64,000 nt of DNA from a virus. Taxonomy: Duplodnaviria > Caudoviricetes. This document shows, piece by piece, positions 1 through 64,000 of this stretch. The notes under the pieces were generated by a model. That model had not been told where the DNA came from. It worked only from the letters and a program-made list of their open reading frames with translations, and did not search any database. The stretch is taken from IMG/VR virus record IMGVR_UViG_3300037602_000037. The stretch is one strand, 5' to 3'. Position 1 is the first letter of the stretch. Each line of letters opens with the position of its first letter. Position numbers and translations under genes: made by a program.

Positions 1-30
1 GAAGATGATGATTGGGATGACGACGATTGA
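1..30 (+). CDS. 3' end of upstream gene with acidic tail (EDDDWDDDD*), possibly ssDNA-binding protein
   Basis: Frame 1 reads EDDDWDDDD-stop. An acidic tail next to a recombinase gene is typical of SSBs (inference). Confidence 0.4.
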   Translation, partial: EDDDWDDDD

Positions 31-106
31 GTCTAATGGTTAATCCAGCACAGGGTGTTGTTAATTCGACACCCTGTTCTACAATTGAATACTAGAGGTT
101 ATCAAA

Positions 107-1642
107 TTGGCTCGTAAATCTGAAAAATCTAAAAAATCTAAGAAGTCAAAAAAGTCTAAAAAAGATATTAGTAACATGACAACGCATCAACGCATGTCTA
201 TGTTCTATGCCAGCAGATCAGATGATATTGATACATCTTTGCAATTAGTATCGAATACACTTCAAGATGTTGATAGAATATCCACGGGTGTCCTACAAAT
301 TGACTGGATGCTGGGTGGTGCTATGGTGCCCGGTTTAACTATTTTTTCCGGAGAGGAACAATCTGGTAAGAGTACAGCTTTATTCCATTCCTTAGCCTCG
401 TCGGTAGGAGTATTGAAACTACCATACAACGTATTGTACGACGCTGAAGGTTCCGTATCCAAGCATTATACTGGTAGTATTTGGGCACCTTTTGGCTTAG
501 ACGCTGACGAACTAATATCCAAAAAGGGTAAGGAAAAAGGTTTCTTCTACGTTCGTAACCAAGTTATCGAAAAGATGTTTGATTACGTTAAGAAAACACT
601 TAAAAATGTTCCTGATAAACACTGGAATAGTGAAGCAAAATCATGGGCCTACTATTTTCCTAAGCGGGACGACGATGCTAAGGCCATGATGGAAATGATG
701 GGAGCTAAACCGGATAGGACACTTTCTGCTAACAGCGCTTTCTACGTGGTGCCTACTGAATACTCCGGATCAGAAGGATTATTTTGTGCTGATAGTTTCG
801 CCTCCCTGTTAACAAAAGCTTCTGAAGAAAAGGAAGATTCTGGTTCCGAACGTTCTGCTATGGAAGCATCGGAGTTTAGTAAACAACTAAAGCGTATCAA
901 GGTTGATTTGTTCGATAAAAAGATAGCAATGCTTGGTACTAACCAACTTAGGTCACATGTTAGAGCAGTATATGGAGGACCTGATGCTCAATTATACGAC
1001 GCTGGCGGTAACGCATTAAGGTTCTACAGTGAAGCTAGAGCCCGTTTCTTCTCTAGAAGCGCGTCGTCTGCTAAGAAATTTGGTGGTTCCTTCGACTACG
1101 ATAGAGAAGCATCTCAATTTGGTATTGAGAAATCAGTAGAAGCTGACGGTACTGATAGATACGCTTATAAAGAAATAAAAAATACCAAGAATAAATTTGG
1201 TAAACCTGGTCTTAAAACACTCATTCGTATATGGGTTTCCGATGCAAATGGTAAACCAAGAGGCATTGACCCTGTATTCGACGTTTTCATGCACTTATAC
1301 AATACCCGACAAATACGTAAGACTGGTAAGAATAAGGCCCCATATGCCTTTAGCTTAGACGTTACTCTCGGTAAAGAGTTCTCCGGAAGAATGAATGATG
1401 CGGAACCATTTACCTTTCTTACGTTGAAGAAACTAGTTGTTGGAGAGTACACCGACAATGCTAGACTAGTGAAGGAGGCGGCAAATGAACTAGGTATATC
1501 TTTTAAACCTCGATTGAGAGATAGATTGTTTAAACAACTTAAACATGATGACGGTGGTCTTTACTCTAACATTCGTAAATCCTCCAATACAGAAGCTGAA
1601 GAAATGGAGGATGACGATGGAGAAGATTACGAGGAATTGTAA
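107..1642 (+). CDS. recA: RecA/UvsX-like recombinase
   Basis: Walker A GEEQSGKST, YDAEGS, DSFASL, TNQLR and GGNALRFYS match RecA motifs. Lys-rich N-terminus and acidic C-terminus. Confidence 0.9.
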   Translation: MARKSEKSKKSKKSKKSKKDISNMTTHQRMSMFYASRSDDIDTSLQLVSNTLQDVDRISTGVLQIDWMLGGAMVPGLTIFSGEEQSGKSTALFHSLASSVGVLKLPYNVLYDAEGSVSKHYTGSIWAPFGLDADELISKKGKEKGFFYVRNQVIEKMFDYVKKTLKNVPDKHWNSEAKSWAYYFPKRDDDAKAMMEMMGAKPDRTLSANSAFYVVPTEYSGSEGLFCADSFASLLTKASEEKEDSGSERSAMEASEFSKQLKRIKVDLFDKKIAMLGTNQLRSHVRAVYGGPDAQLYDAGGNALRFYSEARARFFSRSASSAKKFGGSFDYDREASQFGIEKSVEADGTDRYAYKEIKNTKNKFGKPGLKTLIRIWVSDANGKPRGIDPVFDVFMHLYNTRQIRKTGKNKAPYAFSLDVTLGKEFSGRMNDAEPFTFLTLKKLVVGEYTDNARLVKEAANELGISFKPRLRDRLFKQLKHDDGGLYSNIRKSSNTEAEEMEDDDGEDYEEL

Positions 1643-1651
1643 GAATCTACT

Positions 1652-1713
1652 AAACGTTTGTCTGATAAGGCTAAATAAGACCTATTTACAAGACCTTCGT
1701 TTAGTAGTAAAAT
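1652..1713 (+). promoter_or_regulatory. sigma70-like promoter with upstream AAACGTTTGT box
   Basis: AAACGTTTGT 1652-1661; TTTACA(1685)-N17-TAAAAT(1708). Confidence 0.55.
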
Positions 1714-1797
1714 AAGGCGGTGGTTTAACCGTAAAGATACCACAGCGGATAACTATATAAGCCGCCTAAACCAAACGCAACATAAAGGAAATACACC

Positions 1798-2208
1798 ATG
1801 GCTCGTAAGGCTAGTGCTAAGAATAAACTGCTCGCCCTCGTTGAGGAAATGGATGAAGATGCTGTAAAGGCGCTTACCGCCCTCATCGAAACTATGAGTG
1901 GTTCCGCCGGTGGTGGCGGTGACGACCTCGATGATGAAGACCTCGACGACGAGGATCTGGATGACGATCTGGATGATGATGACGACGATCTGGACGACGA
2001 CGATGACATGGACGACGAGGACGATGACGACCTCGACGATGACCTAGATGATCTGGATGATGATGATCTGGATGACGACGAGGACGAAGAAGAAGAAAAG
2101 CCGAAGCGTGGTCGCAAGAAGGCTGCTAAGAAGACCAAGAAGACCAAGAAGCCCGCTAAGAAGAAGGCTGCTAAGAAGACCAAGAAGACCAAGAAGAAAA
2201 AGAAGTAA
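1798..2208 (+). CDS. low-complexity acidic/basic (Asp-rich then histone-H1-like Lys-rich) protein
   Basis: AAGGA RBS; long D/L tract followed by KKTKK/KKAAKK repeats. Confidence 0.75.
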   Translation: MARKASAKNKLLALVEEMDEDAVKALTALIETMSGSAGGGGDDLDDEDLDDEDLDDDLDDDDDDLDDDDDMDDEDDDDLDDDLDDLDDDDLDDDEDEEEEKPKRGRKKAAKKTKKTKKPAKKKAAKKTKKTKKKKK

Positions 2209-2282
2209 TTTTTCTTCGCATACAGCAGACGGGGCTCTTTGATTTTAGCCCCGTCTAACTTACCATATAAAAGGAAAAGCGA

Positions 2283-2774
2283 ATGTCCAATCATGTTGTA
2301 GCCAGTGTATCTGGTGTTTCACTATCGCCCCAACGTATTGTGGGGCGAGTTACCGAAAACGGTGGAATGGTTTCCATCGAGTATAAGGAACCCGGCAAGG
2401 TCAAGACTGTATCTAAAACCTGGCCGTCCTCAGAGCCTATTGCGTATATGGTAGGTGATGCAGGATTCGTTGTCGTCGCTACTAACGATCCTATTGCACA
2501 CTTCACTGGTACCCTCCATACTAAGAACGGCAAGAACATTGTCAAGACGGAAGCCGGTCTGGTACACGTGAATAAGAGTCCTTATGCATACGTGGATATG
2601 CGTGAAGTAGACGAAGATTCCAAGGAAGCTAAGGCTGCTGCTAGGGCGTCTAAGGTTAAGAGCAAGATCAAGCCAAAGGACAAAAAGTCCAAGAAGGATA
2701 AGAAGTCGAAGAAAAGCAAGGGTGATGGAGTACCCGCTGCGAAGAAGAAAAAGAAGAAGAAGAACAAGGAATAA
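2283..2774 (+). CDS. hypothetical protein with Lys-rich C-terminal tail
   Basis: ORF with AAGGA RBS, followed by a terminator. Confidence 0.75.
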   Translation: MSNHVVASVSGVSLSPQRIVGRVTENGGMVSIEYKEPGKVKTVSKTWPSSEPIAYMVGDAGFVVVATNDPIAHFTGTLHTKNGKNIVKTEAGLVHVNKSPYAYVDMREVDEDSKEAKAAARASKVKSKIKPKDKKSKKDKKSKKSKGDGVPAAKKKKKKKNKE

Positions 2775-2795
2775 TAGCTACTTCTTTGTTACTGG

Positions 2796-2839
2796 AAGTG
2801 GGTTGGAGCTTTCCGGAGTTCTAACCCACTTTCTATTTT
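2796..2839 (+). terminator. intrinsic terminator
   Basis: AAGTGGGTTGGAGCT / AGTTCTAACCCACTT stem followed by T-rich run. Confidence 0.7.
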
Positions 2840-2852
2840 ATGGGGTTTAGAT

Positions 2853-3098
2853 ATGATTACTATTGAAGAAAATGAATTTGGTTTCCATGCTTTAGAGGTT
2901 GGTTCTTTTACAGTAATTTTATCTAGCCATAAATCATTATGTGAACGTATGGCACGCATTCTTTCAAGTTGTCGTAATATGCCGTATCGTACAGCGATAA
3001 AGACTATAATAGAAGATATTGGGTTTGACGAAGAATACGCTAAGAAAGTGTACCACGCTCTTTGTGAAACTAGTAATATGCCTACAACTGTGCAATGA
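2853..3098 (+). CDS. hypothetical protein
   Basis: ORF track; fills the gap in operon orientation. Confidence 0.6.
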   Translation: MITIEENEFGFHALEVGSFTVILSSHKSLCERMARILSSCRNMPYRTAIKTIIEDIGFDEEYAKKVYHALCETSNMPTTVQ

Positions 3099-3115
3099 TA
3101 ATTAGGGAGGTAAAA

Positions 3116-3333
3116 ATGTGGGATAAAATTAAATCCTATGGGTTTACAATTGATATTCCTATTTTGGGTACTTGTAAATATTTCATGATAATGAACTACG
3201 CGCTATTAAAAATATACTTGGTTTAAGTATTCGTGATTTGGTTAATATGAGTAGAGGCTCTGAGAATAATTATTATATAATAACTAAATCAGATGTTGAT
3301 ATGCTACCAATAGCTAGTTCTATAAAGGATTGA
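3116..3333 (+). pseudogene. small ORF apparently broken by a 1-nt deletion (or sequencing error)
   Basis: Strong GGGAGG RBS before ATG 3116. The -1 frame from ~3181 stays open to TGA 3331-3333, just before gyrB. Adding one base gives a 72-aa ORF. Confidence 0.45.
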
Positions 3334-3337
3334 ACAC

Positions 3338-5194
3338 ATGTCCAAGTATGATGAAAGTAACATTGAAAGGCACGCCGGTCTTTCTGGTATTAGGAAGAAA
3401 CCAGTTGTTTACATTGGACCTAATGATTCAAATGGTTTGTGGACTATCCTTCGCGAGCCTGCCGATAACGGCGTTGACCTTGCATTAAAAGGACTTAATA
3501 AGCATATACACATTGTAATGGATCCTTCTCCTAATAAGTACTGGATTATTGATAGTGGTCCAGGTTTTCCTGTTGGTAAGAAAGTATTTGAGGATGAAAG
3601 AGGCCGCAAAGAAAAGCTGTCTACTTTCTACGTAGCAACTGGTCTTACACACGCTGGTAGTAACTTTGATTCTGATAAGATAAGTCGAGGAACGCATGGT
3701 ATTGGCATCAAAGCTTCTAATGCTATGTCTAAAAACTTCAAAGTATGGACGTATAGAGACGGTTGGTATGCTATTGAATATAAGTCTGGTAAGTTGCATA
3801 AAGACGTGTATAAAACTAAGGCCCCTAAGTTACCCCACGGCATCAAGGTTAAACAAGGTTCCGTAGTTTGTATGGAGCCTGAGCTTCCGCTATTTACCAA
3901 AAAAGCTAAACTAAATCTAAAGGATGTAATAGATTGGTGTAAGTTATCTTCATACTTGGTACCCGGATTGAAAGTCCAGCTTACAGTTAGTAATGGCAAG
4001 TCAAAAGTATTCAAAACTAAGGGATTGGGAGCTTACCTTGATAATAGGTTGGAAGAACTTAAAGCTGAATCACCCGGAAAGCATTTCGTAGCTAATAGCC
4101 CCGTTATTGACGTAGCTTTGAGTTTCGCCAATGCTGAATCAACGGAAGTTGATGCGTATACAAATGGTCTACTAAATGCTGAGGGTGGTGAACACGTTAA
4201 AGCGGTATTCGATGCTATTACTGCTAGTTTGAAACCTTATAAGGGTAAAAACAATTATACTCCTTCAGATTTGAGAGACGGGCTAGTAGGTTTGGTCAAC
4301 TGTAAGATTGCTGCACCTAAATTTAATAACCAGCGTAAAGATGCTCTTCTTGACGATCGTGCGTATAAACCTTGTTATGAAGACACCTTGAAAGCGCTAG
4401 AGGCTTTCTGGAAGTCCAACAAGAAACTTGCTAAAGAAGTGGTATCTAGAGCGGCATTATTGCGAGCTAAGACTACTGACTTTCTAAAAGATAAGAAACT
4501 TATTCGCAACGTTAAGTCGGCATCTAAGAAAATGTCTACCAAACTAGCAGATATTTCTAGTTCTAAAACACCTGTTGAAGAAAGAGAATTGTTTCTTGTA
4601 GAAGGCGATAGCGCGGCTGGTCCTGCTAAGAAAGCTAGGAATATGTCGTTCCAAGCCACGTTTGCTCTGCGTGGTAAACCCTTAAATGTTATGGACGCTT
4701 CAAAGGATAAGGTAAATAATAACGCAGAAGTAACTGGTATTCTAGCGGCTATAGGACTAGGTAGTGGTAAGAATGAAAAAGACATTCGATACGGCAAGAT
4801 CATATTCCTCGCAGACCCAGACGTGGACGGTAGCCACATTAACTGTTTGTTGATGACGTTATTTTGGAAATATGTACCACACTTGTTTAAAGAGGGTAAA
4901 ATATTTATGGTACGCGCTCCTGAATACTACGCGGAACACAAAGGTGAAATTTACTTCGCGGATACCCCAAAAGAAGTTTACAAACTGGCTAATTCAAATA
5001 AGATAACTGTTAGACACGTTAAGGGTTGGGGTGAACTAGACGCTGTTAAAATGAAGCCGATGATATTTGATAAAGAAACTAGGCAACTAATACAGGTTAA
5101 ACCACCTAAAGATAAAAACGCGGTAAAGGAATTTGAATCCTTGATGGGTAAATCTCCTATCTTTAGACAGAAACTACTAGGCGTGAGTGCTTGA
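3338..5194 (+). CDS. gyrB: type II topoisomerase, GyrB/ParE-like subunit
   Basis: GHKL motifs (EPADNGVD, DSGPG, GTHGIG); TOPRIM EGDSA, LRGK, DPDVDGSHI, KGWGE. Confidence 0.95.
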   Translation: MSKYDESNIERHAGLSGIRKKPVVYIGPNDSNGLWTILREPADNGVDLALKGLNKHIHIVMDPSPNKYWIIDSGPGFPVGKKVFEDERGRKEKLSTFYVATGLTHAGSNFDSDKISRGTHGIGIKASNAMSKNFKVWTYRDGWYAIEYKSGKLHKDVYKTKAPKLPHGIKVKQGSVVCMEPELPLFTKKAKLNLKDVIDWCKLSSYLVPGLKVQLTVSNGKSKVFKTKGLGAYLDNRLEELKAESPGKHFVANSPVIDVALSFANAESTEVDAYTNGLLNAEGGEHVKAVFDAITASLKPYKGKNNYTPSDLRDGLVGLVNCKIAAPKFNNQRKDALLDDRAYKPCYEDTLKALEAFWKSNKKLAKEVVSRAALLRAKTTDFLKDKKLIRNVKSASKKMSTKLADISSSKTPVEERELFLVEGDSAAGPAKKARNMSFQATFALRGKPLNVMDASKDKVNNNAEVTGILAAIGLGSGKNEKDIRYGKIIFLADPDVDGSHINCLLMTLFWKYVPHLFKEGKIFMVRAPEYYAEHKGEIYFADTPKEVYKLANSNKITVRHVKGWGELDAVKMKPMIFDKETRQLIQVKPPKDKNAVKEFESLMGKSPIFRQKLLGVSA

Positions 5195-5195
5195 T

Positions 5196-6620
5196 ATGTC
5201 AGAAGTAACCGAAACAGTTCATTTGAATGACAAGGCTAAAGTAGAATACAAACGCTACGGCATTCATACTATTGAGGACCGGGCGATTTTCGGGGAGATA
5301 GACGGATTAAAACCGGTAGCTAGAAGATTGGTTTGGGCTGCCCATAAAATGGGTTTGCGAAATAGTGGTAAGTTCACAAAAGCCGCTAAGGTAATCGGCG
5401 AAACTATGGGTAACTTTCACCCACATGGCGACCAAGCTATTGCCGGGGCTCTAGTAACATCTGTTAACCAAACCATTCCTTTGTTCGATGGGTCGGGTAA
5501 CTGGGGTACAATGACAGACCCAGCCGCAGCCCCGCGATACATAGAATGTAAACTATCAAAATATTCTGATAGAGTGTTTCTTGATAGCTTTTACCTGCCT
5601 ATTAACTACACAGTTCCTAACTATGATGATTCAACCCAGGAACCTTTGATACTTCCTGCCTTATTGCCTAACGCGCTATTGAACGGTAACTTTGGTATAG
5701 CTCCAGGTGTTAGAACTCAAACACCCACGTTTACTTTGAAATCGCTGTCTAAGGTTATTATTAAGTCCCTGCAAAAGGGCGGGTGTACCCCAAAGATTTG
5801 TATGGGTCTTGAGTTTACTACTGAACTGGGCGGCACTTTAAACATAGAAAACCCTGCTAATAAAAGGGAACTAGTACCATTCTATAAAACTGGTAAAGGT
5901 AGGTTTAACTTTTCTTCTGGCTACATAGAAGAAAAGAATGGTATTCGTATTAATCGCTTTGCTCCTATATCCAATATAGAAGGTATCATTAACAAGATAT
6001 CTGATATGCCGGGAGTTAAACGTATTCGTGACGACTCCTCAATTAAGGATAAATACAATGCTTATTTTGTAGAATTTAACAAATCTTTGAAGGGTTCTGA
6101 TAAAGAAGCAGTTATAGCAAAAGTTATGGAAGCCTTCTCTGCTAACGTAAGCTTCAATGTGCAGGTAACCAAACGAGAACCTGATGGAAATGGAGGTAGT
6201 ACAAAAAGACTTTCGCCTACGTCAGTTCCGGAAATGATAAATAACTGGATTGCCTATAGAATAGATATCGAGAAAAAGGCATGTAAGTACTGGACAGATA
6301 AACGTCGTTCTGAAATAGCACACCTTGAACTACTACGTCTTGCTGTAGCTAATAGACGAATGATAATACAAGCTTTGGACAAAAATATCGATGATGAAAA
6401 ACTAGCTAAATACATTGCTAAGAAATTGAAAATAACTGTCGAGCAAGCTAACACAATTCTGGATCTTAAAATTCGTCAACTTAAGGCTCTTGAAGATAAA
6501 AAGTTGGTAGCTAAGATAAAAGAATTGAACAAAGAGATTAAGGGGTACAAACTTAGGATTAGTAATCCTAAAACGTTTATCGCCAAGCACGTTATAGACC
6601 TGTATAAACAGCTAAAATAA
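5196..6620 (+). CDS. gyrA: type II topoisomerase, GyrA/ParC-like subunit (no C-terminal pinwheel)
   Basis: DGLKPVARR, FHPHGD, GNWG, catalytic AAPRY. Confidence 0.95.
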   Translation: MSEVTETVHLNDKAKVEYKRYGIHTIEDRAIFGEIDGLKPVARRLVWAAHKMGLRNSGKFTKAAKVIGETMGNFHPHGDQAIAGALVTSVNQTIPLFDGSGNWGTMTDPAAAPRYIECKLSKYSDRVFLDSFYLPINYTVPNYDDSTQEPLILPALLPNALLNGNFGIAPGVRTQTPTFTLKSLSKVIIKSLQKGGCTPKICMGLEFTTELGGTLNIENPANKRELVPFYKTGKGRFNFSSGYIEEKNGIRINRFAPISNIEGIINKISDMPGVKRIRDDSSIKDKYNAYFVEFNKSLKGSDKEAVIAKVMEAFSANVSFNVQVTKREPDGNGGSTKRLSPTSVPEMINNWIAYRIDIEKKACKYWTDKRRSEIAHLELLRLAVANRRMIIQALDKNIDDEKLAKYIAKKLKITVEQANTILDLKIRQLKALEDKKLVAKIKELNKEIKGYKLRISNPKTFIAKHVIDLYKQLK

Positions 6621-6704
6621 GCGTTGTAAAAATAGGTGAATTACCGTAAAATAACTACGGGTAACGATTTAATAACCCAGGGACAAACACAAGAGGAATG
6701 AGTT

Positions 6705-7697
6705 ATGTCTAATCAACTTCTATACACCAACCCTGTATACATCAAGCCGTGGGGAATTGTCGTGTCCCCTGATTGCATCGGTAATATGCTATCTTTCTTT
6801 ACAAAGGAGCAAGCGGAATACCAACTGGTACAGTCCGAAAATCCTTTCGAAGATACTTCCATTAGTGTACGTGTTATTCGTAAGTACACCTTTGGATGTG
6901 ATGTTCTTATTGAGCGTCATATACTCGATCTTATCGAAGGTGCGGAACATTTCAATAGTGCTCGTTTCTCTGAAGTAGAGGCTATTGAATTTCTCAATGA
7001 AGAAAAATTAAAAGAAGAAGAAAAACCGAAGCGAGGCCGTCGCCGCAAAAACGATGAAGAGGATGACGAAGAACTAGATGCAGAGGAAATGAAGAATAAT
7101 GCTGTAGAAATCCTGCATGAAATGCAGGTTAATACTATCGCAGTAAGTTTTAACCTGTATGAGATTGTAACGGAAGGACAGCAAACCCCGTTCATGGATA
7201 GTATGGTTGTAACTAAGAAGGTCGAGGGTTCTAAAAATCCTGACGTCATGAATGAGCGTATTCGTGCTAAACTCGCCCAGCTTAGTAAGCTCTCCAAAGA
7301 ACGTAACATGGTTCTAAATTCTCTCCGTACCCCTTCGGAAGAAGATGTAACTGGTTCTATGACTATCGATTCCATCGACGACGAATCAGTAAAGAACATC
7401 GACAGGGCTGGCCTTGAGCGTTATGAAAATTCCCAGAAGGCTAAACTTGCTAAGGTTGAAGAAAACATGAGGGAAATTTACGATTCCCTAAACGACAAAA
7501 TCGTTCAACCTTTCAATAAAACTCTGAAAGGTCTTTCCCGGCGTAAGATTTTCAATCCTAATGGGGTTGTTATCGAAGAAGAAACTATTTCGCTTGGAAC
7601 TTTGATTGATCTGCTACATTCCGAAGCTCTTATCGAGTTGTCTCGCAACTCTAAAGGTGGTTTCCGGGCTCCTGCTCGTTCCTCCGCATCGGAATAA
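6705..7697 (+). CDS. hypothetical protein
   Basis: 330-aa ORF, GAGGA RBS, downstream terminator. Confidence 0.8.
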   Translation: MSNQLLYTNPVYIKPWGIVVSPDCIGNMLSFFTKEQAEYQLVQSENPFEDTSISVRVIRKYTFGCDVLIERHILDLIEGAEHFNSARFSEVEAIEFLNEEKLKEEEKPKRGRRRKNDEEDDEELDAEEMKNNAVEILHEMQVNTIAVSFNLYEIVTEGQQTPFMDSMVVTKKVEGSKNPDVMNERIRAKLAQLSKLSKERNMVLNSLRTPSEEDVTGSMTIDSIDDESVKNIDRAGLERYENSQKAKLAKVEENMREIYDSLNDKIVQPFNKTLKGLSRRKIFNPNGVVIEEETISLGTLIDLLHSEALIELSRNSKGGFRAPARSSASE

Positions 7698-7712
7698 ATA
7701 TTTGCAACATTG

Positions 7713-7748
7713 GTAGGTCGCTGTTATCTTAATAAGCGACCTACTTTT
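7713..7748 (+). terminator. intrinsic terminator
   Basis: GTAGGTCGC...GCGACCTAC stem then TTTT. Confidence 0.7.
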
Positions 7749-7766
7749 ATCAAAAAGGGTACGATA

Positions 7767-8423
7767 ATGCTTTCTGAAGAAGAACTGTCTAGTTCATTAG
7801 AAAAAAGGGTACTATCCCCAGCTCAAATCAGTGAAGCTGAAAAGGCTATGGCTACTTTTCTTGACATAATGGGTTGTGATTTAAATGATCCAAATGTAGA
7901 AGGTACACCGCGTAGGTTTACTAAAATGTTTGCGGAAGAACTGACTAGTGGATCTCTAGACGGTGTTAAGCTAACAACGTTTCCTACGCCAAACGTGGGT
8001 AATCAATTTGTAGTTGTTAACGATATTACTGTGCATTCTACATGCAGTCATCATCTAATGCCTATTCGTGGTGTAGCTCATGTGGGTGCTTTTTACTTCG
8101 CTAATGAAACTGATAGTGGTTCGATGACTATGCTACCTGGACTTAGTAAATATGCAAGGGTCGTAGAAGCGTTTAGTCGTACACTGCAATTACAAGAACG
8201 ACTTACTAATCAAATTACAGAGACTATTTTTAGTAAGTTTAACGCAGACTGGGTAGGTGTATTTCTTACTGCTGAACATATGTGTATGGGTCATAGGGGT
8301 GTACGTTTACACGGTAGTAAAACAGTTACAGAATCATTTAGAATGTCTGAAAGGTTTAAGGAAAGCCCGATGACACACGATGAAATGCTTTCTAAATTCA
8401 ACAACGCTATTACAAATAGGTAA
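7767..8423 (+). CDS. folE: GTP cyclohydrolase I
   Basis: TPRRFTKM, CSHHLMP, GLSK, LQLQERLT and EHMCMGHRG motifs. Confidence 0.95.
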   Translation: MLSEEELSSSLEKRVLSPAQISEAEKAMATFLDIMGCDLNDPNVEGTPRRFTKMFAEELTSGSLDGVKLTTFPTPNVGNQFVVVNDITVHSTCSHHLMPIRGVAHVGAFYFANETDSGSMTMLPGLSKYARVVEAFSRTLQLQERLTNQITETIFSKFNADWVGVFLTAEHMCMGHRGVRLHGSKTVTESFRMSERFKESPMTHDEMLSKFNNAITNR

Positions 8424-8441
8424 TTTAAATAGGAATATTTC

Positions 8442-10034
8442 ATGTCCCCACCTTTTACATTACCAGGACGGGAAATGTCTAAAGCCTTCCAAGATAAACG
8501 CTTTAGATTTTATCCATGTGGTTATAAAGCCCGTGATATGGATACTTTTGTATATGTTAAGTATAAAAGTTCAAAAGAACAGAACTACGATGGTAAGCAC
8601 TCCATCGTAGATACTTCTGCGGATTATGTGCATTTTGATTTGCCTGATAGGGAACTTCTTTTTACAAGGCAGGCTAGGGTTATTGACGGTGATAGACCAT
8701 TTAATAAACCCAAAGGACAGGGTAACTGGCATTCTGGTATAGCCTTTTCTGTAGCTTCTTCTGTGGGGGACGATTTACCATTTGATAGGTTCATGATTAA
8801 CCCTCACGCCTTTACTCCTAATACAGAACCTAGACTTCGTGATCCTAATAGCAATGTGACTACGGATAAAGTAGTAATCAGTGACTCTGGTGGGTTCCAA
8901 ATGGGTCACGGATCGGTTAACTTTATTCACCCAGGCGAATTAGCAGAGTTCTACAATAGAAACGCTGATGAAGGGATGGTACTTGATATACCCGCTAGAG
9001 CACTGGGCGACCACGAAATTTTGAAGCACACTGCGCGCGTTCAAAATCTAAATACTAAGTACATGATGAAACATTTGAAGAAAGGGTTCAGAATAGGACA
9101 GGTTGTCCACGGCCTATCTCTGGATAGGGTCGATAAGTTTAGGGCGCGTACAGAACCAACTGGTGACTTTCCTATTCTTAGTATATCGGGTTCCTTGAAA
9201 TTCAATCTTTTAGAAGGCATACACCGTATCCTCCATATCATTATGAGTGGTAAGCGCTACGAACAATACCATATTCTTGGTGTTAGTAATCCTCCATTCT
9301 TTGCTGTAGCTATTCGTATGGCATACATTTTGAAGAAGAAAGGTATCAATGTACTAATAACCGCTGACTCAAGTAGTCCTATTGCTTTTAGTTTGAAGCA
9401 TACTTTCTACTCCCAACGAGTATTTCATGAAGGTCTGTTTCCTACTAGGTTCGGTATTAAAATGTCATCAAATGCCGACGCTCCTGCTGGCGAAGTTCTA
9501 AACGTACACAGAAGGATCAGTTCAAACGATCCGCTAACGCAAGTGCTAGGCGGTTATCAAGATATTATTTCAGCTTATAGTAGCACCATAACACAGTTAC
9601 ATTTGATATATGCCAACCAAGTGGAAGTATGTCGGTATGTTAACCAAATGTGTGATTATGCAGATGTTCTTGACCACAAAACATATAAAGCGTTGGTTAA
9701 AGAACAGTATGCAAGATCTTCACACGCCCACATTATGGGAGCCGCGCTAGATTACCTAGAAGATTTTTATGAGCATGATTTGAAACACGCTTATAATAAG
9801 TACAAGTTTTACATGCCTCAATTTAGCGGAGAAAAGGGAATGCATAAGTTCCCTGCTATGGAAGATAATGAAACTATGGTAGAAGAAAAAGAGAATTTTT
9901 CAGTTACCAGGAAAAGACTAATAAGAGTGATAAAAGGATACATCGATTTCCACAAAACAGGTAAAGTTCCTGATAGTGTGGTAAAACGAGTGCCGGATAA
10001 GAAAAAAGTGAGTTCACTCAAAATTAGGTTGTAA
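8442..10034 (+). CDS. dpdA: TGT-family transglycosylase, likely DNA 7-deazaguanine insertase (DpdA-like)
   Basis: DSGGFQ, LDIP, VVHG, HILGV and ADSSS TGT motifs; directly downstream of folE. Confidence 0.8.
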   Translation: MSPPFTLPGREMSKAFQDKRFRFYPCGYKARDMDTFVYVKYKSSKEQNYDGKHSIVDTSADYVHFDLPDRELLFTRQARVIDGDRPFNKPKGQGNWHSGIAFSVASSVGDDLPFDRFMINPHAFTPNTEPRLRDPNSNVTTDKVVISDSGGFQMGHGSVNFIHPGELAEFYNRNADEGMVLDIPARALGDHEILKHTARVQNLNTKYMMKHLKKGFRIGQVVHGLSLDRVDKFRARTEPTGDFPILSISGSLKFNLLEGIHRILHIIMSGKRYEQYHILGVSNPPFFAVAIRMAYILKKKGINVLITADSSSPIAFSLKHTFYSQRVFHEGLFPTRFGIKMSSNADAPAGEVLNVHRRISSNDPLTQVLGGYQDIISAYSSTITQLHLIYANQVEVCRYVNQMCDYADVLDHKTYKALVKEQYARSSHAHIMGAALDYLEDFYEHDLKHAYNKYKFYMPQFSGEKGMHKFPAMEDNETMVEEKENFSVTRKRLIRVIKGYIDFHKTGKVPDSVVKRVPDKKKVSSLKIRL

Positions 10035-10068
10035 CACGTTAATTCGGTCTTATAGAGAGGAATATACC

Positions 10069-10545
10069 ATGTCATTCAAAAACTCTGTGAGACCGTATTA
10101 TACTAAACCTAAAATGTTGGTTAAAAAACCAAGATTAAGAATATCCCAAATATCTAAACATACTCCTAATGACACTAAGAAAAAAGCTAGGATAGTTGCT
10201 ATTTTAAAAGCTTGGGAAGGTAAAGTTCCTAAAGCATTAGAAGGTTACACTTGCTACAGAGCCGTGACTAAAAATACCAAAAACGGTCACCGGTACAAGT
10301 TAGCCGTATACACTCCTGATAAAAAAGTAACCAGGGAATCAAAAGTAATAATTGATTCACCCAATCCAGTGGCTGTATACAAATATGAAGTAGCTTTAGC
10401 AAAACGTGGTAACGCTTTTATCCATTATTCTAATGGGGATCATCCTATTAGAACTAACCCGGCTTTAAAGCCAGGTATGGATCACCATATGTATAAGTTC
10501 CTATCCTATTTGGTTAGAAATACTAATAAGTCTGGGTTACGGTGA
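10069..10545 (+). CDS. basic hypothetical protein
   Basis: GAGGA RBS; TAATT-N6-TATA motif upstream. Confidence 0.7.
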   Translation: MSFKNSVRPYYTKPKMLVKKPRLRISQISKHTPNDTKKKARIVAILKAWEGKVPKALEGYTCYRAVTKNTKNGHRYKLAVYTPDKKVTRESKVIIDSPNPVAVYKYEVALAKRGNAFIHYSNGDHPIRTNPALKPGMDHHMYKFLSYLVRNTNKSGLR

Positions 10546-10548
10546 TAT

Positions 10549-11142
10549 ATGCCTTATTTTGTAGGTTCGGACCCAGGAGATTCTAATTATGGTTATTGCG
10601 TATTAAAAGCTAATACTGCAAAGGGTATACTACACCTTAAAATAATTGAAATTGGAATGTTTACTTGTCAAATAAACAATTTGACGGATAAACCTGCTAA
10701 ACCTCCTAAGTCAAAAAGACGTAAGAGAACCAAAATAATGTACCCTCCATTTGAAGAACAATTGAAATTGTATTCAAGGGAATGGATTAATATACTAAAT
10801 ACCTTTAAACCAAAAAAGTTGACAACTGAAAGATTCCAAGCCAGAGGCTTACGCGGAAAATCTATTGAAGCAGTAAGCATAATGAATGGTGCTTCGTGTT
10901 TAATAGCCCAAAGTAAACATGTAGACTTTGAAATGATTACAGCGGCTACTTGGAAAAACCAAATTAACGGTTGCACTAATTTAGAAGAAATATATGACTT
11001 AGTAGATGGATTAACACCGCACTCAATAGACGCTTGCTTCCTAGCAGTATACGGTGTTTTAAAATATTTTAAGTTGAAGTGGGATGATGTTCCATATGCT
11101 TCAATTATTGAACAGTTTAAACTATTAGAAATGGATACGTAA
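10549..11142 (+). CDS. ruvC: RuvC-like Holliday junction resolvase
   Basis: N-terminal VGSDPG, central TTERF, C-terminal SIDAC; RNase H-fold acidic pattern. Confidence 0.7.
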   Translation: MPYFVGSDPGDSNYGYCVLKANTAKGILHLKIIEIGMFTCQINNLTDKPAKPPKSKRRKRTKIMYPPFEEQLKLYSREWINILNTFKPKKLTTERFQARGLRGKSIEAVSIMNGASCLIAQSKHVDFEMITAATWKNQINGCTNLEEIYDLVDGLTPHSIDACFLAVYGVLKYFKLKWDDVPYASIIEQFKLLEMDT

Positions 11143-11219
11143 TTATTCTATTACTAATTCTTTTGTGCAAGGATATTCGTTCATGCGTATTTCCTTTGTA
11201 TGTTGTCCCTGTACTATTT

Positions 11220-11257
11220 GGTCCGTTGGTAATTTATTTTACTAACGGACCTTTTTT
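11220..11257 (+). terminator. intrinsic terminator
   Basis: GGTCCGTTGGTAA / TTACTAACGGACC stem then T6. Confidence 0.75.
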
Positions 11258-11306
11258 ATGCGCTTACCGTAAAGAAATTGTACTAATAGCGCGTAAGGTT
11301 ATATAA

Positions 11307-11873
11307 ATGTCAAAATTCGTTTGCCCACATAATGATGATACTCTTATTGACGGAAGATGTTGTATAACTGAATGTCCATACCACATTATAAATGTTTCTG
11401 AATTCTTTAATTTGAGTGTTGAAGAAAATGAAAAAACTGATTGCGTTTATTATGACTCTGACATTATGTCTAACGTAGGTGATAAAACGCAAATCAGTGC
11501 GTTAAGCAGAGATTCTAGACGCCTTACTACTAGGACGATTAAGTCTATGTACAAAGAAGGCTTAGTCAGAATCAAATCATTACATCTTTTAACCCATTCG
11601 GCTCCTGAACACTCTAAATGCTGTAAAGCTTGTGGGTATCCACAAGTAGACGATAAGTGCACAAGCTCTACACTATGTTCCGCTAGAAATGAATGGGTTA
11701 CGTTCATACTGAATTCATATTCATTGAATCCTGTACTAAATAAAAAACAAATAGCTTGGGATTTATTGATACAAGGCAAACTGCAAGCAGAAAAATCATC
11801 ATTAGAAAATGGTATCAACTTATGTAATAAAAAGCATATTACTTCCAATTCTTATGAAACTACCGTAAAATAA
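11307..11873 (+). CDS. Cys-rich hypothetical protein (putative Zn-binding)
   Basis: CPH, CCITECPYH, CCKACG, CTSSTLC. Confidence 0.65.
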   Translation: MSKFVCPHNDDTLIDGRCCITECPYHIINVSEFFNLSVEENEKTDCVYYDSDIMSNVGDKTQISALSRDSRRLTTRTIKSMYKEGLVRIKSLHLLTHSAPEHSKCCKACGYPQVDDKCTSSTLCSARNEWVTFILNSYSLNPVLNKKQIAWDLLIQGKLQAEKSSLENGINLCNKKHITSNSYETTVK

Positions 11874-11904
11874 ATGTATAACACATCCAGAAAAGGAAAT
11901 TAAA

Positions 11905-12681
11905 ATGTCATTAGAAGTAAAAAAGATAAACGACTTTTCGTTAATCAATCGCATGGCTAATAACGAAGGATACTTATACGTTATTAACAATACGGATGCT
12001 ATACCAAATAATGGAGGTATCCGTGGCGTTTTCCATATGGTAATCAAGGATTCTAATGGAGAAGAAATCTCTATTAATATTCCTAATACTTGGGTTCCTG
12101 TGGATCTAGCACAGTTTTGTGATCCCTCTATTATTGCCAATTCCCACCTATTTCGTTCTAATGTTAATAGTGGCTACCTTGTAGTAATTGCTAAGGATCA
12201 AGCTACCCAAATTCTAAATACGGAAGCAGCTAAGTCAGAAATAAACAGGTATAAGAAGGAACAACAGGAAAGGAATGCGACTAGGTCACTTAGTACAAGT
12301 GACAGGGCGACTATTAATACCAATAACACTACACCCGTAATGAATAACACTCCAGATCTTAGTGGTAATCCGGCGGAAACTGCTGCTTCATCCCAAAATG
12401 GTAATAATCAACCTCTATCAAATTTTGATAGGGAATTTATGAACATTCTACAAAGGTACAACGCTGGAAAAGCCACCGAAAAACAAACTATCATAGATAT
12501 CTCCAGTATAAATGGAATGCCTAGTGACGATGTAGTTACTAGTGGATCCAATCAGATTTCCGCTTCTTCCAGTAATATCCGTAAGTACCTATCTATGGTT
12601 ATTGGGGCTAATGAAATGCCCTCAATTGAGGAGGTGTTTGGTAGTGCTGATGTACTATCAGACGTTTCCTTTCAAGACTAA
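11905..12681 (+). CDS. hypothetical protein
   Basis: 258-aa ORF with AAGGA RBS. Confidence 0.75.
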   Translation: MSLEVKKINDFSLINRMANNEGYLYVINNTDAIPNNGGIRGVFHMVIKDSNGEEISINIPNTWVPVDLAQFCDPSIIANSHLFRSNVNSGYLVVIAKDQATQILNTEAAKSEINRYKKEQQERNATRSLSTSDRATINTNNTTPVMNNTPDLSGNPAETAASSQNGNNQPLSNFDREFMNILQRYNAGKATEKQTIIDISSINGMPSDDVVTSGSNQISASSSNIRKYLSMVIGANEMPSIEEVFGSADVLSDVSFQD

Positions 12682-12757
12682 AGAAATAACACCTAAACCC
12701 TCAAAAAGAAAAGTCGTAAGCTCTTGTAAAATAAGCGAAATTACGATTTATTAGGGG

Positions 12758-12786
12758 TTGTGGTAGATAACCGCGTGTAGTATAAT
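12758..12786 (+). promoter_or_regulatory. sigma70-like promoter
   Basis: TTGTGG-N17-TATAAT, followed by leader hairpin GGCGGCACTT...AAGTGCCGCC. Confidence 0.55.
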
Positions 12787-12871
12787 ATAAAGGCGAGCCC
12801 AACTACGGCGGCACTTGACTCTTTTCTTATGGGTAAAGTGCCGCCATAATTTATATTATGGAGAAGGTACT

Positions 12872-14251
12872 ATGGGTATTTCACAAGGCGGTTACAATAG
12901 CAATAAGAAAAAAGGTTCACTAGGTGACCAATTCCCTGAAGATATTTTGAAGATATTTAAGGTAGATAATACTCCTGAGGATACAGGTAATAACAATCAA
13001 GAAGAAAAAGAAAAATTTGAATATAGAACTCGATCTGAGCTTTACATCAATCAAAATAGTACAGCAAAAGAATTGCTTAAAAAAGCTATTGAGCATGTCA
13101 GAGAATACGACAGCAAAGAAACTGCTGTAAAACTTATGAACAAGGCTTATGCCTACTGCCCTTCAGTTACCAACAAACGGAACATATCCGAAGCTAATAA
13201 GAGCTTAAAGGCTGCAATAAAAGCGGAGAAATGGAAAGCTTCTAAACGCAAGCATAAGCATGTTCGCGAAAATGCAGTTACTAATAATCTTGATACATTC
13301 TATGATAAAGTTGCCACAGCTATTGAGTCTATTCAAGTAGATGTTGAAAAGAATAGCAAAACGTTTTTTAACAAAATCAAAAAAGAGTATCATTCCGAGC
13401 TTCCCTTAACTCTTCCAGACAGTAAATCTTCCGTTATCAAAAGCGCTCCTGTAGTCATCATGGCTAAAGGTTTGGTAGACAAAAAGCGTGACATTGTTCA
13501 CATGGAACATTCTATGTTCCTAGTCAAAGATGCTAAACTACTGGGCGTTAACAACGTTAAGAATAAGAAGCCCATAGAAAAAGCTAAATCTATTGCTAGT
13601 AAGAAGGGTTTCGTTATATATGAGGAGCAACTCGTAAGACCTGCAACTAATATTACGTGGTTTTTAATACTGGACTTTAATTGCTACGTAGGTTTTGCTA
13701 CTTTCCCAGAATTTCTTGACTCGCCTTCCGATGAGTTTGATCTATCATATTCTGGCATGGTAGCTAAGTCTCTTCAACTTGATGACAACGTTCGTAGCCT
13801 TAAAAATGATAAGCTAAGGTCTATTAGAAATCAGTTTGAACAAGATAACTCAACTCTTATAAAAGACATCAAAGCTACTAAAATCAATATTGAAAACTTT
13901 TTAGAAGCTCGTAAAAGGATAAATGAGAGATTTATATCAGTTACTACAATTGATGAAAATGAAGGAGGACTTGACATTAAGTTTAGAAACAGGCTTTACA
14001 AACGATCAATGGATTATAGGGATTTCCTGGTATCTTCAGGATATTCTTACATAGATGCAAACGTAGAAGCTTTTAGACTAAGAGTTGAGGCTAACACCCT
14101 CTATTATGAAGCTGAGGAGATTAAAGAAATTCAAAAAGAAGAAAATAACAAGCTTAGATTTTTGGAAAAAATGTTGCTTGAGAATAAACAGATATACGCA
14201 GAAAAGATGGGATTGATATCCCTAACTAAGTACGATTCATTAGATAGTTAA
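12872..14251 (+). CDS. hypothetical protein (coiled-coil C-terminus)
   Basis: Long ORF; GGAG RBS before ATG 12872. Confidence 0.75.
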   Translation: MGISQGGYNSNKKKGSLGDQFPEDILKIFKVDNTPEDTGNNNQEEKEKFEYRTRSELYINQNSTAKELLKKAIEHVREYDSKETAVKLMNKAYAYCPSVTNKRNISEANKSLKAAIKAEKWKASKRKHKHVRENAVTNNLDTFYDKVATAIESIQVDVEKNSKTFFNKIKKEYHSELPLTLPDSKSSVIKSAPVVIMAKGLVDKKRDIVHMEHSMFLVKDAKLLGVNNVKNKKPIEKAKSIASKKGFVIYEEQLVRPATNITWFLILDFNCYVGFATFPEFLDSPSDEFDLSYSGMVAKSLQLDDNVRSLKNDKLRSIRNQFEQDNSTLIKDIKATKINIENFLEARKRINERFISVTTIDENEGGLDIKFRNRLYKRSMDYRDFLVSSGYSYIDANVEAFRLRVEANTLYYEAEEIKEIQKEENNKLRFLEKMLLENKQIYAEKMGLISLTKYDSLDS

Positions 14252-14314
14252 ACGTTTGTTTGGTAGCTTACTTTCGGTCTATAGGTTGTGCTTAAGTCGA
14301 TATAGATATATAAA
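14250..14314 (+). promoter_or_regulatory. sigma70-like promoter with upstream AAACGTTTGT box
   Basis: AAACGTTTGT 14250-14259; TTGTGC(14286)-N17-TATAAA(14309). Confidence 0.55.
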
Positions 14315-14362
14315 GAAATGTCGGCTTACCGATAGAAACTATAACTACGCTAACTACTACCT

Positions 14363-15658
14363 ATGAGGAACAACATGACCAAGAAAACCGTGGACGACAC
14401 CCGTAGCACAATTGCTGATTTTGGAGACCTTATTGGAAAGGACGGAGCTTCAGAATTGGACAATATGCTTGAGTCCATACCTGTAGATGGGGATATCGCC
14501 GACAGCATTATTGAAGCTGAAGTTTACGGCGATAATTATGGGGAAACTCAGGAGGAAGAAACTTCCGGCGAACAAACGTTTGTTATGGACGTTGACATCG
14601 ACAATACGGATGAAAAACCTCAGGAGTTGGTTCTTACAATGGACTTTCCTGAAGAAGAACCCGAGGAAGAACTCGCATCCAGCGACATACTAGAAATTAT
14701 GATGTCGCCCGATGAAGAAAATGAGGAATCTCCCTCTATGTCGAGGGAAGAATTGGTGTCTAACATCATATCCTACTACAAGCTCGTCAATATCCCGTTT
14801 TTGCCGAGTACGCTGGACATGATGACAGATGCACAGCTAGAAGAACATCTGAAGCTGCTTGATGCTAACAACGGCGGCTCCTGGAACATGGCTACTGCTT
14901 TGACTGCGGCCAAGGAAAACTATGAAAAATTTATTTCGTCGGAAGTCCTGAACGCTAAATTGAAGTTGGTTGATGAAAAATCACACGATTTCGTTCGTAT
15001 GGCCCAACAGATATCCCGTAAACTTGGGTCTGATACAGTTATTTCCGGAGTTAGAGTTGACGAGTACCATACACTGCTCCGTAAGATCGTGAAGGATTAC
15101 TCGGCTGTGATGGACAAAGTGTTCTCCGTCGGCCAAACTCTGGGTATTAACTACCCTGATCCGGAACCCAGTAATGAAGACAATTTCATCCCTATCATGG
15201 AGAACATGCCCCACAATCCGGAATTTGCATTCTACACGCTAAACGTTTTGCTGGCACATCTGGATAAGTTCTTCTATATGTCGTCGGCTACCACGAAAAC
15301 AAATGAAAATTTGAAGCGTCGGTGTGAACAGCTTGAACTGGAAAACAAGAAACTCCGCGATGAGAGTTCGACACATTATGAAGTGTCGAAAAACCTTCGA
15401 GCTTCTATCGATAGGATCAATCAAGCGTCGTACTACGTGATACGGGATCGGGTTAACGCTGGTTACATCAGAAAGAGAAACCCCGACGCTCCTGTTAGAA
15501 AAATCAAAGACTTGGACTTGCGGGGCAAATTGCATGAAGATGCTATGGAATTTACTTCTTTGGAGAAGGCTAAATCACTGGTATCTCGTCTTATGGCGCA
15601 CAAGGCTTATCGTAAGCGTGACCTGTACGTTAAGCGCGTTACCGTGACCGTAGCTTGA
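14363..15658 (+). CDS. hypothetical protein, acidic N-terminus, coiled coil
   Basis: 431-aa ORF (start may be ATG 14375 after GAGGA); visibly more G/C-ending codons than neighbours. Confidence 0.8.
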   Translation: MRNNMTKKTVDDTRSTIADFGDLIGKDGASELDNMLESIPVDGDIADSIIEAEVYGDNYGETQEEETSGEQTFVMDVDIDNTDEKPQELVLTMDFPEEEPEEELASSDILEIMMSPDEENEESPSMSREELVSNIISYYKLVNIPFLPSTLDMMTDAQLEEHLKLLDANNGGSWNMATALTAAKENYEKFISSEVLNAKLKLVDEKSHDFVRMAQQISRKLGSDTVISGVRVDEYHTLLRKIVKDYSAVMDKVFSVGQTLGINYPDPEPSNEDNFIPIMENMPHNPEFAFYTLNVLLAHLDKFFYMSSATTKTNENLKRRCEQLELENKKLRDESSTHYEVSKNLRASIDRINQASYYVIRDRVNAGYIRKRNPDAPVRKIKDLDLRGKLHEDAMEFTSLEKAKSLVSRLMAHKAYRKRDLYVKRVTVTVA

Positions 15659-15671
15659 AGTGGAGATTAGT

Positions 15672-16127
15672 ATGAAAAATCTATCAACTATTGTCCCGCT
15701 TTGCGTAGAGGAAGGCCCATATGGGGCTAACCTAGTTGCCGTAGAACCCGATAATGAAGTAGCCATGTTGAAGGCTAGGACGTTGTTGGCCTTTCTCAAC
15801 GAAAACGATGCGCTTACTAGCGAGACGTTTAATGACCGGTTCAACATTATTTGGCCGCGGGCTTTGCCTAAACCGGAGTTGAGATCAGTCTATACCGATA
15901 TGACGGAGTACGACTTCACAGTTAAAGCTCTCATCGGGGTTACTTGGAAGCGTCCCGCTTGGCATCAACCTGGGTTTATCTTGGTAGATACCAGTCTTGA
16001 AGATTCCATATACGAACGTTTTCTTGATTACTCAAGTTCGTGGATGGACAACAACGCAGATCAACGAGTATACATCAGGAATAACTTACCTGTTGCTATG
16101 CTGAGCGACATGCAAGTACAAAGCTAA
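15672..16127 (+). CDS. hypothetical protein
   Basis: GGAG RBS; followed by terminator. Confidence 0.7.
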   Translation: MKNLSTIVPLCVEEGPYGANLVAVEPDNEVAMLKARTLLAFLNENDALTSETFNDRFNIIWPRALPKPELRSVYTDMTEYDFTVKALIGVTWKRPAWHQPGFILVDTSLEDSIYERFLDYSSSWMDNNADQRVYIRNNLPVAMLSDMQVQS

Positions 16128-16133
16128 AAATAC

Positions 16134-16159
16134 TGGGAGGGGTTAGCCCCTCCCATTTT
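16134..16159 (+). terminator. intrinsic terminator
   Basis: TGGGAGGGG-TTAG-CCCCTCCCA-TTTT. Confidence 0.8.
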
Positions 16160-16187
16160 CTGTACCTAAATTTAAGGAATAGTAACT

Positions 16188-17630
16188 ATGAAAAACGTTT
16201 ACATGCAGCCCTTTTTGTCGTTCTATAGCATCGGTAGTATTGCTCCTGATATGGATAAATTTTTATCAGATCCATTCTTTGATCCAAAGGCTTTACAACT
16301 GGCAATTGGAGCCAAAAACACAAGTGTAAAATTACCTGCTCATGTTTACATTAATCAAGAAAGTGATTATTTCGATGATTACTACAGCGAATTGACGAAT
16401 AAGTGGTTAAACGAACCGATTAAATCTGAAGCAGAATGTAATAATAGGTTGAAATCATTTATTGAAATGATGCTTATCGGTAATAGGGGTATGGATACTG
16501 ATTATATTATTAGCGTTCTTACGCATTACTTAATAAATAACAATAACATATCCACTGATGCAGACTATAGTTCGGTACAACCAACATTTGAAGAAGAACT
16601 TGTAGTACAAGCAGAAAATTTGGCTGGTACTAAAAATCCTATATTGCTTATTTGTTTTTCTCTTGCTATAGACGGTAAAAAAGAGTATTTCGCTGCTTGC
16701 CTACATACCCCAGATGAGTATCAAAATGGTACTGGCGCGTCGTACCATCGACGTGTTTTTGAAATTCTTCTCTACGTCTTATCGAAGTGCGGGATGCCAA
16801 ATATTTCAAATAGGTTCATTAATTCATTGCCTATGTACAATATACTAACGCTGTATAATTCGGTGTGCTCATTTGATGAAGAACCTTCTAAAACACTTCA
16901 AGTGTATAGCCATCTGTTAGACATGCCTGTACCAGATCATTCGATATACAGAAGGTGCAAACAATTGTATCCCAATCTTTCTATAATTGATTATCAAATA
17001 TGGATTGACGAGATTAACCTAAGCGTAGTGGACTATGACGTATACGGTATCGAGGAAGCTTTCACAGTAGATGGTGATTACACTGATGTATTAGATCAAT
17101 TTAATTTTGATGAAATTATATCAAAGGTTGAGTCATCCGTAATAGTTAATCCCAATGATGAATATGCGGAAGATAAAAACTCCGCTAAATTAATGTGCGT
17201 TTATGACAAAGACAATGCTACTATGCAAGAAATGCTTTTAGATAGCGTAGGTTTTTACGTGAATAAAGCTCAATTTGATAAAATTATGGCACTTAGGGGT
17301 GAAGATAAACAGTCGTTTGCTACTTACATCCATAATAAGTTAGCGGATAGTTTACTTGATCTTTGGGGTATTGATCTATCCCCAAACACACTTGATGCTA
17401 GTACGATCGCTAAATATAAAGAATGTGCTTCGAAAAATAATGTAATAGTGACAAGTTTTTTGACTGTTAAACCAAGTCGTATATCTTTAATGGGGTTATT
17501 GATTTATTTGCCTGTATTACTAACCTTTATGGGCAATGATTACTTCGATGAAATAGATTATGAGCCCCAAGATTTACTTGACGTATTGGATGGCCTTATA
17601 CGTAACGTGAGACCTCCATTATTACACTAA
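16188..17630 (+). CDS. hypothetical protein
   Basis: 480-aa ORF, AAGGA RBS. Confidence 0.75.
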   Translation: MKNVYMQPFLSFYSIGSIAPDMDKFLSDPFFDPKALQLAIGAKNTSVKLPAHVYINQESDYFDDYYSELTNKWLNEPIKSEAECNNRLKSFIEMMLIGNRGMDTDYIISVLTHYLINNNNISTDADYSSVQPTFEEELVVQAENLAGTKNPILLICFSLAIDGKKEYFAACLHTPDEYQNGTGASYHRRVFEILLYVLSKCGMPNISNRFINSLPMYNILTLYNSVCSFDEEPSKTLQVYSHLLDMPVPDHSIYRRCKQLYPNLSIIDYQIWIDEINLSVVDYDVYGIEEAFTVDGDYTDVLDQFNFDEIISKVESSVIVNPNDEYAEDKNSAKLMCVYDKDNATMQEMLLDSVGFYVNKAQFDKIMALRGEDKQSFATYIHNKLADSLLDLWGIDLSPNTLDASTIAKYKECASKNNVIVTSFLTVKPSRISLMGLLIYLPVLLTFMGNDYFDEIDYEPQDLLDVLDGLIRNVRPPLLH

Positions 17631-17666
17631 CGCTAATTATGTCTGTATTACACTGGGAATGATAAA

Positions 17667-18038
17667 GTGCAACCTTCAAAAATACTCGTAGATATGTCGA
17701 TAGCAAGAATTGACCAAAAAAGCAATTCCTACGGAGCTAATAGAGTAATCAGAACTATTATAACGGTACCAAAAAATGAAAAAGGTAAATTACCCAGAAC
17801 AAATTGGTACGCGGCTACGTATAAAACCTACGAAAATGAAGACATTTTGAAACTACGACCTGTACCTACCAGGTCTCATTGTAGGTCGTCCGACTATAAA
17901 CATTACGCCAGATTACTTATTGATAATATCATGACCACTGCGGTTTTCTACGAAAAAATATTGGGATTAGAAGGAACTGTTGACTACCATGGAAATGTGG
18001 ACATTATCATTCCCCATTCCAGGAGAATACTTATATGA
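17667..18038 (+). CDS. hypothetical protein
   Basis: ORF overlapping terL start (ATGA coupling). Confidence 0.6.
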   Translation: MQPSKILVDMSIARIDQKSNSYGANRVIRTIITVPKNEKGKLPRTNWYAATYKTYENEDILKLRPVPTRSHCRSSDYKHYARLLIDNIMTTAVFYEKILGLEGTVDYHGNVDIIIPHSRRILI

Positions 18039-20365
18039 ACCGCAAACCTTTAGGTAAGCCTATAAAGGCAGATCTAGACAGGAGTTGTGTGCTATGTACA
18101 AAATGGCAGGGTTGCAGAGATCCTGCCAAATCTTTTGACTACGCTTGCAGCAGATTTAAACCAAATTCTGATTTAAACTTATTCGAAATATTCGAAAAAG
18201 AAGATGCAGAAGTAGCTACTACCACCAAACGTAGTAATAGTGAATTTCCATTAGCCAATAGTAGAGCTTTTAACACTGATTTACAAGTTTTTGATCCGGA
18301 AGATGACGAAGATAGCCTCGGGGAACTATCAAAAATAGTTAAATCTGTGCTTAATTCTGGAGTACCGGTACCTCCAGATATACGTCTAAAAGACGACGGT
18401 ATATTCAAACCTAAAAACGTGGTGGAATGGATAACTGATCCCCAGTGCGTAGGTTCAGAAGAACCACCTTTTGGTAAACAAATCCAAGTTTTGTCGCACC
18501 TATTTGCAGAATGGTGCCCCAACTGTTCTGATGAAGATTACTTTGAAGACGTTCCTGTTGAAGATCGCCTTGACGACATACTAGAACACGTTGTATTTTT
18601 AGAAAATGGTCGGTGCCCTTCGTGCAAGATGAATAAGGGTGACTTAGTAGCTGAAGAAATACTTAATGACCCTGATGAAATGGTTGGGGTTGTGGGGCAG
18701 CGTGGTTCTAAGAGTATAACAGGTACATTGGCTGAGAGCTATAACTTTGCCAGATGGCTAATATGCCCTAATATTCCAGCCACATTCCAAATTCTGCCTT
18801 CTTCTGTATTACGCATGACGTATACAGCTACTACTTTTAATCAGGCTAAAAGTAGTTTCTGGGATCCCCTTAATAACTTACTTACTTCAGCTCCATGGTT
18901 TAAAGAATACCACAAATTCCTTGATGAAATAGGCAGGGAGTATGGAGAAGAATTATATAAGCATAGTGAAACTCTAATAGCTTATAGACACAAAAACATA
19001 TTTGCTTCTCCCGCTTCACCCTCCCAGCGTTCTTTGCGTGGTAGAACTTCTATATCCGCTGTTATCGATGAAGCTGGTTGGTTTAAAACCGGTCAAAAGA
19101 AGTCAGGTGGTGACTTCGAAATGATGAACGGTCAAGAAGTATACATCGCTTTGAAGCGAAGTTTTAGAACTATGTCATCTGGGTATAATAGAAGCTTTAA
19201 AAAGGGTTTCTTCAATATACCTAAACCTATAATGATAATGATTTCCTCGCCTTCTGCTAGGAATGATTTGATTATGAGTAGGTATAGAGAATCTTTTGGT
19301 TCTAGAAAGGTATACGCCTTTAAGTATCCTACTTGGGAATTTAACCCCCTGATATCCAGAGAGGACTTAGACGAAGAATTTAGAACTAAACCAATGGAAT
19401 GCGCCCGAGATTACGGTTGTGAGCCTCCAATGGCAATGGGTGCTTGGATAAACGATGAAAAATTAATATTACCATCTTTCTCAGGTAAGAAAAACGCTTT
19501 TAACTTGATCAGAAAACGCGTTAGAACTAAATCTAAAAAGCTAGCCACCTCAGCTTCATTGAAAATGTTAAAGAAATCAAAAAGTCCTTATGGTGGTGTA
19601 CTAGGTATAGATGCTAGTTCTAATAATAACTCATTTGCTTTCTCGGTAGCGTATCCTACTAGTATCCCTGATATAGAGGATGAGGAAAACGAAGAAATTT
19701 TGGTACCTATTGAAATTATCGCAGTGGGTGAAGTAATACCAACTAAAAAGTATCCTATATCCTTCACCAAATTGTATAAAGACGTTATAAAGCCTATATG
19801 CGAGATATACAATATAGCGGTAGTTGTATCAGACGGGTGGCAGAGTAGAAAGATAGTTCAAGATCTTGAAGATTCATTAGGCTTGGATTACTTTGATATT
19901 CGTCTTAATATGGAGAACTTCAACGACTATAAAGAAGCGTTATACGACGAGTTAATATCCCATCCTAAATTAGAAATGGAAGTAGAGAGTATTGTTGAAA
20001 CTACTATGGATAATTATCCTGAATGCTTCTTGAATAAACCTTGTTCCCACTTATTCTATCAATTTATGACTGTTAGAAACACTGGTAATTCAGTTGTTAA
20101 AGGTGATGATGGGGCTACAGACGATATTTTAAGGGCTTGCGTAATTGCTCATACCGCTTTGCAAGATGAAGAAATATTAGAAATATGTGAAGACTTTAAT
20201 ATACCATATGATGAGTCTATAACAAAACCTGCTATTGCAGCTATATCAAGTAGCGGTGGTGCTGGTTATTCTAGAGCGGGAAGTTCAAATGTCGGCGTTA
20301 AAGCTTCAATGGGAAGTAAATCTGGAGGAAATACTAGTTTAGGCGTCGTTTCTAGGCGAAAATAA
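18035..20365 (+). CDS. terL: terminase large subunit
   Basis: Walker A GQRGSKS, LRGR..AVIDEAGW Walker B, ISSP coupling motif, nuclease GIDAS, SDGWQS, DDILRA. Confidence 0.85.
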   Translation: MNRKPLGKPIKADLDRSCVLCTKWQGCRDPAKSFDYACSRFKPNSDLNLFEIFEKEDAEVATTTKRSNSEFPLANSRAFNTDLQVFDPEDDEDSLGELSKIVKSVLNSGVPVPPDIRLKDDGIFKPKNVVEWITDPQCVGSEEPPFGKQIQVLSHLFAEWCPNCSDEDYFEDVPVEDRLDDILEHVVFLENGRCPSCKMNKGDLVAEEILNDPDEMVGVVGQRGSKSITGTLAESYNFARWLICPNIPATFQILPSSVLRMTYTATTFNQAKSSFWDPLNNLLTSAPWFKEYHKFLDEIGREYGEELYKHSETLIAYRHKNIFASPASPSQRSLRGRTSISAVIDEAGWFKTGQKKSGGDFEMMNGQEVYIALKRSFRTMSSGYNRSFKKGFFNIPKPIMIMISSPSARNDLIMSRYRESFGSRKVYAFKYPTWEFNPLISREDLDEEFRTKPMECARDYGCEPPMAMGAWINDEKLILPSFSGKKNAFNLIRKRVRTKSKKLATSASLKMLKKSKSPYGGVLGIDASSNNNSFAFSVAYPTSIPDIEDEENEEILVPIEIIAVGEVIPTKKYPISFTKLYKDVIKPICEIYNIAVVVSDGWQSRKIVQDLEDSLGLDYFDIRLNMENFNDYKEALYDELISHPKLEMEVESIVETTMDNYPECFLNKPCSHLFYQFMTVRNTGNSVVKGDDGATDDILRACVIAHTALQDEEILEICEDFNIPYDESITKPAIAAISSSGGAGYSRAGSSNVGVKASMGSKSGGNTSLGVVSRRK

Positions 20366-20369
20366 GCTG

Positions 20370-20398
20370 TTTACTACTAATTTGTTTTGTGTTATACT
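20370..20398 (+). promoter_or_regulatory. sigma70-like promoter
   Basis: TTTACT-N17-TATACT. Confidence 0.5.
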
Positions 20399-20428
20399 GT
20401 AAGTAGAATGTAACAGGGAGCACTTAGT

Positions 20429-20749
20429 ATGGGAAAGAGCAATAAGAGGAAATTATCTAAACAGCAGCGTCTTGAAATAGCTAAAGCTAAAGTTGAAAAA
20501 ACTTTGAAGGCTACTGGTTATTATTTGAGTAAGTCCAAACATGGTGATGTTAATCCCAATAAATTCCCTGATCTAACAGTTACAAAAAGTAGACATCCAT
20601 CTTTAGGCGATGGTTTTGATAGAACTACTGGTAAAAAGTCCTTGCCCGAGGGTGCTAAACACTTCCCTATTGGTAACTCCCATAAACAAGGTCCAATGCT
20701 GATTACTGGCGCGGATAGAATGGAGGATATGGGTGGCAAAAAAACGTAG
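20429..20749 (+). CDS. basic hypothetical protein
   Basis: GGGAG RBS, 106 aa. Confidence 0.65.
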   Translation: MGKSNKRKLSKQQRLEIAKAKVEKTLKATGYYLSKSKHGDVNPNKFPDLTVTKSRHPSLGDGFDRTTGKKSLPEGAKHFPIGNSHKQGPMLITGADRMEDMGGKKT

Positions 20750-21209
20750 TAAAATAACACGTAAACTCATTGAAAACTGGAACAAGGATACATGTTTCGT
20801 CTGCGGAAGAAAGAACGTATCAGATCAACACCATATAATACCGGTAGAGTACAACGGACCCAAGAAAGGGTTAACTGTACCACTATGTCCTACTGACCAT
20901 AGATCTATTCATAGAGAAGCCGAAAACATTGTAAAAAATGATGAAATAGGTGAATTTATAAATAGAAGGTTGTACCCTATTAAAGAGCATTTTGACAGAG
21001 CTAAATTCCTTTCAGATTATATAGTAACCGCAAAGAAAAGGTTTATAGCGTCTGGCTCTAATAAGGCTGAAACAGCACGTAATATGATGCAAGTAAGTCT
21101 TTCGTCTCAAGAACTAAAAATAGCACATGATCTAAAAAGGAAGCTGGGTTTTAACTCATTGACAAGAATGGTTAAATTCCTCATTTTAGATACGTGGAAT
21201 AAAAAGTAA
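20733..21209 (+). CDS. HNH endonuclease with possible C-terminal ribbon-helix-helix
   Basis: CFVCG...QHHIIP...VPLCPTDHRSIH. Confidence 0.7.
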   Translation: MAKKRSKITRKLIENWNKDTCFVCGRKNVSDQHHIIPVEYNGPKKGLTVPLCPTDHRSIHREAENIVKNDEIGEFINRRLYPIKEHFDRAKFLSDYIVTAKKRFIASGSNKAETARNMMQVSLSSQELKIAHDLKRKLGFNSLTRMVKFLILDTWNKK

Positions 21210-21220
21210 GGAACAACGTA

Positions 21221-22153
21221 ATGCTACCTATACTACCTCTTACTGAAAAATCAACTCAAGAAAGACCTCGCGCTGGTGTTGGTATAGCCGACAAAGGTAT
21301 AGTGCTGTATTCCGGTAAAAAACGAGAACGCCATGTTTATGGTATAAACATAATGGACTTATCCCTAGTTCAGCATATTCCACAAGAAACTTCTATGTCA
21401 GGTAGGGATATGCTTATACTCATTTATTCAAGTTACTTGTATATTTTGCGCCTTACTAACACAAGAAGTATGCGACGATTGACATCAGTTCCTAGAAACG
21501 TTGTTACTGAAACTAAAGAAAACGTATTCGGGAGCTTTGATATTATAAGCTATAAGATAGCTACTTTGAGGTGCCTGTGCAAAGGTCTTTCTCCTGACGA
21601 CGCACACGAAGTTGAAGAAGAATTTCAAAAATGTGGTTTGAGAAAAGTGGACGCTACGCTCTACTTTATGCTGCATTTGAATGATGATGCTATAGACTTA
21701 GTAAAATCATTGAAAACTGTGGAAGATAAGTCGTTTGTACTAAGTAACAATACAATACCTGAAGAAATAGACGATTATGTTTTGAAAGAATTGAGAAAAG
21801 CTGCTAATTACAACGCGTATGGTATACGATTTATAGCCCATGCTAATAGGATGCAAATAGAAGATCTGACGCTGGACCTAATGTCGCGAGCTATTCAAGC
21901 TTACTACTGGGTACGACCTTTTTACAGCAAAGAACACGCTGTTAACTACGGCAAAAGAGCTTGTCATGGATACGCTCAAAATTTGAGGGAGTTTTACCAG
22001 TCACCTGACAGAGCGCGTGCTATTAACACCGGGGAAGGATACGACAATACTATCCGCGATATTGATGATAATATGCACATGTATGACTCTTACACTGAAG
22101 AAGAAAACCGTATTATCGACTACTTGGATTACAAATTAGCAGCTTATAGGTAA
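21221..22153 (+). CDS. hypothetical protein, possible divergent sigma factor (region 2-like)
   Basis: IEDLTLDLMSRAIQAYYWVRPF...VNYGKRACHGYAQNL loosely resembles sigma70 region 2. Confidence 0.45.
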   Translation: MLPILPLTEKSTQERPRAGVGIADKGIVLYSGKKRERHVYGINIMDLSLVQHIPQETSMSGRDMLILIYSSYLYILRLTNTRSMRRLTSVPRNVVTETKENVFGSFDIISYKIATLRCLCKGLSPDDAHEVEEEFQKCGLRKVDATLYFMLHLNDDAIDLVKSLKTVEDKSFVLSNNTIPEEIDDYVLKELRKAANYNAYGIRFIAHANRMQIEDLTLDLMSRAIQAYYWVRPFYSKEHAVNYGKRACHGYAQNLREFYQSPDRARAINTGEGYDNTIRDIDDNMHMYDSYTEEENRIIDYLDYKLAAYR

Positions 22154-22160
22154 TAATATT

Positions 22161-22814
22161 ATGAGAAAAAAAGTAATCAATAAAAATCAAGTGTACCAGT
22201 CAGTAAAAATCAAAACGGAAGTAAAACAAGTAGAAACTTGGGACACAATAGAATTTGATAATATATCAATTGAAGAAGTTATTAAGCAGTTCAAAGTGTT
22301 CTACCCGGGACATGTTGAGAATATAACTGCATTAGCAATGTCTCGAATAGCTTTGGGTACAGCCCTTACTAACGTAGGAAAGTATGTATCAGAATACACT
22401 AATGAATCTATTGACTTAGATGAAGAAGGTGACGTTACTAATGCTTTTGATGAAATATTTACTTCGGCACTTATGTTATACGTGACGGAACACGCTATAT
22501 CATTAGCAGTATCTGAAGATTCTAAAGATCACATAATGAAACATATTGAGCCTCAGATTAAGAAATTGTCCTCCGCTATACGTAAATCTGGTAGTGATGG
22601 CGGTGGTCACTTAGGAACTCTATCTAGAGGTTCTGAGCAGCATGAAAAAAATGTTAACAAGATAGCTAAAAAGACTGGTCTTGATAAGAATGACGGTACT
22701 GGTCCTTATGGTAATAATAAAGATTTTGACAGTAAAGAAGAAGAACATAATAAAGATGGTAGACTGAAAAAAGTTAATCAACCAAGCGCGGTGATTAAAC
22801 GCGGAAAACAATAA
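22161..22814 (+). CDS. hypothetical protein
   Basis: 217-aa ORF coupled to primase start. Confidence 0.7.
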   Translation: MRKKVINKNQVYQSVKIKTEVKQVETWDTIEFDNISIEEVIKQFKVFYPGHVENITALAMSRIALGTALTNVGKYVSEYTNESIDLDEEGDVTNAFDEIFTSALMLYVTEHAISLAVSEDSKDHIMKHIEPQIKKLSSAIRKSGSDGGGHLGTLSRGSEQHEKNVNKIAKKTGLDKNDGTGPYGNNKDFDSKEEEHNKDGRLKKVNQPSAVIKRGKQ

Positions 22815-23740
22815 TGGCTATTGATAAAGTTGCCCACATTAAAGCGGAGCTTGCCAAAATTAGCTCTATTGTGGAGCCTACTCCTAAAGAAGATGCTATA
22901 TTTATTAAGTGTCCCTACCACGGCGGTGGTAGAGAGCGTACACCCTCCAACAAAATAAATATCAAAAGCAACAAAGCTCCAATAGGCTTCTCTTACTGTT
23001 TTGGATGCAAGGCTAAAAATAGTTGGAATAATTTAGCAGCTACTTTAGGTATAGCAGGATTTAAAAAGGCCGATGAAGTTCACGATGTTTATTCGTTTAC
23101 TATGTCAACCCCGGAAGAACGTAAGACGCTTGAAGATCTGCACGTACTAAAAAGATGGAAAGAAAAACCTAAGTGGCGTACTATAACGCTAGAAACATTG
23201 AGAAAATTTGATGCTAGATTAACTCAGGATGAATCATTTAAACGTAACTACTCTCTTTATTTGCCAGTAGTAGTTCGCGATGACTACGTTGGTGGTATAT
23301 ACTGTCGTGAGGTTATGAATAAAACCTTGAAACGACAAGGTGCTATTTCTTACATTAATACAAAAGGTAGATTCACAAAAAGAGCGTTGTTCGGTTTCAA
23401 TATAGCTAAGAAACGTAAGCGACAACCTCTTTGGATAGTTGAAGGCCCACGCGATTGTATGAAAGTAGTACAACTAGGTGGTCGTGCTGTAGCTATTTTA
23501 GGTTCCTACTTTGGAGAGGAAAAGGCTAAGTTAATAGAAGCCTTGGACCCACCTTATATAATAGTAGCGACAGACCCTGATGATGCGGGGAATATAGCAG
23601 CTAAAGCAATTAAGAAACTACTACCTATGATACCCCAATACAGGGTTAAATTTCCTGAAGGTAAAGACCCTGCTCAAATGAGAATGAAAACCTTTAGACG
23701 AATAATGAAAAGATCCAAAAAACATATGGCGGCTACGTGA
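22814..23740 (+). CDS. dnaG: DNA primase (CHC2 zinc finger + TOPRIM)
   Basis: CPYH...CFGC; VEGPRD, TDPDDAG, GKDP. Confidence 0.9.
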   Translation: MAIDKVAHIKAELAKISSIVEPTPKEDAIFIKCPYHGGGRERTPSNKINIKSNKAPIGFSYCFGCKAKNSWNNLAATLGIAGFKKADEVHDVYSFTMSTPEERKTLEDLHVLKRWKEKPKWRTITLETLRKFDARLTQDESFKRNYSLYLPVVVRDDYVGGIYCREVMNKTLKRQGAISYINTKGRFTKRALFGFNIAKKRKRQPLWIVEGPRDCMKVVQLGGRAVAILGSYFGEEKAKLIEALDPPYIIVATDPDDAGNIAAKAIKKLLPMIPQYRVKFPEGKDPAQMRMKTFRRIMKRSKKHMAAT

Positions 23741-24261
23741 TGGGAAGTAGATCTGAATTAATAAACATCATTAACTCTAATAAACGAGTTAAGAAACACA
23801 TCACGGCTATTACTAAAATGCCGTTGAAGGACGAGGTCTGGATTTCAGAAATTGAATCTATGCAAATTAATCGAGGTTTACGATCTTTGAATACTTCTGC
23901 TTTGTTGCAAAGTAGTGTTAAAATTGGTATTGACTCTAACTTGGATAACCAACTTATTCGTTCTAGATGTACTGAAATAAAAATGAAGGCTATGAAACAG
24001 TCTGTTCTCATAGAAGAAACTTCAGCTTACATTAAAGCATACGTGTCTAATAAGTACGCTACGTCTTTGAAGAAGGTAGCCAGCACAGTTACTGAACGAA
24101 AACAATTTATGGATTACATACTACAACCTATTGAACGTATTAAAGATAAGCTGAGTTTTGTTATTAAGTTGTGTGACGCAATTATCGAAGATTGTGACGC
24201 TGCTGGCCACACCTTATACCGTATTGGTCTGCTTCTTGATTCTAAAGCTAAGGATAAATAG
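23737..24261 (+). CDS. helical hypothetical protein (possibly UvsY-like mediator)
   Basis: Size, helical pattern and context only. Confidence 0.5.
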   Translation: MMGSRSELINIINSNKRVKKHITAITKMPLKDEVWISEIESMQINRGLRSLNTSALLQSSVKIGIDSNLDNQLIRSRCTEIKMKAMKQSVLIEETSAYIKAYVSNKYATSLKKVASTVTERKQFMDYILQPIERIKDKLSFVIKLCDAIIEDCDAAGHTLYRIGLLLDSKAKDK

Positions 24262-24262
24262 T

Positions 24263-24724
24263 ATGTATAATCACATCAGAAAATTTGAAAAGTGCAGTCA
24301 CTCTCCTGTATGGCCTTTAATTCCTACAGCAATGCTTGAATTGAAACTACTAGGTTTAAACATCCCACCTGACCATCCGCCATGGTGGGATGACCCGTGC
24401 ATTGCTCACATTGAAGATGGTAAAGTAAAAGGGTTCATAGTATATAGGTATCAAGAACTTGAGTCATCATGGTTCATATTATTAGCGTATGTCGATAGGG
24501 AAAGTAGGCGTCAGAGTATACATTCAACTATGTTTAAATGCTTAGTTGATATGGCTAAAGAAAATGGCGGAATACTCTCAATTAGAAGTGGTACACATAT
24601 CAATAATAAAATAGCTCAGGCTGCCTTTAAAAAACAAGGCAGAGTAGCTGATACAATCATGTTTAATTACTCAATTAATGATTGGGTAAAAGGGGAACCG
24701 GTTAACTTGCCAGAGGATAAATAA
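24263..24724 (+). CDS. GNAT-family acetyltransferase
   Basis: GKVKGFIVY and AYVDRESRRQSI (motif A-like), N..AQAAFKKQG. Confidence 0.7.
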   Translation: MYNHIRKFEKCSHSPVWPLIPTAMLELKLLGLNIPPDHPPWWDDPCIAHIEDGKVKGFIVYRYQELESSWFILLAYVDRESRRQSIHSTMFKCLVDMAKENGGILSIRSGTHINNKIAQAAFKKQGRVADTIMFNYSINDWVKGEPVNLPEDK

Positions 24725-24725
24725 A

Positions 24726-25157
24726 ATGGGTAAAACAGTAATCGATAAGTTCGATGGAGAATACGCTTTTTTGAGTAATTTCTTTCCTTCCCCTATACTG
24801 TTCAAGGGTCGCATAGCTCCTACTGTAGAGCATGCTTTTCAAGCTGCGAAGGCTGTAAGTAAAGAAGATGCTATCAACATACTGAATACTAAGTCGCCAT
24901 CTTACGCCAAGAAGTTAGGTAAAAGTATTGAGTTAAAAGAAGATTGGGAAGAAACCAAAGACAAGGTAATGTTCAAATTAGTTCGCCGTAAATTTGAGAT
25001 ACCTGCACTGATGTCTAGTTTACTTGCTACGAAGAACGCCGAATTAATTGAAGGTAACTATTGGAATGACCATTATTGGGGTGTGTGCAAAGGTAAAGGC
25101 GAAAACAAATTAGGTAAAATTCTTATGAAGGTTCGAAATGAACTCGCGAGGGGTTAA
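24726..25157 (+). CDS. NADAR (YbiA-like) family hydrolase
   Basis: FLSNFF, TVEHAFQAAK, LIEGN..D.YWG, GENKLGKILMKVR. Confidence 0.9.
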   Translation: MGKTVIDKFDGEYAFLSNFFPSPILFKGRIAPTVEHAFQAAKAVSKEDAINILNTKSPSYAKKLGKSIELKEDWEETKDKVMFKLVRRKFEIPALMSSLLATKNAELIEGNYWNDHYWGVCKGKGENKLGKILMKVRNELARG

Positions 25158-25159
25158 CT

Positions 25160-26800
25160 ATGCCAGGTAGAGTCGTTCTTGGGAAAAGAATGTTCATCGA
25201 AAAAGACTTGATGCCCAAGAAGGCTATTGAGCAACGATACAAAATAGAAATCTTCAAAGAAAGTATGTGTGACAAGTGCGATAATAAACCCTTACGACCT
25301 AACGACATATGTAATGGTTGTGAGGGTTTTATTGCCAAGTACAAGTTATATTCTGAAACAGAGAAATTTTGGAGTGTACCACAAGGCGATTTCTTGTCGC
25401 TAAAGAAGCTTTTAAAGCGTAAAAATATTGAATATAGACTACTTGATAAGCGACCTACTATACCTTTTAAGTTTCCCATTAAATGGACTGGTAAACTATT
25501 TGGGGCTAATCACATTGATGAAAACGGTATTAAACGAGTAAACCAAAAGAAAGTTTTAAAGAAGTGGTTTAAATATAAGACAGGCATTCTACAGGCTAAA
25601 CCTCGTTCTGGTAAAACGCCTATGTCAGTTTACGCGTCTATTAGACTAGGCCAAAAAACTATTATTTTGTGTGATAGATTTGAGCTTATTAACCAGTTCT
25701 ATAAAACGTATATGGGTGATCCTAAGAAGGGCCGCCCTCCAATGTCCAATATTCCTAAGCTCCAAAAGAAAACTGGTAAGGAAATTATTAGAGTAGCAAA
25801 GAAGCCCAAAGACCTTACTAACCTTAAAGATGTTGACATTTTGCTGGTTAATTACCAAAAACTTGTACGTAGACCTGAAGATTTCGCTAAGATAGTTAAC
25901 GGCAATTTCTCTGTTCTAGTTGTAGACGAAGTACATGGTTCTGGAGCTGAAGGTTATCTCAGAGTTGTTTCAAACTGTTCTGTGAAACACAGGATAAGTT
26001 TATCAGCTACTCCAAGACGTAAAGACAACCGCCATAGGTTAGTGCAACGTATTATGGGTCCGGTAGTAGCTAAATCGGACACTGCATCGTTAGTACCATT
26101 AGTGAATTTACGCACAGCTAAAGCTGTTCCTAAAACTGCATACAAACAATGGCACCATGCTATGTCGTGGTTGTGTAGAGATAAAGAACTCAAAAAAGAA
26201 CTACTAAGGGCTATATTCAAGGATCTAAGAGACGGCCATAAAGTAATCATAGTACCGTTGGACAGAAAAAATCATATTGATTCAATGGTTAATATGGTAA
26301 ATCATCAAGCAGCAGTGAATAGGAAGAAAAAAGGTGAGAAGTGGCCTAAAGACCTTGCTATTAAATTCTATAATGGTGTTAACAGGGAAGAAGTTTTGGA
26401 TGCTGTGGACGATGGTAAACCGAGAGTGCTATTTGCTATCAGAAACATGATTAGACAAGGCGTAGACTTTGCGCTTCCTAGTAAGATACATATATTCATA
26501 CCTATGTCAGCCTCTACCGATAGAGAAACTGGCGCACCCATGTTTGAACAGCTTTCTAACCGTGTCTGTACCCCAGCTGTTAAAAAAGCGCCTGAAATAG
26601 ATATTTGGGTACACAACGTTACTATGTTCAGATCATGCGTTATAGGTCTGGGGTGGAATGAAATAGCACCCAATCGATATAATGGTAGAGAAGGGAAGTA
26701 CCGTCTTGAAGATAACTTCTTTGAGAAGTTGAAAACTGTGACAGAAAATAGAAAACAAAAGGCCGCTAAAAATGCTGTAGCAAAATATACTTGGGGTTAA
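25160..26800 (+). CDS. superfamily 2 DNA helicase (UvsW-like)
   Basis: PRSGKT, VVDEVH, LSATP, QGVD; N-terminal CxxC...CxxC. Confidence 0.85.
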   Translation: MPGRVVLGKRMFIEKDLMPKKAIEQRYKIEIFKESMCDKCDNKPLRPNDICNGCEGFIAKYKLYSETEKFWSVPQGDFLSLKKLLKRKNIEYRLLDKRPTIPFKFPIKWTGKLFGANHIDENGIKRVNQKKVLKKWFKYKTGILQAKPRSGKTPMSVYASIRLGQKTIILCDRFELINQFYKTYMGDPKKGRPPMSNIPKLQKKTGKEIIRVAKKPKDLTNLKDVDILLVNYQKLVRRPEDFAKIVNGNFSVLVVDEVHGSGAEGYLRVVSNCSVKHRISLSATPRRKDNRHRLVQRIMGPVVAKSDTASLVPLVNLRTAKAVPKTAYKQWHHAMSWLCRDKELKKELLRAIFKDLRDGHKVIIVPLDRKNHIDSMVNMVNHQAAVNRKKKGEKWPKDLAIKFYNGVNREEVLDAVDDGKPRVLFAIRNMIRQGVDFALPSKIHIFIPMSASTDRETGAPMFEQLSNRVCTPAVKKAPEIDIWVHNVTMFRSCVIGLGWNEIAPNRYNGREGKYRLEDNFFEKLKTVTENRKQKAAKNAVAKYTWG

Positions 26801-26867
26801 ATATATGTGATACTATATATGTAGTTGGGGTTAATTACTTACTATACCATAATTTTTGGAGTTTACA

Positions 26868-27257
26868 ATGCAAGTAATAGTAGGTTTTAACCTTGATATC
26901 ATAATCTATGTTTTGTTCTCTCATTGGATAGCTGATTTCTTATTTCAAAGTAAATGGATGATTGAACACAAGTTAGAAGATATCTTCACTATGTTGACTC
27001 ATGTCATCGTATATACTTTTTTGATTACGGTGCTATTATGGTGGTTAATACCAAGTTTAACTGCTTTATTAGTATTCATTTTAACAATTTCGTTTGTGCA
27101 TTTGGTAGTAGACACTGTAACAATAAAAATAATTGATAAATTAAAAGGTGGTAGACACTCACATTGGATCTACGCTGTTATGAGCTTCGACCAATTAGTT
27201 TGCACTTCTGTGCTTTTTGCTACGCTTATTAATCTGGTAAATTATTTCTCTCCGTAA
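26868..27257 (+). CDS. DUF3307-like membrane protein
   Basis: SHWIADFLFQS, HLVVD, FDQ; hydrophobic helices. Confidence 0.7.
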   Translation: MQVIVGFNLDIIIYVLFSHWIADFLFQSKWMIEHKLEDIFTMLTHVIVYTFLITVLLWWLIPSLTALLVFILTISFVHLVVDTVTIKIIDKLKGGRHSHWIYAVMSFDQLVCTSVLFATLINLVNYFSP

Positions 27258-27290
27258 AGTAGTATTACTATACGCAAAGGGAATTATTTT

Positions 27291-27815
27291 ATGAGTGATA
27301 TTAAAATACGTACTAACTACCCAGAAAGTCTTCAAGCTTTCGGATTACCTAAAAGACTTTCCGGTGTGAAAAGTTTCTCAGCTAAATCGTGTATTAAACC
27401 GTTCCAAGTAAACACTCTAATGTGGAATGTAAAGAAACAAACGAATGCTCTAGAGGAAGCAATGTATGGTGAACCAGGGTGGCTTTTATATATATGTAGT
27501 AACAATTTGCTAGACTATTCCAAACACCTAGCTGCAAATATTATGGCTACATATTTCTCTAATGGGCTGCGCCCTGAATGGATCGCAAGTTTAGATAAGG
27601 CTGATAAACTGCATTATTCTACATTTAGTTTGGTAGTTATCGACGCTATTTTCAAGGATTCGTCATCTTATAGGCGAGATAAAATTTACGAGATAGTAAA
27701 TCACCATTGCAACGTTAAAGACTTAAGTATTTGTATTATAGGACAGTATGAAGACCCTGTAGAAATGAGCACCCACCTAGGTATGAAACCCAATTTCGGT
27801 ATCCTCACAAAGTAA
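27291..27815 (+). CDS. hypothetical protein, possible degenerate helicase loader
   Basis: LVVID Walker-B-like strand without Walker A; directly before DnaB. Confidence 0.55.
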   Translation: MSDIKIRTNYPESLQAFGLPKRLSGVKSFSAKSCIKPFQVNTLMWNVKKQTNALEEAMYGEPGWLLYICSNNLLDYSKHLAANIMATYFSNGLRPEWIASLDKADKLHYSTFSLVVIDAIFKDSSSYRRDKIYEIVNHHCNVKDLSICIIGQYEDPVEMSTHLGMKPNFGILTK

Positions 27816-27831
27816 TAGTAGGCATTTAACT

Positions 27832-29301
27832 ATGAGAAAAATGTATTCTATGAATACAGAATTGCGGGTTATACGCACTTTAACTGTTAATCCAGATTCA
27901 AGGGCCGCGCAAGATTTGCTATCAAAAATTGATGCTTCTTTCTTTGCTACATCTGTAGGGAGAGAAGCTTTTAAAATTTGTTCACAAGAACTGCGTAAGA
28001 ATAGTCAATTACCCTATTGGGATGATCTTATATCAAACCCTAGACTGGATGAATCTATTCGCGATGTACTAGAGGACTCAGGTGATGTTGGCACCTTAAA
28101 GTCTAAAAAGATAACTAGAAAAGCAATTGACCGTCTAGCAGAATACAGAAAACTGCGTTCTTTATCTAAACTCGGGTCTAAGTTGGCCGACGCTTTAAAC
28201 TCAACTGATGCTATCAACGTTGATGAGTTGGTATCAGAAAGCCAGCAAATTTTGAATAACGCTAGGTCAGCTAAAAACTTCAAGGTACTTAGAATAGGTA
28301 AAAACTCAAATGTTAGTAAGCATATTAAGAAAGTGTTGAAGGGTGAAGCACAAAAGTTTATACCTACTGGTTTCAACGGATTTGATAAGTATAATAGGGG
28401 TATACCGCTAGGATCATACTTCTTGATAGCAGCGCCTACCGGTACTGGTAAAAGTGCCATGATTAACCAAGTAGCCGAAAATATGGCTCGTAATGGTGCT
28501 AAAGTAGGTGTAGCGCCTCTTGAAATGATTAACATAGAAATGTTGCAAAGAAATTTAGCTCGTGTTACTGACACGGATATGTTGAAATTTCTAGATCCAA
28601 AGTCAAATTTTAATAAGGAGCATAAAAGAGATATTTACAAAAAATTCATGAAATTTGATAGGAAGATCGCTAAGGTAGGCGGCGCTATTGAATACTATGA
28701 ATTTGATGAAGACATTACTATTGAGAATTTGACAAGCACAGTTAAGCCGTTTGGGTTAGACGTTTTAGCTATCGACTATTTGGGTCTACTTGAAGGTACC
28801 CAGGGTGATAATCAGTGGCAAGCTCTAGGTAACGTAGCAAGGTTCTTGCACGTATGGGGTAAAGCAAATGATATTATTACTATAGCGGCGGCCCAGTTGT
28901 CTGATGAAGGTATGCTTAGGTACTCTAAACAGATGGCGGAACACGCTAAATTCTTTTGGTACTGGAAATCCACTGATGCTAATAAGAGTAGTGGGATATA
29001 CGACATTGTTCAAAGGAAAGCTAGACAGGCTTCTGATCATACTTTCCAGCTTAAATTTGATCCCACTAAAATGACCTGGAGAGACCCTAGCGAAGAAGAA
29101 ATTGAAGAGTTCAAACAATCCGAAGAATCAAGTCGCGACGGTAAAACAAGTAAGTACAGTAGTAAATGGAAGAAAAAATCTTCTGTTGGTTGGGACGATG
29201 AAGAAGATAACGAAATTGAACCAGAACCCGGCAAAAGAGCCCAAGATCATGTAAAAAAGAAAAAGAAGAAAAAATCTAAAGCTAAGGAAGTAGAATTATG
29301 A
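27832..29301 (+). CDS. dnaB: replicative DnaB-family helicase
   Basis: AAPTGTGKS, PLEM, IDYLGL, AAQL, RKARQ. Confidence 0.9.
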   Translation: MRKMYSMNTELRVIRTLTVNPDSRAAQDLLSKIDASFFATSVGREAFKICSQELRKNSQLPYWDDLISNPRLDESIRDVLEDSGDVGTLKSKKITRKAIDRLAEYRKLRSLSKLGSKLADALNSTDAINVDELVSESQQILNNARSAKNFKVLRIGKNSNVSKHIKKVLKGEAQKFIPTGFNGFDKYNRGIPLGSYFLIAAPTGTGKSAMINQVAENMARNGAKVGVAPLEMINIEMLQRNLARVTDTDMLKFLDPKSNFNKEHKRDIYKKFMKFDRKIAKVGGAIEYYEFDEDITIENLTSTVKPFGLDVLAIDYLGLLEGTQGDNQWQALGNVARFLHVWGKANDIITIAAAQLSDEGMLRYSKQMAEHAKFFWYWKSTDANKSSGIYDIVQRKARQASDHTFQLKFDPTKMTWRDPSEEEIEEFKQSEESSRDGKTSKYSSKWKKKSSVGWDDEEDNEIEPEPGKRAQDHVKKKKKKKSKAKEVEL

Positions 29302-30353
29302 CAACTACAAAGGATGATTTTTCTATGAAAATTCTTGCTAAAGAGCTAACGCCCCCTAAATCTATTTTGCCATTTTTGCCTTATGCATCTCATCCATCTT
29401 ATATCAAGGAATTTGAGAGGGTTGATAATTACTACGTTCCAGGTCTATACTTACCTTACGACGAGGCGTGTGTAAAGGATGACTTTATATCTAATAGTCA
29501 TATAGTTACTATATCAGGTGGCGGTATTGATAGTTTTATTACTAACTTAGTTGCGATGGCTGTTGAAGTGCAGTTAGTATATTACAGTGTAAGCACCTTA
29601 CCACGTAAACTGAATAAGTCGTACATGATAAATTTTGATTACGGTCAAGAAAACGCCGAAGCTGAAAAGATTATGAATGAAAGACAGGCTAAATTCATTA
29701 GCGAGTATGGAACACCAACCCAGGCTATTAGTTTGAAGACTACTCTTTACACAGACGTAGTTAATGAACGTGCTAAAGAATATATTGATGTTAGTATTGA
29801 AAGTGCGTGTAAACAACCTGTAAGCAAGAGTATCAATCCTGTTAAAGAACTTGGTACTACAGGTTTAAGCTATGCACCTTACATTCCTATGCGTAACCCT
29901 AAGTTTATTATTGATGCTCTAGCAGCTTTTCAAGTAATAGAGGGTGGCAAAAAAGACGTAATCATAGCTATTGGAGCAGTAGGCCAAGGACATCTTGATA
30001 ATTCACCGATGGTTATACAAAATATAGTTAACCTTTTGCAAGACCTCAATCCGGACATTAATATAGCTATTTATGCGCCTTTTGCGGGTTTAGTAAAGTC
30101 CAGAGTTGTAAAAGTAGCGAATGACCTACTTAATTATATGTATTCAACGAACTCTTCAGTACTACCCACGCTTACTACTTCATGCTTTGTAAATGATTTT
30201 CCCGTATTGAGTGATGTAACTAAGGAATCACCTGAATCACCAGAAGAAGATACTACTTCTGTAGTACAATGTGGAAACTGTAAAAGTTGTAAATCTTTGA
30301 AGGAAGCTTACAGATTTGCTGGTATTTCTGATCCGTTCAAATATGAAAAGTAG
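29298..30353 (+). CDS. queC: QueC-like PP-loop ATPase (divergent paralog)
   Basis: ISGGGIDS, FDYGQ, PMRN, TSCF...CGNCKSC. Confidence 0.75.
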   Translation: MTTTKDDFSMKILAKELTPPKSILPFLPYASHPSYIKEFERVDNYYVPGLYLPYDEACVKDDFISNSHIVTISGGGIDSFITNLVAMAVEVQLVYYSVSTLPRKLNKSYMINFDYGQENAEAEKIMNERQAKFISEYGTPTQAISLKTTLYTDVVNERAKEYIDVSIESACKQPVSKSINPVKELGTTGLSYAPYIPMRNPKFIIDALAAFQVIEGGKKDVIIAIGAVGQGHLDNSPMVIQNIVNLLQDLNPDINIAIYAPFAGLVKSRVVKVANDLLNYMYSTNSSVLPTLTTSCFVNDFPVLSDVTKESPESPEEDTTSVVQCGNCKSCKSLKEAYRFAGISDPFKYEK

Positions 30354-30363
30354 GAGTTGAACA

Positions 30364-31266
30364 ATGCAAACATTTCTAATTAAAAGAAGTGATGAATCAT
30401 CAATAGACTTACTAAGTCCTAGAAATGACGTACTTAAGCACAACATGCCGTTATATCTTTATGATAAAGCGGAAAAAGATACCGAATACGACGTAATAGT
30501 ATACTCCGCGCATGATCCTGAAGTAGAAACATTCCTACAAAATTTACCCGGAGTAAATAAAGCTGTCAAAGTAGCAGTTGTGTCTTATGTGCCTCCCTTA
30601 AGCAGTGCGCAAGTGCTTACTTTGTATAAAAATATATGGTATAGTAATGCTATTGCTAGTTCTACATTCAACACTGTTGAACTAAAAAATGTGATTAACC
30701 TAGAACGTAGTATTGCGGTAAATATTGATGGAGTAGACGTAGAAACTATTTCAAATATTGAAGAACCAGATGACAAAATTGAAAAAGGTAAAATTTATCT
30801 ATGTCCTTTTATACTATTATCCGAGCATTCATCTTTTTGGGCTGCTATTATGGAACAAACTAAAGAAGATGATAGTCCTTGTGTTTTTAGTCCAAAATTA
30901 AGAAGTAATAGTGTACCTATTTCCTACCAGCCTATTTGCCCAACCCTGGCCAATTCAGTAATAAACTTTACAGGATTTGGCTCGTTCGGTACTAGTGAAA
31001 GTACTAGACATATGTATGACTGTCGTTTACTCCATACATTGAATATTAGATTGCAAAATCTTATAAACTTAGTAGGATCAGCTGCAGCGGCTCCTGTTAA
31101 AGAGGCTGTTAAAGATTACTTAGAGGAATTGCATACTTTGCACGAGCATTACATTGAGTACTCCGCAACTTTAGGTAAAAATCCTATTCAAAAACAAAGC
31201 GCCAACGTGAGCTTAGTAGACCGAATATTTAACGTGCTAAACAGTAAACTATCGAACAACGTGTAA
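30364..31266 (+). CDS. hypothetical protein
   Basis: 300-aa ORF, AGGAG RBS. Confidence 0.7.
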   Translation: MQTFLIKRSDESSIDLLSPRNDVLKHNMPLYLYDKAEKDTEYDVIVYSAHDPEVETFLQNLPGVNKAVKVAVVSYVPPLSSAQVLTLYKNIWYSNAIASSTFNTVELKNVINLERSIAVNIDGVDVETISNIEEPDDKIEKGKIYLCPFILLSEHSSFWAAIMEQTKEDDSPCVFSPKLRSNSVPISYQPICPTLANSVINFTGFGSFGTSESTRHMYDCRLLHTLNIRLQNLINLVGSAAAAPVKEAVKDYLEELHTLHEHYIEYSATLGKNPIQKQSANVSLVDRIFNVLNSKLSNNV

Positions 31267-31275
31267 GGAAAGATT

Positions 31276-32355
31276 ATGGGTCACTATGAAGTTGATAGCA
31301 AGATTTTGGGTTCTGCTATTTCTAAATGCTTGGGTATTATTGCTTTGGGAGATAAAGCTGAGAGCAATAGTATTACTCTGATTTTTAGTAAGAAAGGATT
31401 GTCCGTTGAGGCCCATAATTCTGTAGCTCAATACAGGACTGATATACCAGTTGATATTATTAAGCCCGCTAAAATGCGAGTTAGTATTCTTCCTGAATTG
31501 CTTTTATCTTATTCTGGGTCTTATAAGAAACTGGTTTTAAATCCAAAGGAAGAGCATCTAACCGTTAAAGGTGGTAAAACTTTTTCAGCGGATATGTATT
31601 TCGTTGGTAATAATGACGAAATGAAAGTTGATAAGCCCGAGGATACTACGGATATTAGTGGTATTGCACTAGTTGCTTCTCGCGTTCTTAATATGGTTAG
31701 TGGTATTAAAAACCGTACTGATTCGCAGGTTTTGGGTGTTAAACTACTGTGGAACAAAAATATATTGGAATTGACTATAGGTGATACCCACCATGCTGTT
31801 ATAGTAGATAGTACTACCAAGCATAAGGGTAATGGTGAAATGGTGATGACACTTCCTAACCTACAAAAAATTATGACAGTAGGTAAAAATTTCGCGTCTG
31901 AAGAAAATCGTATGTACGCTTGGTCAGATGTTGAATACCTTTCAATAATGGGTCAAAGCGAAAATGTGTTTCTCGCTAACGCTGCTAGAGAGGTACTAAA
32001 AGGTAAAAAAGTGTCTAAGGTTATAGTTGACACTGAAAAGTTTCAAACTATGGTAAACACTCTTGTTTCCGCCGTTGAAGAATCAAGTCCTATACAATTC
32101 AAGATTAGTAATAAGGCTATTACAGCTAACGTGCGTACTGGAGCTAGTAATGCCAGAGGCGCTGTGAAAGTAAACGAGGTTAAAGGTAAGTCTGACATTG
32201 AAGTTGCTGTGTCAATTCACCATTTGAAAGACTGTTTGTCCACAATGAAGGAAAAGGTTACTACCATAGTTTTGTACAAGAACATGCTAGCTCTTGAAAG
32301 TTCTGGAAAAGACACTAAGGTAGTAGCCGCTATGTCATGCGTGGGTGTTAAATGA
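31276..32355 (+). CDS. putative DNA polymerase sliding clamp (beta-clamp-like)
   Basis: 359 aa with three similar helix/strand modules; IGDTHH resembles the clamp ATDxHR motif; next to polymerase. Confidence 0.6.
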   Translation: MGHYEVDSKILGSAISKCLGIIALGDKAESNSITLIFSKKGLSVEAHNSVAQYRTDIPVDIIKPAKMRVSILPELLLSYSGSYKKLVLNPKEEHLTVKGGKTFSADMYFVGNNDEMKVDKPEDTTDISGIALVASRVLNMVSGIKNRTDSQVLGVKLLWNKNILELTIGDTHHAVIVDSTTKHKGNGEMVMTLPNLQKIMTVGKNFASEENRMYAWSDVEYLSIMGQSENVFLANAAREVLKGKKVSKVIVDTEKFQTMVNTLVSAVEESSPIQFKISNKAITANVRTGASNARGAVKVNEVKGKSDIEVAVSIHHLKDCLSTMKEKVTTIVLYKNMLALESSGKDTKVVAAMSCVGVK

Positions 32356-32771
32356 TAGATTTAAATAGGCTGTATTCCGAAAGATTTCTACTAAAAACTT
32401 ATGACGAACAAATATTTTCACGTCCTGAGTTTAAAACAGGACTATTGAACCCTTATTTGTTCATAGTTGATAAAGAAGCTTCTACGACGGCTACCCATTA
32501 CACTTTGTCTTCCATTGAAGATATAGGGTACGATATACATATTATAACGTCATATCAGAAAGTATTGTTTTACCTTATTGACGTTAAATATGCCTACCAC
32601 GATATGTACATCAATGGAATTGTTATACGTAATAAGAAAAACACACCTTTACCAGAAATTGGCCAAGATGTAAGTATTAAGTATAATATGGATCACTTTC
32701 TTGTCATTTCTAATAAATCGGGTTCATGTACGGTATTTGGTAAAAACATGACTACCGACCCTAAAACATGA
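32352..32771 (+). CDS. hypothetical protein
   Basis: Coupled ORF. Confidence 0.6.
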   Translation: MIDLNRLYSERFLLKTYDEQIFSRPEFKTGLLNPYLFIVDKEASTTATHYTLSSIEDIGYDIHIITSYQKVLFYLIDVKYAYHDMYINGIVIRNKKNTPLPEIGQDVSIKYNMDHFLVISNKSGSCTVFGKNMTTDPKT

Positions 32772-32781
32772 GGATTTTACC

Positions 32782-33258
32782 ATGAAATTGGCTTATTTCT
32801 TAGATATAAAAAAGGCCCTAGTAACTACTAAAAAGTTGAGTGATAGTGGTGAACGCGTTGCAGGGTATAAAGGTCCAGACTCAGGCCATGATAAACCTAT
32901 ATACAGTTTGGCTTCTTTACAATATAGAGATGATCAAGCCCTGTTGAAAGTTGTACAAAAAGTTATTCGAGACGCTGATAGGTTAAAGATTATACTAGTT
33001 ATTTCGCCAGAAACTTTGTCACGTAGGAATAACGTAGATAGAATATTGGCCAAATTGGACTTTGAATTGAAAAATGGATGGCTTGTAAGAAAACCTAAAA
33101 ACTATTCGATTGTATCGATTACTGAATTTGATAAAACTTATCTTAGGCCAAGGCGTAATTATGATGAAGAATTAGAAGAAGTTTTAGATGAGAGAAAAGC
33201 TGAATACGTTGGTATTAATAACGCATACGGAGAACGTATAGCATTACATACGATTTAG
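32782..33258 (+). CDS. hypothetical protein
   Basis: GAGGA RBS. Confidence 0.65.
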   Translation: MKLAYFLDIKKALVTTKKLSDSGERVAGYKGPDSGHDKPIYSLASLQYRDDQALLKVVQKVIRDADRLKIILVISPETLSRRNNVDRILAKLDFELKNGWLVRKPKNYSIVSITEFDKTYLRPRRNYDEELEEVLDERKAEYVGINNAYGERIALHTI

Positions 33259-33301
33259 CTGGTAGTAAAGTAATGTATAATGCAAATTAAGGACGTTCGT
33301 A

Positions 33302-36205
33302 GTGGTAGAACTATCAGTTACACGATCTAAGCTTAAAATTGGTAAGACCAAAGTTAAGACGCAAACAGTTATTGTAGGAAGTGGTAAGAAAAATATCATT
33401 ATATTCGACGACTACTTTAACTTAGATGACGAGCAATCTTATGACACGTTTAACTCTATGTGCTACCAAGTATGCGCGTGTCTAAAGAAAGGCTTCACGT
33501 TTATATATGTGGGTACTAATGGCTTAGAAAGTAGTGGTTTAGAAAAGATTATTGACAAGTATGAACCCTCTGGAATACTATACGTAGACTCAGCTCCATT
33601 TACTAAAATGGGGCTTTCTTACATTAAGTACTTCAGTTATGTTAGAGAACATAATGGTGTACCAAGTTGTCTATCTACCCCGATGTATAAATGGTCTTCT
33701 AGTTCCGAGTACAAAAAGGGTGAAGGGCCCAAAAGTATAATAGGCTTTAATTTGAAGCACCTTACTTGGGTCGCTCAAGGTAATAACGGTTTCGAAGATT
33801 ATTCCCATTTGTTCAAGGATTTTCCTATACGAATAGTAAAGACTTTGAATCAATTCAAGAAAATGTATTATAAGCTTAAAAAGGCTGATGTAGTTTGCTG
33901 CGACATTGAGGGTAAGGGTCTAAAGCTTATTACCAACACGGTATACACTGTACAATTTGGTATTTGGGAAAAAGGTAGGATTGTAACATACGTATTACCA
34001 TGGAAACATAGGGACCACGTATGGAATAAGAAGCATCTGAGATTAATAAAACGAGGTTTGGTTAAACTGTTCTCCGATGAGAAAAAAGAGTTTGTTTTCC
34101 ATTCTTCATCCTACGACGTAGGACAACTTTGCCACATTACTAACATGGACGTGTTTCCTGCTCCTATATATGATACTATCTCCGGTATATTTGCAGAAGA
34201 TGAAAACTGGAAATTTTTAGATAAAATATATAGGTCAACTGAATGGTCTAAGGGTTACTTCTCCCCGTATTCTCTTGAAACTCTAGAACATAGACACAAC
34301 TTATTTAGGCCAGGTGATATACTTGAAAAAGATGATCGTACTAATATGTCACGATTCTCTTTGGACGAAATAGCCACATACGGTGCTTATGACGTAGTAT
34401 CTCCATTGATAATACGTAAGCAGCAAATTCAGCGGTCTACTAGTAAGTGGGTAGGATATAAAACTAAAAAAGATTATCTAAATCTGGTATTGTACCAACT
34501 TGGTGTAATGCAAAAAACCTTTTCTCTTTTGAATAGTAAGGGTATTCATATTGATAGAAGTAATTTGGCTGAATTGACCAAGAAGAATAACGTGTTTATA
34601 CAAACAGTTGATAGAATTACTAAGGAACTGTTGAACACTAAACATGGCAAAAAAGCGAATAGGCTAATCTTGCGTAAAAATGGTATAGAACCTTCTGGTG
34701 GATTATTTTCTACGGAAGAAGCTATTGCATTCTCAATGACTAAGCCTGCGCATAGACAAATGCTATTCTTCAAAGTAATGAAGTTAGAAGCTACCTCTAT
34801 AGGCAAATCAGGCGATCCTTCTACTAACAAGGCTTTCCAAAATAAGTATAAGGATATTGAAGAAGTAAAATTATTCTCGCATTTCAACAAAGTTCGTACT
34901 CTTAAATCTAACTTTGCAGATTCCATCAATAAGATAACAAAAAATGATGAAGATTATGCCGTAGATGGAAGACTTCGTAGTATATTTAGTTTTATTCGAG
35001 TTTTGACTGGTAGGTTGTCAACACAACCAAATACACAGAATATACCATCAAGATCAGACGCTGACTTCGAGATACATAAGGATCTGGTTAAGGCTATCAA
35101 GAAACTATTCTCCGTTGCTCCTGGTAGAGTGATGCTTGGATCAGACTTTTCCGCCCATGAAGTTAGAATGTCAGGAGATATTGCTAAGGACAAAGCTATT
35201 AGACAAGCTTTCTTGGCTGCTAATGAAGCTATTAGAAAGTACAGGTTAGCTCCCGATAAATTTGTTGAAGCTGCCGCTAAAATTCTTGCTAGAGAAGGCG
35301 ACATCCACATAATCAACGTGAGGTTCTTCTTTAAACAAGACATTGATAAGAGCCATCCTTTACGATACAAGATTAAAGCAATCGTGTTTGGTGTTTTGTA
35401 TGGTAAGATGGCTAAGGGTCTAGCTAAAGAACTAAAAATTGAAGAATCTGAAGCACAATCTCTTATTGACATTATGTTCGAAAGATGGCATAGCCTAGAT
35501 AGTTGGATACATACTACGCACGATGAAGGTAAAAATAACTTCATGATCCACTATCCTAATAATCGTATCCGCCATTTGTGGGCGTATATGCATGAAGATA
35601 TTTGGGCACACAGAGCTATGGACAGGCGCGGGGTTAACTCCGTCATACAAGGTTTTAGTTCGGATATTGGTGTGGTAGCAGTCGATACCTACAAAATGTG
35701 GGTACACAAAAATATTACTAAAAACGGTTTCAACTTCGATGCTTTCCATACTAATATTGTACATGATGCTCAGTATTCTGATGTTTTGTATGAGCATCTT
35801 CCTTTTGCTATTTACTTAACTGAACATTCTATGTCAACACTTCCTATGGACTACTACAAAGACAAATTTGACTACGAGATTAGTATTCCTTTGAGTTACG
35901 GCCTTGAATTTGGTAAAGACTGGGGAAGCTTAGAAGAATGGAACTTCCGAGTAAACGGTTACGATAGTACCAAAGAAAAAGACGGCAAAACTAGTAAGAC
36001 ATACGTACCCGGATTGCTAGACATGATACGTGATGAAGGTAAGAGAGTTGATAAACCTTACGATGAAGTTATTAAAGATACTAAGTTTATTATGGGTGTA
36101 AGACAAAAAGAATTGGAGAAAAACCCATACAAAATGTTGGTTAACTCTAAAACAATAGATAAGGTTTTCGACAAAATGTATATGTTTAGAAAACAACTGA
36201 ATTAG
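33302..36205 (+). CDS. polA: family A DNA polymerase with 3'-5' exonuclease
   Basis: Exo CDIEG, HSSSYD, YGAYD; TGRLS, QNIP, DFSAHEVR (motif A), KAIVFGVLYG (B), VHDAQ (C). Confidence 0.93.
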   Translation: MVELSVTRSKLKIGKTKVKTQTVIVGSGKKNIIIFDDYFNLDDEQSYDTFNSMCYQVCACLKKGFTFIYVGTNGLESSGLEKIIDKYEPSGILYVDSAPFTKMGLSYIKYFSYVREHNGVPSCLSTPMYKWSSSSEYKKGEGPKSIIGFNLKHLTWVAQGNNGFEDYSHLFKDFPIRIVKTLNQFKKMYYKLKKADVVCCDIEGKGLKLITNTVYTVQFGIWEKGRIVTYVLPWKHRDHVWNKKHLRLIKRGLVKLFSDEKKEFVFHSSSYDVGQLCHITNMDVFPAPIYDTISGIFAEDENWKFLDKIYRSTEWSKGYFSPYSLETLEHRHNLFRPGDILEKDDRTNMSRFSLDEIATYGAYDVVSPLIIRKQQIQRSTSKWVGYKTKKDYLNLVLYQLGVMQKTFSLLNSKGIHIDRSNLAELTKKNNVFIQTVDRITKELLNTKHGKKANRLILRKNGIEPSGGLFSTEEAIAFSMTKPAHRQMLFFKVMKLEATSIGKSGDPSTNKAFQNKYKDIEEVKLFSHFNKVRTLKSNFADSINKITKNDEDYAVDGRLRSIFSFIRVLTGRLSTQPNTQNIPSRSDADFEIHKDLVKAIKKLFSVAPGRVMLGSDFSAHEVRMSGDIAKDKAIRQAFLAANEAIRKYRLAPDKFVEAAAKILAREGDIHIINVRFFFKQDIDKSHPLRYKIKAIVFGVLYGKMAKGLAKELKIEESEAQSLIDIMFERWHSLDSWIHTTHDEGKNNFMIHYPNNRIRHLWAYMHEDIWAHRAMDRRGVNSVIQGFSSDIGVVAVDTYKMWVHKNITKNGFNFDAFHTNIVHDAQYSDVLYEHLPFAIYLTEHSMSTLPMDYYKDKFDYEISIPLSYGLEFGKDWGSLEEWNFRVNGYDSTKEKDGKTSKTYVPGLLDMIRDEGKRVDKPYDEVIKDTKFIMGVRQKELEKNPYKMLVNSKTIDKVFDKMYMFRKQLN

Positions 36206-36214
36206 GAGAGCACT

Positions 36215-36478
36215 ATGATGGATTATTCAGATAAGTATGCAGATAAATTTAGGGCTTCTACACCTGATACCCGGAATATGGATACTCTTTGTAGGCAAGC
36301 AAAAAGGATAAGAGCGTTATCAAGTGATTCAAGCAATAAAGATAAATACGAATTTATAGCTGATAATATGGAAAGAATAGCAGAAGAATATAGTGAATCC
36401 TACACTAAAATGTGTGAAGCTAGAGCGTTAATTTTCGATTTAAAAAAGGCGTTGGAAAAAATTACTAACTTTAAATAG
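36215..36478 (+). CDS. hypothetical protein
   Basis: AGGAG RBS. Confidence 0.6.
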   Translation: MMDYSDKYADKFRASTPDTRNMDTLCRQAKRIRALSSDSSNKDKYEFIADNMERIAEEYSESYTKMCEARALIFDLKKALEKITNFK

Positions 36479-36513
36479 CTAATTACTTAGTATATCTACA
36501 TTTCAGGTGATTT

Positions 36514-36930
36514 ATGCTACAAATATACTCAGAATTTCAAAAACCTGTTCAAAGTATACTATTTAAAGCTAACGTAAGAGCTTCTCAAATAAAGTTTGTG
36601 CCAAACTGTCATCCTAGAACGTACTTTGATGAGTCAAATACCCCAGGTAGCTATGTTGTGGAATTACCATTCCATATTGACTGTAACTACGCTTTATACG
36701 TATTAGCCCATGAATGCGCCCATGTATTTTATAAACATTTAACTGACAACATAGGTAAACCTATTTATATTAAAGAGTATGAAGCTGAAATGTGGGCAAT
36801 TAAAATATTGTCTGATTTTGGTATCAAGTTATCTGATACTACAGTAAATGAGATAAAAGACAACATTCGATACAGTATTAAAGGACAATCAAACGTCCCT
36901 TTGCATATTTCTGAATGGATTTCTAGTTAG
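36514..36930 (+). CDS. HExxH zinc metallopeptidase-like protein
   Basis: LAHECAH...KEYEAEMWA. Confidence 0.65.
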   Translation: MLQIYSEFQKPVQSILFKANVRASQIKFVPNCHPRTYFDESNTPGSYVVELPFHIDCNYALYVLAHECAHVFYKHLTDNIGKPIYIKEYEAEMWAIKILSDFGIKLSDTTVNEIKDNIRYSIKGQSNVPLHISEWISS

Positions 36931-36943
36931 AATTGGAATAATA

Positions 36944-37912
36944 ATGAAGCTTAGAGGACAATTAGAGCAACTCATAGATACTTTTATGTTGGATGTTGCT
37001 AGTCAAAAGGAACCTAGCACTAGGTTGCCTGAATTTCGTGTATCTTCTTTTCCTTATTGTCCTTTGAGAAGTCTTCTATTTAGTGGCGGCAGAGATAATT
37101 CGTATTCAATGGAATTTTATACTTCTATTGGTACAGCCGTACACGAGTCACTACAAAAATGGGCGCTTAAATCTTCCTTCAAGGATAAAATATTTTGCTG
37201 TTGGAAGGAAGTAAAGACCAAAAAAGTACACGGACCATGCTTTTTCCGTGATTTACCTAAAGAAATACGTAAAAAAGAACTTATATACGAAGAAATTACC
37301 ATTAAGTACAAAGGTTTAAGCGGTCATGTTGACCTAGTGCTTGAACTTTTACCAGATGTATTTGTAATCATAGATTTTAAGACCACAGATTTGCAAGGTA
37401 AGCGTTTACGCCATAGAAGTAAATGGCAAGATCAATACCCCGCCGAACATTCGTCAATTATTCAGATTAGCACTTACAGTACGCTATTACGTAAACTATT
37501 TGGTTTAAACGTGAAAGCTTGGTGCTTAGTATACGTGGATAGAGCCTCCGCTATACAAAATTCACGTAGTTACTATAAGCTTATGCGTCCTTGGACTAAA
37601 AAGAAGTCTAAGAGTATGATGAAGCACATTGAACGTGCTTGTGATAACAATGCTAAGTTAACTTCGCTGAACAAGATAATAGAATCATCTGATGAGTACT
37701 CTCCCAAAGCCACTAAACTGCTAAAATACCTAGTTAAAAACAGACCATGTGTTGATGAAGAAACTTACAATGATTGGATGTACTACAAATTCAAAAAGAG
37801 TTTCAAAACTGGAGCTTCTGCTAGTACTGATAGCTCAGGGCATTGCATACTGCGTAAACACTGCCAGTCATGTAGTAAAGATGCCTATAAAGCCGTTTTA
37901 TCCCGTCTGTAG
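36944..37912 (+). CDS. PD-(D/E)xK (Cas4/RecB-like) exonuclease
   Basis: YCP, GTAVHE, GHVDL, IIDFKT, QISTY; C-terminal Cys. Confidence 0.8.
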   Translation: MKLRGQLEQLIDTFMLDVASQKEPSTRLPEFRVSSFPYCPLRSLLFSGGRDNSYSMEFYTSIGTAVHESLQKWALKSSFKDKIFCCWKEVKTKKVHGPCFFRDLPKEIRKKELIYEEITIKYKGLSGHVDLVLELLPDVFVIIDFKTTDLQGKRLRHRSKWQDQYPAEHSSIIQISTYSTLLRKLFGLNVKAWCLVYVDRASAIQNSRSYYKLMRPWTKKKSKSMMKHIERACDNNAKLTSLNKIIESSDEYSPKATKLLKYLVKNRPCVDEETYNDWMYYKFKKSFKTGASASTDSSGHCILRKHCQSCSKDAYKAVLSRL

Positions 37913-37913
37913 T

Positions 37914-37974
37914 AAACGTTTGTTTGAAATAGATATATTAAGCTATTGTGCTATTATAGTAAATTAAGTATAGT
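37914..37974 (+). promoter_or_regulatory. sigma70-like promoter with upstream AAACGTTTGT box
   Basis: AAACGTTTGT 37914-37923; TTGTGC(37946)-N17-TATAGT(37969). Confidence 0.55.
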
Positions 37975-37997
37975 ATAAGTACGATTAAGCAGGGAGA

Positions 37998-38288
37998 TTG
38001 AACATGTCTAGTGTCAACCATCAACGAGATGGCAAGGCCAAACAACGTCTGTTCTTAGGCCAAAAATCGTCTTCGTCATATACTACATTCCATAAATCAA
38101 TTAAGTGCAAAGAAGCTGGCAAAATTATTTCAGCCAGTTCTACTATTGCTAGTGGATGTTCACGCAAAGTACAAAGAGATAAGCGAGGCGCTAAGAAATT
38201 CTTGCATACTAGATTTCGTCGTGTTGAAGATGCTGCTTTGAATAAAGCTATTAAGGAAGGTGTTTACGATGGATACTGTCAGCGATAA
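37998..38288 (+). CDS. basic hypothetical protein
   Basis: GGGAG RBS after promoter. Confidence 0.6.
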   Translation: MNMSSVNHQRDGKAKQRLFLGQKSSSSYTTFHKSIKCKEAGKIISASSTIASGCSRKVQRDKRGAKKFLHTRFRRVEDAALNKAIKEGVYDGYCQR

Positions 38289-38607
38289 ACAATTCAAATC
38301 TTTTGAAGAGGTTGGCAGGAGTTACATATTCAATTTAATTGAATCTCTTGAAGAATCAACACCTGGCCTTGACCCAACTTTTTACCTTACTGGATCTTAT
38401 GAACAAGATATTAATCAAGCCACGCAACTACGTGAAGCTTATGGAATGCCCAGACCACAGGAGGTAAAAGATTTACTTGATCGCAACGAAGTTATAATTA
38501 AAAAACAAAATGACTACTTCGATAGTATTAGACATAAACCAAAACCCTCGTCCTTTAAGGAAAAGGCAACTAATTGGTTTCTTAATATTTTAAAATCTGG
38601 AAAGTAA
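38269..38607 (+). CDS. hypothetical protein
   Basis: ORF track. Confidence 0.6.
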   Translation: MDTVSDKQFKSFEEVGRSYIFNLIESLEESTPGLDPTFYLTGSYEQDINQATQLREAYGMPRPQEVKDLLDRNEVIIKKQNDYFDSIRHKPKPSSFKEKATNWFLNILKSGK

Positions 38608-38627
38608 ACGCAAACAGGAGAACAACA

Positions 38628-39128
38628 ATGGAAAAGCAACTTACACCAAAAGCCCCTAGGAAGATCGAACAGCCACGCGATAAAAAGGGTCGGTTTATGA
38701 AAAAACCGAAAGAAAATCTTAGTAAGGACACAGCAGAATTTATGGGGGTAGCTGGACCAGATGAAGAAGTTCTTACTAAGGAAAAGGTCGAAACAAAAGA
38801 TAATATCAAAAAAGAAGTTTACGCAGGTAAAATGGATGTTTTCGGCGGTCAGAAGGAAGCATTTACCCGAGTAATTGGAGACGAACATAATGCGGGCGGT
38901 GGTGGTGTAAAGCCTTCTATTGAATCAGAAGGTTCACCGCATAAGGAAAGAACCAAAGTAGAGAGTATTCATGTAAAATCAAGAGGTGACTGGGTAGAAG
39001 TACACCCTAAAGAACATGATCGCTTGATTGAGCGAGATAAAGACTTATTAGATTATCCTGATCCAAAAGTAAAGGAACCCCAAAAGGGTTTCTTTGGATG
39101 GCTAGGTAGATGGTTTGACAGAAAGTAA
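38628..39128 (+). CDS. hypothetical protein
   Basis: AGGAG RBS; followed by hairpin 39142-39168. Confidence 0.7.
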   Translation: MEKQLTPKAPRKIEQPRDKKGRFMKKPKENLSKDTAEFMGVAGPDEEVLTKEKVETKDNIKKEVYAGKMDVFGGQKEAFTRVIGDEHNAGGGGVKPSIESEGSPHKERTKVESIHVKSRGDWVEVHPKEHDRLIERDKDLLDYPDPKVKEPQKGFFGWLGRWFDRK

Positions 39129-39193
39129 CTACAAAGAATATAGGGTTGGTATAGTTCGTACCAACCCTTAACCCCATTATGTAGGATAATAGC

Positions 39194-39856
39194 ATGTTCA
39201 AAAAGAATAACCGAAATTTTCCAGTTACTATGGAAAAACCAACATTCGTATTTCTTTCAGGTACTTCAGCTGTAGGTAAGTCCACTTTGATGAACCTAAT
39301 CTCTGATAGGTATGACAATATCACTACAGTACCTATGGCGGCTAGAACTCAAAGAGAGCGTTTAGGTAATCCTTCTTGGGAAACTTTGTGTAATGACGTC
39401 GCTCTAGCTGATAAACACCAAGAATTTATATTTAATGCTTATGGTAATATCATACTAGGTGTAGCACACCATGTAGATAACTTGATGGAAATTAGAGGCC
39501 CGCACTCAAATATATTCATTTTTGAACGTAGTCCTGTGGACGTTGGTGGATACGCGGAAGCTTTCGGTTGTAGTTACGCACTACCTATGAAACTAATGAA
39601 TCGTTTGAAATTCATTGAAAGTATGCTAGACGAGCCACATTTGGGTATTAAATGCGTACATAACCATATGGCGGTAGATAAAAAAATTCCCTACGTACAA
39701 ACAGAAGCAAGACCTACAGAAGAAATTCGTAACAAATGTGCTTCTTTTGTGGAAGTAGTACTTACAGTGCGTAATGATTTTACACACTTTAACAACTACA
39801 GTTCTGATAGTGAAACGGCTTTAACAAACTTAATCACTAACTTAAAGAGGTTTTAA
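39194..39856 (+). CDS. P-loop nucleotide kinase-like protein
   Basis: LSGTSAVGKST, FERSPVD. Confidence 0.75.
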   Translation: MFKKNNRNFPVTMEKPTFVFLSGTSAVGKSTLMNLISDRYDNITTVPMAARTQRERLGNPSWETLCNDVALADKHQEFIFNAYGNIILGVAHHVDNLMEIRGPHSNIFIFERSPVDVGGYAEAFGCSYALPMKLMNRLKFIESMLDEPHLGIKCVHNHMAVDKKIPYVQTEARPTEEIRNKCASFVEVVLTVRNDFTHFNNYSSDSETALTNLITNLKRF

Positions 39857-39857
39857 A

Positions 39858-40055
39858 ATGGCAAGAGGTTTTCGTGGAGGTACCAAACATAAAAAAGCTA
39901 CAACTTGGGGAGTATATACAAAAGACGGAAGTGGATGTTCCACCTGTAGAGTTGGCACAATTAAAGGTAGAACCGCCGATACTGCTTTGTTAAATGCTAA
40001 ATTGAAATTTAGGCACTTAAACAAAGAAGTAAGCGTTAGACAATTGGATAAGTAA
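39858..40055 (+). CDS. hypothetical protein
   Basis: GAGG RBS, CxxC. Confidence 0.55.
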   Translation: MARGFRGGTKHKKATTWGVYTKDGSGCSTCRVGTIKGRTADTALLNAKLKFRHLNKEVSVRQLDK

Positions 40056-40380
40056 ATGAAAACACATCAATTTATGAATAAAGGGGTTAACCCCAATGAC
40101 TGGTTCTAATATACCTTCAATGCTAGACTTTAACACCACTATAAGTGTAGAAGGTGGAAATGATTCTCCCTACATGTGGGTTGGAAAAGTACATGGAGAC
40201 AAAGATAGAGTAGGTATAGTGCTGGCATCTTGTCCTACTATATTGATTTCTCTCGATCAAAGAGTTATTGGAGGACTGATATCTGCCCTTACTCAGGTAC
40301 AAGAAAATCACATTTAAACAAAGAAGTAAGTGTTAAACCTCTGGAGCAGTAACCATGAAACCTCACCAATTTGTAAATAA
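40014..40380 (+). repeat. imperfect ~68-nt direct repeat (40014-40081 and 40311-40380) flanking ORF 40096-40317
   Basis: TTAAACAAAGAAGTAAG(C/T)GTTA...ATGAAA(A/C)C(A/T)CA(T/C)CAATTT occurs twice. Confidence 0.8.
40096..40317 (+). CDS. hypothetical protein
   Basis: 73-aa ORF between the repeats. Confidence 0.5.
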   Translation: MTGSNIPSMLDFNTTISVEGGNDSPYMWVGKVHGDKDRVGIVLASCPTILISLDQRVIGGLISALTQVQENHI

Positions 40381-40756
40381 GTGGTTACGTAATCGCGCTT
40401 CTGACAGATTTATGTCTGAAATAGGTGCCACTACGGAAGGGTATCGTCATTTTTTACGCAAAACATTATTTGAAGTAACTGGTACTTACTTCGATCCTTA
40501 TATGGAAGAACATAAAGCTGTTGTATCTTACATAGCCAAAACAGATGAATTCGATCGTGCTAAATCAGCTATAAAAGAGTCCTGGGTTATGCTAACTAAT
40601 GATAACATGTTCTACTTAATAGAACCTTCAGCCGTATGTAAACCAGAGGATCATGGTAATTTAAACCCCCACGTGGTAAAGATAAAAAACCTAGCGGATG
40701 AGACACTGTGGATAAGACCTGCTAACAATGATATAGTATCAGTAAATACGGTTTAA
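40355..40756 (+). CDS. hypothetical protein
   Basis: GGAG RBS. Confidence 0.65.
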   Translation: MKPHQFVNKWLRNRASDRFMSEIGATTEGYRHFLRKTLFEVTGTYFDPYMEEHKAVVSYIAKTDEFDRAKSAIKESWVMLTNDNMFYLIEPSAVCKPEDHGNLNPHVVKIKNLADETLWIRPANNDIVSVNTV

Positions 40757-40767
40757 GGTGTAATCTC

Positions 40768-41265
40768 ATGGAAAAAATAATTGACTCGCTACTAAAGGAC
40801 TTGGATAGTATATATAGTAAACCGGAAAATGTACCTTTTGATTCTATAGCAAAGAAATGTTCTGAAACTATAAAGCGTCTAAATAGGCGAGTTGATGATC
40901 TGCTAAAGGATAAAGAGAATTTAGAAAAAGACCTTGACGATGTATCCAATGTGAATAGAAGTAGTGATATAGAAAAAATTGTAGCTGCTGCTGTCCAATA
41001 TCAAGGCGTTACATTTAGCTTGCCCCAACCCGCAAGACACTCACATGTTATGTGGGCTTTGGAAAAAGCTTTACGGTTGGCTACTGATGGCAAGGAAGAA
41101 GGTAAAAGCTTGATGTCCCATTTTTGTTGCCAAGGGTTTTTGACTAGTACCGGTCGTTTTGTAAACAGAATTGAAGCTAAGAACATAGCTTTCTTAGCAG
41201 GTCAAAAACCGCGTAGACCTGAAGATTCCCACCCTACAGATGCATTTAGCGAAGATTTTTGGTGA
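40768..41265 (+). CDS. conserved phage hypothetical protein
   Basis: PARH...QGFLTSTGRFVNRxEA...SEDFW pattern resembles a recurrent phage family of unknown function. Confidence 0.65.
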   Translation: MEKIIDSLLKDLDSIYSKPENVPFDSIAKKCSETIKRLNRRVDDLLKDKENLEKDLDDVSNVNRSSDIEKIVAAAVQYQGVTFSLPQPARHSHVMWALEKALRLATDGKEEGKSLMSHFCCQGFLTSTGRFVNRIEAKNIAFLAGQKPRRPEDSHPTDAFSEDFW

Positions 41266-41269
41266 TACT

Positions 41270-41551
41270 ATGTTTATACCATTTGATGATCAACTAGAAC
41301 ATGCTCATAGATTAAAGGAAGGGCTTAGCAAACTACCTGAAGAGTTTTTAGCTCAAATATGTCCTATATGTGATGGTAGAACTGAGTATAGACAAACATA
41401 CGCAGCCGGTTGTGGTGGAGGATACTTTAAAAGTATGGGTCCATGTGAACATTGTGGTAAGACAGGCTTAATTATGAAGAGTAGGTTTGTTGCTGCCCCT
41501 GAATCCGTAGTACACCAAGTGCTAAACGCCGCTAATCCAAACTATAACTAG
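41270..41551 (+). CDS. small zinc-finger protein
   Basis: CPICDG...CEHCGKTG (DnaJ-type CxxCxGxG). Confidence 0.6.
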   Translation: MFIPFDDQLEHAHRLKEGLSKLPEEFLAQICPICDGRTEYRQTYAAGCGGGYFKSMGPCEHCGKTGLIMKSRFVAAPESVVHQVLNAANPNYN

Positions 41552-41562
41552 AGACTACTAAA

Positions 41563-41739
41563 ATGTATAAATACCATGCTTCCCATGTGATTATTGAAAT
41601 GTGTCGTCTTTGTGCTAACGCTATTAGAAAAGATAATAAAGAAGAAGCTCAAAGAATAGCTAAGTTAACTTCTGATATAGAAGAACTATTCCCGGAAGCG
41701 GCGAAAGAAATTAACGATATATACGGTAAGGGGGTATAA
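41563..41739 (+). CDS. hypothetical protein (58 aa, not in ORF track)
   Basis: ATG 41563 open to TAA 41739; fills the gap between neighbours. Confidence 0.55.
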   Translation: MYKYHASHVIIEMCRLCANAIRKDNKEEAQRIAKLTSDIEELFPEAAKEINDIYGKGV

Positions 41740-41741
41740 AA

Positions 41742-41987
41742 ATGAACGTTATCTACCAAGTAGATGGTTTAGCTATTGGGTCTAAAGTAAGGAAAATAAA
41801 AGGATACGATTGGCCAGGTATTATACGATCCTTCACGACTGTTTCAACGGGTGTAGTAACCGCCGCAGTTGAAAGTAGACTATCCCCTGGTACTACCCAT
41901 GTGTTTCCTCCAGCAGCTTTGATGCTAGAAAATAGATCAGATGAAGAAATATTAGGTGAAGTACGTAATAGATTTTTGACCGAGTAA
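41742..41987 (+). CDS. hypothetical protein
   Basis: ORF track. Confidence 0.6.
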   Translation: MNVIYQVDGLAIGSKVRKIKGYDWPGIIRSFTTVSTGVVTAAVESRLSPGTTHVFPPAALMLENRSDEEILGEVRNRFLTE

Positions 41988-42000
41988 AGGATTTACTAAT

Positions 42001-42576
42001 ATGGATATAGATAAAAAAGTCAAGCCATTACCTCGTAAACAAATTGAAGAACTCAAAGTAGTTATTGAGAAAAGATGGAAAGATAAGCCACATTACGATG
42101 GAGAAGGTTCTTTAGGTTCTCCAGGGTGTGTTCTTAGGGCTCATGAAGTTTTAGGACTCATATACACTATTGAAAACCTAGAAGAAGCGCTAACTCAAGC
42201 AAACTCTTTAAGTCCACATTCTATTTTTCAAAGTAGAGTTGATAACTGGCTCCACGAATGCTTTGGAGAAGCTACGTCTAACAATGTAGAAGAACGTTGT
42301 GATAGGTTTATAGAAGAAGCCTTGGAGCTGGTGCAAGCTAACGGTTCTAGTAAAGAAAGAGTGTTAGCTTTGGTAGACTACGTGTTTGGTAGAGAAGAAG
42401 GTGATGTAAATCAAGAAATTGGTGGTGTTATTATAACATTGAATGCTCTCGCGTCTGCTACAAATAAAAGTGTAGCTAACGCCGCAGAATGTGAATTGGC
42501 TAGGGTTTGGGATAAAATGGATGTTATTAGGCAAAAGCAAGCTAATAAACCAAAAGGTTCCGCCTTACCACAATAG
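42001..42576 (+). CDS. MazG-like NTP pyrophosphohydrolase-family protein
   Basis: RFIEEALELVQA...QEIGGV helical acidic motifs. Confidence 0.55.
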   Translation: MDIDKKVKPLPRKQIEELKVVIEKRWKDKPHYDGEGSLGSPGCVLRAHEVLGLIYTIENLEEALTQANSLSPHSIFQSRVDNWLHECFGEATSNNVEERCDRFIEEALELVQANGSSKERVLALVDYVFGREEGDVNQEIGGVIITLNALASATNKSVANAAECELARVWDKMDVIRQKQANKPKGSALPQ

Positions 42577-42596
42577 TCAACTAAAGGATCAAATAA

Positions 42597-42989
42597 ATGG
42601 AAAATATTACGAGATACTCACCGTATATTGAAGAATTAGTAAAACCACATAGTTATAGTGTATTTGTTGACGATAATCACGTACCTGTTTTCCAATGTAA
42701 TATTTCCCTTGATGATTATATCAAGTTAGTAGTACCTGTGGCTGAATCTTCTTTACATATGAGTAATTTAATTCTTAACAAGGATAAAACCCACGAAATC
42801 AAAATAACTTATTATAGCAGTAAGGGTGAAGAAGTTATTAGTCTAAAATTATTTGTTACCGACACAAAAATGGAATTGGAACACGGAATAGACGATGACG
42901 AACTTGGTGATACTATACTAGCAGTATATAGTTCAAAAATTGTTACTAAATATTTTGAACTAAAAAATTCAGATGGTAAACCTCAATAG
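42597..42989 (+). CDS. hypothetical protein
   Basis: AAGGA RBS. Confidence 0.6.
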   Translation: MENITRYSPYIEELVKPHSYSVFVDDNHVPVFQCNISLDDYIKLVVPVAESSLHMSNLILNKDKTHEIKITYYSSKGEEVISLKLFVTDTKMELEHGIDDDELGDTILAVYSSKIVTKYFELKNSDGKPQ

Positions 42990-43004
42990 TATAAGGAAAA
43001 TGAT

Positions 43005-43513
43005 ATGAATTATTACGCTGGTATAGGTGCTAGAGAAACTCCGGAAGAAGTATTAAAACAAATGGAAAGTATTTCTAGCAGAATGCGTGAATTAGGTTAC
43101 ACGCTTAGGTCCGGTGGAGCTAGAGGCGCGGATACAGCTTTTGAAAGTAACAGTGGGTCACAAAAAGAAATCTATTTGCCTTATAGAGGATTTGCTAATA
43201 GAGTAGCATCTACCAGTGTAATGTATCCCCTGAATTATCTAATTATGGCGAGGCCGAATTAATAGCAGCGTCTTTCCACCCTAAATGGAAAAGTTTAAAT
43301 GAATACCAAAAAAGGTTTATCATTAGGAATACATATCAAGTACTGGGTAGAGATTTAAAAACGCCGTCCAATTTGATTATATGTTGGACTAAAAATGGTA
43401 AAGCGGTTGGGGGTACTGGACAAGCTTTGAGAATGGCTAAGGAATATGGTATTAAAGTAATCAATTTGAAGATTAATAGTTTTGACATTTGGTACGAAAA
43501 TCGTAGTAGTTAA
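43005..43513 (+). pseudogene. SLOG/DprA-like protein, frameshifted near 43202
   Basis: YAGIGARETP, RSGGARGAD in frame 0. HPKW...RNTYQVLG...IICWT..GGTGQALRMA continues in the -1 frame to TAA 43513. Confidence 0.8.
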
Positions 43514-43534
43514 ATATCCGCGAGAGGAAATAAA

Positions 43535-43954
43535 ATGTTGGACTTGAAAAATATAGTCCCTGTAGCTGTAAGGTGCGTTAATTGTGGGAATACTTGGAGT
43601 AATGAACAGTTCGATCAGAGAGAAGAAGGTTCTCAACCGTGCTGCGATCATCCTATACCAGAGAATATTTATACTCAATCCCAATTAAATGAAGTGTTAA
43701 AGCGAGTATTGGTTTTAATCAAAAAGTCAAATAGTAATCTAGATACTTTACTTGAAGAGGTTATACAAACTTTGGAACCTTTTGCCAAGCAATCAAATGA
43801 ATTTAAACTAGCGTGGTCCCCAGATACGCATATGTCAATGCTACCACGAAATGACGTTACCTTAAAGGTGGGAGAAGTATTAAAAGCTCATAGTTTACAC
43901 ACTAAACTATCCGAGTTCAATATTTTACTACAAAATAAAAATGGAAGTAAATAA
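43535..43954 (+). CDS. hypothetical protein
   Basis: GAGGA RBS; CVNC...CC. Confidence 0.6.
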   Translation: MLDLKNIVPVAVRCVNCGNTWSNEQFDQREEGSQPCCDHPIPENIYTQSQLNEVLKRVLVLIKKSNSNLDTLLEEVIQTLEPFAKQSNEFKLAWSPDTHMSMLPRNDVTLKVGEVLKAHSLHTKLSEFNILLQNKNGSK

Positions 43955-44454
43955 TGATTAGTGATTCAACGGAAAAAGTTATAGGCCATATAAAAAATGC
44001 AATAGCCGAGAATATTAGTGATCCTCCAAATGAGTCTTATACTATGACAATTGGACCGTATAAACTGTCTGGTAGTGGAGGTACTATAGTAGGAATAAGG
44101 TACGATACTGATGGCACAATACATGCTATTCTTGAAAATGGAACCACCTTTGAATTGGAAGTAGACGATAACGACAATGTAAATGTATCTGTTATTTCAT
44201 CTGAAATACTACCACTGATTCCATTGCAAACTGCTTTAGTACCTGCTGAAGACGAAGACTTTTTACCTACCAAAAATAAAACTATTGAGACGATGGTAGC
44301 CAATTTCCTTAAGTGGGAATTACCTGAAGATTTTTCTCCCGATGGAGGTATAACTTTTTCTAAGTCTGATAGTATGCCAGTAGGTACTAATCTGTTGACA
44401 TATGAGCAAGCCAAGAATATGATTGAATTTATAACTAAGGGTGTACTGAAATGA
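43954..44454 (+). CDS. hypothetical protein
   Basis: Coupled ORF. Confidence 0.6.
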   Translation: MISDSTEKVIGHIKNAIAENISDPPNESYTMTIGPYKLSGSGGTIVGIRYDTDGTIHAILENGTTFELEVDDNDNVNVSVISSEILPLIPLQTALVPAEDEDFLPTKNKTIETMVANFLKWELPEDFSPDGGITFSKSDSMPVGTNLLTYEQAKNMIEFITKGVLK

Positions 44455-44726
44455 TAATTTTGGGTAACCGCATTCATAAAGATGTTATCGACAGATACGA
44501 TGATATGCTTAAAACTAAAACGAATGAAATTAAACCAACACCAGGATATGAATTAAGTCCTAGCCATCTTAGGTGGATGTTGGTAAATATTAAATATGAG
44601 GCAGATTTGTTTAAAGCCCAGCGTTGGCTTGGGTTCGTACAAGCTGGCGTAGTAATTTTAGGTTTAACAACGGTTGAAAAAGAAAGAGATTTCACCAGAC
44701 CTTACTTTTCCGATAATAGTAAGTAG
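44451..44726 (+). CDS. hypothetical protein
   Basis: Coupled ORF; HLRWM...KAQRWLGFVQ. Confidence 0.6.
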   Translation: MIILGNRIHKDVIDRYDDMLKTKTNEIKPTPGYELSPSHLRWMLVNIKYEADLFKAQRWLGFVQAGVVILGLTTVEKERDFTRPYFSDNSK

Positions 44727-44743
44727 TTTAGGTCGGTGTAGTA

Positions 44744-44807
44744 AAACGTTTGTTCTGGTAGCTACTACCAATTAGTTGTTTACTAGTTTGTAACTCCAAT
44801 ATATAAT
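44744..44807 (+). promoter_or_regulatory. sigma70-like promoter with upstream AAACGTTTGT box
   Basis: AAACGTTTGT 44744-44753; TTTACT(44779)-N17-TATAAT(44802). Confidence 0.6.
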
Positions 44808-44833
44808 AGTATAAAAGGAGAAAGGTTTACCCG

Positions 44834-45292
44834 ATGATGATAACCGACCGTCGTATAAAAATTGGAATTATGGCTTTGGACCCTAAAGCTTGGCATCCTG
44901 AATATGCTACTAAGGGTTCTGTTGGAGCTGATTTGAGAGCCTGTATAGACAGTCAAATCGAAATTGGTCCCGGACAAACAAAAGTAATATCGACTGGTAT
45001 TGCTATTGACCTGCCCTATAATTACGCGGCGGAAGTGCGTAGCCGTTCGGGTATGGCCGCTAAAAATAGTGTGGTAGTAGCTAATAGCCCTGGTACTATC
45101 GACTCTGACTACAAGGGCGAAATAAAAGTAATTTTGATTAACCATGGGGATAAGGATACCATAATATTCCCGCGTCAGCGTATAGCGCAGCTAGTTATTG
45201 TACCGGCTTACCGAGCGGACTTTGAAAGTATATACGAAATGACAGAATCTACCAGAGGTAAAGGTGGATTAGGTTCAACCGGTAATGAATGA
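44834..45292 (+). CDS. dut: trimeric dUTPase
   Basis: GADL, RSRSG, GTIDSDYKGE, RIAQL, RGKGGLGSTG. Confidence 0.95.
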   Translation: MMITDRRIKIGIMALDPKAWHPEYATKGSVGADLRACIDSQIEIGPGQTKVISTGIAIDLPYNYAAEVRSRSGMAAKNSVVVANSPGTIDSDYKGEIKVILINHGDKDTIIFPRQRIAQLVIVPAYRADFESIYEMTESTRGKGGLGSTGNE

Positions 45293-45326
45293 AAAACGTT
45301 TAGTAAACCAAACGAAGGAAGATAAG

Positions 45327-45533
45327 ATGAAACTGAATGAAGTTGTGGAAGTTCGTGGTGTTACAAAGAAGGGCAAGGACCGAGTAAAGCGTCACGGCAG
45401 CAAATGGAAGGTTATCCGTACTAGCGGTAACGGATTTCTTTTGAGTTCGGTGGAAACACAGTACAATAAGTGGGTTTACACAAACGTTAAAAACGATTTC
45501 GAGGTAGTCCGAAATCTCGAAAACGTGGGCTAA
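45327..45533 (+). CDS. hypothetical protein
   Basis: AAGGA RBS before ATG 45327. Confidence 0.55.
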   Translation: MKLNEVVEVRGVTKKGKDRVKRHGSKWKVIRTSGNGFLLSSVETQYNKWVYTNVKNDFEVVRNLENVG

Positions 45534-45769
45534 TTATCGTCTTGAGCTAACGGTAAAGTGCCTACGTTAGGATCGTAGTTCTCCCCGCTCTACGATCCGA
45601 AACTCAAGTGGTAGTAAACTGTCCTGCTACCTTTTGGTGATAGAAATTGTCGTGGACAGTTTGGCAATAACGCCCTCCCGTACCGGCATCTAACAAACGG
45701 GATGATAGACTGACAGGAAGGAAAAGACTTCAATGTGGAGAGGGAAAGTAAAATTTCCCTCTCTGCGAC

Positions 45770-45898
45770 CTTTGTAATTAGGCGAGTGTTGCTGAAGTCA
45801 TTAGTGTAGACAAGGTGCGGCCCATTAGCGGGACAGCGATCTGGTTAGGCCAGCCGGAGCTAGATAAACACCGTCGCAACATTCACCTAATTACAAAG
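45770..45898 (+). ncRNA. candidate structured ncRNA closed by a 23-bp stem
   Basis: CTTTGTAATTAGGCGAGTGTTGC (45770-92) pairs with GCAACATTCACCTAATTACAAAG (45876-98); internal hairpins. Confidence 0.55.
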
Positions 45899-45908
45899 TA
45901 TAATTCGT

Positions 45909-45992
45909 GGCCACGTGTCGGAATTGGTAGACGATGGGGACTTAAAATCCCTTGCCTAGTGCGTGCGGGTTCGACTCCCGCCGTGGCCACCA
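45909..45992 (+). tRNA. tRNA-Leu(UAA)
   Basis: Acceptor GGCCACG/CGTGGCC, anticodon loop CT-TAA-AA, long variable arm, GGTTCGACTCC, encoded CCA. Confidence 0.93.
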
Positions 45993-46031
45993 ATTATACT
46001 TTGGTAAGCAAATGTGAAAGAGGAATCACAT

Positions 46032-46265
46032 ATGGGTGCTAGACTTTTAGAAAACGAAGATATTGATAAGTTTATTCCTGAACTCAAAAAGTTAGACGAC
46101 GTAGGATACGTCGAGGAAGGTCCAGTGGATGAGCTTAGAAAAGAGATAGAGCTTCGAGTTGGTTACCCCATTGCTCGTTCTTTGTTCTTTAGATTGATTA
46201 AATATGAGATGGCAGAACGGTACATAGAAAAGGTGTTAAATTCCAAGGAAGATTCAAATGGCTAA
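46032..46265 (+). CDS. hypothetical protein
   Basis: AGGA RBS before ATG 46032. Confidence 0.6.
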   Translation: MGARLLENEDIDKFIPELKKLDDVGYVEEGPVDELRKEIELRVGYPIARSLFFRLIKYEMAERYIEKVLNSKEDSNG

Positions 46266-46494
46266 AACAACTGGCACTGTCTCAATTGGGGACGAAGTAG
46301 ATTGCGGCGGCGCTGTAGGTAAAGTAAAAGCAATTGAAGGAGCTTACGTAATAGTTAAAGGTGTTTATGACTACGGCGGTTTAGTAGAACCTTACACTTT
46401 TGAATACAAAAAGGAAGAACTAGAAGCTTGTTCTATTAATGAGTGTAACCAACGGGATGCTTCTAATTTGGAACATGGTTACGTGGTAGCTTAA
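46258..46494 (+). CDS. hypothetical protein
   Basis: AAGGA RBS. Confidence 0.6.
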   Translation: MAKTTGTVSIGDEVDCGGAVGKVKAIEGAYVIVKGVYDYGGLVEPYTFEYKKEELEACSINECNQRDASNLEHGYVVA

Positions 46495-46599
46495 ACTTGA
46501 AATTAGGGTGTGTCGTCTTTAATGACATTAAATCGCTGTTGAATAATCGACTGGCTAAGTAGATTTGCGTTCTACCCCTTGTACCTTGAAAGGTAAATT

Positions 46600-46872
46600 A
46601 TGAGAGATGCTGATTTTGACAGTTTTTTAATTGATCCTTATAAAAAAGCTACTTATGAAGATAATAAAAAACAACGCTATTCCATCGTGGAACCGGAATA
46701 TGAAGAAGGTGATCCAACTTGGTCCGTATTATGTCATTATCAGGAAGAAGAAATTGAAGATGGTGAAGTTGTATTGTCCGGAGGCACTAAAACTTTAGGG
46801 TTGTTTCATTCAAAGCAAAGGGCGGTTGACTTTATAGTAAAAGATAGGAAAGCCAGGAAGATACATTTATGA
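46600..46872 (+). CDS. hypothetical protein
   Basis: ORF track. Confidence 0.6.
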   Translation: MRDADFDSFLIDPYKKATYEDNKKQRYSIVEPEYEEGDPTWSVLCHYQEEEIEDGEVVLSGGTKTLGLFHSKQRAVDFIVKDRKARKIHL

Positions 46873-47204
46873 CTACTACTAGTGAAGTAAGAAACGTTTG
46901 CGTTAGGATATACCCCAACGGTGAAGTAAAGTATTCTGTCAGAGACGAGGAAGGTACTAAGAGTTGGCTAGAGTATAACTCTGTATACCGTTTTGGAAAC
47001 ACGCTTTTCATCAATAGAGTGTACCAAGAAAAAACGGGATATGTTAGACCCGGTCAAAAGAACTTTGAATTGTTCCAAGAATTTGTTAATTCCTTCGAAC
47101 CGGAAGATAGTGTAGAAAGGTTCATTCGTGGTGATAATGAAGAGGGTTTTCCTTACTACCATGATGATATTCATGGGCCTTTAATTGAAGTAATCTATGA
47201 ATAA
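46869..47204 (+). CDS. hypothetical protein
   Basis: Coupled ORF. Confidence 0.6.
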   Translation: MTTTSEVRNVCVRIYPNGEVKYSVRDEEGTKSWLEYNSVYRFGNTLFINRVYQEKTGYVRPGQKNFELFQEFVNSFEPEDSVERFIRGDNEEGFPYYHDDIHGPLIEVIYE

Positions 47205-47350
47205 CGTATCTGATGAGTTTGTGAAACTCAAACGTAACCAGAGTACTAAGTAGGTGAGGCTACTATAAATAATCCTCACAAGTTAGGGCGTCTGCTATAT
47301 GTGATTGGTGTAATCGGTGTTAGCTACCGAGTATAGTAGGTGAAAGCCCT

Positions 47351-47429
47351 TCCAATTGTTGTTGCTATTCGGTTTGGGGTCGCGACCTAAGCGTATTGCG
47401 GAGTATGAGTTCCGTCAATAACAATTGGA
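47351..47429 (+). ncRNA. candidate small structured RNA (14-bp closing stem + two hairpins)
   Basis: TCCAATTGTTGTTG / CAATAACAATTGGA; inner GTTTGGG..CCTAAGC and CGGAG..TTCCG. Confidence 0.45.
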
Positions 47430-47436
47430 GAAGATT

Positions 47437-47472
47437 GGGTGCTTAGCTCAGCTGGTTAGAGCAACCGCCTTA
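47437..47472 (+). pseudogene. 5' half of a split tRNA gene (probably Val-UAC)
   Basis: GGGTGCT-TA-GCTC-AGCTGGTTA-GAGC-A-ACCGC-CT-TA, broken within the anticodon; acceptor strand pairs with 48232-48238. Confidence 0.85.
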
Positions 47473-48207
47473 TTTTGGGAGTATAGCTTAGTGGTAAAGC
47501 AATCGACTTTTAATCGATTGACCCGAGTTCGATCCTCGGTGCTCCTACCAATTAATTCGAACTAGAATACTAATTCTTTTATATCGCGGGTTCGATATAA
47601 GGATTTATAATATGAAAAAATTTTTAAGGTGTAATGGTTATATTTTGTTGTATAAACCAAAACATCCTAGAGCTTTTTCAAAAGGTAAAGCAGGTAAGAA
47701 CGGATTAGCAGGATATGTATATGAACATATTTACGTAGCCGAACGAAGTATGCATAGAAGACTTAGACCGGAAGAAGATGTCCATCATATGGACTTAGAT
47801 AGATCAAATAATTCTTGGGATAATTTGTTAGTATTGGAAAATACTCAACATGGTAAATTACACGGATTCCTTAAATCTATTGGGTTAAAAGAAAATAATG
47901 TTGGACATAGTCAGCGTAAATATTCAAAAATACCTCGATGCTGCATATGCAAATTTCCTTTACGTAAAGGACAGGATATTACGTGTTCGATTAAATGTGA
48001 TAGAATCAAAAGAAAAAATAATGCAAAAGTTAAAGTTTCCTGTAAAAAATTACATAAACAGTTATCCAAACATTCTTGGGTTAAAGTGGCTGCTTACTAC
48101 GGTTTGTCAGATAACGGACTTAGAAAACACGCAAAGTCTATTGGATTAACTGTATCCGATTATAAAGGTGGTAAATTTGTAGGATACAAACAACCTGAGT
48201 TCAATTA
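47473..48207 (+). mobile_element. tRNA-Lys + HNH endonuclease cassette inserted in a tRNA gene
   Basis: Lies between complementary halves of an outer tRNA. Confidence 0.75.
47477..47550 (+). tRNA. tRNA-Lys(UUU)
   Basis: GGGAGTA/TGCTCCT acceptor, ATCGA-CT-TTT-AA-TCGAT anticodon arm, CCGAG-TTCGATC-CTCGG, CCA. Confidence 0.93.
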
Positions 48208-48208
48208 G
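47612..48208 (+). CDS. HNH homing endonuclease
   Basis: YEHIYVAE...EDVHHMDLDRSNNSWDNL; CCIC..CSIKC zinc motif; C-terminal HTH-like segment. Confidence 0.88.
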   Translation: MKKFLRCNGYILLYKPKHPRAFSKGKAGKNGLAGYVYEHIYVAERSMHRRLRPEEDVHHMDLDRSNNSWDNLLVLENTQHGKLHGFLKSIGLKENNVGHSQRKYSKIPRCCICKFPLRKGQDITCSIKCDRIKRKNNAKVKVSCKKLHKQLSKHSWVKVAAYYGLSDNGLRKHAKSIGLTVSDYKGGKFVGYKQPEFN

Positions 48209-48242
48209 TAGGTCGTGGGTTCGAGTCCCACAGCACCCACCA
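48208..48242 (+). pseudogene. 3' half of split tRNA gene 1
   Basis: GT-AGGTC-GTGGG-TTCGAGT-CCCAC-AGCACCC-ACCA. Confidence 0.88.
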
Positions 48243-48260
48243 ATATTTTGGAGAACATCA

Positions 48261-48371
48261 ATGCGTTTAACTATTTACTGTATTTTTATTACTCTTTTCG
48301 TATCATCCTGTGGTATTATTCCTAAGAACTGTTCTCAAGACGAGTACTTAACCAACAGTTTATGCAATTAG
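48261..48371 (+). CDS. small lipoprotein (36 aa, not in ORF track)
   Basis: GGAG RBS; MRLTIYCIFITLFVSSC lipobox-like. Confidence 0.55.
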   Translation: MRLTIYCIFITLFVSSCGIIPKNCSQDEYLTNSLCN

Positions 48372-48382
48372 CGAGATTTTCT

Positions 48383-48736
48383 ATGAGTGCTTATACCAAG
48401 CATAATTCAAAATTTTATTATTCTCTTGTAGATGATAAGTACTCAGTAATTGACCCCGTTACTTGGCATGTAGGTTCCATTTATGGTCCTACTATTGAAG
48501 TGCCTGAAGACTTCAATTTCGATGTATCGATACCTAAAATACTGGTTTGGTTATTCGATCCGCACGATAAACGTTATATTAAAGCTGCTTGTTTGCACGA
48601 TTACATGCTAAGTGAACTTAAGTGGAATAGGTTAACAGCCGCTGCTGAATTTCATGAAGCTTTATTGGCAGATAAAGTACCTATTTGGAGGCGGTTAGTT
48701 ATGTTTTTGGCTACTGCTTTGTATAGGTACAAATAA
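48383..48736 (+). CDS. DUF1353-like protein
   Basis: IEVPEDFNFDVSIP, AACLHDYM. Confidence 0.7.
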   Translation: MSAYTKHNSKFYYSLVDDKYSVIDPVTWHVGSIYGPTIEVPEDFNFDVSIPKILVWLFDPHDKRYIKAACLHDYMLSELKWNRLTAAAEFHEALLADKVPIWRRLVMFLATALYRYK

Positions 48737-48756
48737 TATTATCATAGGATACGATA

Positions 48757-49029
48757 ATGTCAAATAAGCTTATTAAAACTGTTACTGAGGTGAGCGCTCT
48801 ACCTATTGAAAATGCTCCGAAAGACGGTACACTAATTAAGCTACTAGTTGATTATTCAGGTAAAGAATCCCGTTATCCGTTAGATGATTTGAAAGTGGCG
48901 TGGACTATTGGTTTTAACAATCTTGACAATACAGAAATAGACGAGTGGGAAATGGTAGGATGGAATTGGTCACAAGACCATTTTACTAACGGTAAAGGTA
49001 AGGTAATAGGTTGGCTTCCGTTCTTTTAA
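48757..49029 (+). CDS. hypothetical protein (PIExAPKDGT family)
   Basis: PIENAPKDGT...IGWLP. Confidence 0.65.
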   Translation: MSNKLIKTVTEVSALPIENAPKDGTLIKLLVDYSGKESRYPLDDLKVAWTIGFNNLDNTEIDEWEMVGWNWSQDHFTNGKGKVIGWLPFF

Positions 49030-49047
49030 CGTAACATATAGTATGTT

Positions 49048-49071
49048 GGGCTTGTAGCTCAATTGGTTAGA
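49048..49071 (+). pseudogene. 5' fragment of split tRNA gene 2
   Basis: GGGCTTG-TA-GCTC-AATTGGTTA-GA, broken in the D-stem; acceptor strand pairs with 49743-49749. Confidence 0.85.
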
Positions 49072-49080
49072 TATAGTTAC

Positions 49081-49156
49081 GGGGGAGTAGCTCAATGGTT
49101 AGAGCCAGTTGCTCATAACAACTTGGTTGCAGGTTCGAGTCCTGTCTCCCCTACCA
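49081..49156 (+). tRNA. tRNA with CAU anticodon (elongator Met or lysidine Ile2)
   Basis: GGGGGAG/CTCCCCT acceptor, AGTTG-CT-CAT-AA-CAACT, GCAGG-TTCGAGT-CCTGT, CCA. Confidence 0.92.
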
Positions 49157-49171
49157 ACTGTTAGGTGTATA

Positions 49172-49717
49172 ATGAAAGTATCTTGTACTACAAAAGAAAC
49201 TAGGAAGCGAGATAAATTTTTGTTACCTTATTTAAGGAAACTATTTATTATAGACCAAGGTAAAGGTTTGGTACGTAGTAAATATTCGGGTAAACTAGTA
49301 GGTAAACCTCGTAATAAAAACTCTTATGGAGGTATAGGATTAAAAATAAATGGTAAATGCTATTTTATTAATACCCATAGGGTTATTTGGTTAGTATCAA
49401 AAGGTCTTGTACCCGTAGGTTACGTTATAAACCATAAAAACGGAGTCAAAAGTATATCTAAAATATCTAATTTAGAATGCATTTCAGCCGGAAATAATCA
49501 AAAACACGCTTACAGAAATAAATTGAGAAATATTTCTAATAATCCAGGTTCTAATAACGGCAATGCTCTTTTTACCAATAAACAGGTTAGTAAAATTCGT
49601 AAATTGTTTATTGGTAAAAAGAAAAGTAGAAATAACTTTTACAAAGTAGCTAAATTTTATGGTGTTTCTACCAATACAATACGTTCTATGGTAAACAATC
49701 AAACGTATAAAACATAA
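49172..49717 (+). CDS. HNH homing endonuclease
   Basis: THRVIW...VINHKNGVKSISKISNLEC..GNNQKHAY; C-terminal HTH (VAKFYGVSTNTIRSMV); AGGTG RBS before ATG 49172. Confidence 0.88.
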   Translation: MKVSCTTKETRKRDKFLLPYLRKLFIIDQGKGLVRSKYSGKLVGKPRNKNSYGGIGLKINGKCYFINTHRVIWLVSKGLVPVGYVINHKNGVKSISKISNLECISAGNNQKHAYRNKLRNISNNPGSNNGNALFTNKQVSKIRKLFIGKKKSRNNFYKVAKFYGVSTNTIRSMVNNQTYKT

Positions 49718-49753
49718 GATTGGTTGGGGGTTCGAGTCCCTCCAGGCCCACCA
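49718..49753 (+). pseudogene. 3' half of split tRNA gene 2
   Basis: GAT-TGGTT-GGGGG-TTCGAGT-CCCTC-CAGGCCC-ACCA. Confidence 0.88.
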
Positions 49754-49829
49754 TACTATATGCTATTCAAATTCCGCAATGGTGCGGATAGGCGGTTGCG
49801 GCCGTCGCTTTCGACTATAGGAGATAAGT

Positions 49830-50105
49830 ATGTCGGAATCTGAAGAAGTAAGCATGTCTGTTGAGTACCGCATTAAGGAAGTCAAACGTTATATTGTTAC
49901 TAGATGCTATAATATAACGGGTCCAGGTCAATCATCAGGAGGCGTCGAAGAACGCGGTGAATTTCAAAATGCGGATATAGCCTGGGAAGTAGGTTACGCT
50001 TTGTGTAAAGCCGAGCATGAACGACTCGGATATCCGGTAGATGATGAGCGAATCCAGTACCCTCGTCATCCTAGCAGTAGTATCGCTTCACCCAATGTTA
50101 GTTAA
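49830..50105 (+). CDS. hypothetical protein
   Basis: AGGAG RBS. Confidence 0.65.
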   Translation: MSESEEVSMSVEYRIKEVKRYIVTRCYNITGPGQSSGGVEERGEFQNADIAWEVGYALCKAEHERLGYPVDDERIQYPRHPSSSIASPNVS

Positions 50106-50118
50106 GTAACTTAGAACC

Positions 50119-50156
50119 TGGCGGGCTAATAATAAAATTAGCCCGCCAACTTATTT
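50119..50156 (+). terminator. intrinsic terminator-like hairpin
   Basis: TGGCGGGCTAAT / ATTAGCCCGCCA. Confidence 0.6.
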
Positions 50157-50176
50157 GAACGAAAATGGAGATAAGC

Positions 50177-50938
50177 ATGACTCAGAAGATTTTTATTGCT
50201 AAAAGCGACGTTAGTATTGATATTAAGGAAGGCCAGTTGTTCTATTATGAAAAAGGCGGTACGGTTGAACTAATTCCCTCTAACTTTGAACTAGTTCCAG
50301 AAGAACTACAACCAATAAACGCTGATTCTTTAGAGGAAAATGATTTTTTCCTTGACATAGAAAATGATTTGCGTATTGTGGGAGGGGTTACCTCTAAGTA
50401 CGTAGTAACCTTGCCGGTTGAAATTGAGTATACAACTGAAACTATTAGTGAAAAACCTCAACTTAAAGGCGGTCCTGATGTAAGTTTAATAGACGATGAT
50501 TACGACGATGACGACATTGAAGAAGATGATAAACCAATATTTGACACTAGTATGGTGCAGGTAATACGTAAAATTAGGGAGGACATCAAGTCTAAAGTAG
50601 TTAAAATGACTTATGAACAAGCTTTAAACTACGTTAAAGAAATAAGTGGTGAGACTTTTAATAAAAAATATGATGACGATGACGAAGGTAACGATGATTT
50701 CCGTAATCGTTACCTTCGTCGTGGCCATAGTAATATCCTTCCTTACCTTAACAAACACGGGCAAAGATGCGTAGTAACTTACCATTTAAAAATTGATGAT
50801 AAACCGGAAGTAATTAATAAAGAAAATTCCGTAATGTTTAAAAATGATGAGTTTTATAATAAGTTCAAACGCACGTCGCCAATAAAAAATAAAAGGAAAA
50901 TAGGTAGGAGTAAACGTGGTGTAGTAATACACAAATAG
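50177..50938 (+). CDS. hypothetical protein
   Basis: GGAG RBS before ATG 50177; acidic tracts. Confidence 0.7.
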   Translation: MTQKIFIAKSDVSIDIKEGQLFYYEKGGTVELIPSNFELVPEELQPINADSLEENDFFLDIENDLRIVGGVTSKYVVTLPVEIEYTTETISEKPQLKGGPDVSLIDDDYDDDDIEEDDKPIFDTSMVQVIRKIREDIKSKVVKMTYEQALNYVKEISGETFNKKYDDDDEGNDDFRNRYLRRGHSNILPYLNKHGQRCVVTYHLKIDDKPEVINKENSVMFKNDEFYNKFKRTSPIKNKRKIGRSKRGVVIHK

Positions 50939-51100
50939 TACGCTGATCCGGGATGGGGATATTCCGTTGATCGCTACTATATCACAAAATGTTGACCGTG
51001 TTTTGTGATTAGCTTGACTAAATACCAGTTAGTAAACAAGCACGTCCATATTTGAACCTCGCGAATTATGGACAACGGTTTAATTTGAATGGAGATACAT

Positions 51101-51730
51101 ATGACTAAAGTAGTTATTCCCTTGACAGGTGGAATGGACTCTTCCTACATGGTGTACAAAGCCCTTAATATGGGCTTAGACGTTTACCCTCTTATCTTTG
51201 ACGATAGTTATGGTGGTTACTCCATGAGAGATAAGACTATCAAACCAGCTATTAGGGTACTACAACAAGCAGGACTTGCCCACAAAGTTCACATCATACC
51301 CTTCTTTCCCACCAATGTACATAAACTATCTGATGAGCACTACGGTTACACTCCGGGTAGGAATATGCTAATAGCTATGTCTAGTGTTGCTTATGCGGAG
51401 TTTGTTGGTGCTGATGAAGTATGGCTGGGTTTCAACGCTTCACAAGAAGGTTTTTACCCTGATCAAAATCAAAAAATGTTTGATGACATTTCTAATCTGT
51501 ATGAAAGCGTTTACAATTTCAAGGTCACCATTGTTCTTCCTCTTTTAGAAATGACTAGAAAGGAAGTAGTAATTTGGGGTACTCAGCTAGGAGTACCTTT
51601 TGAAGAGACTGTTAGCTGTGTTAATACACCAATATCTGTAAATTGTGGTAAGTGTAACAGGTGTAAAGAACGAAAAGAAGCTTTTAAGTCAGCTGGTATA
51701 CCGGATAAAACCATCTACTATGGGGATTAG
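51101..51730 (+). CDS. queC: 7-cyano-7-deazaguanine synthase QueC
   Basis: LTGGMDS, TPGRN, FYPD, ETVSC...CGKCNRC. Confidence 0.88.
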   Translation: MTKVVIPLTGGMDSSYMVYKALNMGLDVYPLIFDDSYGGYSMRDKTIKPAIRVLQQAGLAHKVHIIPFFPTNVHKLSDEHYGYTPGRNMLIAMSSVAYAEFVGADEVWLGFNASQEGFYPDQNQKMFDDISNLYESVYNFKVTIVLPLLEMTRKEVVIWGTQLGVPFEETVSCVNTPISVNCGKCNRCKERKEAFKSAGIPDKTIYYGD

Positions 51731-51731
51731 C

Positions 51732-51971
51732 ATGAATGACTATAGAATGATAATTATCCATACAATAAACATTGTAGCAATTTCCGTTATAATTGTATTA
51801 ATGTCTGCATTTGGCCATACTATCCCATATATCTACAATGTTCTATTGTATGATGGTTTAAGTAAAACGTCGGCTATTGGCATTTTAACATCTTTTACGC
51901 TAATTGTATTAGTAGTGTTAGTAGCAGCAATATTCAAAATACAATCACTAACTAAAATGTTGAAGGAATAG
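51732..51971 (+). CDS. small membrane protein
   Basis: Two hydrophobic segments. Confidence 0.55.
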   Translation: MNDYRMIIIHTINIVAISVIIVLMSAFGHTIPYIYNVLLYDGLSKTSAIGILTSFTLIVLVVLVAAIFKIQSLTKMLKE

Positions 51972-51976
51972 TTACA

Positions 51977-52326
51977 ATGTTAAAAATAGTAGCCAAATTA
52001 ATACTTTTTTTATCTTCATTATTTTGCTTTTACTAGTTCTATCTTTAACCGGAATGTATAACAGGGTAGAAGCGCACGAGGCTCCTACCGGATGGACTTA
52101 TCCCACGTCTTGTTGCAGCAATAAAGATTGTAGGGAAGTTCCCCACACAGAAATAATCGAAACCCCAAATGGATATCTTATTTCTACTACGAATGAACTA
52201 ATACCTTATGACGATAAACGTATACGGGAAAGCCCGGACGGTTTACACCATAGATGCGCGAGAAGTAACAATTTTACTCCTGACGGTGAAACTCTTTGTA
52301 TATTTGTACCACCGAGCTTATTTTAG
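51977..52326 (+). CDS. secreted Cys-rich protein; N-terminus out of frame at T7 run 52005-52011
   Basis: HEAPTGWTYPTSCCSNKDC...SPDG.HHRC..CIFVP; ATG 51977 with AAGGA RBS joins this frame by a -1 shift. Confidence 0.65.
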
Positions 52327-52337
52327 TTCATTCAATG

Positions 52338-52384
52338 GTTGAAAAGGCGGGTAACTCTTTTTGGAGCTGTCCCGCCTTTTCAAC
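52338..52384. terminator. bidirectional terminator between convergent genes
   Basis: GTTGAAAAGGCGGG / CCCGCCTTTTCAAC. Confidence 0.75.
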
Positions 52385-52391
52385 GTCTATA

Positions 52392-52787
52392 CTAGTATAT
52401 TTTTTTAAGACGCACGTAAGCCTTTGTTGCGTTATGTAGTTTCTTTTTCTTAATCTTTTTCTTAGGTACCCATTCGTACTTAGAACTTTCTTCATTAATC
52501 TTAACTTTGGGAAATTCGTCAACCACTACTTTGTAATAGGCCATCGCTCTATTACGTAAAGTAATCGAGGTCATAAACTTCATTTGCTTAGGTTTAATAC
52601 CTTTTAAACCAGCTTCTTCTTTGGACTCACGAAGAACTGCTTCGATAGGAGATTCACCGGGATCAATATTTCCTCCTGGAAAGTTCCAAAGTCCAGGATT
52701 ATTGGCTTTTGGTCCTCTCTTTAGCATTAGTATTTTGTCTTGACATTCTAATATCAGCCAAGACGACTTCTTGAAATTTTTAGCCAT
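52392..52787 (-). CDS. Nudix hydrolase
   Basis: Nudix box GGNIDPGESPIEAVLRESKEEAG. Confidence 0.9.
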   Translation of the reverse strand: MAKNFKKSSWLILECQDKILMLKRGPKANNPGLWNFPGGNIDPGESPIEAVLRESKEEAGLKGIKPKQMKFMTSITLRNRAMAYYKVVVDEFPKVKINEESSKYEWVPKKKIKKKKLHNATKAYVRLKKIY

Positions 52788-52952
52788 AATTATATTCCTG
52801 GGTTAAAGGTAGATAGATACCGTTGTATACTATATAATTAGGTTGAACACATGTAAAGGTGACATTACCGTAAAATAGTGTATAATATGTTTCGAAGGAT
52901 TAGCGTCAAATAACTTTTGAAACAACCAAATTAGGTAAATAGGATACAAGAT

Positions 52953-53918
52953 ATGAATAACACAGACGAAATTTACCATGATCTATTGAAAAAAGTTTTG
53001 AAGATGCCTGCTAGAGATGACAGAACAGGTACTGGTACACATAGTTTGTTTGGTGCTCAGCTACGATTCAGGAACACATACGAATACTTTCCTTTGGTTT
53101 CTACCAAGAAAGTGTTCTTTAAGGGTGTTGTGCATGAGTTGTTGTGGATGCTATCAGGTGATACTAACATCAAACCTTTAGTAGATGCTGGAGTTAACAT
53201 TTGGAATGATTGGCCTTTAAAGAATTATAATGACGTTATTAATACCTTTAATTTTGATGGTATTGATCGTCAGCTTACTATGGAACAGTATATCAATAAA
53301 ATTAAGACGGACGATGCATTTGCTTCCAAGTGGGGTGACTGCGGTCCTATTTACGGGTACCAGTGGAGGAAATGGCCGATATTCAATGAAATGTCTGAAG
53401 AGTACGGTGGTAATAACTCTATTGACCAGATTCAATTAGCTGTGGACACCTTGAAAAATAACCCGAATAGCAGGCGTATTATTGTAAATACTTGGAACGT
53501 GGCTGACATAGAAGATATGCAAATTTCAGGACTACCTCCGTGCCATATGATGTTCCAGTTCTATACAAGAGAAGTAGAAGAAAATAGAATGTTGGACTGC
53601 CAAGTTTATATTCGTTCTAATGATCTATTTCTTGGGGCTCCATTTAACATTGCTCAATATGCTCTACTAATGCATATTATAGCTAAGAACGTAGGTATGA
53701 TTCCTGGAGACCTTGTGTATACTATTGGGGATGCTCATATTTACACTAATCACGTAGAAGCAGTTAAGCAACAACTAGATCGTGAAATGAGTCACGAACC
53801 TATTACAGTTCGCATCGCTGCTACGGAAGGAACTCCGTTTACTGATATCAAGCCAGAGCATATTGTTCTTGAGGGCTATAACCCACAAGCCGCAATCAAG
53901 GCTAAAGTCGCAGTGTAA
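52953..53918 (+). CDS. thyA: thymidylate synthase
   Basis: DRTGTGT, ELLW, YGYQWR, LPPCH, RSND, PFNIAQY, DAHIY. Confidence 0.96.
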   Translation: MNNTDEIYHDLLKKVLKMPARDDRTGTGTHSLFGAQLRFRNTYEYFPLVSTKKVFFKGVVHELLWMLSGDTNIKPLVDAGVNIWNDWPLKNYNDVINTFNFDGIDRQLTMEQYINKIKTDDAFASKWGDCGPIYGYQWRKWPIFNEMSEEYGGNNSIDQIQLAVDTLKNNPNSRRIIVNTWNVADIEDMQISGLPPCHMMFQFYTREVEENRMLDCQVYIRSNDLFLGAPFNIAQYALLMHIIAKNVGMIPGDLVYTIGDAHIYTNHVEAVKQQLDREMSHEPITVRIAATEGTPFTDIKPEHIVLEGYNPQAAIKAKVAV

Positions 53919-53935
53919 TAAGGAACCTAATTACA

Positions 53936-54370
53936 ATGGATATCTCAAAAAGAAACTTTTTAAAGATAGCTGCGGGTACTGTTGCTGTAGCAGGTCTAGG
54001 ATGGAAATACCCTCCAGCAATTATTACTAACTCTGATAGTGCTCTTAGCAAGGTTAATTCGAATTTAATCATTAACCGAATTAAACGCGATATAGTACAA
54101 ATTCATTTAGAAACTTACGATCATGAAGAAGGTTTTACTAATGATCACAATTTTAGAAGACTAAATGCGTCATTAGCAACTAAAATTTTAGATAAATACC
54201 AAAAGGATAATCTGATTTATGATTTCCAAGTAATATGCAATGACGTAAATAACCCGCCTCTAGTTGTAGCTGATAATGATTTTTGTTTATCAGCTTTCGT
54301 TATTGTAAAAAACTCAACTAAAATAAATAAGATACAAATAGGTTATTCTGATTACTCAGTTACTTTGTAA
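53936..54370 (+). CDS. protein with Tat-like signal and sheath-C-terminal-like segment
   Basis: SKRNFLK + hydrophobic stretch; IYDFQVICNDVNNPP. Confidence 0.55.
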   Translation: MDISKRNFLKIAAGTVAVAGLGWKYPPAIITNSDSALSKVNSNLIINRIKRDIVQIHLETYDHEEGFTNDHNFRRLNASLATKILDKYQKDNLIYDFQVICNDVNNPPLVVADNDFCLSAFVIVKNSTKINKIQIGYSDYSVTL

Positions 54371-54383
54371 AAGGACTACTGAT

Positions 54384-54584
54384 ATGCCAGCCGCTGTAAA
54401 GAAATTAGCACGTAGAATATGGTACGATTGTAGGGGCAGTATACTTCTTAGCCTCACTTTAACACTACCAGCAGGCTCGTTTTTAGCATTCAACGGTGTA
54501 GACTGGAGTATTATACTAAAAATGATGTTGGTGTTATCAGTTTCTTCTTGGGCCATACTGTACTGGCTAATAGGAATCAAATAG
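54384..54584 (+). CDS. small membrane protein
   Basis: AAGGA RBS; two hydrophobic segments. Confidence 0.5.
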   Translation: MPAAVKKLARRIWYDCRGSILLSLTLTLPAGSFLAFNGVDWSIILKMMLVLSVSSWAILYWLIGIK

Positions 54585-54591
54585 GTGTACT

Positions 54592-55401
54592 ATGTCCAAA
54601 GTTCTTTGTATGTTGGTCATAGCCGGGTACACTAGTACCTGTGAGTTACCACGTTATGATCATTACGATGCTAAATTAGAGAATTACGTATTACAGCCAT
54701 ATGATTCTTCATATTCTTCCTTGGGCTATTTTTCTGGCTTACTACAAGTAAAACCGGGTAGCAAAATACCGGATAATCTTAATTTAGCAGCTATACCTGT
54801 ACCCATTGAAAAACCTAAATATACCCCACCTAAACCTAGGAAATCAGCATCAAAAAATAAAAGTAAGCCTAAGAAAAAACCCAATAAAACAATTAGTAAG
54901 GAAGCAAGTGATAATCTAGTATTGTCTTTCGTGCAGCCAGCCAGAGAAGGCTTATCCGCCTTACTGAGAGGTAATGACGGAGATAATGAAACTACTAAAA
55001 ATCCTGTCAAGAAACCTAAGAAAAAGAGTAGTAACTCTGAAAACTATAGAGGTAAAGTAAGACTAATAAAATCAGATGGTAATGAAATAGTTGATTGCTT
55101 CCGTAAGCATAAGCAGCTTTGGAATGCTCTAAAACTAATAGATCGTAAGTACGGCCCTATTATAGTTGAGAGCGGTTATAGAAGTCGTGCTTACAACGAT
55201 AATTTGAGAAGAAAAGGACGAGGGGCTGCTAAAAATTCACTGCATATTCAGTGCAGGGCTGCTGATATACGAGCTAAAAGAGCATCCGTAACCCAACTAG
55301 CTAGGTACGCCAAACAATTACAAAGAGAAGGAAAAATTGGAGGTGTTGGGATATACAGAAGTTGGGTACACATAGATAATGGACGAACTAGATCATGGTA
55401 G
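54592..55401 (+). CDS. peptidase M15A (YcbK-like) cell-wall peptidase
   Basis: SGYRS, AAKNSLH..CRAADI, GGVGIY, WVHIDNG. Confidence 0.85.
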   Translation: MSKVLCMLVIAGYTSTCELPRYDHYDAKLENYVLQPYDSSYSSLGYFSGLLQVKPGSKIPDNLNLAAIPVPIEKPKYTPPKPRKSASKNKSKPKKKPNKTISKEASDNLVLSFVQPAREGLSALLRGNDGDNETTKNPVKKPKKKSSNSENYRGKVRLIKSDGNEIVDCFRKHKQLWNALKLIDRKYGPIIVESGYRSRAYNDNLRRKGRGAAKNSLHIQCRAADIRAKRASVTQLARYAKQLQREGKIGGVGIYRSWVHIDNGRTRSW

Positions 55402-55455
55402 GTTACTACGACGAATTAATTCATTAATATAATCTATTTATTAGAGGAATTAATC

Positions 55456-55944
55456 ATGCCTAACTTAGAAACAGCCGCGAAACAACTTTTGAATAATCGT
55501 AATTTAGCTGTTCAATATTGGTTAAATGCGCATCAAAAAGGTAAAATTAAAAAATACAATAAATTCGGGGTTTTTAAAGCTGATATAGTAGAAAAGGAAG
55601 TAAGAGTAAAAACCATTATAAATGGAAAGATAGAAACTGAAAATACTGCTAAACCCGGTGATTACATTTTAACTGGTTCAAAAAATGAAAAATACGTGCT
55701 AACCGCGGATAAGTTAAAAGATAGGTACGTACCAATACCAGGAGAAGACGGTAAGTACAAGGCAGTAGGAACTTGCTATGGTGTAAAATATTTAGGCAAT
55801 TCTTTTACTTTTAAAGCACCTTGGGGAGAAACTATGGTATGTAAAAATGGAGATATGATAGTATCTACTCATCATAACCCCAATTTAGCTAAAAAGGATA
55901 TTTATAGAATTGAAGCAAACGCGTTTAAAGCGACATACAAGTAA
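55456..55944 (+). CDS. hypothetical protein (PGDY-motif family)
   Basis: AKPGDYILTG..GE.Y, KAPWGE. Confidence 0.7.
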   Translation: MPNLETAAKQLLNNRNLAVQYWLNAHQKGKIKKYNKFGVFKADIVEKEVRVKTIINGKIETENTAKPGDYILTGSKNEKYVLTADKLKDRYVPIPGEDGKYKAVGTCYGVKYLGNSFTFKAPWGETMVCKNGDMIVSTHHNPNLAKKDIYRIEANAFKATYK

Positions 55945-55976
55945 TATTATAGTAATAAGTAATTAAGAGTGTTAAA

Positions 55977-56237
55977 ATGGATTACTACATAAGATATTGG
56001 TTACGCAATTCCTCTGAACCTATGTGCTTTACTAAACACAGCGGTAGTATGCCTGTTCCACATTTGGGTACTTCCATATTTTTATTAGGGGAGGTATATA
56101 AAATAACTGATGTTATAATGGGTTGTTCAAAATATAATGAAATAGACGTTATTGTTGAGCAACATAAAGGTATGCGTAGGATATCTCTACTTGATATGGT
56201 TAATAAAATTAGGAAGTATAATAATGGCCAAAATTAA
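55977..56237 (+). CDS. hypothetical protein
   Basis: ORF track. Confidence 0.5.
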   Translation: MDYYIRYWLRNSSEPMCFTKHSGSMPVPHLGTSIFLLGEVYKITDVIMGCSKYNEIDVIVEQHKGMRRISLLDMVNKIRKYNNGQN

Positions 56238-56421
56238 AGAAATTTCCTTAACTTTGAAGCGTACTATTTCAGACGGAGATTATGGTAGTATTGGATTTAG
56301 TGTAGGTGAAGTAGTATCCTTAGAGGAAGACGACGATATGGATAGAGAGTATAAAAAGTTGAGTAAACGACTTGAAAATAAAGGTACTAAACTGTTTAAT
56401 AAGCTCAAAAGTGCTGTTTAA
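56224..56421 (+). CDS. hypothetical protein
   Basis: AGGA RBS before ATG 56224. Confidence 0.55.
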   Translation: MAKIKEISLTLKRTISDGDYGSIGFSVGEVVSLEEDDDMDREYKKLSKRLENKGTKLFNKLKSAV

Positions 56422-56684
56422 TACTCAATTGAATACTGCACTATTTCATCCCTATTGACGGATGCTGATAAGTATATTTCACTTCCAGAAGGTACCATAT
56501 CTGAAGTAAACTTATTATTAATAAGTATTGATTTCCAAGGTCTTACCCCATGCTTATAATGTATGGTAGTAGGAACATCATTACGCAGTAATTCTAATTT
56601 GAAAGAAGAAATAATAGTGATAGATGGTGATTCTACAATAGTCCGGTAATGCTGACTACCAGTTAGTTCTCCACAACTTTTCAT
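56418..56684 (-). CDS. hypothetical protein
   Basis: GGAGG RBS at end of PAAR gene. Confidence 0.5.
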   Translation of the reverse strand: MKSCGELTGSQHYRTIVESPSITIISSFKLELLRNDVPTTIHYKHGVRPWKSILINNKFTSDMVPSGSEIYLSASVNRDEIVQYSIEY

Positions 56685-56685
56685 C

Positions 56686-56943
56686 CTATAACCCTCCGAT
56701 GAAAACATTTGGAGAGCCTGAAGCTCGCGGATCGCCAGATTCATCTGCATCACCCTTTCTATTAACCGGTTTACCCTCTATGGAAACCGTTGAAGACCCA
56801 TTAGCTGTACGTATTCCAGGTCCAATAATAGTACTGCCGTCTACGCTGGCAAGTTTTTCATTTATGAAAACTGAGCTTTGTGGAATAGAAGATATAACAC
56901 CACCAGCTTCATTTGCATCACCTAATCTATGAGCATCTTTCAT
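56686..56943 (-). CDS. PAAR-like spike tip protein
   Basis: AHRLGD, SVFIN, GSSTVSIEGKPVNRKGD, GSPNVFIG. Confidence 0.85.
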   Translation of the reverse strand: MKDAHRLGDANEAGGVISSIPQSSVFINEKLASVDGSTIIGPGIRTANGSSTVSIEGKPVNRKGDADESGDPRASGSPNVFIGGL

Positions 56944-57297
56944 TTATTTATCTTTCAGTTTACTTTCTACCCATTTTTTACCCGGATCGCCACCCCATAG
57001 TAACCAAGCTATATATCCAGCACTTGGATTTTCTTTGTTATCCCAATTTTTACCTTTCTTGTCTACTTCATGACGTGCGAAATAACTCTTCATACGCTTC
57101 ATAGTAGATAATGATAGGTTCTTTTGGTTACTTAAATCTCGCGCCCTAGCGACACCTACCTGGGTACCTCCACGTTTAAACTTTTTACGTAGCTCTAGTC
57201 CTTTTTTGGCAGCGTTAGCGACTGCTTTTGGAGGACTAAAAGATTCAGAAGCTGTTTCAACCATATTAGCTATTATGTCATTCAGGGGTTTGGACAC
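56944..57297 (-). CDS. conserved phage protein
   Basis: GGTQVGVARA...RMKSYFARHEVDK...IAWLLWGGD. Confidence 0.7.
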   Translation of the reverse strand: MSKPLNDIIANMVETASESFSPPKAVANAAKKGLELRKKFKRGGTQVGVARARDLSNQKNLSLSTMKRMKSYFARHEVDKKGKNWDNKENPSAGYIAWLLWGGDPGKKWVESKLKDK

Positions 57298-57592
57298 GTT
57301 TCACCTCTACTATATCAGCACCAATAATTACGAAACTGCCAGTACCCTTAATACGGTACTCTTCACAGTTGTAACCAGTAATGTTTTGTATTCCTACAGA
57401 AAGATCTTCAAGTTTAATCCAGTCAAGACCATGACCCATATGACCTTCAAGGTCTAATACTCCATCGGCTAGTACCTGTATAGTGACGTCTTTTAAAAAT
57501 CCTTCCGGACCTGCATTGTACGCACCTATTCGATTGACTTTGAAGTTAAATTCTTCATCGTCAAGAGTTCGATAATAATTACTTGTACCCAT
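57278..57592 (-). CDS. hypothetical protein
   Basis: Coupled ORF. Confidence 0.6.
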   Translation of the reverse strand: MGTSNYYRTLDDEEFNFKVNRIGAYNAGPEGFLKDVTIQVLADGVLDLEGHMGHGLDWIKLEDLSVGIQNITGYNCEEYRIKGTGSFVIIGADIVEVKRVQTPE

Positions 57593-57593
57593 T

Positions 57594-57953
57594 TTATTTT
57601 CCTTCTGCGCTGCTAGTATTGGCTATACGTATACGTTTGGTAGCTAGATCATAACAACTAACTATTCGATTATTAGCTTCGAATAAGGCTATATCAGCTT
57701 TCTTACCGAGAACAGCCACGCTGTCACTGTCTTTATAACCAGGATCTACTTTATTACCACATACCCGTGGTAACGGTTTTATACGTAGATTTTCCCTAAC
57801 TTGATCTTGCTGTGATATAGCATCTGTTATTTGTTGCGAAGCTGATTTGGCTACTTCAGATTGAGCTACTTTTTGCTCATCTGTTAAGCAACCCGTTAAA
57901 ATAATCAGGGGGAGCAGGAGAACCAATTTGGTCAGGGTTGCTCTGTAGTTCAT
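57594..57953 (-). CDS. o-spanin (Rz1-like lipoprotein)
   Basis: Lipobox ILTGC; overlaps 3' end of i-spanin in another frame. Confidence 0.75.
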   Translation of the reverse strand: MNYRATLTKLVLLLPLIILTGCLTDEQKVAQSEVAKSASQQITDAISQQDQVRENLRIKPLPRVCGNKVDPGYKDSDSVAVLGKKADIALFEANNRIVSCYDLATKRIRIANTSSAEGK

Positions 57954-58332
57954 TTAACTGACTCCGTGCTTTAGATAATTCTTCTTTGCTGCTTTCAAGT
58001 TGTTGCTCAAATTCTTCCAAAGCTTCTTGGTTTTTCCTAATTATTTCTTCTTTTTCAGCTAGTAACTTAGCTCTATTGTCAAGCAACTTTTGCTTATTAT
58101 CAATGATAGTCTGTTGCGCTTCTATTTTAGCCCCAGCTACTAATTCCGCTATAGCATCTGCCACTAAACTTTTGTTATACGCGTATCCTACTATTAAAGC
58201 TATGATAATTATACCAACTGGTATTTTTAAAGGCGTTTTAGCAACTTCCCAAAGAACTTTTAAAATACCCTTGAGGGCGTTATAAACGCCCCCAAAGATT
58301 GTATTAGCAGCTAGTCCGGATAGTAAGCCCAT
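57877..58332 (-). CDS. i-spanin (Rz-like)
   Basis: N-terminal TM then coiled coil; downstream of endolysin. Confidence 0.75.
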   Translation of the reverse strand: MGLLSGLAANTIFGGVYNALKGILKVLWEVAKTPLKIPVGIIIIALIVGYAYNKSLVADAIAELVAGAKIEAQQTIIDNKQKLLDNRAKLLAEKEEIIRKNQEALEEFEQQLESSKEELSKARSQLNELQSNPDQIGSPAPPDYFNGLLNR

Positions 58333-58342
58333 GGCTAAATCC

Positions 58343-59626
58343 TCATTTGTTAAATATTACACTAGCAACTTCTTCTAGGTAAGACTCACTATCTGCCTTA
58401 TCCTTTTTGAGTTTATCAACACCACGCTTAACGCGAATACGATCACGTATAGCCATAAATGATAATACTATGGTAACTATTACTAACAGTATCATGCCAG
58501 CCTGTACAATAGGATCTGCATTTACGAACCAATCCCAAGCACCGTTAAGGACGGCAGTAACCATGGTACCGCCACTAAATACATAAGACAGCACAGTCTT
58601 AGACTCGAACAGTGGCTTATCCTTGCTTTCCAGTTCTTCTGGAATATCAGCAGGTACTTCAACTACTTCATTAGTTTCTTCTTCGTAGCTGCTAATTAAC
58701 TCTGCAGGAGCCATTTCTATTGGCTGCTCAAGTAATTCCAGCACGTTATCTATAGCTTCGCGAGTGTTTTTACCTATTACACCATCCACGTTAAGACCCG
58801 CGTACTTTTGGAAAGCTTTCGCAGCCTTCGTAGTTTTAGTACCATTCCACCCGTCTACTTTACCAACGTGGAATGCTTTACGCCCCTTAAGTTCAGAAAT
58901 ACGATTAAGCTTACCTTGGTACTCCATTAACAGTTTGTTAGGCTTACTAGGAGCTTTCTTAGTCTTTGCAGGTCCTTCATCAGTTATAAGTATCTTACGT
59001 GCTCGGTTAATAGCAGTAGTACGTTGCTTTAACCCGTTGTAACCGCCGTTGATAGCTTTAGTAGAAGCACGTATTTGGCCTTTACCTGCATAGAGATAAA
59101 CTTTGTTCTCTAACCAGTACCATACCGCGCTGTAAATAGCCCAAGGCATCCTACGTACTTCTTCCGGGTAACGAACAAAGTCCGGCGCATTTTTACCAAA
59201 AGATTGTTTATGAATCCACTTATTAAATTCATTATAGTTATACGCACCTGTCAATTGTTTTATACCGCCGCCACGGTAGTTCCAACCATCGTCCGTTCCT
59301 GAACGATTACCCATTCGTCCGTTATAGACGTAGTTAGCAAGAGCGCGAGGATTTTTAGCGTACTTTTTAGCTACGCTGTAGTTAGGAAATCTATTAGGCC
59401 ATACTTGCCTAAGACGCTTAGCTGAGTAATAAAGATTTTCTTCCAGACGGGTGAAGTACGTGCTTTCTACGGCGCAATGTCCTAAGAAAAATGCCATCCT
59501 TGACGGAGTGTCAACTTTGAATTCTTCTAAGTTGTCATTTAGGATGTTAACTATAGACATCGCCATAGTCATATTAGCACGTCCATAACTAATATCTTTT
59601 ACCTGTGAAGTAGTGAGGTAATTCAT
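58343..59626 (-). CDS. GH19 endolysin with peptidoglycan-binding domain and C-terminal TM segments
   Basis: FLGHCAVES, EENL.YS, DGWNYRGGG..QLTG..NY, INGG.NG; AFQKYAGLNVDGVIG. Confidence 0.88.
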   Translation of the reverse strand: MNYLTTSQVKDISYGRANMTMAMSIVNILNDNLEEFKVDTPSRMAFFLGHCAVESTYFTRLEENLYYSAKRLRQVWPNRFPNYSVAKKYAKNPRALANYVYNGRMGNRSGTDDGWNYRGGGIKQLTGAYNYNEFNKWIHKQSFGKNAPDFVRYPEEVRRMPWAIYSAVWYWLENKVYLYAGKGQIRASTKAINGGYNGLKQRTTAINRARKILITDEGPAKTKKAPSKPNKLLMEYQGKLNRISELKGRKAFHVGKVDGWNGTKTTKAAKAFQKYAGLNVDGVIGKNTREAIDNVLELLEQPIEMAPAELISSYEEETNEVVEVPADIPEELESKDKPLFESKTVLSYVFSGGTMVTAVLNGAWDWFVNADPIVQAGMILLVIVTIVLSFMAIRDRIRVKRGVDKLKKDKADSESYLEEVASVIFNK

Positions 59627-59695
59627 ATCATTCTCCTTTAGTTACTGTACTATAATTAATGTGTACAACTATGGTAGTTTCCAATTAGTATTATC

Positions 59696-60337
59696 TTACG
59701 GCCATAACGAATGGGTAAGATAATTAGATGGTTTAGGATCCATCTCATTAAGTAAAAACGATGCTTGCCAAATTGGTTGACGAAAGGTAGTAGCAGCAGA
59801 AAGAATTTGTTGCCATTCCATAGCTGTAATTTGTACTGGTCCTGTATCTGTAAATATATTGATACTTTTTTCTGTATTACCTAAAGCAATTGCTGCATTA
59901 GAAGCATCAGTAACTTCTTCCCACCCTTTACGATCTTCCGGTGTGGTACCGATACGATGAATACCTCTACTATCTCCGAAGTCGTAATCAAACCCTAGCG
60001 CTAAACGTCTTTCCCTTTCAGTAATAATCATTTGCTCAGTAACTACAATGTCAACTTCATCACTATTTTCAATGTTGTACATATATTGTAGTTGGGTGTA
60101 ATGGTTTCCTTGTGACGCCTCCAAATGAGGTTCCATAAAATCTTGGATTGCGGTCAAAATAGTAGCATCGTCAGTTTCGTCAGAAATCTGGTGATTAGAT
60201 ATATCAATCTGGAATCCGTGAGGCGTTTCTACACCAACAAAATCAGAATGGGAAATCATCACCTGCCCCTGTACAATAGTGACGTATCCATTACTTTTCC
60301 ACTTTCTATGAATATTCCAATTTTTGTTAAATGTCAT
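59696..60337 (-). CDS. tail fibre assembly-type protein (DUF4376-like)
   Basis: ITERERRLALGFDY...; downstream of fibre genes. Confidence 0.6.
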   Translation of the reverse strand: MTFNKNWNIHRKWKSNGYVTIVQGQVMISHSDFVGVETPHGFQIDISNHQISDETDDATILTAIQDFMEPHLEASQGNHYTQLQYMYNIENSDEVDIVVTEQMIITERERRLALGFDYDFGDSRGIHRIGTTPEDRKGWEEVTDASNAAIALGNTEKSINIFTDTGPVQITAMEWQQILSAATTFRQPIWQASFLLNEMDPKPSNYLTHSLWP

Positions 60338-61401
60338 TCTATGGCTCCTTGAATTGTACCACTGTTATTTACTGTAACAGTTTCAATTAAATAAATAGCT
60401 CTACCAGCGGCGCCACCCGATGATCCTGATACGCCCGCGACACCAGATGTGTAATTACCAGCATTACCTGTAGCCCCTGTAGATCCTGGTGATCCAGCTA
60501 CACCCCAAGTACCACCAGCTCCACCAGTTCCACCAGTTCCACCTGTGCCAGCATTGGTTCCACCTGCTGAACCAGCTGAACCAGCCGAACCACTGGTGAC
60601 AGATTGGCCATACCCTTGGCCGCGCCCGCCATTGCCACCGGCGCCACCAGCACCGCCACTTGTGTAAGCAGTGGCAGGGTAAGACCTGCGTATGTAATTG
60701 TAATAAATAGCTTGGGATCCAGGAGCCGGAGAACCTCTATAGTAAGTGTAGCCGCCAACAGTGACCACACCTGACGCGGCTGCTGCACCGGAAGAAATAG
60801 CACTATTGGCAAACACCACCGGGTAATTAATACCAGACCCTCCATAATAATAAAGCGGATGATTGTTAAGTTCGATAAACCAACTAGAGTAAACAGGGTA
60901 AGAGTAAGACCCTTGCCCGCCAGTACCGCCAGCGCCACCAGCCCCGCCGCCGCCACCGCCCGCGCGAATTGAACCCGTATTGTTGATAGTAACTCCTGTT
61001 TGCTCTACTAATATAGCGTTACCACCCGCGCCTCCATTGGATGGTCCATATCCACCTTGAACTTCACCCTGCACGTTTATTGTCAGGGTTCCTCCACGAC
61101 CAGTACCTGTACGTAGAGCATTGTATGATGCAGCATCAGTAGAACCCACTATCACACCAACAGGAATAGTTACAATCTTATCTTTGTCACTAGACCAATC
61201 ACTTGGATCGAATAAGTTCGATAAATCAAGATTAGTAGTCGTTTCTGATACTGTATACTCAATAGCCGCTTTAAATATCTCTACCCAAGAACCTTCTACT
61301 TTTTGGTGTATACTTTTAGATGGTACCCAAGTACCTCCGTCTTTAACGAATATATCTTTAGGTTCATGCCAGGAACCACCTGACTTAAAGTAAGTAACCA
61401 T
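60334..61401 (-). CDS. glycine-rich tail fibre/adhesin protein
   Basis: GGGGGGAGG polyglycine tracts flanking an aromatic-rich segment. Confidence 0.75.
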   Translation of the reverse strand: MVTYFKSGGSWHEPKDIFVKDGGTWVPSKSIHQKVEGSWVEIFKAAIEYTVSETTTNLDLSNLFDPSDWSSDKDKIVTIPVGVIVGSTDAASYNALRTGTGRGGTLTINVQGEVQGGYGPSNGGAGGNAILVEQTGVTINNTGSIRAGGGGGGAGGAGGTGGQGSYSYPVYSSWFIELNNHPLYYYGGSGINYPVVFANSAISSGAAAASGVVTVGGYTYYRGSPAPGSQAIYYNYIRRSYPATAYTSGGAGGAGGNGGRGQGYGQSVTSGSAGSAGSAGGTNAGTGGTGGTGGAGGTWGVAGSPGSTGATGNAGNYTSGVAGVSGSSGGAAGRAIYLIETVTVNNSGTIQGAIE

Positions 61402-62996
61402 TATATTTTAACCCATATGTCCCCATTTTCCCCGCCTGAAGGATCAGATGAGGATATGGTCATATTACTTGAAGCTAAAGAACCTAATGAAGATGCGTCT
61501 GCCTTGTAATCAACCGTTTTAGTATATTGAACGGATAAGCCAGATAAATCATCTATAGCCGATATTAAGAACCCCTTAGATATATCTTCTGATGTAACAT
61601 AATGCTGGTTAACTTCTTTAATACTTACCCTTGCATATGTACCAATGTTATTATTACCAATTACCCAACCCGCTCTACTTGAGCCATCATTAACCCATCT
61701 TACTACGCAAGGTTCTTCTCCAGAAATCATTTGAGCGTAGTACCCAGAGCTATACCAAGAATTTCCAATATTATACCCAGCGAGATAGAGCGTAACTGGT
61801 GTACTACTAGTGAAGGTGTAAATTTCCACTACAATTGATACCATACCGGCATTACTAGCTGACGTAGGCATCATAATTTTAATGTAATTTGCTGACAAGT
61901 TACTATGTTCGTAGAAACCGCCGCCAGGATTTAAGTGGCGGTTAACGGTGGTTTCTAAATTTATGTCATTTAATACAAAACTCTTGAATTTTTCAAGAGT
62001 TTGCCTACTAATAAATCCGTCTGAACTATCCTCTATAAATACATGGGACGGCTTATCAGTAACTTCAAGTGCACTAGTGTAAAACTTAGTGCCGTATATA
62101 TTACCATTACCATCTCTGGCTACCAACGTATTAGGTACAGACGACGTAGAGGTACTAAAACCGTCAACAGTATCCGCATCTAATCCTGAACCCGCTCCAT
62201 CAACAGTTAACAGTTTGGCAAGTACGTCTGCTGCTGTGTACGAACTAGCTGCTAAGAAATAAGATTTAGCTTCACCACCCAATGTGTCAGCCGCTTTACC
62301 CCACGCTTGAGCAGCGGCTTTTAAAGCAGTTGCCGGCCAAGCTTTAGCGGTTGTACCATCTCCAGCTGTAGCTTCAGTGTTATCTCCTGAAGCTATGTTA
62401 TTAGCGTTATTATCAATGGCGTCTAGCTTACTTTTATCCGCTGAAGACATAAAACCAGCAGATTCAGTAGTAGCTCCAGAATGTAAAGTACCTCCACCTC
62501 TAGTACCATGTGAAGTATCACTGAACCTAGCTGAAGGAATTGACCCTGTATTCAAATTACTAGCATTTAAAAAATGGGTAGCTTCTAAACCGTCTAAGGT
62601 ATCTGCATCTAGACCTGAGCCGTCACCGTCAACAGACTTCACCACAGTTAGTAGTTCCGCCGCTGATAAATTTATTTCTCCTGGTAAACCTCTAAGATTT
62701 CCTGTTGTAACAGTATATACGCTACCATCCTCCGTGGTAAAGGTTATATCGTATGCGTAGTTATCCTCAGAGTTAACTGCTATTTCCACGTTTGAAATAG
62801 GCGCTGCAGAACTAGCGGTTTTAACCCAATATGATATATTTGTTGGTAGTGTACCAACTGGAGGACTAGATCCCAACTTAACTCTATACGTACTTCCAAG
62901 GTAAAATACTTCATCAAGCTGGTTATACTGAATTGCCTCGTCAAAAGAACCTTTATGATCAGGTATTATTTTACCTAAATTTTGAGCAGATGGCAT
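61401..62996 (-). CDS. tail fibre protein
   Basis: Repeated VDGxGSGLDADTxDG motifs; GFMSSADKSKLD. Confidence 0.8.
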   Translation of the reverse strand: MPSAQNLGKIIPDHKGSFDEAIQYNQLDEVFYLGSTYRVKLGSSPPVGTLPTNISYWVKTASSAAPISNVEIAVNSEDNYAYDITFTTEDGSVYTVTTGNLRGLPGEINLSAAELLTVVKSVDGDGSGLDADTLDGLEATHFLNASNLNTGSIPSARFSDTSHGTRGGGTLHSGATTESAGFMSSADKSKLDAIDNNANNIASGDNTEATAGDGTTAKAWPATALKAAAQAWGKAADTLGGEAKSYFLAASSYTAADVLAKLLTVDGAGSGLDADTVDGFSTSTSSVPNTLVARDGNGNIYGTKFYTSALEVTDKPSHVFIEDSSDGFISRQTLEKFKSFVLNDINLETTVNRHLNPGGGFYEHSNLSANYIKIMMPTSASNAGMVSIVVEIYTFTSSTPVTLYLAGYNIGNSWYSSGYYAQMISGEEPCVVRWVNDGSSRAGWVIGNNNIGTYARVSIKEVNQHYVTSEDISKGFLISAIDDLSGLSVQYTKTVDYKADASSLGSLASSNMTISSSDPSGGENGDIWVKI

Positions 62997-63034
62997 GATT
63001 TTTCCTACTATCTAGTAATTATAGGTTCTGAGTA

Positions 63035-63367
63035 TTAAATTTGTTCCCAGTTTTCAATGTCTTCTTTCCATATGTACGTATTACCATCATTTGGGTAATC
63101 AATAGGAGGTATCCAATCATGATTTTCATTTAATACCCAACTATTAAAAGGCTTGGGTGCTATAAAAATATCATTAACAGGATCGTAAGTAAATCCTATT
63201 CCTGGAAATTGTTTTCTTATGCTATTGTTATAACTACATTGTATCCAGGTACCACCTAATTTTAAATCCTTACTTAAATAATCATTACCTCTTTGTTCTT
63301 CGTAATCAGGAATTACTAAAACTTGTGTTACTATGCTATTTTCATTGATTTGAGCAAAATGTGCCAT
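63035..63367 (-). CDS. conserved phage protein associated with Gly-rich fibre genes
   Basis: MAHFAQI...WIQCSYN..IRK.FPGIGFTYD..DIFIAPKP. Confidence 0.7.
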   Translation of the reverse strand: MAHFAQINENSIVTQVLVIPDYEEQRGNDYLSKDLKLGGTWIQCSYNNSIRKQFPGIGFTYDPVNDIFIAPKPFNSWVLNENHDWIPPIDYPNDGNTYIWKEDIENWEQI

Positions 63368-64000
63368 TATATTGCGTACCTCACAACTACTAGTCCAGAA
63401 CCACCGGACGCACCGTATACTATCGGGTCAGAAGCACTTCCGTATCCATTACCTCCTACGGCGGCACCACCACCACCGCCGCCTGTGTTAGCTGCTCCGG
63501 CAATAGGATTAAGAAACACTGAACCGTTAACTTGCGCACGGCCACCATATCCCCCACCTCCGGTACCACCTAAAGCGTAGTCATAACCTGTAGCAGAAAC
63601 TCCGAATTGAACACCGCCACCGCCGCCACCGCCGTAGTAAACACCATTGTACCAAGCTATACCGGGACCACCAGCGCCACCTCTACCGGCGGCACTAGTA
63701 CTAGGAGCTGGAGCTACACCTCCAGCACCACCGCCACCACCGGATGCGAACATGAGTGCGGTGTTACCACTATCGTAGCCGTTATTACCAGCGTTACCTT
63801 GTCCCGGTACGCCACCTGCCGCAGAAGAATTGTTACTATGGTGGCCACCACCACCTGAACCGCCTGAAGCACCATTATAATGGACACCGGCGGACATAAG
63901 GCCACCGTAACCACCACCATAGGCCGTGTAACCAAATGCTACGCTATTAGTACCATTCACGTTTAACGAACCACCTGCGCCAACAATCATGTTGTAACCA
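63367..64000 (-). CDS. glycine-rich tail fibre-type protein (5' truncated by window)
   Basis: GGSGGGG, ANTGGGGGG, GGSGLVVVRY C-terminal motif. Confidence 0.75.
   Translation of the reverse strand, partial: GYNMIVGAGGSLNVNGTNSVAFGYTAYGGGYGGLMSAGVHYNGASGGSGGGGHHSNNSSAAGGVPGQGNAGNNGYDSGNTALMFASGGGGGAGGVAPAPSTSAAGRGGAGGPGIAWYNGVYYGGGGGGGVQFGVSATGYDYALGGTGGGGYGGRAQVNGSVFLNPIAGAANTGGGGGGAAVGGNGYGSASDPIVYGASGGSGLVVVRYAI

Follow-up and report, generated by a model that had tools for sequence, protein, structure and literature searches.

Homing endonucleases persist in essential genes by way of introns, inteins or a position beside the gene. Group I introns that carry HNH open reading frames (ORFs) occupy the anticodon loops of cyanobacterial tRNA-Leu and tRNA-fMet genes, and I-HmuI, a nicking HNH enzyme encoded by an intron of Bacillus phage SPO1, has C-terminal DNA-binding helices. 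For the free-standing endonuclease F-CphI at psbA of cyanophages, homing is of the trans, or collaborative, type. The same type of homing is described for mobE with I-TevIII, where the free-standing endonuclease lies next to a resistant allele (PMC2790892). Among phage tRNA genes, a described system is SegB of T4 and T6, a free-standing endonuclease whose DNA target in tRNA genes includes the T-psi-C motif and which spreads together with the neighbouring tRNA genes (PMC2330249). The unit formed by tRNA-Tyr and segB moves as one block (PMC13096335). A full-text literature search returned papers on SegB and on endonucleases in general, and none that describes a tRNA gene split by an insert of a tRNA and an HNH gene.

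Organization of the locus

The window is a 64,000-nt stretch from IMG/VR record IMGVR_UViG_3300037602_000037. The genome is that of a pond phage; it measures 165.8 kb, is complete with direct terminal repeats and contains three tRNAs in total (ARAGORN and Rfam). Two of the three are cargo genes that lie inside another tRNA gene (Table 1). Within 2.3 kb the same order occurs twice: the 5' part of an outer tRNA (A), an intact CCA-ending tRNA (B), an HNH_3 ORF and the 3' part of the outer tRNA. HNH1 and HNH2 are the only HNH_3 genes of the genome, and both adjoin tRNAs. Each cassette is proposed, with a probability of roughly three in four, to be a free-standing, intron-less homing-endonuclease element that carries a tRNA.

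The + strand of the genome was scanned for a T-arm and acceptor strand with a complementary 5' acceptor 100–2500 nt upstream. Exactly two matches were returned, cassettes 1 and 2, whereas ten shuffled genomes gave 0, 2, 0, 0, 0, 0, 0, 0, 0 and 0 matches. The nested order reported in the initial annotation is confirmed by the tRNA calls, the acceptor pairing and this comparison with shuffled genomes. Three further features reported there are also seen in the sequence. The acceptor strands of each outer tRNA form a 7-bp stem (GGGTGCT/AGCACCC, 7/7 Watson–Crick pairs, in cassette 1; 7/7 pairs, one of them G-U, in cassette 2), the outer 3' part abuts the HNH stop codon, beginning one base past it in cassette 1 and two bases past it in cassette 2, and both cargo tRNAs have a G1-U72 pair, which neither tRNA-Leu nor either outer gene shares. 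The anticodon region was described as lost from both outer genes. This is true of cassette 2, where the 5' part ends within the D-stem 3' strand and the whole anticodon arm is missing, and only in part of cassette 1, which lacks the anticodon-stem 3' strand and retains the 5' stem strand and the loop CCTTA. Both HNH ORFs are free-standing, each with its own ribosome-binding site, and promoter and terminator scans inside the two cassettes gave nothing above shuffled background.

Table 1 Coordinates of the tRNA genes, tRNA parts, junction sequences and HNH ORFs in the window
Feature	Position	Strand	Description	Basis
tRNA-Leu(UAA)	45909-45992		third tRNA of the genome, not a cargo gene	ARAGORN, Rfam
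Outer tRNA-A1, 5' part	47437-47472	+	acceptor strand, D-arm, anticodon-stem 5' strand, loop up to U34-A35	sequence
Leader, cassette 1	47473-47476	+	TTTT at the 5' junction	sequence
Cargo tRNA-B1	47477-47550	+	intact tRNA-Lys(UUU), encoded CCA, G1-U72, U6-G67	ARAGORN; Rfam tRNA, 71.8 bits
Spacer	47551-47611	+	TCGAAC...GTTCGA hairpin motif; Shine-Dalgarno AAGGA before HNH1	sequence
HNH1	47612-48208	+	198-aa HNH_3 endonuclease ORF, phrog_15471 family; stop codon 48206-48208	Pfam, PHROGs
Outer tRNA-A1, 3' part	48210-48242	+	variable loop AGGTC, T-arm, acceptor strand, A73, CCA	
Outer tRNA-A2, 5' part	49048-49071	+	acceptor strand, D-stem, D-loop, first 2 nt of D-stem 3' strand	
Filler, cassette 2	49072-49080	+	9 nt, TATAGTTAC, at the 5' junction	sequence
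Cargo tRNA-B2	49081-49156	+	intact, CAU anticodon (Met or Ile2 type), encoded CCA, G1-U72	ARAGORN; Rfam tRNA, 65.7 bits
HNH2	49172-49717	+	181-aa HNH_3 endonuclease ORF, phrog_59-like; AGGTG 5' of ATG; stop codon 49715-49717	Pfam, PHROGs
Outer tRNA-A2, 3' part	49720-49753	+	variable loop TTGGT(T), T-arm, acceptor strand, A73, CCA	

The outer genes were identified by comparison with other tRNAs. For A1, 118 of the 120 bacterial tRNAs that have the same acceptor stem and TAGCTCAG are Val, 116 of these with the anticodon UAC, and the best match to the 5' part is identical at 33 of 36 positions, GCCTTA included. Based on these matches, outer gene 1 is classed as tRNA-Val(UAC)-like. An exact 27-nt query from the A1 5' part had no match in viral contigs. 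An assignment of A1 as a mutated tRNA-Lys, suggested by its likeness to the CTTTTTTT junction of the IMG/VR contig L010, was dropped in view of the predominance of Val among tRNAs with this acceptor stem and the retention of GCCTTA. For A2, a contig of sequencing run X7 links position 49071 to 49720 via 19 nt that include CTCATAA, giving an intact homologue with a CAU anticodon, and further intact CAU homologues are present in the viral contigs L292 and L293. Outer gene 2 is, by this homology, classed as a tRNA(CAU) gene.

The cargo tRNAs both score above the Rfam tRNA gathering score of 29. B1 is identical to the tRNA-Lys of L008 at 63 of 74 positions, and eight of the 11 differing positions make up four stem pairs that have changed on both sides and all still pair, a pattern that points to selection on the cargo tRNA. 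Judged from the full cloverleaf recognised by Rfam and, for B1, from these compensated stem changes, both cargo tRNAs are working genes. The module of tRNA-Lys, spacer and HNH1 is found again in other contexts: by blastn, the stretch from the cargo tRNA through the spacer to HNH1 matches L008 at 67.5%, and the stretch from the spacer into HNH1 matches L010 at 69%. A T run also marks the 5' junction of the L010 cassette, and a T-rich stretch lies immediately 5' of the free-standing cargo tRNA in L008. The TCGAAC motif of the spacer is present in phiKZ and Psa21 as well; the corresponding hairpin is strong in L010 and phiKZ and weak in the window, and for this reason no argument rests on it. Cassette 1, with a Lys cargo in a Val(UAC)-like gene, looks like an off-type insertion of the tRNA-Lys and HNH module.

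HNH proteins and their families

Both ORFs pass the Pfam HNH_3 cut-off of 24.8 bits (27.2 and 35.9 bits), and no GIY-YIG domain is found in either, Pfam giving HNH_3 only and PHROGs HNH families only. HNH1 has the catalytic H/N residues together with a Cys cluster and a C-terminal HTH-like motif, and alignments with relatives indicate that the invariant H/N columns are retained in both ORFs. In agreement with the earlier view that the two enzymes are of different types and that the locus is not a simple duplication, HNH1 and HNH2 belong to different PHROG families and BLASTP aligns only a 25-residue, HTH-like C-terminal stretch between them. HNH2 aligns weakly with I-HmuI (PDB ID: 1U3E, E 0.06), likewise a small HNH enzyme; in contrast to HNH2, I-HmuI is intron-encoded and targets a DNA polymerase gene, and the similarity is marginal.

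Members of the HNH1 family are associated with tRNA genes. Among 18 non-redundant full-length relatives from IMG/VR, a same-strand tRNA ends no more than 200 nt upstream of the HNH gene in 13, and a tRNA or a T-arm/acceptor remnant lies just downstream in 15. Two relatives (L011 and L015) are located between the halves of a tRNA(CAU) that is split after the anticodon. In many members of the family the HNH gene has an intact tRNA on either side and no tRNA gene is split, and the nested form may therefore be a by-product rather than the normal product of homing. The wider family of HNH2 is mostly not beside tRNAs: any tRNA is present in 5 of 80 loci, three of which have a tRNA on the HNH strand beside the gene.

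This association recalls SegB of T4 and T6, with which the cassettes share a free-standing endonuclease gene among phage tRNA genes and a block of tRNA and nuclease that forms a unit (PMC2330249, PMC13096335). The likeness is one of working and not of family, as SegB is a GIY-YIG enzyme and the window enzymes are HNH. Moreover, SegB sits between tRNA genes, no report was found of it nested in a split tRNA, and it is not described as carrying a passenger tRNA that matches a destroyed target in specificity.

Insertion in phiKZ and further nested loci

The same layout is found in phiKZ, where a cargo tRNA-Asn(GUU) lies inside an outer tRNA-Asn(GUU) gene, accompanied by an HNH gene whose product is 33% identical to HNH1. 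The phiKZ insert of tRNA and HNH gene is 772 bp long (L004:2303-3074) and interrupts the anticodon loop, with the breakpoint between tRNA positions 35 and 38. At the same site PA_ZH1 and PA7, which are 99% identical to phiKZ, have an intact tRNA-Asn, and the flanks of PA_ZH1 are 99.4–99.7% identical to those of phiKZ. The insertion is clean: no target bases are lost, and the filled allele differs from the empty one by exactly the cassette. Across phiKZ-like phages, more than 20 are empty at this site and about nine are filled; the KTN4 paper records only a difference in HNH genes between the two phages KTN4 and phiKZ. In addition, phiKZ has a second, intact copy of tRNA-Asn that is identical to the empty-site gene; the HNH therefore either recognises more than the tRNA sequence or is inactive. 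A run of seven A puts the N-terminus of the phiKZ HNH out of frame.

The order of 5' fragment, tRNA, HNH gene and 3' fragment, which the initial annotation proposed to look for in other phages, was found in phiKZ, L010, L017 and L120. In the IMG/VR contig L017, a Thr(UGU) cargo lies inside a Thr-type gene (91 of the 98 viral tRNAs with that acceptor stem are Thr), and in L120 an HNH2-like gene and a Leu(UAA) lie inside a tRNA-Leu. The L010 cargo is a Lys(UUU) inside a tRNA with a loop reading CTTT..., the 5' part of which occurs in its own contig only. A control set of 98 unrelated tRNA-bearing viral loci (1.8 Mb, both strands) contained no split tRNA with a nested tRNA. The cargo has the anticodon or amino-acid identity of the broken gene in cassette 2, phiKZ, L017 and L120, which amounts to an isoacceptor match in four of the five cases with determinable identity, versus about 1 in 20 by chance.

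These observations were weighed against an origin of the cassettes as rearrangement scars, in which nuclease breaks in a tRNA array are followed by microhomology repair or segmental duplication, with neither a dedicated target nor a selected passenger. Such events have a precedent in SegB, which drives amplification of the tRNA-Tyr and segB block via microhomology (PMC13096335). They would also suit the untidy junctions in the window (the TTTT leader, the 9-nt filler and the deleted anticodon-arm sequence), the pairing of Val with Lys in cassette 1, and the resemblance of A2 to B2, which have a near-identical D-arm segment (one base differs) and a variable loop in common. Nevertheless, the clean insertion in phiKZ, the isoacceptor match far above chance and the lack of nested cases among the control loci make this origin unlikely. 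The scaffold of the phiKZ cargo tRNA is furthermore wholly different from that of its target, which rules out cargo–target homology as the cause of the isoacceptor match.

Uninterrupted alleles of the outer gene are thus available for phiKZ, in its relatives; none was found for the phage of the window, of which the collections contain no close relative. In a blastn search with the locus as query, 50,697 phage records yielded short tRNA matches only, and searches with single proteins of this phage found no related locus. No cultured phage has a DNA polymerase more than 29% identical to the one of this phage, and the DUF1353 protein encoded between the cassettes has one homologue (57%, on a 632-bp contig). 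Among the contigs of four sequencing runs, none joins across cassette 1; joints are seen only at cassette 2 and come from the tRNAs of other genomes. Insertion at this locus is consequently argued by analogy, and the presence and absence of the cassette in phiKZ and its relatives support the reading of the layout as a mobile insertion rather than an intron or a duplication.

Retained tRNA halves, introns and assembly

The outer halves may have been kept for a role as RNA, with the paired acceptor strands, T-arm and CCA serving as a processed, protected end of the HNH message, an explanation that is compatible with insertion. In the window, L017, L120 and phiKZ, the anticodon arms are lost, yet the acceptor strands pair at all or nearly all positions and the T-arms have stayed intact; in the window, L017 and crAss001, the 3' part abuts the stop codon of the HNH gene. 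In L010, the sole copy with an acceptor mismatch, the HNH gene is also frameshifted. However, recent insertion accounts equally well for the intact halves, and one or both halves are missing in L008, Psa21 and most family members; a role of this kind is considered improbable.

An argument for introns comes from relatives of HNH1: the insert in L011, located after the tRNA(CAU) anticodon, is a true group I intron (Rfam Intron_gpI, 72 bits), and L015 has matching exon ends. Were the cassettes introns, a ribozyme, or else RNase P/Z cleavage and ligation, would rebuild the outer tRNAs at the RNA level, and the cargo would be a passenger carried by the intron. The phiKZ insert could indeed be removed without loss of tRNA sequence. 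In the window, in contrast, the anticodon-stem 3' strand of cassette 1 and the entire anticodon arm of cassette 2 are missing, and therefore no joining could yield a decoding tRNA. No intron match was obtained with Rfam at E values up to 10 over positions 45000-51000, or at E values up to 0.01 over the phiKZ, L010 and L017 cassettes, and ARAGORN with its intron option found no intron-bearing tRNA. An Rnl2-type RNA ligase and RtcB were searched for in the genome and neither was found, and the outer T-loop of phiKZ has mutated relative to the intact copy. Restoration by splicing is thus very improbable, and the outer genes are dead, with the anticodon arm partly or wholly gone and an insert that has no means of splicing. 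The cassettes have in common with the group I tRNA introns of L011 and L015 an insertion at the 3' edge of the anticodon, the same HNH family, a tRNA target and the need to preserve the function of that target. Unlike these introns, they contain no ribozyme and have exons that cannot be rejoined into a tRNA, and in the window the only possible source of the function is a separate, complete tRNA inside the insert.

That the layout arose in assembly, as an artefact or a chimera formed at conserved tRNA sequence, has a negligible chance of being correct. In its favour, two Logan contigs, L001 and L002, both end at 49749, within an A2 3' part whose sequence is common to other tRNAs in the same samples. 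Across both cassettes, however, these two contigs show 100% identity, a 47.6-kb contig spans both cassettes, contigs of runs X6 and X7, from other studies, cross all four junctions at 100% identity with no differences, and cultured phages with finished genomes, phiKZ among them, have this layout too.

Proposed mechanism

For a homing element that carries a tRNA, the mobile unit would consist of a short leader, a complete tRNA gene, a spacer with a ribosome-binding site and the HNH ORF. In the window, such units would have landed in the anticodon region of resident tRNA genes, Val(UAC)-like in cassette 1 and tRNA(CAU) in cassette 2. In a co-infecting genome that has no cassette, HNH1 or HNH2 would cut or nick the uninterrupted outer tRNA gene in or near the anticodon arm, and repair would copy the cassette in, with the retained tRNA halves and the flanks as homology. 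The insertion would destroy the target and render the carrier immune, and a passenger tRNA of the same specificity and different sequence could offset the loss. Of the intron-less homing cassette put forward in the initial annotation, the mobile insertion is upheld by the 772-bp polymorphism of phiKZ and the intron-less nature by the lack of a ribozyme in either cassette. The accompanying idea that the cargo makes good the lost gene fits cassette 2 (CAU for CAU) and fails for cassette 1, where a Lys(UUU) cargo in a Val(UAC)-like gene offsets nothing; compensation is therefore not general. As in the collaborative homing of mobE and F-CphI, a free-standing nuclease gene would travel with an adjacent immune sequence that keeps the function of the target. 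The immune partner in those systems is an intron-bearing allele of a protein gene, whereas here that part would fall to a second, complete tRNA gene, with two dead halves left of the old one.

Beyond this locus, the odds are judged to be even that the cassettes represent a widespread, undescribed class of selfish elements, whose endonucleases target the anticodon region of tRNA genes and which carry a complete, nuclease-immune replacement tRNA. Such a class would provide a third route, besides introns and inteins, to neutralise the cost of insertion into a needed gene. It would explain the crowding of endonuclease genes in phage tRNA clusters, orphan tRNA halves and odd extra tRNAs, and its members would drive the turnover and horizontal flow of phage tRNA genes. 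Phage tRNA repertoires would then reflect in part the traffic of selfish elements and not codon-usage selection alone; such cassettes would have brought this phage two of its three tRNAs, and phiKZ one. With filled and empty alleles in cultured phages that are 99% identical, the phiKZ group makes homing, immunity and compensation directly testable. Finally, these loci are easily overlooked in annotation, as tRNA finders miss the split genes and report the cargo, including Asn and Lys tRNAs with a long variable arm, as ordinary tRNAs.

Two nested tRNA and HNH cassettes

The initial annotation had reported that, twice within 2.3 kb, a complete tRNA gene and an HNH endonuclease gene lie inside a split tRNA gene. 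This layout is confirmed by the anatomy of the two cassettes (see table), by a genome-wide scan, and by contigs that cross all four junctions. In each cassette, the resident (outer) tRNA gene is split by an insert that contains the complete (cargo) tRNA gene. The two halves of A1, the outer gene of cassette 1, form seven Watson–Crick pairs in the acceptor stem, and those of A2, the outer gene of cassette 2, are paired at 7/7 positions, one of which is G–U. The two HNH proteins are also, as first described, of different types: they belong to separate PHROG families and can be aligned over 25 residues only, in a C-terminal helix-turn-helix-like motif (residues 147–171 in both, 40% identity). This motif lies at an equal distance from the N-terminus in the two otherwise unrelated proteins (window 47758–47782 and 49610–49684).

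Features of the two cassettes in window coordinates
Feature	Position	Description
A1 5′ part	47437–47472	Acceptor strand, D-arm, anticodon-stem 5′ strand and loop through U34-A35
Cassette 1 leader		Four T directly after A1 5′ part
B1 cargo	47477–47550	Complete tRNA-Lys(UUU) including CCA; 71.8 bits
Cassette 1 spacer		61 nt between B1 and HNH1; contains Shine–Dalgarno sequence
HNH1	47612–48208	HNH_3 ORF, 198 aa
A1 3′ part	48210–48242	Variable loop, T-arm, acceptor strand, A73, CCA; begins 1 base past HNH1 stop
A2 5′ part	49048–49071	Acceptor strand and D-arm, broken within D-stem 3′ strand
Cassette 2 filler		Nine bases between A2 5′ part and B2
B2 cargo	49081–49156	Complete CAU tRNA including CCA; 65.7 bits
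HNH2	49172–49717	HNH_3 ORF, 181 aa
A2 3′ part	49720–49753	Variable loop, T-arm, acceptor strand, CCA; begins 2 bases past HNH2 stop

When the whole genome was scanned for a T-arm and acceptor remnant with a complementary acceptor strand upstream, only cassettes 1 and 2 were recovered on the + strand, and shuffled genomes gave almost none. A 47.6-kb and a 4.6-kb Logan contig show no difference from the window over both cassettes, and each of the four junctions is crossed, with zero differences, by short contigs from the runs of other studies. Because these contigs match across the cassettes and every junction, the assembly error raised as a possible source of the layout is excluded. Two Logan contigs from different runs both stop at 49749, within the A2 3′ part (window 49719–49749); this sequence is common to other tRNAs of the same samples and probably breaks the assembly graph there.

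The window is part of a complete 165.8-kb phage genome (38% G+C, direct terminal repeats) from pond metagenomes. The phage is remote from all cultured phages, its DNA polymerase sharing at most 29% identity with that of any of them, and no close relatives of it were found in collections. The whole genome contains three tRNA genes, Leu(UAA), Lys(UUU) and a CAU tRNA (ARAGORN and Rfam), and only two HNH_3 genes, such that the 2.3 kb under study holds both HNH genes and two-thirds of the tRNAs. Elsewhere in the window, a QueC-like ORF (51089–51730, phrog_1550) suggests a 7-deazaguanine pathway, and the non-coding region upstream of tRNA-Leu (45534–45898) matched no Rfam family.

Identity of the interrupted genes

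In bacterial genomes sampled at one per species, 120 tRNAs share with A1 both the acceptor stem and the start of the D-stem: 116 Val(UAC), two Val(GAC) and two Lys(CUU). The best match to the A1 5′ part is identical at 33 of 36 positions, the anticodon-loop sequence GCCTTA included. Based on these matches, A1 is recognizable as a tRNA-Val(UAC)-like gene broken immediately after A35. For A2, a contig from a run of another study connects 49071 to 49720 via 19 nt that give a perfect anticodon arm with the loop CTCATAA, and two viral contigs carry an intact tRNA(CAU) with an acceptor stem equal to that of A2 and near-identical halves. These sequences thus identify A2 as a former tRNA(CAU) gene. 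The proposal that the carried tRNA offsets the lost one fits cassette 2, where the cargo has the anticodon of the broken gene, and fails for cassette 1, where Lys lies inside Val.

An empty site in relatives of phiKZ

A nested arrangement is also present in phiKZ, where a tRNA-Asn 5′ part running to CTGTTA is followed by an 87-nt tRNA-Asn(GUU), the HNH gene PHIKZ296, and a 3′ part with a complementary acceptor strand. By blastn, ~9 genomes are filled at this locus, and >20 genomes of 98–99.6% identity are without ~770 bp. One of the latter, PA_ZH1, has an intact 76-nt tRNA-Asn(GUU) at the site. The alignment to PA_ZH1 breaks at 2302/3075 of the phiKZ locus (L004) with a 2-nt overlap, and thus the insert is 772 bp in length and lies between tRNA positions 35 and 38. 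It opens with a leader of 9 nt and closes with a trailer of 36 nt; between them are the cargo tRNA, a spacer and the HNH gene. Among other alleles, PA7 is empty and phage 6B is filled. Relative to the empty allele, the phiKZ outer halves differ only adjoining the insert, at one base of the anticodon stem and four of the T-loop. At the level of sequence, this filled/empty polymorphism shows the pattern characteristic of a homing element; comparison of the insert with the empty allele places the cargo tRNA within the mobile unit. Uninterrupted outer-tRNA alleles were thus found for the phiKZ relatives but not for the window phage.

A second tRNA-Asn in phiKZ is identical to the empty-site gene. 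In PHIKZ296 (L004:2484–2560), the conserved N-terminal ~25 residues are out of frame with the ATG, the frame changing over seven consecutive A, and the annotated CDS start is an internal Met; this frame break may reflect slippage at this position or decay of the gene. The surviving second tRNA-Asn and the out-of-frame PHIKZ296 suggest either that recognition involves more than the tRNA sequence or that the phiKZ nuclease copy is already decaying. In phiKZ-like phages, the two identical tRNA-Asn genes are ~2.1 kb apart (L004:140–215 and L091:967–1042), and the cassette is found only in the downstream copy.

Recurrence of the nested layout

In the cultured phages phiKZ, Psa21 and Bacillus phage McCartney, a tRNA immediately precedes the HNH1 relative. 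Among 18 full-length, non-redundant IMG/VR relatives, a same-strand tRNA ends ≤200 nt upstream in 13, and a tRNA or T-arm/acceptor remnant lies directly downstream in 15. The HNH1 family belongs to tRNA clusters, and many members have an intact tRNA on either side, their stop codon overlapping the one that follows (L013, L021, L028, J2-1). The wider HNH2 family is found mostly away from tRNAs; the HNH2-like gp99 of crAss001 is downstream of tRNA-Arg(CCU) and adjoins a T-arm/acceptor remnant.

The nested layout is recurrent, with two unrelated HNH lineages. IMG/VR contig L017 has a Thr(UGU) cargo in a Thr-type outer gene (91/98 viral tRNAs sharing its acceptor stem are Thr), and its HNH stop codon falls within the variable loop, just as it does in the window. 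In L010, a frameshifted HNH gene (56% identical to HNH1) with a homologous spacer accompanies an 86-nt tRNA-Lys(UUU) that has a long variable arm, and the outer loop reads CTTT.... In L120, an HNH2-like gene and cargo Leu(UAA) lie within tRNA-Leu. No nested case was present among 98 unrelated tRNA-bearing viral loci used as controls. Outer and cargo identities are equal in four of the five determinable cases (phiKZ, L017, L120 and cassette 2), the exception being cassette 1.

Two further loci carry possible remnants. In L041 (1824–2590), an intact tRNA-Pro(UGG) precedes an HNH gene, after which comes a 3′ tRNA remnant with an equal acceptor strand and a different T-arm; this resembles a nested cassette whose 5′ half recombined with the cargo. 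In McCartney, ~190 nt between tRNA-Asn and tRNA-Gly (L006:2130–2316) have a T-arm, an acceptor strand and CCA at their end; no tRNA is called there, and the stretch may be another interrupted tRNA.

Comparison with introns and known homing systems

A reading of the inserts as introns was rejected. Rfam detected no ribozyme in 45000–51000 (E up to 10), ARAGORN with its intron option detected no intron-containing tRNA, and Rnl2-type ligase and RtcB are both absent from the window phage genome. Above all, the outer genes lack anticodon-arm sequence: A1 is missing the anticodon-stem 3′ strand and A2 the entire anticodon arm. True group I intron cases do occur in the HNH1 family, as two of the 18 IMG/VR relatives are flanked by the two parts of a tRNA(CAU) gene that is interrupted after its anticodon. 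In L011 (about 1900–2720; also L012), Rfam Intron_gpI (72 bits) and an HNH1 relative are inside the split tRNA(CAU), and in L015 (1899–2730; also L016, L018 and L019), the exon ends rejoin to a perfect tRNA(CAU) anticodon arm. These split genes are found in jumbo-phage contigs and were missed by ARAGORN.

The nearest known system is SegB, a free-standing GIY-YIG endonuclease encoded in the tRNA cluster of T4. Its recognition is of the T-psi-C motif in tRNA genes, which travel along with it (PMC2330249); tRNA-Tyr and segB can also be amplified together, as a single block (PMC13096335). In contrast to SegB, which lies between genes, the elements described here encode HNH proteins, are located inside a tRNA gene and bring a complete tRNA. 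A full-text literature search returned no published description of a tRNA split by a tRNA and HNH insert; the KTN4 paper describes HNH differences among phiKZ-like phages and nothing further on the layout. The cassettes are classed among free-standing homing-endonuclease elements with putative cleavage activity.

Proposed mechanism and cargo tRNAs

The tRNA genes are interrupted in their anticodon region by a unit of tRNA and HNH gene, and the outer gene is dead after insertion. The HNH protein is proposed to cut or nick the uninterrupted tRNA gene close to its anticodon or variable region, and repair would copy the cassette in, with homology provided by the flanks and the two tRNA halves. Insertion would destroy the target, the cargo would escape cutting, and a cargo of the same specificity would compensate for the loss. 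The homing-cassette interpretation first put forward is thus largely right on insertion and on cassette 2 and wrong on compensation in cassette 1. In the window, L010 and L017, bases are missing from the insertion point up to the variable loop, which fits 3′-side processing at the break, although this is only suggestive.

In L008, counterparts of HNH1 (45%) and of its spacer accompany a tRNA-Lys that is identical to B1 at 63/74 positions and has a G1–U72 pair; outer halves are absent. All differing stem pairs between the two tRNAs are compensated (4/4), and therefore the cargo is a working tRNA under selection.

Finally, a long variable arm is observed in Asn(GUU) or Lys(UUU) cargo at L004:2312–2398 (phiKZ t02), L010:1855–1940, L022:1864–1946 and L024:1868–1952. 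In bacteria, this body plan is that of Leu, Ser and Tyr tRNAs. The long-arm cargo may represent re-anticodoned scaffolds accepted by AsnRS and LysRS via the anticodon. The sequence GGCGAAAGCC is common to the variable arms of the phiKZ and L010 cargo tRNAs.

What the first reader, a model, noticed from the sequence alone, without database searches (positions are those of the whole stretch)
47437..48242. Cassette 1: tRNA-Lys(UUU) + HNH inserted in the anticodon loop of a probable tRNA-Val
Seen: GGGTGCT (47437-43) pairs perfectly with AGCACCC (48232-38). The 5' half keeps the D-arm and ACCGC-CT-TA and breaks inside the anticodon. The 3' half resumes at GT-AGGTC, sharing the G of the HNH TAG stop, so about 6 nt (positions ~36-41) are missing. 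The TA start plus G3-C70/U4-A69 suggest Val(UAC), so the cargo seems to be a different isoacceptor (inference). A near-match to the TAATT-N6-TATA motif (TATC; 47571-47585) sits between cargo tRNA and HNH and could give the nuclease its own promoter. tRNA-Lys(UUU) is an established target of host anticodon nucleases (PrrC, PARIS), so the cargo could benefit the phage.
Basis: partly seen in the sequence, partly recalled or inferred. Interest (0 to 1): 0.85.

Follow-up and report, generated by a model that had tools for sequence, protein, structure and literature searches.

The report
Nuclease-plus-tRNA cassette splitting phage tRNA-Val
A selfish DNA-cutting enzyme gene, together with a working lysine tRNA gene, sits inside and has permanently broken a valine tRNA gene of a 166-kb phage; relatives of the enzyme live in self-splicing introns at the same spot of other phage tRNA genes, so the locus shows how such elements reshuffle the small tRNA sets of phages.

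Summary
At 47437-48242 the two ends of one tRNA gene (7/7 acceptor pairing, intact D and T arms, ACCA) enclose an intact tRNA-Lys(UUU) and a 198-aa HNH_3 endonuclease gene.

- **Outer gene:** it is tRNA-Val(UAC). Of 48 bacterial tRNAs sharing its acceptor and D-arm signature, 45 are Val(UAC).
- **It is dead:** 6-8 nt are missing (the last anticodon base and the 3' anticodon stem). No group I ribozyme is present, and there is no room for one.
- **Enzyme relatives:** full-length relatives lie almost only in phage tRNA clusters. About half sit in Rfam-confirmed group I introns after position 36 of tRNA(CAU) genes. The closest clade is free-standing, just downstream of an intact tRNA (Lys three times, Leu once).
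- **Recurrence:** the same nested layout occurs in cassette 2 of this genome and in an unrelated phage contig (L028). Earlier notes of this scan report it in at least 30 other genomes.

Best reading (about 0.65): the scar of a homing-endonuclease insertion that brought a passenger tRNA with it.

Not shown: an unbroken allele (none found), the cleavage target, expression, the proposed promoter, and any anti-defence benefit.

The parts
47437..47472 (+). 5' half of a disrupted tRNA-Val(UAC) gene: positions 1-35 (acceptor GGGTGCT, D arm, 5' anticodon stem ACCGC, CT, TA).
   Evidence: Read. Aligned to bacterial tRNA-Val genes. Signature is 45/48 Val(TAC). Pairs 7/7 with 48232-48238.
47473..47476 (+). 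TTTT junction between the outer 5' half and the inner tRNA. The first T could instead be position 36 of the outer tRNA.
   Evidence: In the alignment this T stands where Val genes have C36.
47477..47550 (+). Intact inner tRNA-Lys(UUU) with encoded CCA and a G1-U72 wobble pair.
   Evidence: ARAGORN. Infernal 71.8 bits. 92% identical to the tRNA-Lys that precedes the homologous HNH in L001. Covariation with 10 compensatory pairs and 100% pairing.
47551..47611 (+). 61-nt leader of the HNH gene. A hairpin (core 47581-47586 with 47593-47598) has a 3' strand that runs into the AAGGA ribosome-binding site (47599-47603). The leader also holds the near-match TAATT-N6-TATC at 47571-47585.
   Evidence: Fold -10 kcal/mol, z -0.86, not distinguishable from shuffles. 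Motif count. A similar TCGAAC...GGTTCGAT pair stands in the intron 5' part of L004/L008 and in the phiKZ gp296 leader; suggestive only.
47612..48208 (+). HNH_3 homing-endonuclease gene, 198 aa: N-terminal strands plus HNH motif, four-cysteine cluster, C-terminal helix-turn-helix.
   Evidence: Pfam PF13392 at 27.2 bits. PHROG 15471 at E 2.8e-24. Keeps all 23 invariant columns of the family alignment. AlphaFold pLDDT 85.4. Best structural match I-HmuI, Z 5.4 over residues 1-89.
48208..48242 (+). 3' half of the disrupted tRNA-Val: possible positions 42-43 (GT), variable loop AGGTC, T arm 48215-48231, acceptor AGCACCC, A73, CCA.
   Evidence: Starts on the last base of the HNH stop codon.

Best explanation
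Cassette 1 is the scar of a homing-endonuclease insertion into a phage tRNA-Val(UAC) gene.

The inserted unit is a free-standing HNH_3 endonuclease gene together with the intact tRNA-Lys(UUU) gene just upstream of it. The enzyme comes from a lineage that is otherwise carried by group I introns in tRNA anticodon loops.

Proposed course (inferred):
1. The enzyme, or an ancestor of it, cut a tRNA gene in or next to the anticodon arm.
2. The break lost 6-8 nt.
3. The tRNA-Lys plus HNH block was joined in by illegitimate repair.

Consequences:
- With no ribozyme present, tRNA-Val is permanently inactivated.
- The cut site is destroyed, which protects the carrier genome.
- The two still-perfect halves can serve as homology arms that let the cassette home into unbroken tRNA-Val alleles of co-infecting relatives. 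tRNA-Lys would be copied along with it, as tRNA genes are with SegB in T4.
- The upstream tRNA probably also gives the nuclease gene its transcription and a processed 5' end. It serves AAA, the commonest codon of the phage.

Shown here: the anatomy, the Val identity, the loss of function, the selection on tRNA-Lys, the intactness of the HNH, the family's tie to tRNA genes and introns, and the recurrence of the layout.

Inferred: the cleavage target, the insertion event, ongoing homing and any benefit to the phage.
For: - Anatomy and the 6-8 nt gap.
- No tRNA is called across the halves, even allowing introns.
- No group I intron in the region at E<=5 or anywhere in the genome. There is no space after the ORF, whereas intron-borne relatives keep 110-190 nt of core there.
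- Outer gene is Val(UAC): 45 of 48.
- The same tRNA-Lys plus HNH pair occurs without outer halves in L001 and L014. HNH is 50% and 45% identical, and tRNA-Lys is 92% identical in L001.
- Tree: WIN1+L002 (support 100/99) and their clade with L001+L014 (99/95) form a free-standing group among intron-borne relatives.
- The family inserts after position 36 of tRNA genes. This holds for the group I introns in tRNA(CAU) in L004, L008, L016, L019, L023, L025, L032, L034, L037 and L040, and for a precise ribozyme-free case in tRNA-Lys (L048). The left junction here is at 35/36.
- The same nested layout with other inner tRNAs: cassette 2 (Met-CAU, a very different HNH) and L028 (Thr-UGU). L002 has tRNA-Leu, HNH and an orphan 3' half.
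- Control: distant HNH_3 relatives L051-L093 are not next to tRNAs.
- The HNH keeps all invariant residues.
- tRNA-Lys covaries.
- AAA is used at 50 per 1000 codons.
- Precedent: SegB cuts tRNA genes and spreads itself with neighbouring tRNA genes (PMC2330249; PMC13096335).
Against: - No unbroken tRNA-Val allele or close relative of the locus was found in viral, genome or metagenome collections. The before state is therefore not documented.
- The un-nested tRNA-Lys plus HNH pairs in L001 and L014 could mean the pair is the resident feature and the Val halves need another origin.
- Both halves show no decay at all. That fits a recent event, but it would equally fit selection on the halves.
- The closest HNH (L002) follows a tRNA-Leu rather than tRNA-Lys, so the unit is not constant.
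- GTA is a common codon here (25.9 per 1000), so losing tRNA-Val(UAC) is not obviously free of cost.
- Nothing shows what DNA the enzyme cuts.
Confidence: 0.65

Rival explanations
1. Decayed intron. tRNA-Val once carried a group I intron with this HNH gene in its anticodon loop. The ribozyme core and a few exon bases were later deleted, and a tRNA-Lys gene came to lie in the 5' part of the former intron.
For: About half of the full-length relatives are inside Rfam-confirmed group I introns at the same loop position. The free-standing clade sits among them in the tree. The leader carries a TCGAAC...GGTTCGAT pair like the exon-intron pairing element of the L004/L008 introns, and so does the phiKZ gp296 leader.
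Against: All introns found are in tRNA(CAU), none in Val. The rival needs a whole tRNA gene inserted into an intron plus a separate deletion. The three closest relatives (L001, L002, L014) have no intron and do not share the leader element. GGTTCGA is also the generic T-loop sequence, so the resemblance may be accidental. No ribozyme remnant was found.
Confidence: 0.15
2. Rearrangement inside a tRNA array. Nuclease-induced breaks in tRNA genes, followed by recombination between neighbouring tRNA genes, shuffled a former Val, Lys, HNH array into the nested order without any discrete mobile cassette. SegB-driven segmental amplification in T6 works this way.
For: SegB cuts inside tRNA genes at the T-loop motif and drives recombination-dependent amplification of tRNA-plus-nuclease segments (PMC13096335). 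In cassette 2 the outer and inner tRNAs share an almost identical D arm.
Against: Homologous exchange between tRNA genes would give chimeric tRNAs joined at shared sequence. It would not give a truncated tRNA, four extra bases and then a complete different tRNA. It needs a duplication and two deletions where one insertion suffices. Both halves belong to one and the same tRNA (7/7 pairing).
Confidence: 0.1
3. The halves still work. After the inner tRNA is cut out by tRNA-processing enzymes, the 5' and 3' halves pair into a tRNA-like domain without an anticodon arm (tmRNA-like topology). That domain would process, stabilise or regulate the nuclease mRNA, or would distract tRNA-targeting host nucleases.
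For: No decay in 69 nt of halves here, nor in cassette 2 and L028. The 3' half starts exactly at the stop codon in three cases.
Against: L001 and L014 carry the same tRNA-Lys plus HNH pair with no halves, so the halves are not needed for either gene. L002 keeps only the 3' half. No covariation data exist. A recent insertion explains the lack of decay.
Confidence: 0.1

Closest known systems
Phage T4/T6 SegB, a free-standing GIY-YIG homing endonuclease in the tRNA gene cluster (PMC2330249; PMC13096335)
   Same: A nuclease gene sits among phage tRNA genes. SegB cuts tRNA gene DNA at the conserved T-arm motif. It spreads itself together with neighbouring tRNA genes in mixed infections. It can raise the dose of a tRNA that counters a tRNA-cutting defence.
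   Different: A different nuclease fold (GIY-YIG, not HNH). SegB lies between tRNA genes, not inside one. No nested tRNA-in-tRNA layout is described for it. For the enzyme here neither cutting nor homing has been shown.
Group I introns in tRNA anticodon loops that carry a homing endonuclease. Seen here in phage tRNA(CAU) genes (L004, L008, L016 and others). From my own knowledge, the cyanobacterial tRNA-fMet intron encoding I-Ssp6803I.
   Same: The same endonuclease family (33-42% identity), the same host gene type and the same insertion point in the anticodon loop.
   Different: Those inserts self-splice, so the tRNA stays functional, and they carry no second tRNA. Cassette 1 has no ribozyme, lacks 6-8 exon bases and contains a complete tRNA-Lys.
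I-HmuI, the intron-encoded HNH nicking endonuclease of Bacillus phage SPO1 (PDB 1U3E)
   Same: Best structural match of the N-terminal 89 residues (Z 5.4, rmsd 4.0, 76 aligned, 20% identity). A similar modular build with a C-terminal helix-turn-helix.
   Different: The match is weak and covers only the catalytic part. No sequence-level hit to any solved structure. I-HmuI sits in a DNA polymerase gene intron, not in a tRNA gene.
The 'enigmatic' tRNA introns of Lak megaphages, one of which 'itself may encode a tRNA' (Devoto et al. 2019, PMC6784885)
   Same: A published case of a phage tRNA gene interrupted by a sequence that contains another tRNA. Alleles with and without the insert are present in that case.
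   Different: No endonuclease gene is reported in those inserts, they are short, and the host tRNA exons are treated as intact.

Membership tests
HNH_3 homing endonucleases (Pfam PF13392; I-HmuI-like) | HNH (beta-beta-alpha metal) motif with the catalytic His and Asn residues. | tested here: met
   PF13392 at 27.2 bits, above the 24.8 cut-off. PHROG HNH endonuclease families. Invariant H58, H59, N66, N67, N71, H80 and H84 all present.
HNH_3 homing endonucleases (Pfam PF13392; I-HmuI-like) | Site-specific cutting of the element-free allele, and preferential inheritance of the gene. | not testable with these tools
   Needs enzyme assays and phage crosses. No element-free allele was found to compare.
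Group I intron (Rfam RF00028) | Catalytic core (P3-P9) detectable by the covariance model. | tested here: not met
   No match at E<=5 in 44000-52000 and none in the whole genome. The same model scores 56-90 bits on introns holding related HNH genes.
Group I intron (Rfam RF00028) | Intact exons that give a functional product once the insert is removed. | tested here: not met
   Joining the halves leaves no anticodon stem 3' strand and no position 36. ARAGORN calls no valid tRNA unless six bases are supplied.
tRNA (inner tRNA-Lys UUU) | Cloverleaf with conserved tertiary positions, kept by compensatory change. | tested here: met
   Infernal 71.8 bits. ARAGORN. 21 pairs all formed in 4 relatives, 10 with changes on both sides, 0 of 500 shuffles as good.
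tRNA-Val(UAC) (outer halves) | Acceptor and D-arm signature, A73, and an anticodon starting UA. | tested here: met
   45 of 48 bacterial tRNAs with the same 27-nt signature are Val(TAC). The 3' half is nearly identical to them. The third anticodon base is missing, so the anticodon itself cannot be read in full.
Free-standing homing endonuclease with co-converted flanking genes (SegB-like system) | The nuclease gene lies beside, not within, a self-splicing element, and its neighbours are inherited with it. | tested here: inconclusive
   Free-standing status is met. The tRNA-Lys plus HNH linkage is conserved in L001 and L014 but not in L002. Co-inheritance itself was not tested.

The most novel reading that the evidence does not exclude
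The perfectly preserved outer halves are not just a scar. Once the inner tRNA-Lys is cut out by RNase P and 3' trimming, the halves would re-associate through the 7-bp acceptor stem and the D/T-loop contacts. That would form an anticodon-less, CCA-ended tRNA-like cap on the nuclease mRNA, in a tmRNA-like topology. Such a cap could control the stability or translation of the mRNA, or draw off tRNA-targeting host defence nucleases. It would be a reusable RNA module that this class of mobile elements builds out of the tRNA genes it breaks.
Probability: 0.1. Interest if true: 0.8.

Novelty: new variant of a known kind. Interest (0 to 1): 0.55.

Why it matters
Phage tRNA genes are now known to decide the outcome of infection against tRNA-cutting defences (PARIS, Septu, retrons). 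Homing endonucleases such as SegB move and amplify those genes.

This locus, and the family survey around it, shows a further route. An HNH endonuclease lineage switches between group I introns in tRNA anticodon loops and intron-free cassettes. The intron-free cassettes break one tRNA gene while delivering another. That would make these nucleases direct editors of a phage's tRNA repertoire.

It also gives a concrete series (intron-borne, precise ribozyme-free insert, eroded nested cassette, un-nested pair) for studying how intron endonucleases become free-standing.

I found no paper that describes the nested tRNA-in-tRNA cassette. The nearest published remark is the tRNA-containing 'intron' of Lak megaphages.

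Tried and rejected
**Searches for an unbroken allele or a close relative of the locus**
- Exact 5'-half and 3'-half patterns in viral contigs: nothing.
- A D-arm to anticodon pattern in bacterial genomes: nothing. The same type of pattern in metagenome contigs: nothing.
- The flanking DUF1353 protein in viral contigs: nothing.
- blastn of the region against GenBank phages: only short HNH and tRNA matches.
- A pattern for the tRNA-Lys lineage found 3 viral and 10 metagenome loci. None carried outer halves.

**Other tests that gave nothing usable**
- ARAGORN with introns up to 1500 nt did not join the halves.
- Comparing the halves with 81 phage tRNAs from the fetched loci did not settle the identity. 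The bacterial signature search did.
No RNA or population data could be examined.
- Relatives of the cassette 2 endonuclease in viral contigs: none.
- The leader hairpin is not more stable than shuffled sequence (z -0.86).
- The sigma-70 promoter scan was not above shuffles (12 found, 14.9 expected).
- Sequence search of solved structures with the family profile gave nothing meaningful. Foldseek alone gave no match at E<=0.001.

**Readings considered and dropped**
- The outer tRNA as Arg(UCU) with a mutated anticodon, or as Ile(UAU). Both were dropped.
- The 3' halves of the window and L002 as one ancestral junction. Their acceptor strands differ at 5 of 7 positions and the downstream genes are unrelated.

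Full report
**Setting.** The window is bases 22188-86187 of a complete 165,822-bp IMG/VR phage record with direct terminal repeats. The genome has about 37% G+C and no close relative among GenBank phages. It encodes only three tRNAs: Leu(UAA) at 45909-45992, Lys(UUU) at 47477-47550 and a CAU tRNA at 49081-49156.

**Observation.**
- A tRNA 5' half (47437-47472) has acceptor GGGTGCT, TA, D arm GCTC/GAGC, 5' anticodon stem ACCGC and then CT-TA.
- It is followed by TTTT and the complete tRNA-Lys(UUU) with CCA.
- Then come a 61-nt leader and an ORF of 198 codons (47612-48208).
- Starting on the last base of the stop codon, a tRNA 3' half follows: GT, AGGTC, T arm, AGCACCC, A, CCA (to 48242).
- The acceptor strands pair 7/7.
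- A motif scan of the whole genome finds T arms and D arms only in the three real tRNAs and in two split tRNAs, this one and a second at 49048-49753.
- The only two HNH_3 genes of the genome are the ones inside these two split tRNAs. This cannot be chance.

**Identity of the outer gene.**
- Phage tRNAs from fetched loci did not settle it.
- The 27-nt acceptor plus D-arm signature was then searched in one genome of each of 185,579 species. Of the 48 tRNAs found, 45 are Val(TAC) and 3 are Lys.
- Their 3' ends (AGCACCC-A-CCA) also match.
- In an alignment with three of them, the 5' half matches through position 35. The 3' half matches from the variable loop onward.
- The outer gene is therefore a tRNA-Val(UAC).

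**The outer gene is dead.**
- Positions 36 to 41 (or 43) are missing: the last anticodon base and the 3' strand of the anticodon stem.
- ARAGORN does not join the halves even when introns are allowed. It calls a valid tRNA only if six bases are supplied.
- No group I intron is detected in the region at E<=5 or anywhere in the genome.
- The ORF ends on the exon, so there is no room for a ribozyme core.

**The inner genes are intact.**
- The tRNA-Lys scores 71.8 bits.
- Aligned with three relatives, all 21 pairs form in all sequences and 10 pairs carry changes on both sides. No shuffle or register shift comes close. An unusual G1-U72 pair is invariant.
- The ORF matches Pfam HNH_3 and PHROG HNH endonucleases and keeps all invariant residues of its family, including four cysteines.
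- It folds with pLDDT 85. The N-terminal domain is most like the intron-encoded HNH nickase I-HmuI (Z 5.4, a weak match). The C-terminus is a helix-turn-helix.

**What the relatives show.** Thirty homologues were found in the large protein collection and 80 loci in viral contigs.
- Full-length relatives (L001-L050) lie almost without exception in phage tRNA regions.
- Distant HNH_3 proteins that share only the catalytic domain (L051-L093) do not. This serves as a control.
- About half of the full-length relatives sit in group I introns confirmed by Rfam at 56-90 bits. These introns interrupt tRNA(CAU) genes directly after anticodon position 36.
- The rest are free-standing, 10-90 nt downstream of an intact tRNA on the same strand.
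- Cultured examples in tRNA clusters are phiKZ gp296, Bacillus phage PBC2 gp251 and McCartney gp49.
- In a maximum-likelihood tree the window's enzyme groups with L002 (100/99). This pair groups with L001 and L014 (99/95). Together they form a free-standing clade among intron-borne relatives.
- L001 is a 164-kb contig and L014 a 120-kb contig. Both carry the same tRNA-Lys(UUU) lineage directly in front of the HNH but have no outer halves.
- L002 has a tRNA-Leu(UAA) in front and an orphan tRNA 3' half right behind the HNH, with no 5' half.

**The nested layout recurs.**
- Cassette 2 of this genome has a 5' fragment cut in the D stem, an intact CAU tRNA, a very different HNH_3 gene and a 3' half that starts at the variable loop.
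- L028, from an unrelated 180-kb phage contig, has a 5' fragment (positions 1-24), an intact tRNA-Thr(UGU), an HNH of this family, and a 3' half whose variable loop holds the stop codon.
- L048 has a tRNA-Lys(UUU) split precisely between 36 and 37 by an HNH gene flanked by its own tRNA-like ends, without a ribozyme.
- Earlier notes of this scan list the same architecture in at least 30 other genomes. Those notes are unchecked AI notes and are not used as evidence here.

**Interpretation.** The left junction at 35/36 coincides with the insertion point used by the intron-borne relatives. The tRNA-Lys plus HNH block exists on its own in related phages. One insertion with a small loss of bases explains the anatomy. 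I therefore read cassette 1 as the scar of a homing-endonuclease insertion with a passenger tRNA.

The closest studied system is T4/T6 SegB. It cuts tRNA genes at the T-arm motif, spreads with neighbouring tRNA genes and can amplify a protective tRNA (PMC2330249; PMC13096335).

Rival readings are given separately with lower weights:
- a decayed intron;
- a rearrangement within a tRNA array;
- halves that still function as a tRNA-like RNA end.

The main weakness is that no unbroken allele or close relative of the locus was found in any collection.

- The exact motif TAATT-N6-TATA is moderately enriched in the window: 9 found against 3.3 expected, and 0 of 100 shuffles reach 9. It stands in front of tRNA-Leu. 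The site before the HNH is only a near-match.
- The leader hairpin that would cover the ribosome-binding site is not more stable than shuffled sequence.
- tRNA-Lys is a defence target, and a phage tRNA-Lys can neutralise PARIS; this is published (PMC11464382). Nothing here links this phage to such a defence.
- AAA is the phage's commonest codon at 50 per 1000. GTA, read by the lost tRNA-Val(UAC), is also common at 25.9 per 1000.

**Novelty.** Four literature searches found no description of a nuclease-plus-tRNA cassette nested in a tRNA gene. [quoted passage not shown] I class the finding as a new variant of a known kind, the known kind being homing endonucleases of phage tRNA regions. I score it at moderate interest.

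Noticed in passing
window 49035-49762: Cassette 2. A second split tRNA: 5' fragment 49048-49071 cut in the D stem; 3' half about 49718-49753. It encloses an intact CAU tRNA (49081-49156) and a different HNH_3 gene (49172-49717, 181 aa). The flanks CATATAGTATG (49035-49045) and CATACTATATG (49752-49762) are exact reverse complements and extend the acceptor stem. The outer acceptor resembles tRNA-Ile (from memory; not tested).
   Followed up: partly
L048:1434-2095: A tRNA-Lys(UUU) gene split exactly between positions 36 and 37, with no bases lost. The insert is an HNH gene whose ends form an acceptor stem, T arm and ACCA of their own. No group I intron is detected. The insert looks like one that could be cut out by tRNA-processing enzymes.
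   Followed up: partly
L037:1281-2285 and L040:1283-2285: An outer split tRNA encloses a complete tRNA(CAU) that itself carries a group I intron with an HNH gene. The two spacers next to the inner tRNA are complementary to each other. Phage tmRNA genes lie a few hundred bases upstream (Rfam 79-100 bits).
   Followed up: no
L001:3513-3571 and L001:4557-4598: Hammerhead-ribozyme-like motifs flank the un-nested tRNA-Lys plus HNH pair of the related 164-kb phage contig. Both are below Rfam gathering scores (29 and 29.5 bits). The second starts two bases after the HNH stop codon. Long non-coding stretches of 0.7-0.9 kb surround the pair.
   Followed up: no
window 48261-48371: A 36-codon ORF with a good ribosome-binding site starts 19 nt after the CCA of the outer 3' half. 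It encodes a signal-peptide-like segment followed by Cys (…FVSSC…), which looks like a small lipoprotein. A DUF1353 protein gene follows at 48362-48736.
   Followed up: no
L155 (phiKZ) about 1440-1560 and 2080-2125: The leader of phiKZ gp296 has the same TCGAACTAG...GGTTCGAT element as the window's HNH leader. A degenerate T-arm-plus-acceptor-like remnant lies downstream of the gene. Even this well-studied phage may carry a scar of the same kind.
   Followed up: no
L158:330-1170: An unusual CAU tRNA with a long variable arm, not called by ARAGORN, precedes an HNH of this family. A 3' fragment of a paralogous long-arm tRNA follows the HNH stop codon. The same odd tRNA type occurs in L012.
   Followed up: no
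window 47205-47436 and 45534-45908: Two ORF-free stretches directly upstream of the split tRNA-Val and of tRNA-Leu. Earlier first-reader notes call them structured RNAs. Rfam finds nothing there.
   Followed up: no
window 45888-45902 and eight other sites: The motif TAATT-N6-TATA occurs 9 times against 3.3 expected. One copy lies a few bases in front of tRNA-Leu. It may be a phage-specific promoter element.
   Followed up: partly

What the first reader, a model, noticed from the sequence alone, without database searches (positions are those of the whole stretch)
49035..49762. Cassette 2: tRNA(CAU) + HNH replacing the whole anticodon arm of a similar tRNA; ancestral leader/trailer pairing preserved
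Seen: GGGCTTG (49048-54) pairs with CAGGCCC (49743-49). The flanks CATATAGTATG (49035-45) and CATACTATATG (49752-62) are exact reverse complements across ~700 nt, supporting one ancestral precursor. The break is in the D-stem and roughly 17-20 nt are missing. Outer and cargo tRNAs share the D-loop (GCTCAAT(T)GGTTAGA) and TGGTT variable loop but differ in stem sequences. Inference: the cargo is a functionally equivalent, sequence-diverged and possibly cleavage-resistant substitute.
Basis: partly seen in the sequence, partly recalled or inferred. Interest (0 to 1): 0.85.

Follow-up and report, generated by a model that had tools for sequence, protein, structure and literature searches.

The report
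Nuclease cassette with spare tRNA splits tRNA
In this uncultured 166-kb phage, a selfish DNA-cutting-enzyme gene that travels with its own CAU tRNA sits inside, and has broken, an older CAU tRNA gene. The same layout is present or absent among phiKZ-like phages, so it can be tested at the bench. I found no paper describing it.

Summary
Window 49048-49071 and 49713-49753 are the two pieces of one tRNA gene. They enclose an intact tRNA(CAU) at 49081-49156 and an intact HNH endonuclease ORF at 49172-49717.

The anticodon arm is not wholly gone. CATAA (anticodon plus A37 and A38) survives at 49713-49717 and supplies the HNH stop codon. About 12 nt are missing, not 17-20.

The outer gene was a CAU tRNA:
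- Five intact metagenomic tRNA(CAU) genes match its 5' piece at 23/24 and the 33 nt of its 3' piece from the variable loop on exactly.
- The closest HNH homologue (53% identity) ends at the same CATAA junction.

No group I ribozyme is present, so this is an insertion and not an intron.

Mobility of this design is shown in relatives, not in this phage. In phiKZ a 774-bp tRNA-Asn plus HNH unit sits exactly in the anticodon loop of a tRNA-Asn gene that related phages keep whole.

The "equivalent substitute" idea fits here (CAU into CAU, same tRNA family, different stems). It is not a rule: the neighbouring cassette put tRNA-Lys(UUU) into a tRNA-Val(UAC) gene. Cleavage specificity, resistance of the cargo, and Met versus Ile2 identity remain untested.

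This scan has already noted the same design in at least 63 other genomes.

The parts
49035..49045 (+). 5' leader arm (CATATAGTATG) of the long-range helix that flanks the outer tRNA gene
   Evidence: It is the exact reverse complement of 49752-49762. It continues the acceptor helix in register, and the duplex is -28.9 kcal/mol. The intact tRNA-Leu gene has the same design.
49048..49071 (+). Outer tRNA(CAU) gene, 5' piece: acceptor strand, positions 8-9, 5' D-stem, D-loop, and the first 2 nt (GA) of the 3' D-stem
   Evidence: It is identical over 24 nt to the start of four intact tRNA(CAU) genes in IMG/VR. It matches five intact metagenomic tRNA(CAU) genes at 23/24.
49072..49080 (+). 9-nt junction or cargo leader (TATAGTTAC)
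   Evidence: It belongs to neither tRNA. It shares ATATAGT with the outer leader; this is noted only.
49081..49156 (+). Cargo tRNA, anticodon CAU, intact, with encoded CCA
   Evidence: ARAGORN. Rfam tRNA 65.7 bits, E 7.5e-13.
49172..49717 (+). HNH homing-endonuclease ORF (P0002, 181 aa), preceded by the Shine-Dalgarno sequence AGGTG at 49163-49167. Its TAA stop is the UAA of the outer anticodon loop.
   Evidence: Pfam HNH_3 35.9 bits, cut-off 24.8. phrog_59 HNH, E 5e-18. The NHKNG...NLE...NQKHA motif is invariant in 4 homologues. GC is 28% against 38% for the genome.
49713..49753 (+). Outer tRNA(CAU) gene, 3' piece: CAT anticodon, A37, A38, 3 nt of anticodon stem, TGGTT variable loop, T-arm, acceptor strand, A73, CCA
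   Evidence: The 33 nt from TGGTT onward are identical to intact metagenomic tRNA(CAU) genes, and L065 reads CATAA CGGAT TGGTT. The L029 homologue has the same junction.
49752..49762 (+). 3' trailer arm (CATACTATATG), overlapping the CA of CCA
   Evidence: Reverse complement of 49035-49045.
47437..48242 (+). Sister cassette 1, given for context. Outer tRNA-Val(UAC) pieces lie at 47437-47472 and 48208-48242. They enclose tRNA-Lys(UUU) at 47477-47550 and HNH ORF P0001 at 47612-48208.
   Evidence: The outer identity rests on 26 of 26 IMG/VR tRNAs with the same acceptor stem being tRNA-Val.
45894..46003 (+). Intact tRNA-Leu(UAA) at 45909-45992 with its own leader/trailer inverted repeat (CAAAGTATAATT / AATTATACTTTG). 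It is the comparison for the native gene format.
   Evidence: Duplex -32.1 kcal/mol.

Best explanation
A free-standing, ribozyme-less HNH homing-endonuclease cassette that carries its own tRNA(CAU) has inserted into a resident tRNA(CAU) gene of the phage. The insertion point is just 5' of the anticodon.

The resident gene is now a two-piece pseudogene. Its native leader/trailer helix still brackets the whole 728-bp structure.

Proposed mechanism (inferred). During co-infection the HNH enzyme nicks or cuts the anticodon stem-loop DNA of an uninterrupted allele in a cassette-free phage. Repair off the cassette-bearing allele copies the tRNA and the HNH gene in. The insertion destroys the target site. 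The cargo tRNA has the same loops but different stems, so it is not recognised, and it keeps CAU decoding available. This lowers the cost of the element to its carrier.

The roughly 12-nt loss in the outer gene is either resection at an imprecise first insertion or later decay.

Shown: the anatomy, the outer anticodon, HNH family membership, the absence of a ribozyme, and mobility of homologous cassettes in other phages. Inferred: cleavage specificity, homing in this lineage, cargo resistance, and functional substitution.
For: Anatomy and non-chance.

Outer gene was CAU:
- Four of four intact IMG/VR tRNAs with the identical 24-nt 5' end are CAU.
- Thirteen of thirteen metagenomic tRNAs with the same T-arm, acceptor strand and TGGTT variable loop are CAU. 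Five match 23/24 at the 5' end and 33/33 at the 3' end.
- The CATAA remnant survives, and the closest HNH homologue has the same junction.

HNH looks intact and foreign: Pfam and PHROG hits, invariant motif, 28% GC against 38%, and a weak I-HmuI match, E 0.06.

Not an intron: there is no Intron_gpI hit at E<=10, and only 9 nt and 15 nt of non-coding spacer are available. The same search finds group I introns at 88-90 bits in L059 and L060.

Mobility of the design in relatives:
- The phiKZ 774-bp insert (tRNA-Asn-like plus PHIKZ296) lies exactly at A37|A38 of a tRNA-Asn gene that phage Wadjak 2 and many other phiKZ-like phages keep intact. Flanks are about 99.5% identical.
- The HNH proteins of L023 and L026 are 90% identical, while the neighbouring protein is 56% identical.
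- A GIY-YIG gene plus tRNA(CAU) is nested in the same outer tRNA family (L004, L007, L010).

Likely need for the tRNA: AUA makes up 39% of Ile codons.
Against: - No close relative of this phage was found, so neither an empty site nor a presence/absence polymorphism is shown for this cassette.
- Nuclease activity and target are untested.
- The deletion at the junction is not what precise homing gives; phiKZ is precise.
- Cassette 1 in the same genome carries Lys into a Val gene. L023, L026 and L060 have no cargo inside the split gene. The spare tRNA is therefore not obligatory, and matching anticodons could be partly circumstantial.
- Met versus Ile2 identity of cargo and outer is unresolved.
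Confidence: 0.74

Rival explanations
1. This is a degenerate tRNA group I intron. The HNH gene entered as part of a self-splicing intron in the anticodon loop. The ribozyme was later lost, and a tRNA was acquired or retained in its place. On this view the structure is a fossil of an intron and not a cassette that ever moved as tRNA plus HNH.
For: - Homologues of the sister HNH (P0009 and P0020, 38-40% identity to P0001) sit inside Rfam-confirmed group I introns, exactly after the anticodon of tRNA(CAU) genes (L059, L060).
- A TCGAAC...GTTCGA hairpin upstream of the HNH start is shared by that intron, phiKZ and window cassette 1.
Against: - No ribozyme remnant is detected in the window or in phiKZ.
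- There is no non-coding room for one.
- In phiKZ the tRNA and the HNH gene differ from the empty allele as a single 774-bp indel.
- The tRNA-Lys plus HNH unit recurs with 92% tRNA identity in an unrelated 164-kb phage contig (L058).
- The intron link is shown for the P0001 family, not for P0002.
Confidence: 0.1
2. This is a local accident and not a travelling unit. A free-standing HNH gene lay downstream of a tRNA, as in L058 or crAss001. It cut a neighbouring tRNA gene in the same genome, and sloppy repair placed the resident tRNA plus HNH block inside it. The nesting is then a one-off rearrangement.
For: - Junctions in both window cassettes carry deletions, about 12 nt and 6 nt.
- Non-nested tRNA plus HNH pairs exist (L058; crAss001; McCartney).
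- Cassette 1 has mismatched anticodons.
Against: - The same nesting recurs independently with three endonuclease lineages and several tRNA types.
- It is a clean, polymorphic insertion in phiKZ-like phages.
- This scan noted it in at least 63 other genomes (these are unchecked notes).
Confidence: 0.1
3. The split halves are retained for an RNA-level job. The roughly 19-bp leader/trailer plus acceptor helix and the T-arm/CCA end could act as a processing or stability signal for the cargo tRNA and HNH transcript, through RNase P, Z or III. This would control how much nuclease is made.
For: - Both pieces keep perfect acceptor and T-arm pairing and CCA despite being a broken gene.
- The HNH stop lies inside the tRNA remnant.
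- In T4, tRNA maturation cleaves segB mRNA between its last codon and its stop codon, and this has been proposed as a control (PMC2330249).
Against: - Preservation may simply reflect a young insertion.
- Outer 5' pieces decay in relatives (L026 against L023).
- Cassette 1 has no leader/trailer helix (-16.7 kcal/mol).
- No expression data are available.
Confidence: 0.06

Closest known systems
T4 SegB (GIY-YIG free-standing homing endonuclease in the tRNA gene cluster; PMC2330249). The T5 enzymes F-TflI/II/IV are mentioned in the same paper.
   Same: It is an endonuclease gene embedded among phage tRNA genes. It cuts tRNA-gene DNA of phages that lack it. It spreads together with adjacent tRNA genes by gene conversion. 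Its mRNA end is tied to tRNA processing.
   Different: segB lies between intact tRNA genes, not inside a broken one, and no target tRNA is split and replaced. Its recognition centres on the T-arm motif, whereas the insertion here is at the anticodon loop. The enzyme family is GIY-YIG, not HNH.
Group I introns with homing endonucleases in tRNA anticodon loops. Confirmed here in L059 and L060. From my own knowledge: the cyanobacterial tRNA-fMet intron with I-SspI, and the Azoarcus tRNA-Ile(CAU) intron.
   Same: The target is the same kind: the anticodon loop of a tRNA gene, including CAU tRNAs. Homologues of the sister HNH enzyme (the P0001 family) are intron-encoded. The host gene's function is protected from the insertion.
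   Different: There is no ribozyme here. The exons are incomplete, so splicing cannot restore the tRNA. Function is kept, if at all, by a second complete tRNA gene carried in the insert.
I-HmuI (SPO1 intron-encoded HNH nicking endonuclease, PDB 1U3E)
   Same: It is the best solved-structure match of P0002. The alignment covers the N-terminal sheet region and the HNH motif. Both fall in the Pfam HNH_3 class.
   Different: The match is weak (E 0.06). The predicted model of P0002 was too poor in the HNH core to compare folds. I-HmuI sits in a protein-gene intron.
Integrase-driven islands and prophages that insert into tRNA genes and carry a replacement 3' tRNA segment (own knowledge)
   Same: A mobile element targets a tRNA gene and brings sequence that keeps a working tRNA.
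   Different: The mechanism is site-specific recombination, not nuclease plus repair. Only the 3' end is duplicated, not a whole diverged tRNA. No integrase is present here.

Membership tests
HNH endonuclease (Pfam PF13392 HNH_3) | The profile match exceeds the curated cut-off, and the catalytic His and Asn of the beta-beta-alpha-metal motif are conserved. | tested here: met
   P0002 scores 35.9 bits against a cut-off of 24.8. NHKNG...NLE...NQKHA is invariant in 4 homologues. PHROG HNH families are also hit.
Homing endonuclease gene (mobile) | Presence/absence polymorphism at an otherwise conserved site, with an intact target in the empty allele. | tested here: inconclusive
   No close relative of this phage was found. 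The feature is met for homologous cassettes: phiKZ against Wadjak 2, and HNH 90% against neighbour 56% in L023 and L026.
Homing endonuclease gene (mobile) | Site-specific cleavage of the uninterrupted target and immunity of the occupied allele. | not testable with these tools
   This needs a purified-enzyme or co-infection assay.
Free-standing (intron-less) homing endonuclease, SegB-like | The ORF is not enclosed in a self-splicing intron or an intein. | tested here: met
   No group I hit at E<=10 over 43000-53000. Spacers are only 9 nt and 15 nt. Positive controls L059 and L060 score 88-90 bits.
tRNA group I intron | A catalytic core is present, and both exons are complete so that splicing yields a tRNA. 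| tested here: not met
   No core is detected. Positions about 24-33 and 2 nt of the anticodon stem are absent.
tRNA (cargo gene) | Full cloverleaf with anticodon loop, scoring above the Rfam gathering threshold. | tested here: met
   ARAGORN calls tRNA with anticodon cat. RF00005 scores 65.7 bits against 29.
Isoacceptor replacement (cargo does the job of the broken gene) | Same anticodon and same amino-acid identity class (Ile2 with lysidine, or elongator Met) in cargo and outer. | tested here: inconclusive
   The anticodon is CAU in both. D-arm, loop context and variable loop are shared. The nearest annotated E. coli matches are tRNA-Ile for an outer-type tRNA, and a mix of tRNA-Lys and tRNA-Ile for the cargo. 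Modification and charging were not testable.

The most novel reading that the evidence does not exclude
"Cut and replace" may be a distinct, widespread strategy of phage selfish DNA. Endonuclease genes from at least three lineages (two HNH, one GIY-YIG) invade tRNA genes at the anticodon region. Instead of a self-splicing ribozyme, they carry a complete, stem-diverged copy of the tRNA they destroy. That copy is presumably immune to the nuclease. It would neutralise the cost to the carrier phage and would turn the element into a vehicle that swaps phage tRNA alleles. This could matter for escape from host tRNA-cleaving defences. phiKZ and its cassette-free relatives would be a ready laboratory system.
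Probability: 0.45. Interest if true: 0.75.

Novelty: new variant of a known kind. Interest (0 to 1): 0.62.

Why it matters
Homing endonucleases are known to avoid harming their host gene by hiding in introns or inteins, or by sitting between genes. Here the element breaks a tRNA gene outright and appears to pay for it with a spare copy.

If that is a selected design, three things follow:
- It is a third route to harmless insertion.
- It explains odd "tRNA inside tRNA" annotations and tRNA pseudogene halves in phage genomes.
- It gives a mechanism for rapid turnover of phage tRNA alleles. Phage tRNAs are now known to counter host tRNA-cleaving defences (references listed in PMC12846349; not read here).

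The phiKZ example found here makes the idea testable in a cultured model phage.

I found no description in six full-text searches, but that library omits most subscription journals. This scan has already flagged the design in many other genomes, so this window is one further instance, not a first sighting.

Tried and rejected
Searches for relatives or an empty site that found nothing:
- Megablast of 45500-50500 against GenBank phages: no match.
- Relatives of P0002 and of the downstream 257-aa protein in IMG/VR: none.
- Exact 28-nt 3' piece in IMG/VR: none.
- Exact 26-nt start of outer 1 in IMG/VR: none.
- Metagenome scan with the 25-nt 3' piece: 47 hits, the readable ones intact tRNAs, 25 of them CAU. 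None is a split allele or a relative of this phage.

Intron reading: rejected for the present structure (with positive controls).

Other checks:
- Promoter and terminator scan of 45400-50300: promoter-like sites at or below chance, and no terminator-like site at the cassette boundaries.
- AlphaFold model of P0002 from a 4-sequence alignment: mean pLDDT 61.5, with the HNH core below 50. I ran no fold search on it.
- PDB sequence search for P0001: no match.

Identity of outer 1. BLAST of the 35-nt piece was ambiguous, with hits to Lys, Val and Arg tRNAs. It was settled as Val by 26 of 26 tRNAs that share its acceptor stem.

Flank repeat. I considered treating the 11-nt repeat as significant on its own. 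I rejected that, because such pairs occur at near-chance frequency in the window.

Literature. Six full-text searches found no description of a nested endonuclease plus tRNA inside a tRNA gene.

Full report
**Source and setting**

The window is bases 22188-86187 of a 165,822-bp IMG/VR phage record with direct terminal repeats. The phage has only three intact tRNA genes:
- Leu(UAA) at 45909-45992
- Lys(UUU) at 47477-47550
- a CAU tRNA at 49081-49156

No GenBank phage is close at the DNA level.

**Anatomy of the finding**

| Coordinates | Element |
|---|---|
| 49035-49045 | leader arm |
| 49046-49047 | TT |
| 49048-49071 | outer 5' piece: GGGCTTG TA GCTC AATTGGTTA GA |
| 49072-49080 | 9-nt spacer |
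| 49081-49156 | cargo tRNA(CAU) |
| 49163-49167 | Shine-Dalgarno AGGTG |
| 49172-49717 | HNH ORF (P0002, 181 aa) |
| 49713-49753 | outer 3' piece: CAT AA GAT TGGTT GGGGG TTCGAGT CCCTC CAGGCCC A CCA |
| 49752-49762 | trailer arm |

The acceptor strands pair at 7/7 positions, one of them G.U.

**Is it more than chance?**

I scanned the whole genome for a D-arm start, a T-arm with a TTCRA loop and a complementary acceptor strand within 3 kb. The scan returns exactly five structures: the three intact tRNAs and two split ones. Each split tRNA encloses an intact tRNA and an HNH ORF. Shuffled genomes give about 0.3 hits.

The 11-nt flank repeat alone is not significant. There are 31 such pairs in the window against 21.5 in shuffles. 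Its register is what matters. It extends the acceptor helix after one pair and one mismatch, and the duplex energy is -28.9 kcal/mol. The intact tRNA-Leu gene has the same leader/trailer design at -32.1 kcal/mol, whereas outer 1 does not (-16.7).

The outer gene was therefore a native-format tRNA gene of this phage, and the two pieces come from one gene.

**What the outer gene was**

- The 24-nt 5' piece occurs in seven IMG/VR contigs. In four of them it begins an intact tRNA with anticodon CAU.
- The 25-nt T-arm and acceptor string occurs in 47 metagenome contigs, and 25 of those tRNAs are CAU. All 13 that also have the TGGTT variable loop are CAU.
- Five of these (L062, L066, L073-L075) match the outer 5' piece at 23/24 and the 33 nt of the 3' piece from the variable loop on at 33/33.
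- L065 reads ...CTCATAA CGGAT TGGTT GGGGG.... The window reads ACATAA GAT TGGTT GGGGG.

The CATAA at 49713-49717 is therefore the surviving anticodon plus A37 and A38, and GAT is the end of the anticodon stem.

The closest homologue of the HNH protein (P0003, 53% identity) ends in the same way. Its TAA stop lies in GCATAA, followed by CAGAT TGGTT and a T-arm (L029). The HNH stop codon is thus the UAA of the target's anticodon loop.

The loss is about 10 nt (positions 24-33) plus 2 nt of stem. It is not 17-20 nt, and the arm is not wholly replaced.

**The enzyme**

- P0002 matches Pfam HNH_3 above the curated cut-off and matches PHROG HNH families.
- Its best solved relative is I-HmuI, weakly (E 0.06).
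- The NHKNG...NLE...NQKHA motif is invariant among its four closest relatives.
- The ORF is 28% GC in a 38% GC genome.
- A structure prediction was too poor in the HNH core to use.

**Not an intron**

Rfam finds no group I intron at E<=10 in 43000-53000. There is no non-coding room for one, and the exons are incomplete. The search is capable of finding such introns: it detects group I introns at 88-90 bits in L059 and L060. There, homologues of the sister enzyme P0001 sit just after the anticodon of tRNA(CAU) genes.

The enzyme family is thus linked to tRNA introns, but the window's elements are ribozyme-less.

**Evidence that this design is a mobile insertion**

No close relative of this phage was found, so the evidence comes from homologues.

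1. phiKZ. PHIKZ296 is 33% identical to P0001 and lies in the same layout. The insert is 774 bp and consists of an 87-nt tRNA-Asn(GUU)-like gene plus the HNH gene. It sits exactly between A37 and A38 of a tRNA-Asn(GUU) gene. Phage Wadjak 2 and many other phiKZ-like phages have that gene intact at the same place, with flanks about 99.5% identical. Four of the eight flank differences lie within 25 nt of the insert. No ribozyme is present there either.

2. L023 and L026. Their HNH proteins (46-51% identical to P0002) are 90% identical to each other, while the neighbouring ATP-grasp protein is only 56% identical. The 823-bp high-identity block starts near the 5' junction. That pattern indicates recent transfer between diverged phages.

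3. L004, L007 and L010, which are identical to one another. A GIY-YIG ORF plus a different tRNA(CAU) is nested in the same outer tRNA family.

4. L058. The tRNA-Lys plus HNH unit of cassette 1 recurs in an otherwise unrelated 164-kb contig. The tRNA is 92% identical and the HNH 50% identical.

**Is the cargo an equivalent substitute?**

In favour:
- The anticodon is CAU in both cargo and outer.
- Cargo and outer share the D-arm, C26, the GCTCATAAC loop region, the TGGTT variable loop, the T-loop and A73. They differ in all three stems outside the D-arm.
- phiKZ (GUU into GUU) and L004 (CAU into CAU) show the same match.
- AUA makes up 39% of Ile codons in this phage, so a lysidine-type CAU tRNA would be useful.

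Against, or open:
- Met versus Ile2 identity is unresolved. An outer-type tRNA best matches E. coli genes annotated tRNA-Ile, while the cargo matches both tRNA-Lys and tRNA-Ile.
- Cassette 1 breaks the rule. All 26 IMG/VR tRNAs with outer 1's acceptor stem are tRNA-Val (25 UAC, 1 CAC), and outer 1 reads ...CTTA / GT AGGTC... as they do. Yet its cargo is Lys(UUU), and the phage has no Val tRNA left.
- L023, L026 and L060 have no tRNA inside the split gene.

The spare tRNA is therefore frequent but not obligatory.

**Mechanism**

I commit to homing by the HNH enzyme on the anticodon-stem/loop DNA of uninterrupted alleles. The insertion destroys the site, and the stem-diverged cargo escapes recognition. 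All of this is inferred.

The junction deletions (about 12 nt here, 6 nt in cassette 1, none in phiKZ) suggest either an imprecise founding insertion or later decay.

**Comparison with known systems**

- The closest is T4 SegB, a free-standing endonuclease in the tRNA cluster. It cuts tRNA genes and drags neighbouring tRNA genes along (PMC2330249). SegB lies between intact genes and recognises the T-arm.
- tRNA group I introns with endonucleases share the target, but they restore the gene by splicing.
- Six full-text searches found no paper describing an endonuclease plus spare tRNA nested in a tRNA gene. That library lacks most subscription journals.

**Earlier notes of this scan**

The scan's own earlier notes record the same design in at least 63 other genomes. 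This window is one more instance. Its added value is threefold: a corrected junction, a clear exception (Val replaced by Lys) in the same genome, and the phiKZ test system.

**Verdict**

This is a real feature and a new variant of a known kind. The best explanation is held at about 0.74 confidence.

Noticed in passing
L011 (phiKZ NC_004629) 2266-3115; empty allele L013 (OP310984) 1067-1142: phiKZ carries a 774-bp insert, made of an 87-nt tRNA-Asn(GUU)-like gene plus HNH PHIKZ296, exactly at A37|A38 of a tRNA-Asn gene. Many phiKZ-like phages have the gene intact. phiKZ also keeps a second intact copy, identical to that uninterrupted gene, 2 kb upstream.
   Followed up: yes
window 47437-48242: In cassette 1 the broken outer gene is tRNA-Val(UAC), judged from 26 of 26 tRNAs with the same acceptor stem. 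The cargo is tRNA-Lys(UUU). The phage now has no Val tRNA, although GUA makes up 37% of its Val codons.
   Followed up: yes
L004 2654-3320 (identical in L007 and L010): A GIY-YIG endonuclease ORF plus a different tRNA-Met(CAU) is nested between a 5' piece (positions 1-31) and a 3' piece (T-loop onward) of the same outer CAU tRNA family. The ORF overlaps the first 23 nt of the cargo tRNA.
   Followed up: partly
L059 and L060, about 1396-2223: tRNA(CAU) genes are split right after the anticodon by a group I intron (Rfam 88-90 bits) that encodes an HNH protein 38-40% identical to P0001. The exons look complete.
   Followed up: partly
L020 (crAss001 NC_049977) 1044-1643: tRNA-Arg(CCU) is followed by an HNH gene (32% identical to P0002). 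After it comes an extra T-arm plus acceptor strand that pairs 7/7 with the tRNA's 5' acceptor strand. This looks like a displaced original 3' half.
   Followed up: partly
L023 1899-2731 and L026 2362-3183: An HNH gene is inserted after the anticodon of a Val(UAC)-like tRNA with no tRNA inside the insert; a tRNA-Leu(UAA) sits just upstream. Acceptor and T-stem differences between the two loci are compensatory across the split halves (T6-A67 to C6-G67; A50-T64 to G50-C64).
   Followed up: partly
window 47563-47611; L011 2440-2490; L060 1425-1475: An inverted repeat (A)TCGAAC ... GTTCGA(T) lies just upstream of the HNH start. It is shared by window cassette 1, phiKZ and the intron-borne homologue. 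It could be a translational control hairpin or an intron remnant.
   Followed up: no
L058 1411-2055 (GCA_016294905.1, 164-kb contig): A tRNA-Lys(UUU) 92% identical to cargo 1 is followed after 16 nt by an HNH gene 50% identical to P0001. No outer tRNA halves are visible, and the neighbouring ORFs have no homologue in this phage.
   Followed up: partly
window 45534-45898: A long GC-richer non-coding stretch with several stems lies directly upstream of tRNA-Leu. Other first-stage notes flagged it too. L058 likewise has long ORF-free stretches around its tRNAs.
   Followed up: no
L012 (Psa21) 2270-3040: The same long-armed tRNA-Asn-like gene plus a homologous HNH gene is preceded by a tRNA 5' fragment (GGTAAATAGCTCAGTTGGTAGAG...). 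No recognisable 3' half follows the HNH gene.
   Followed up: no
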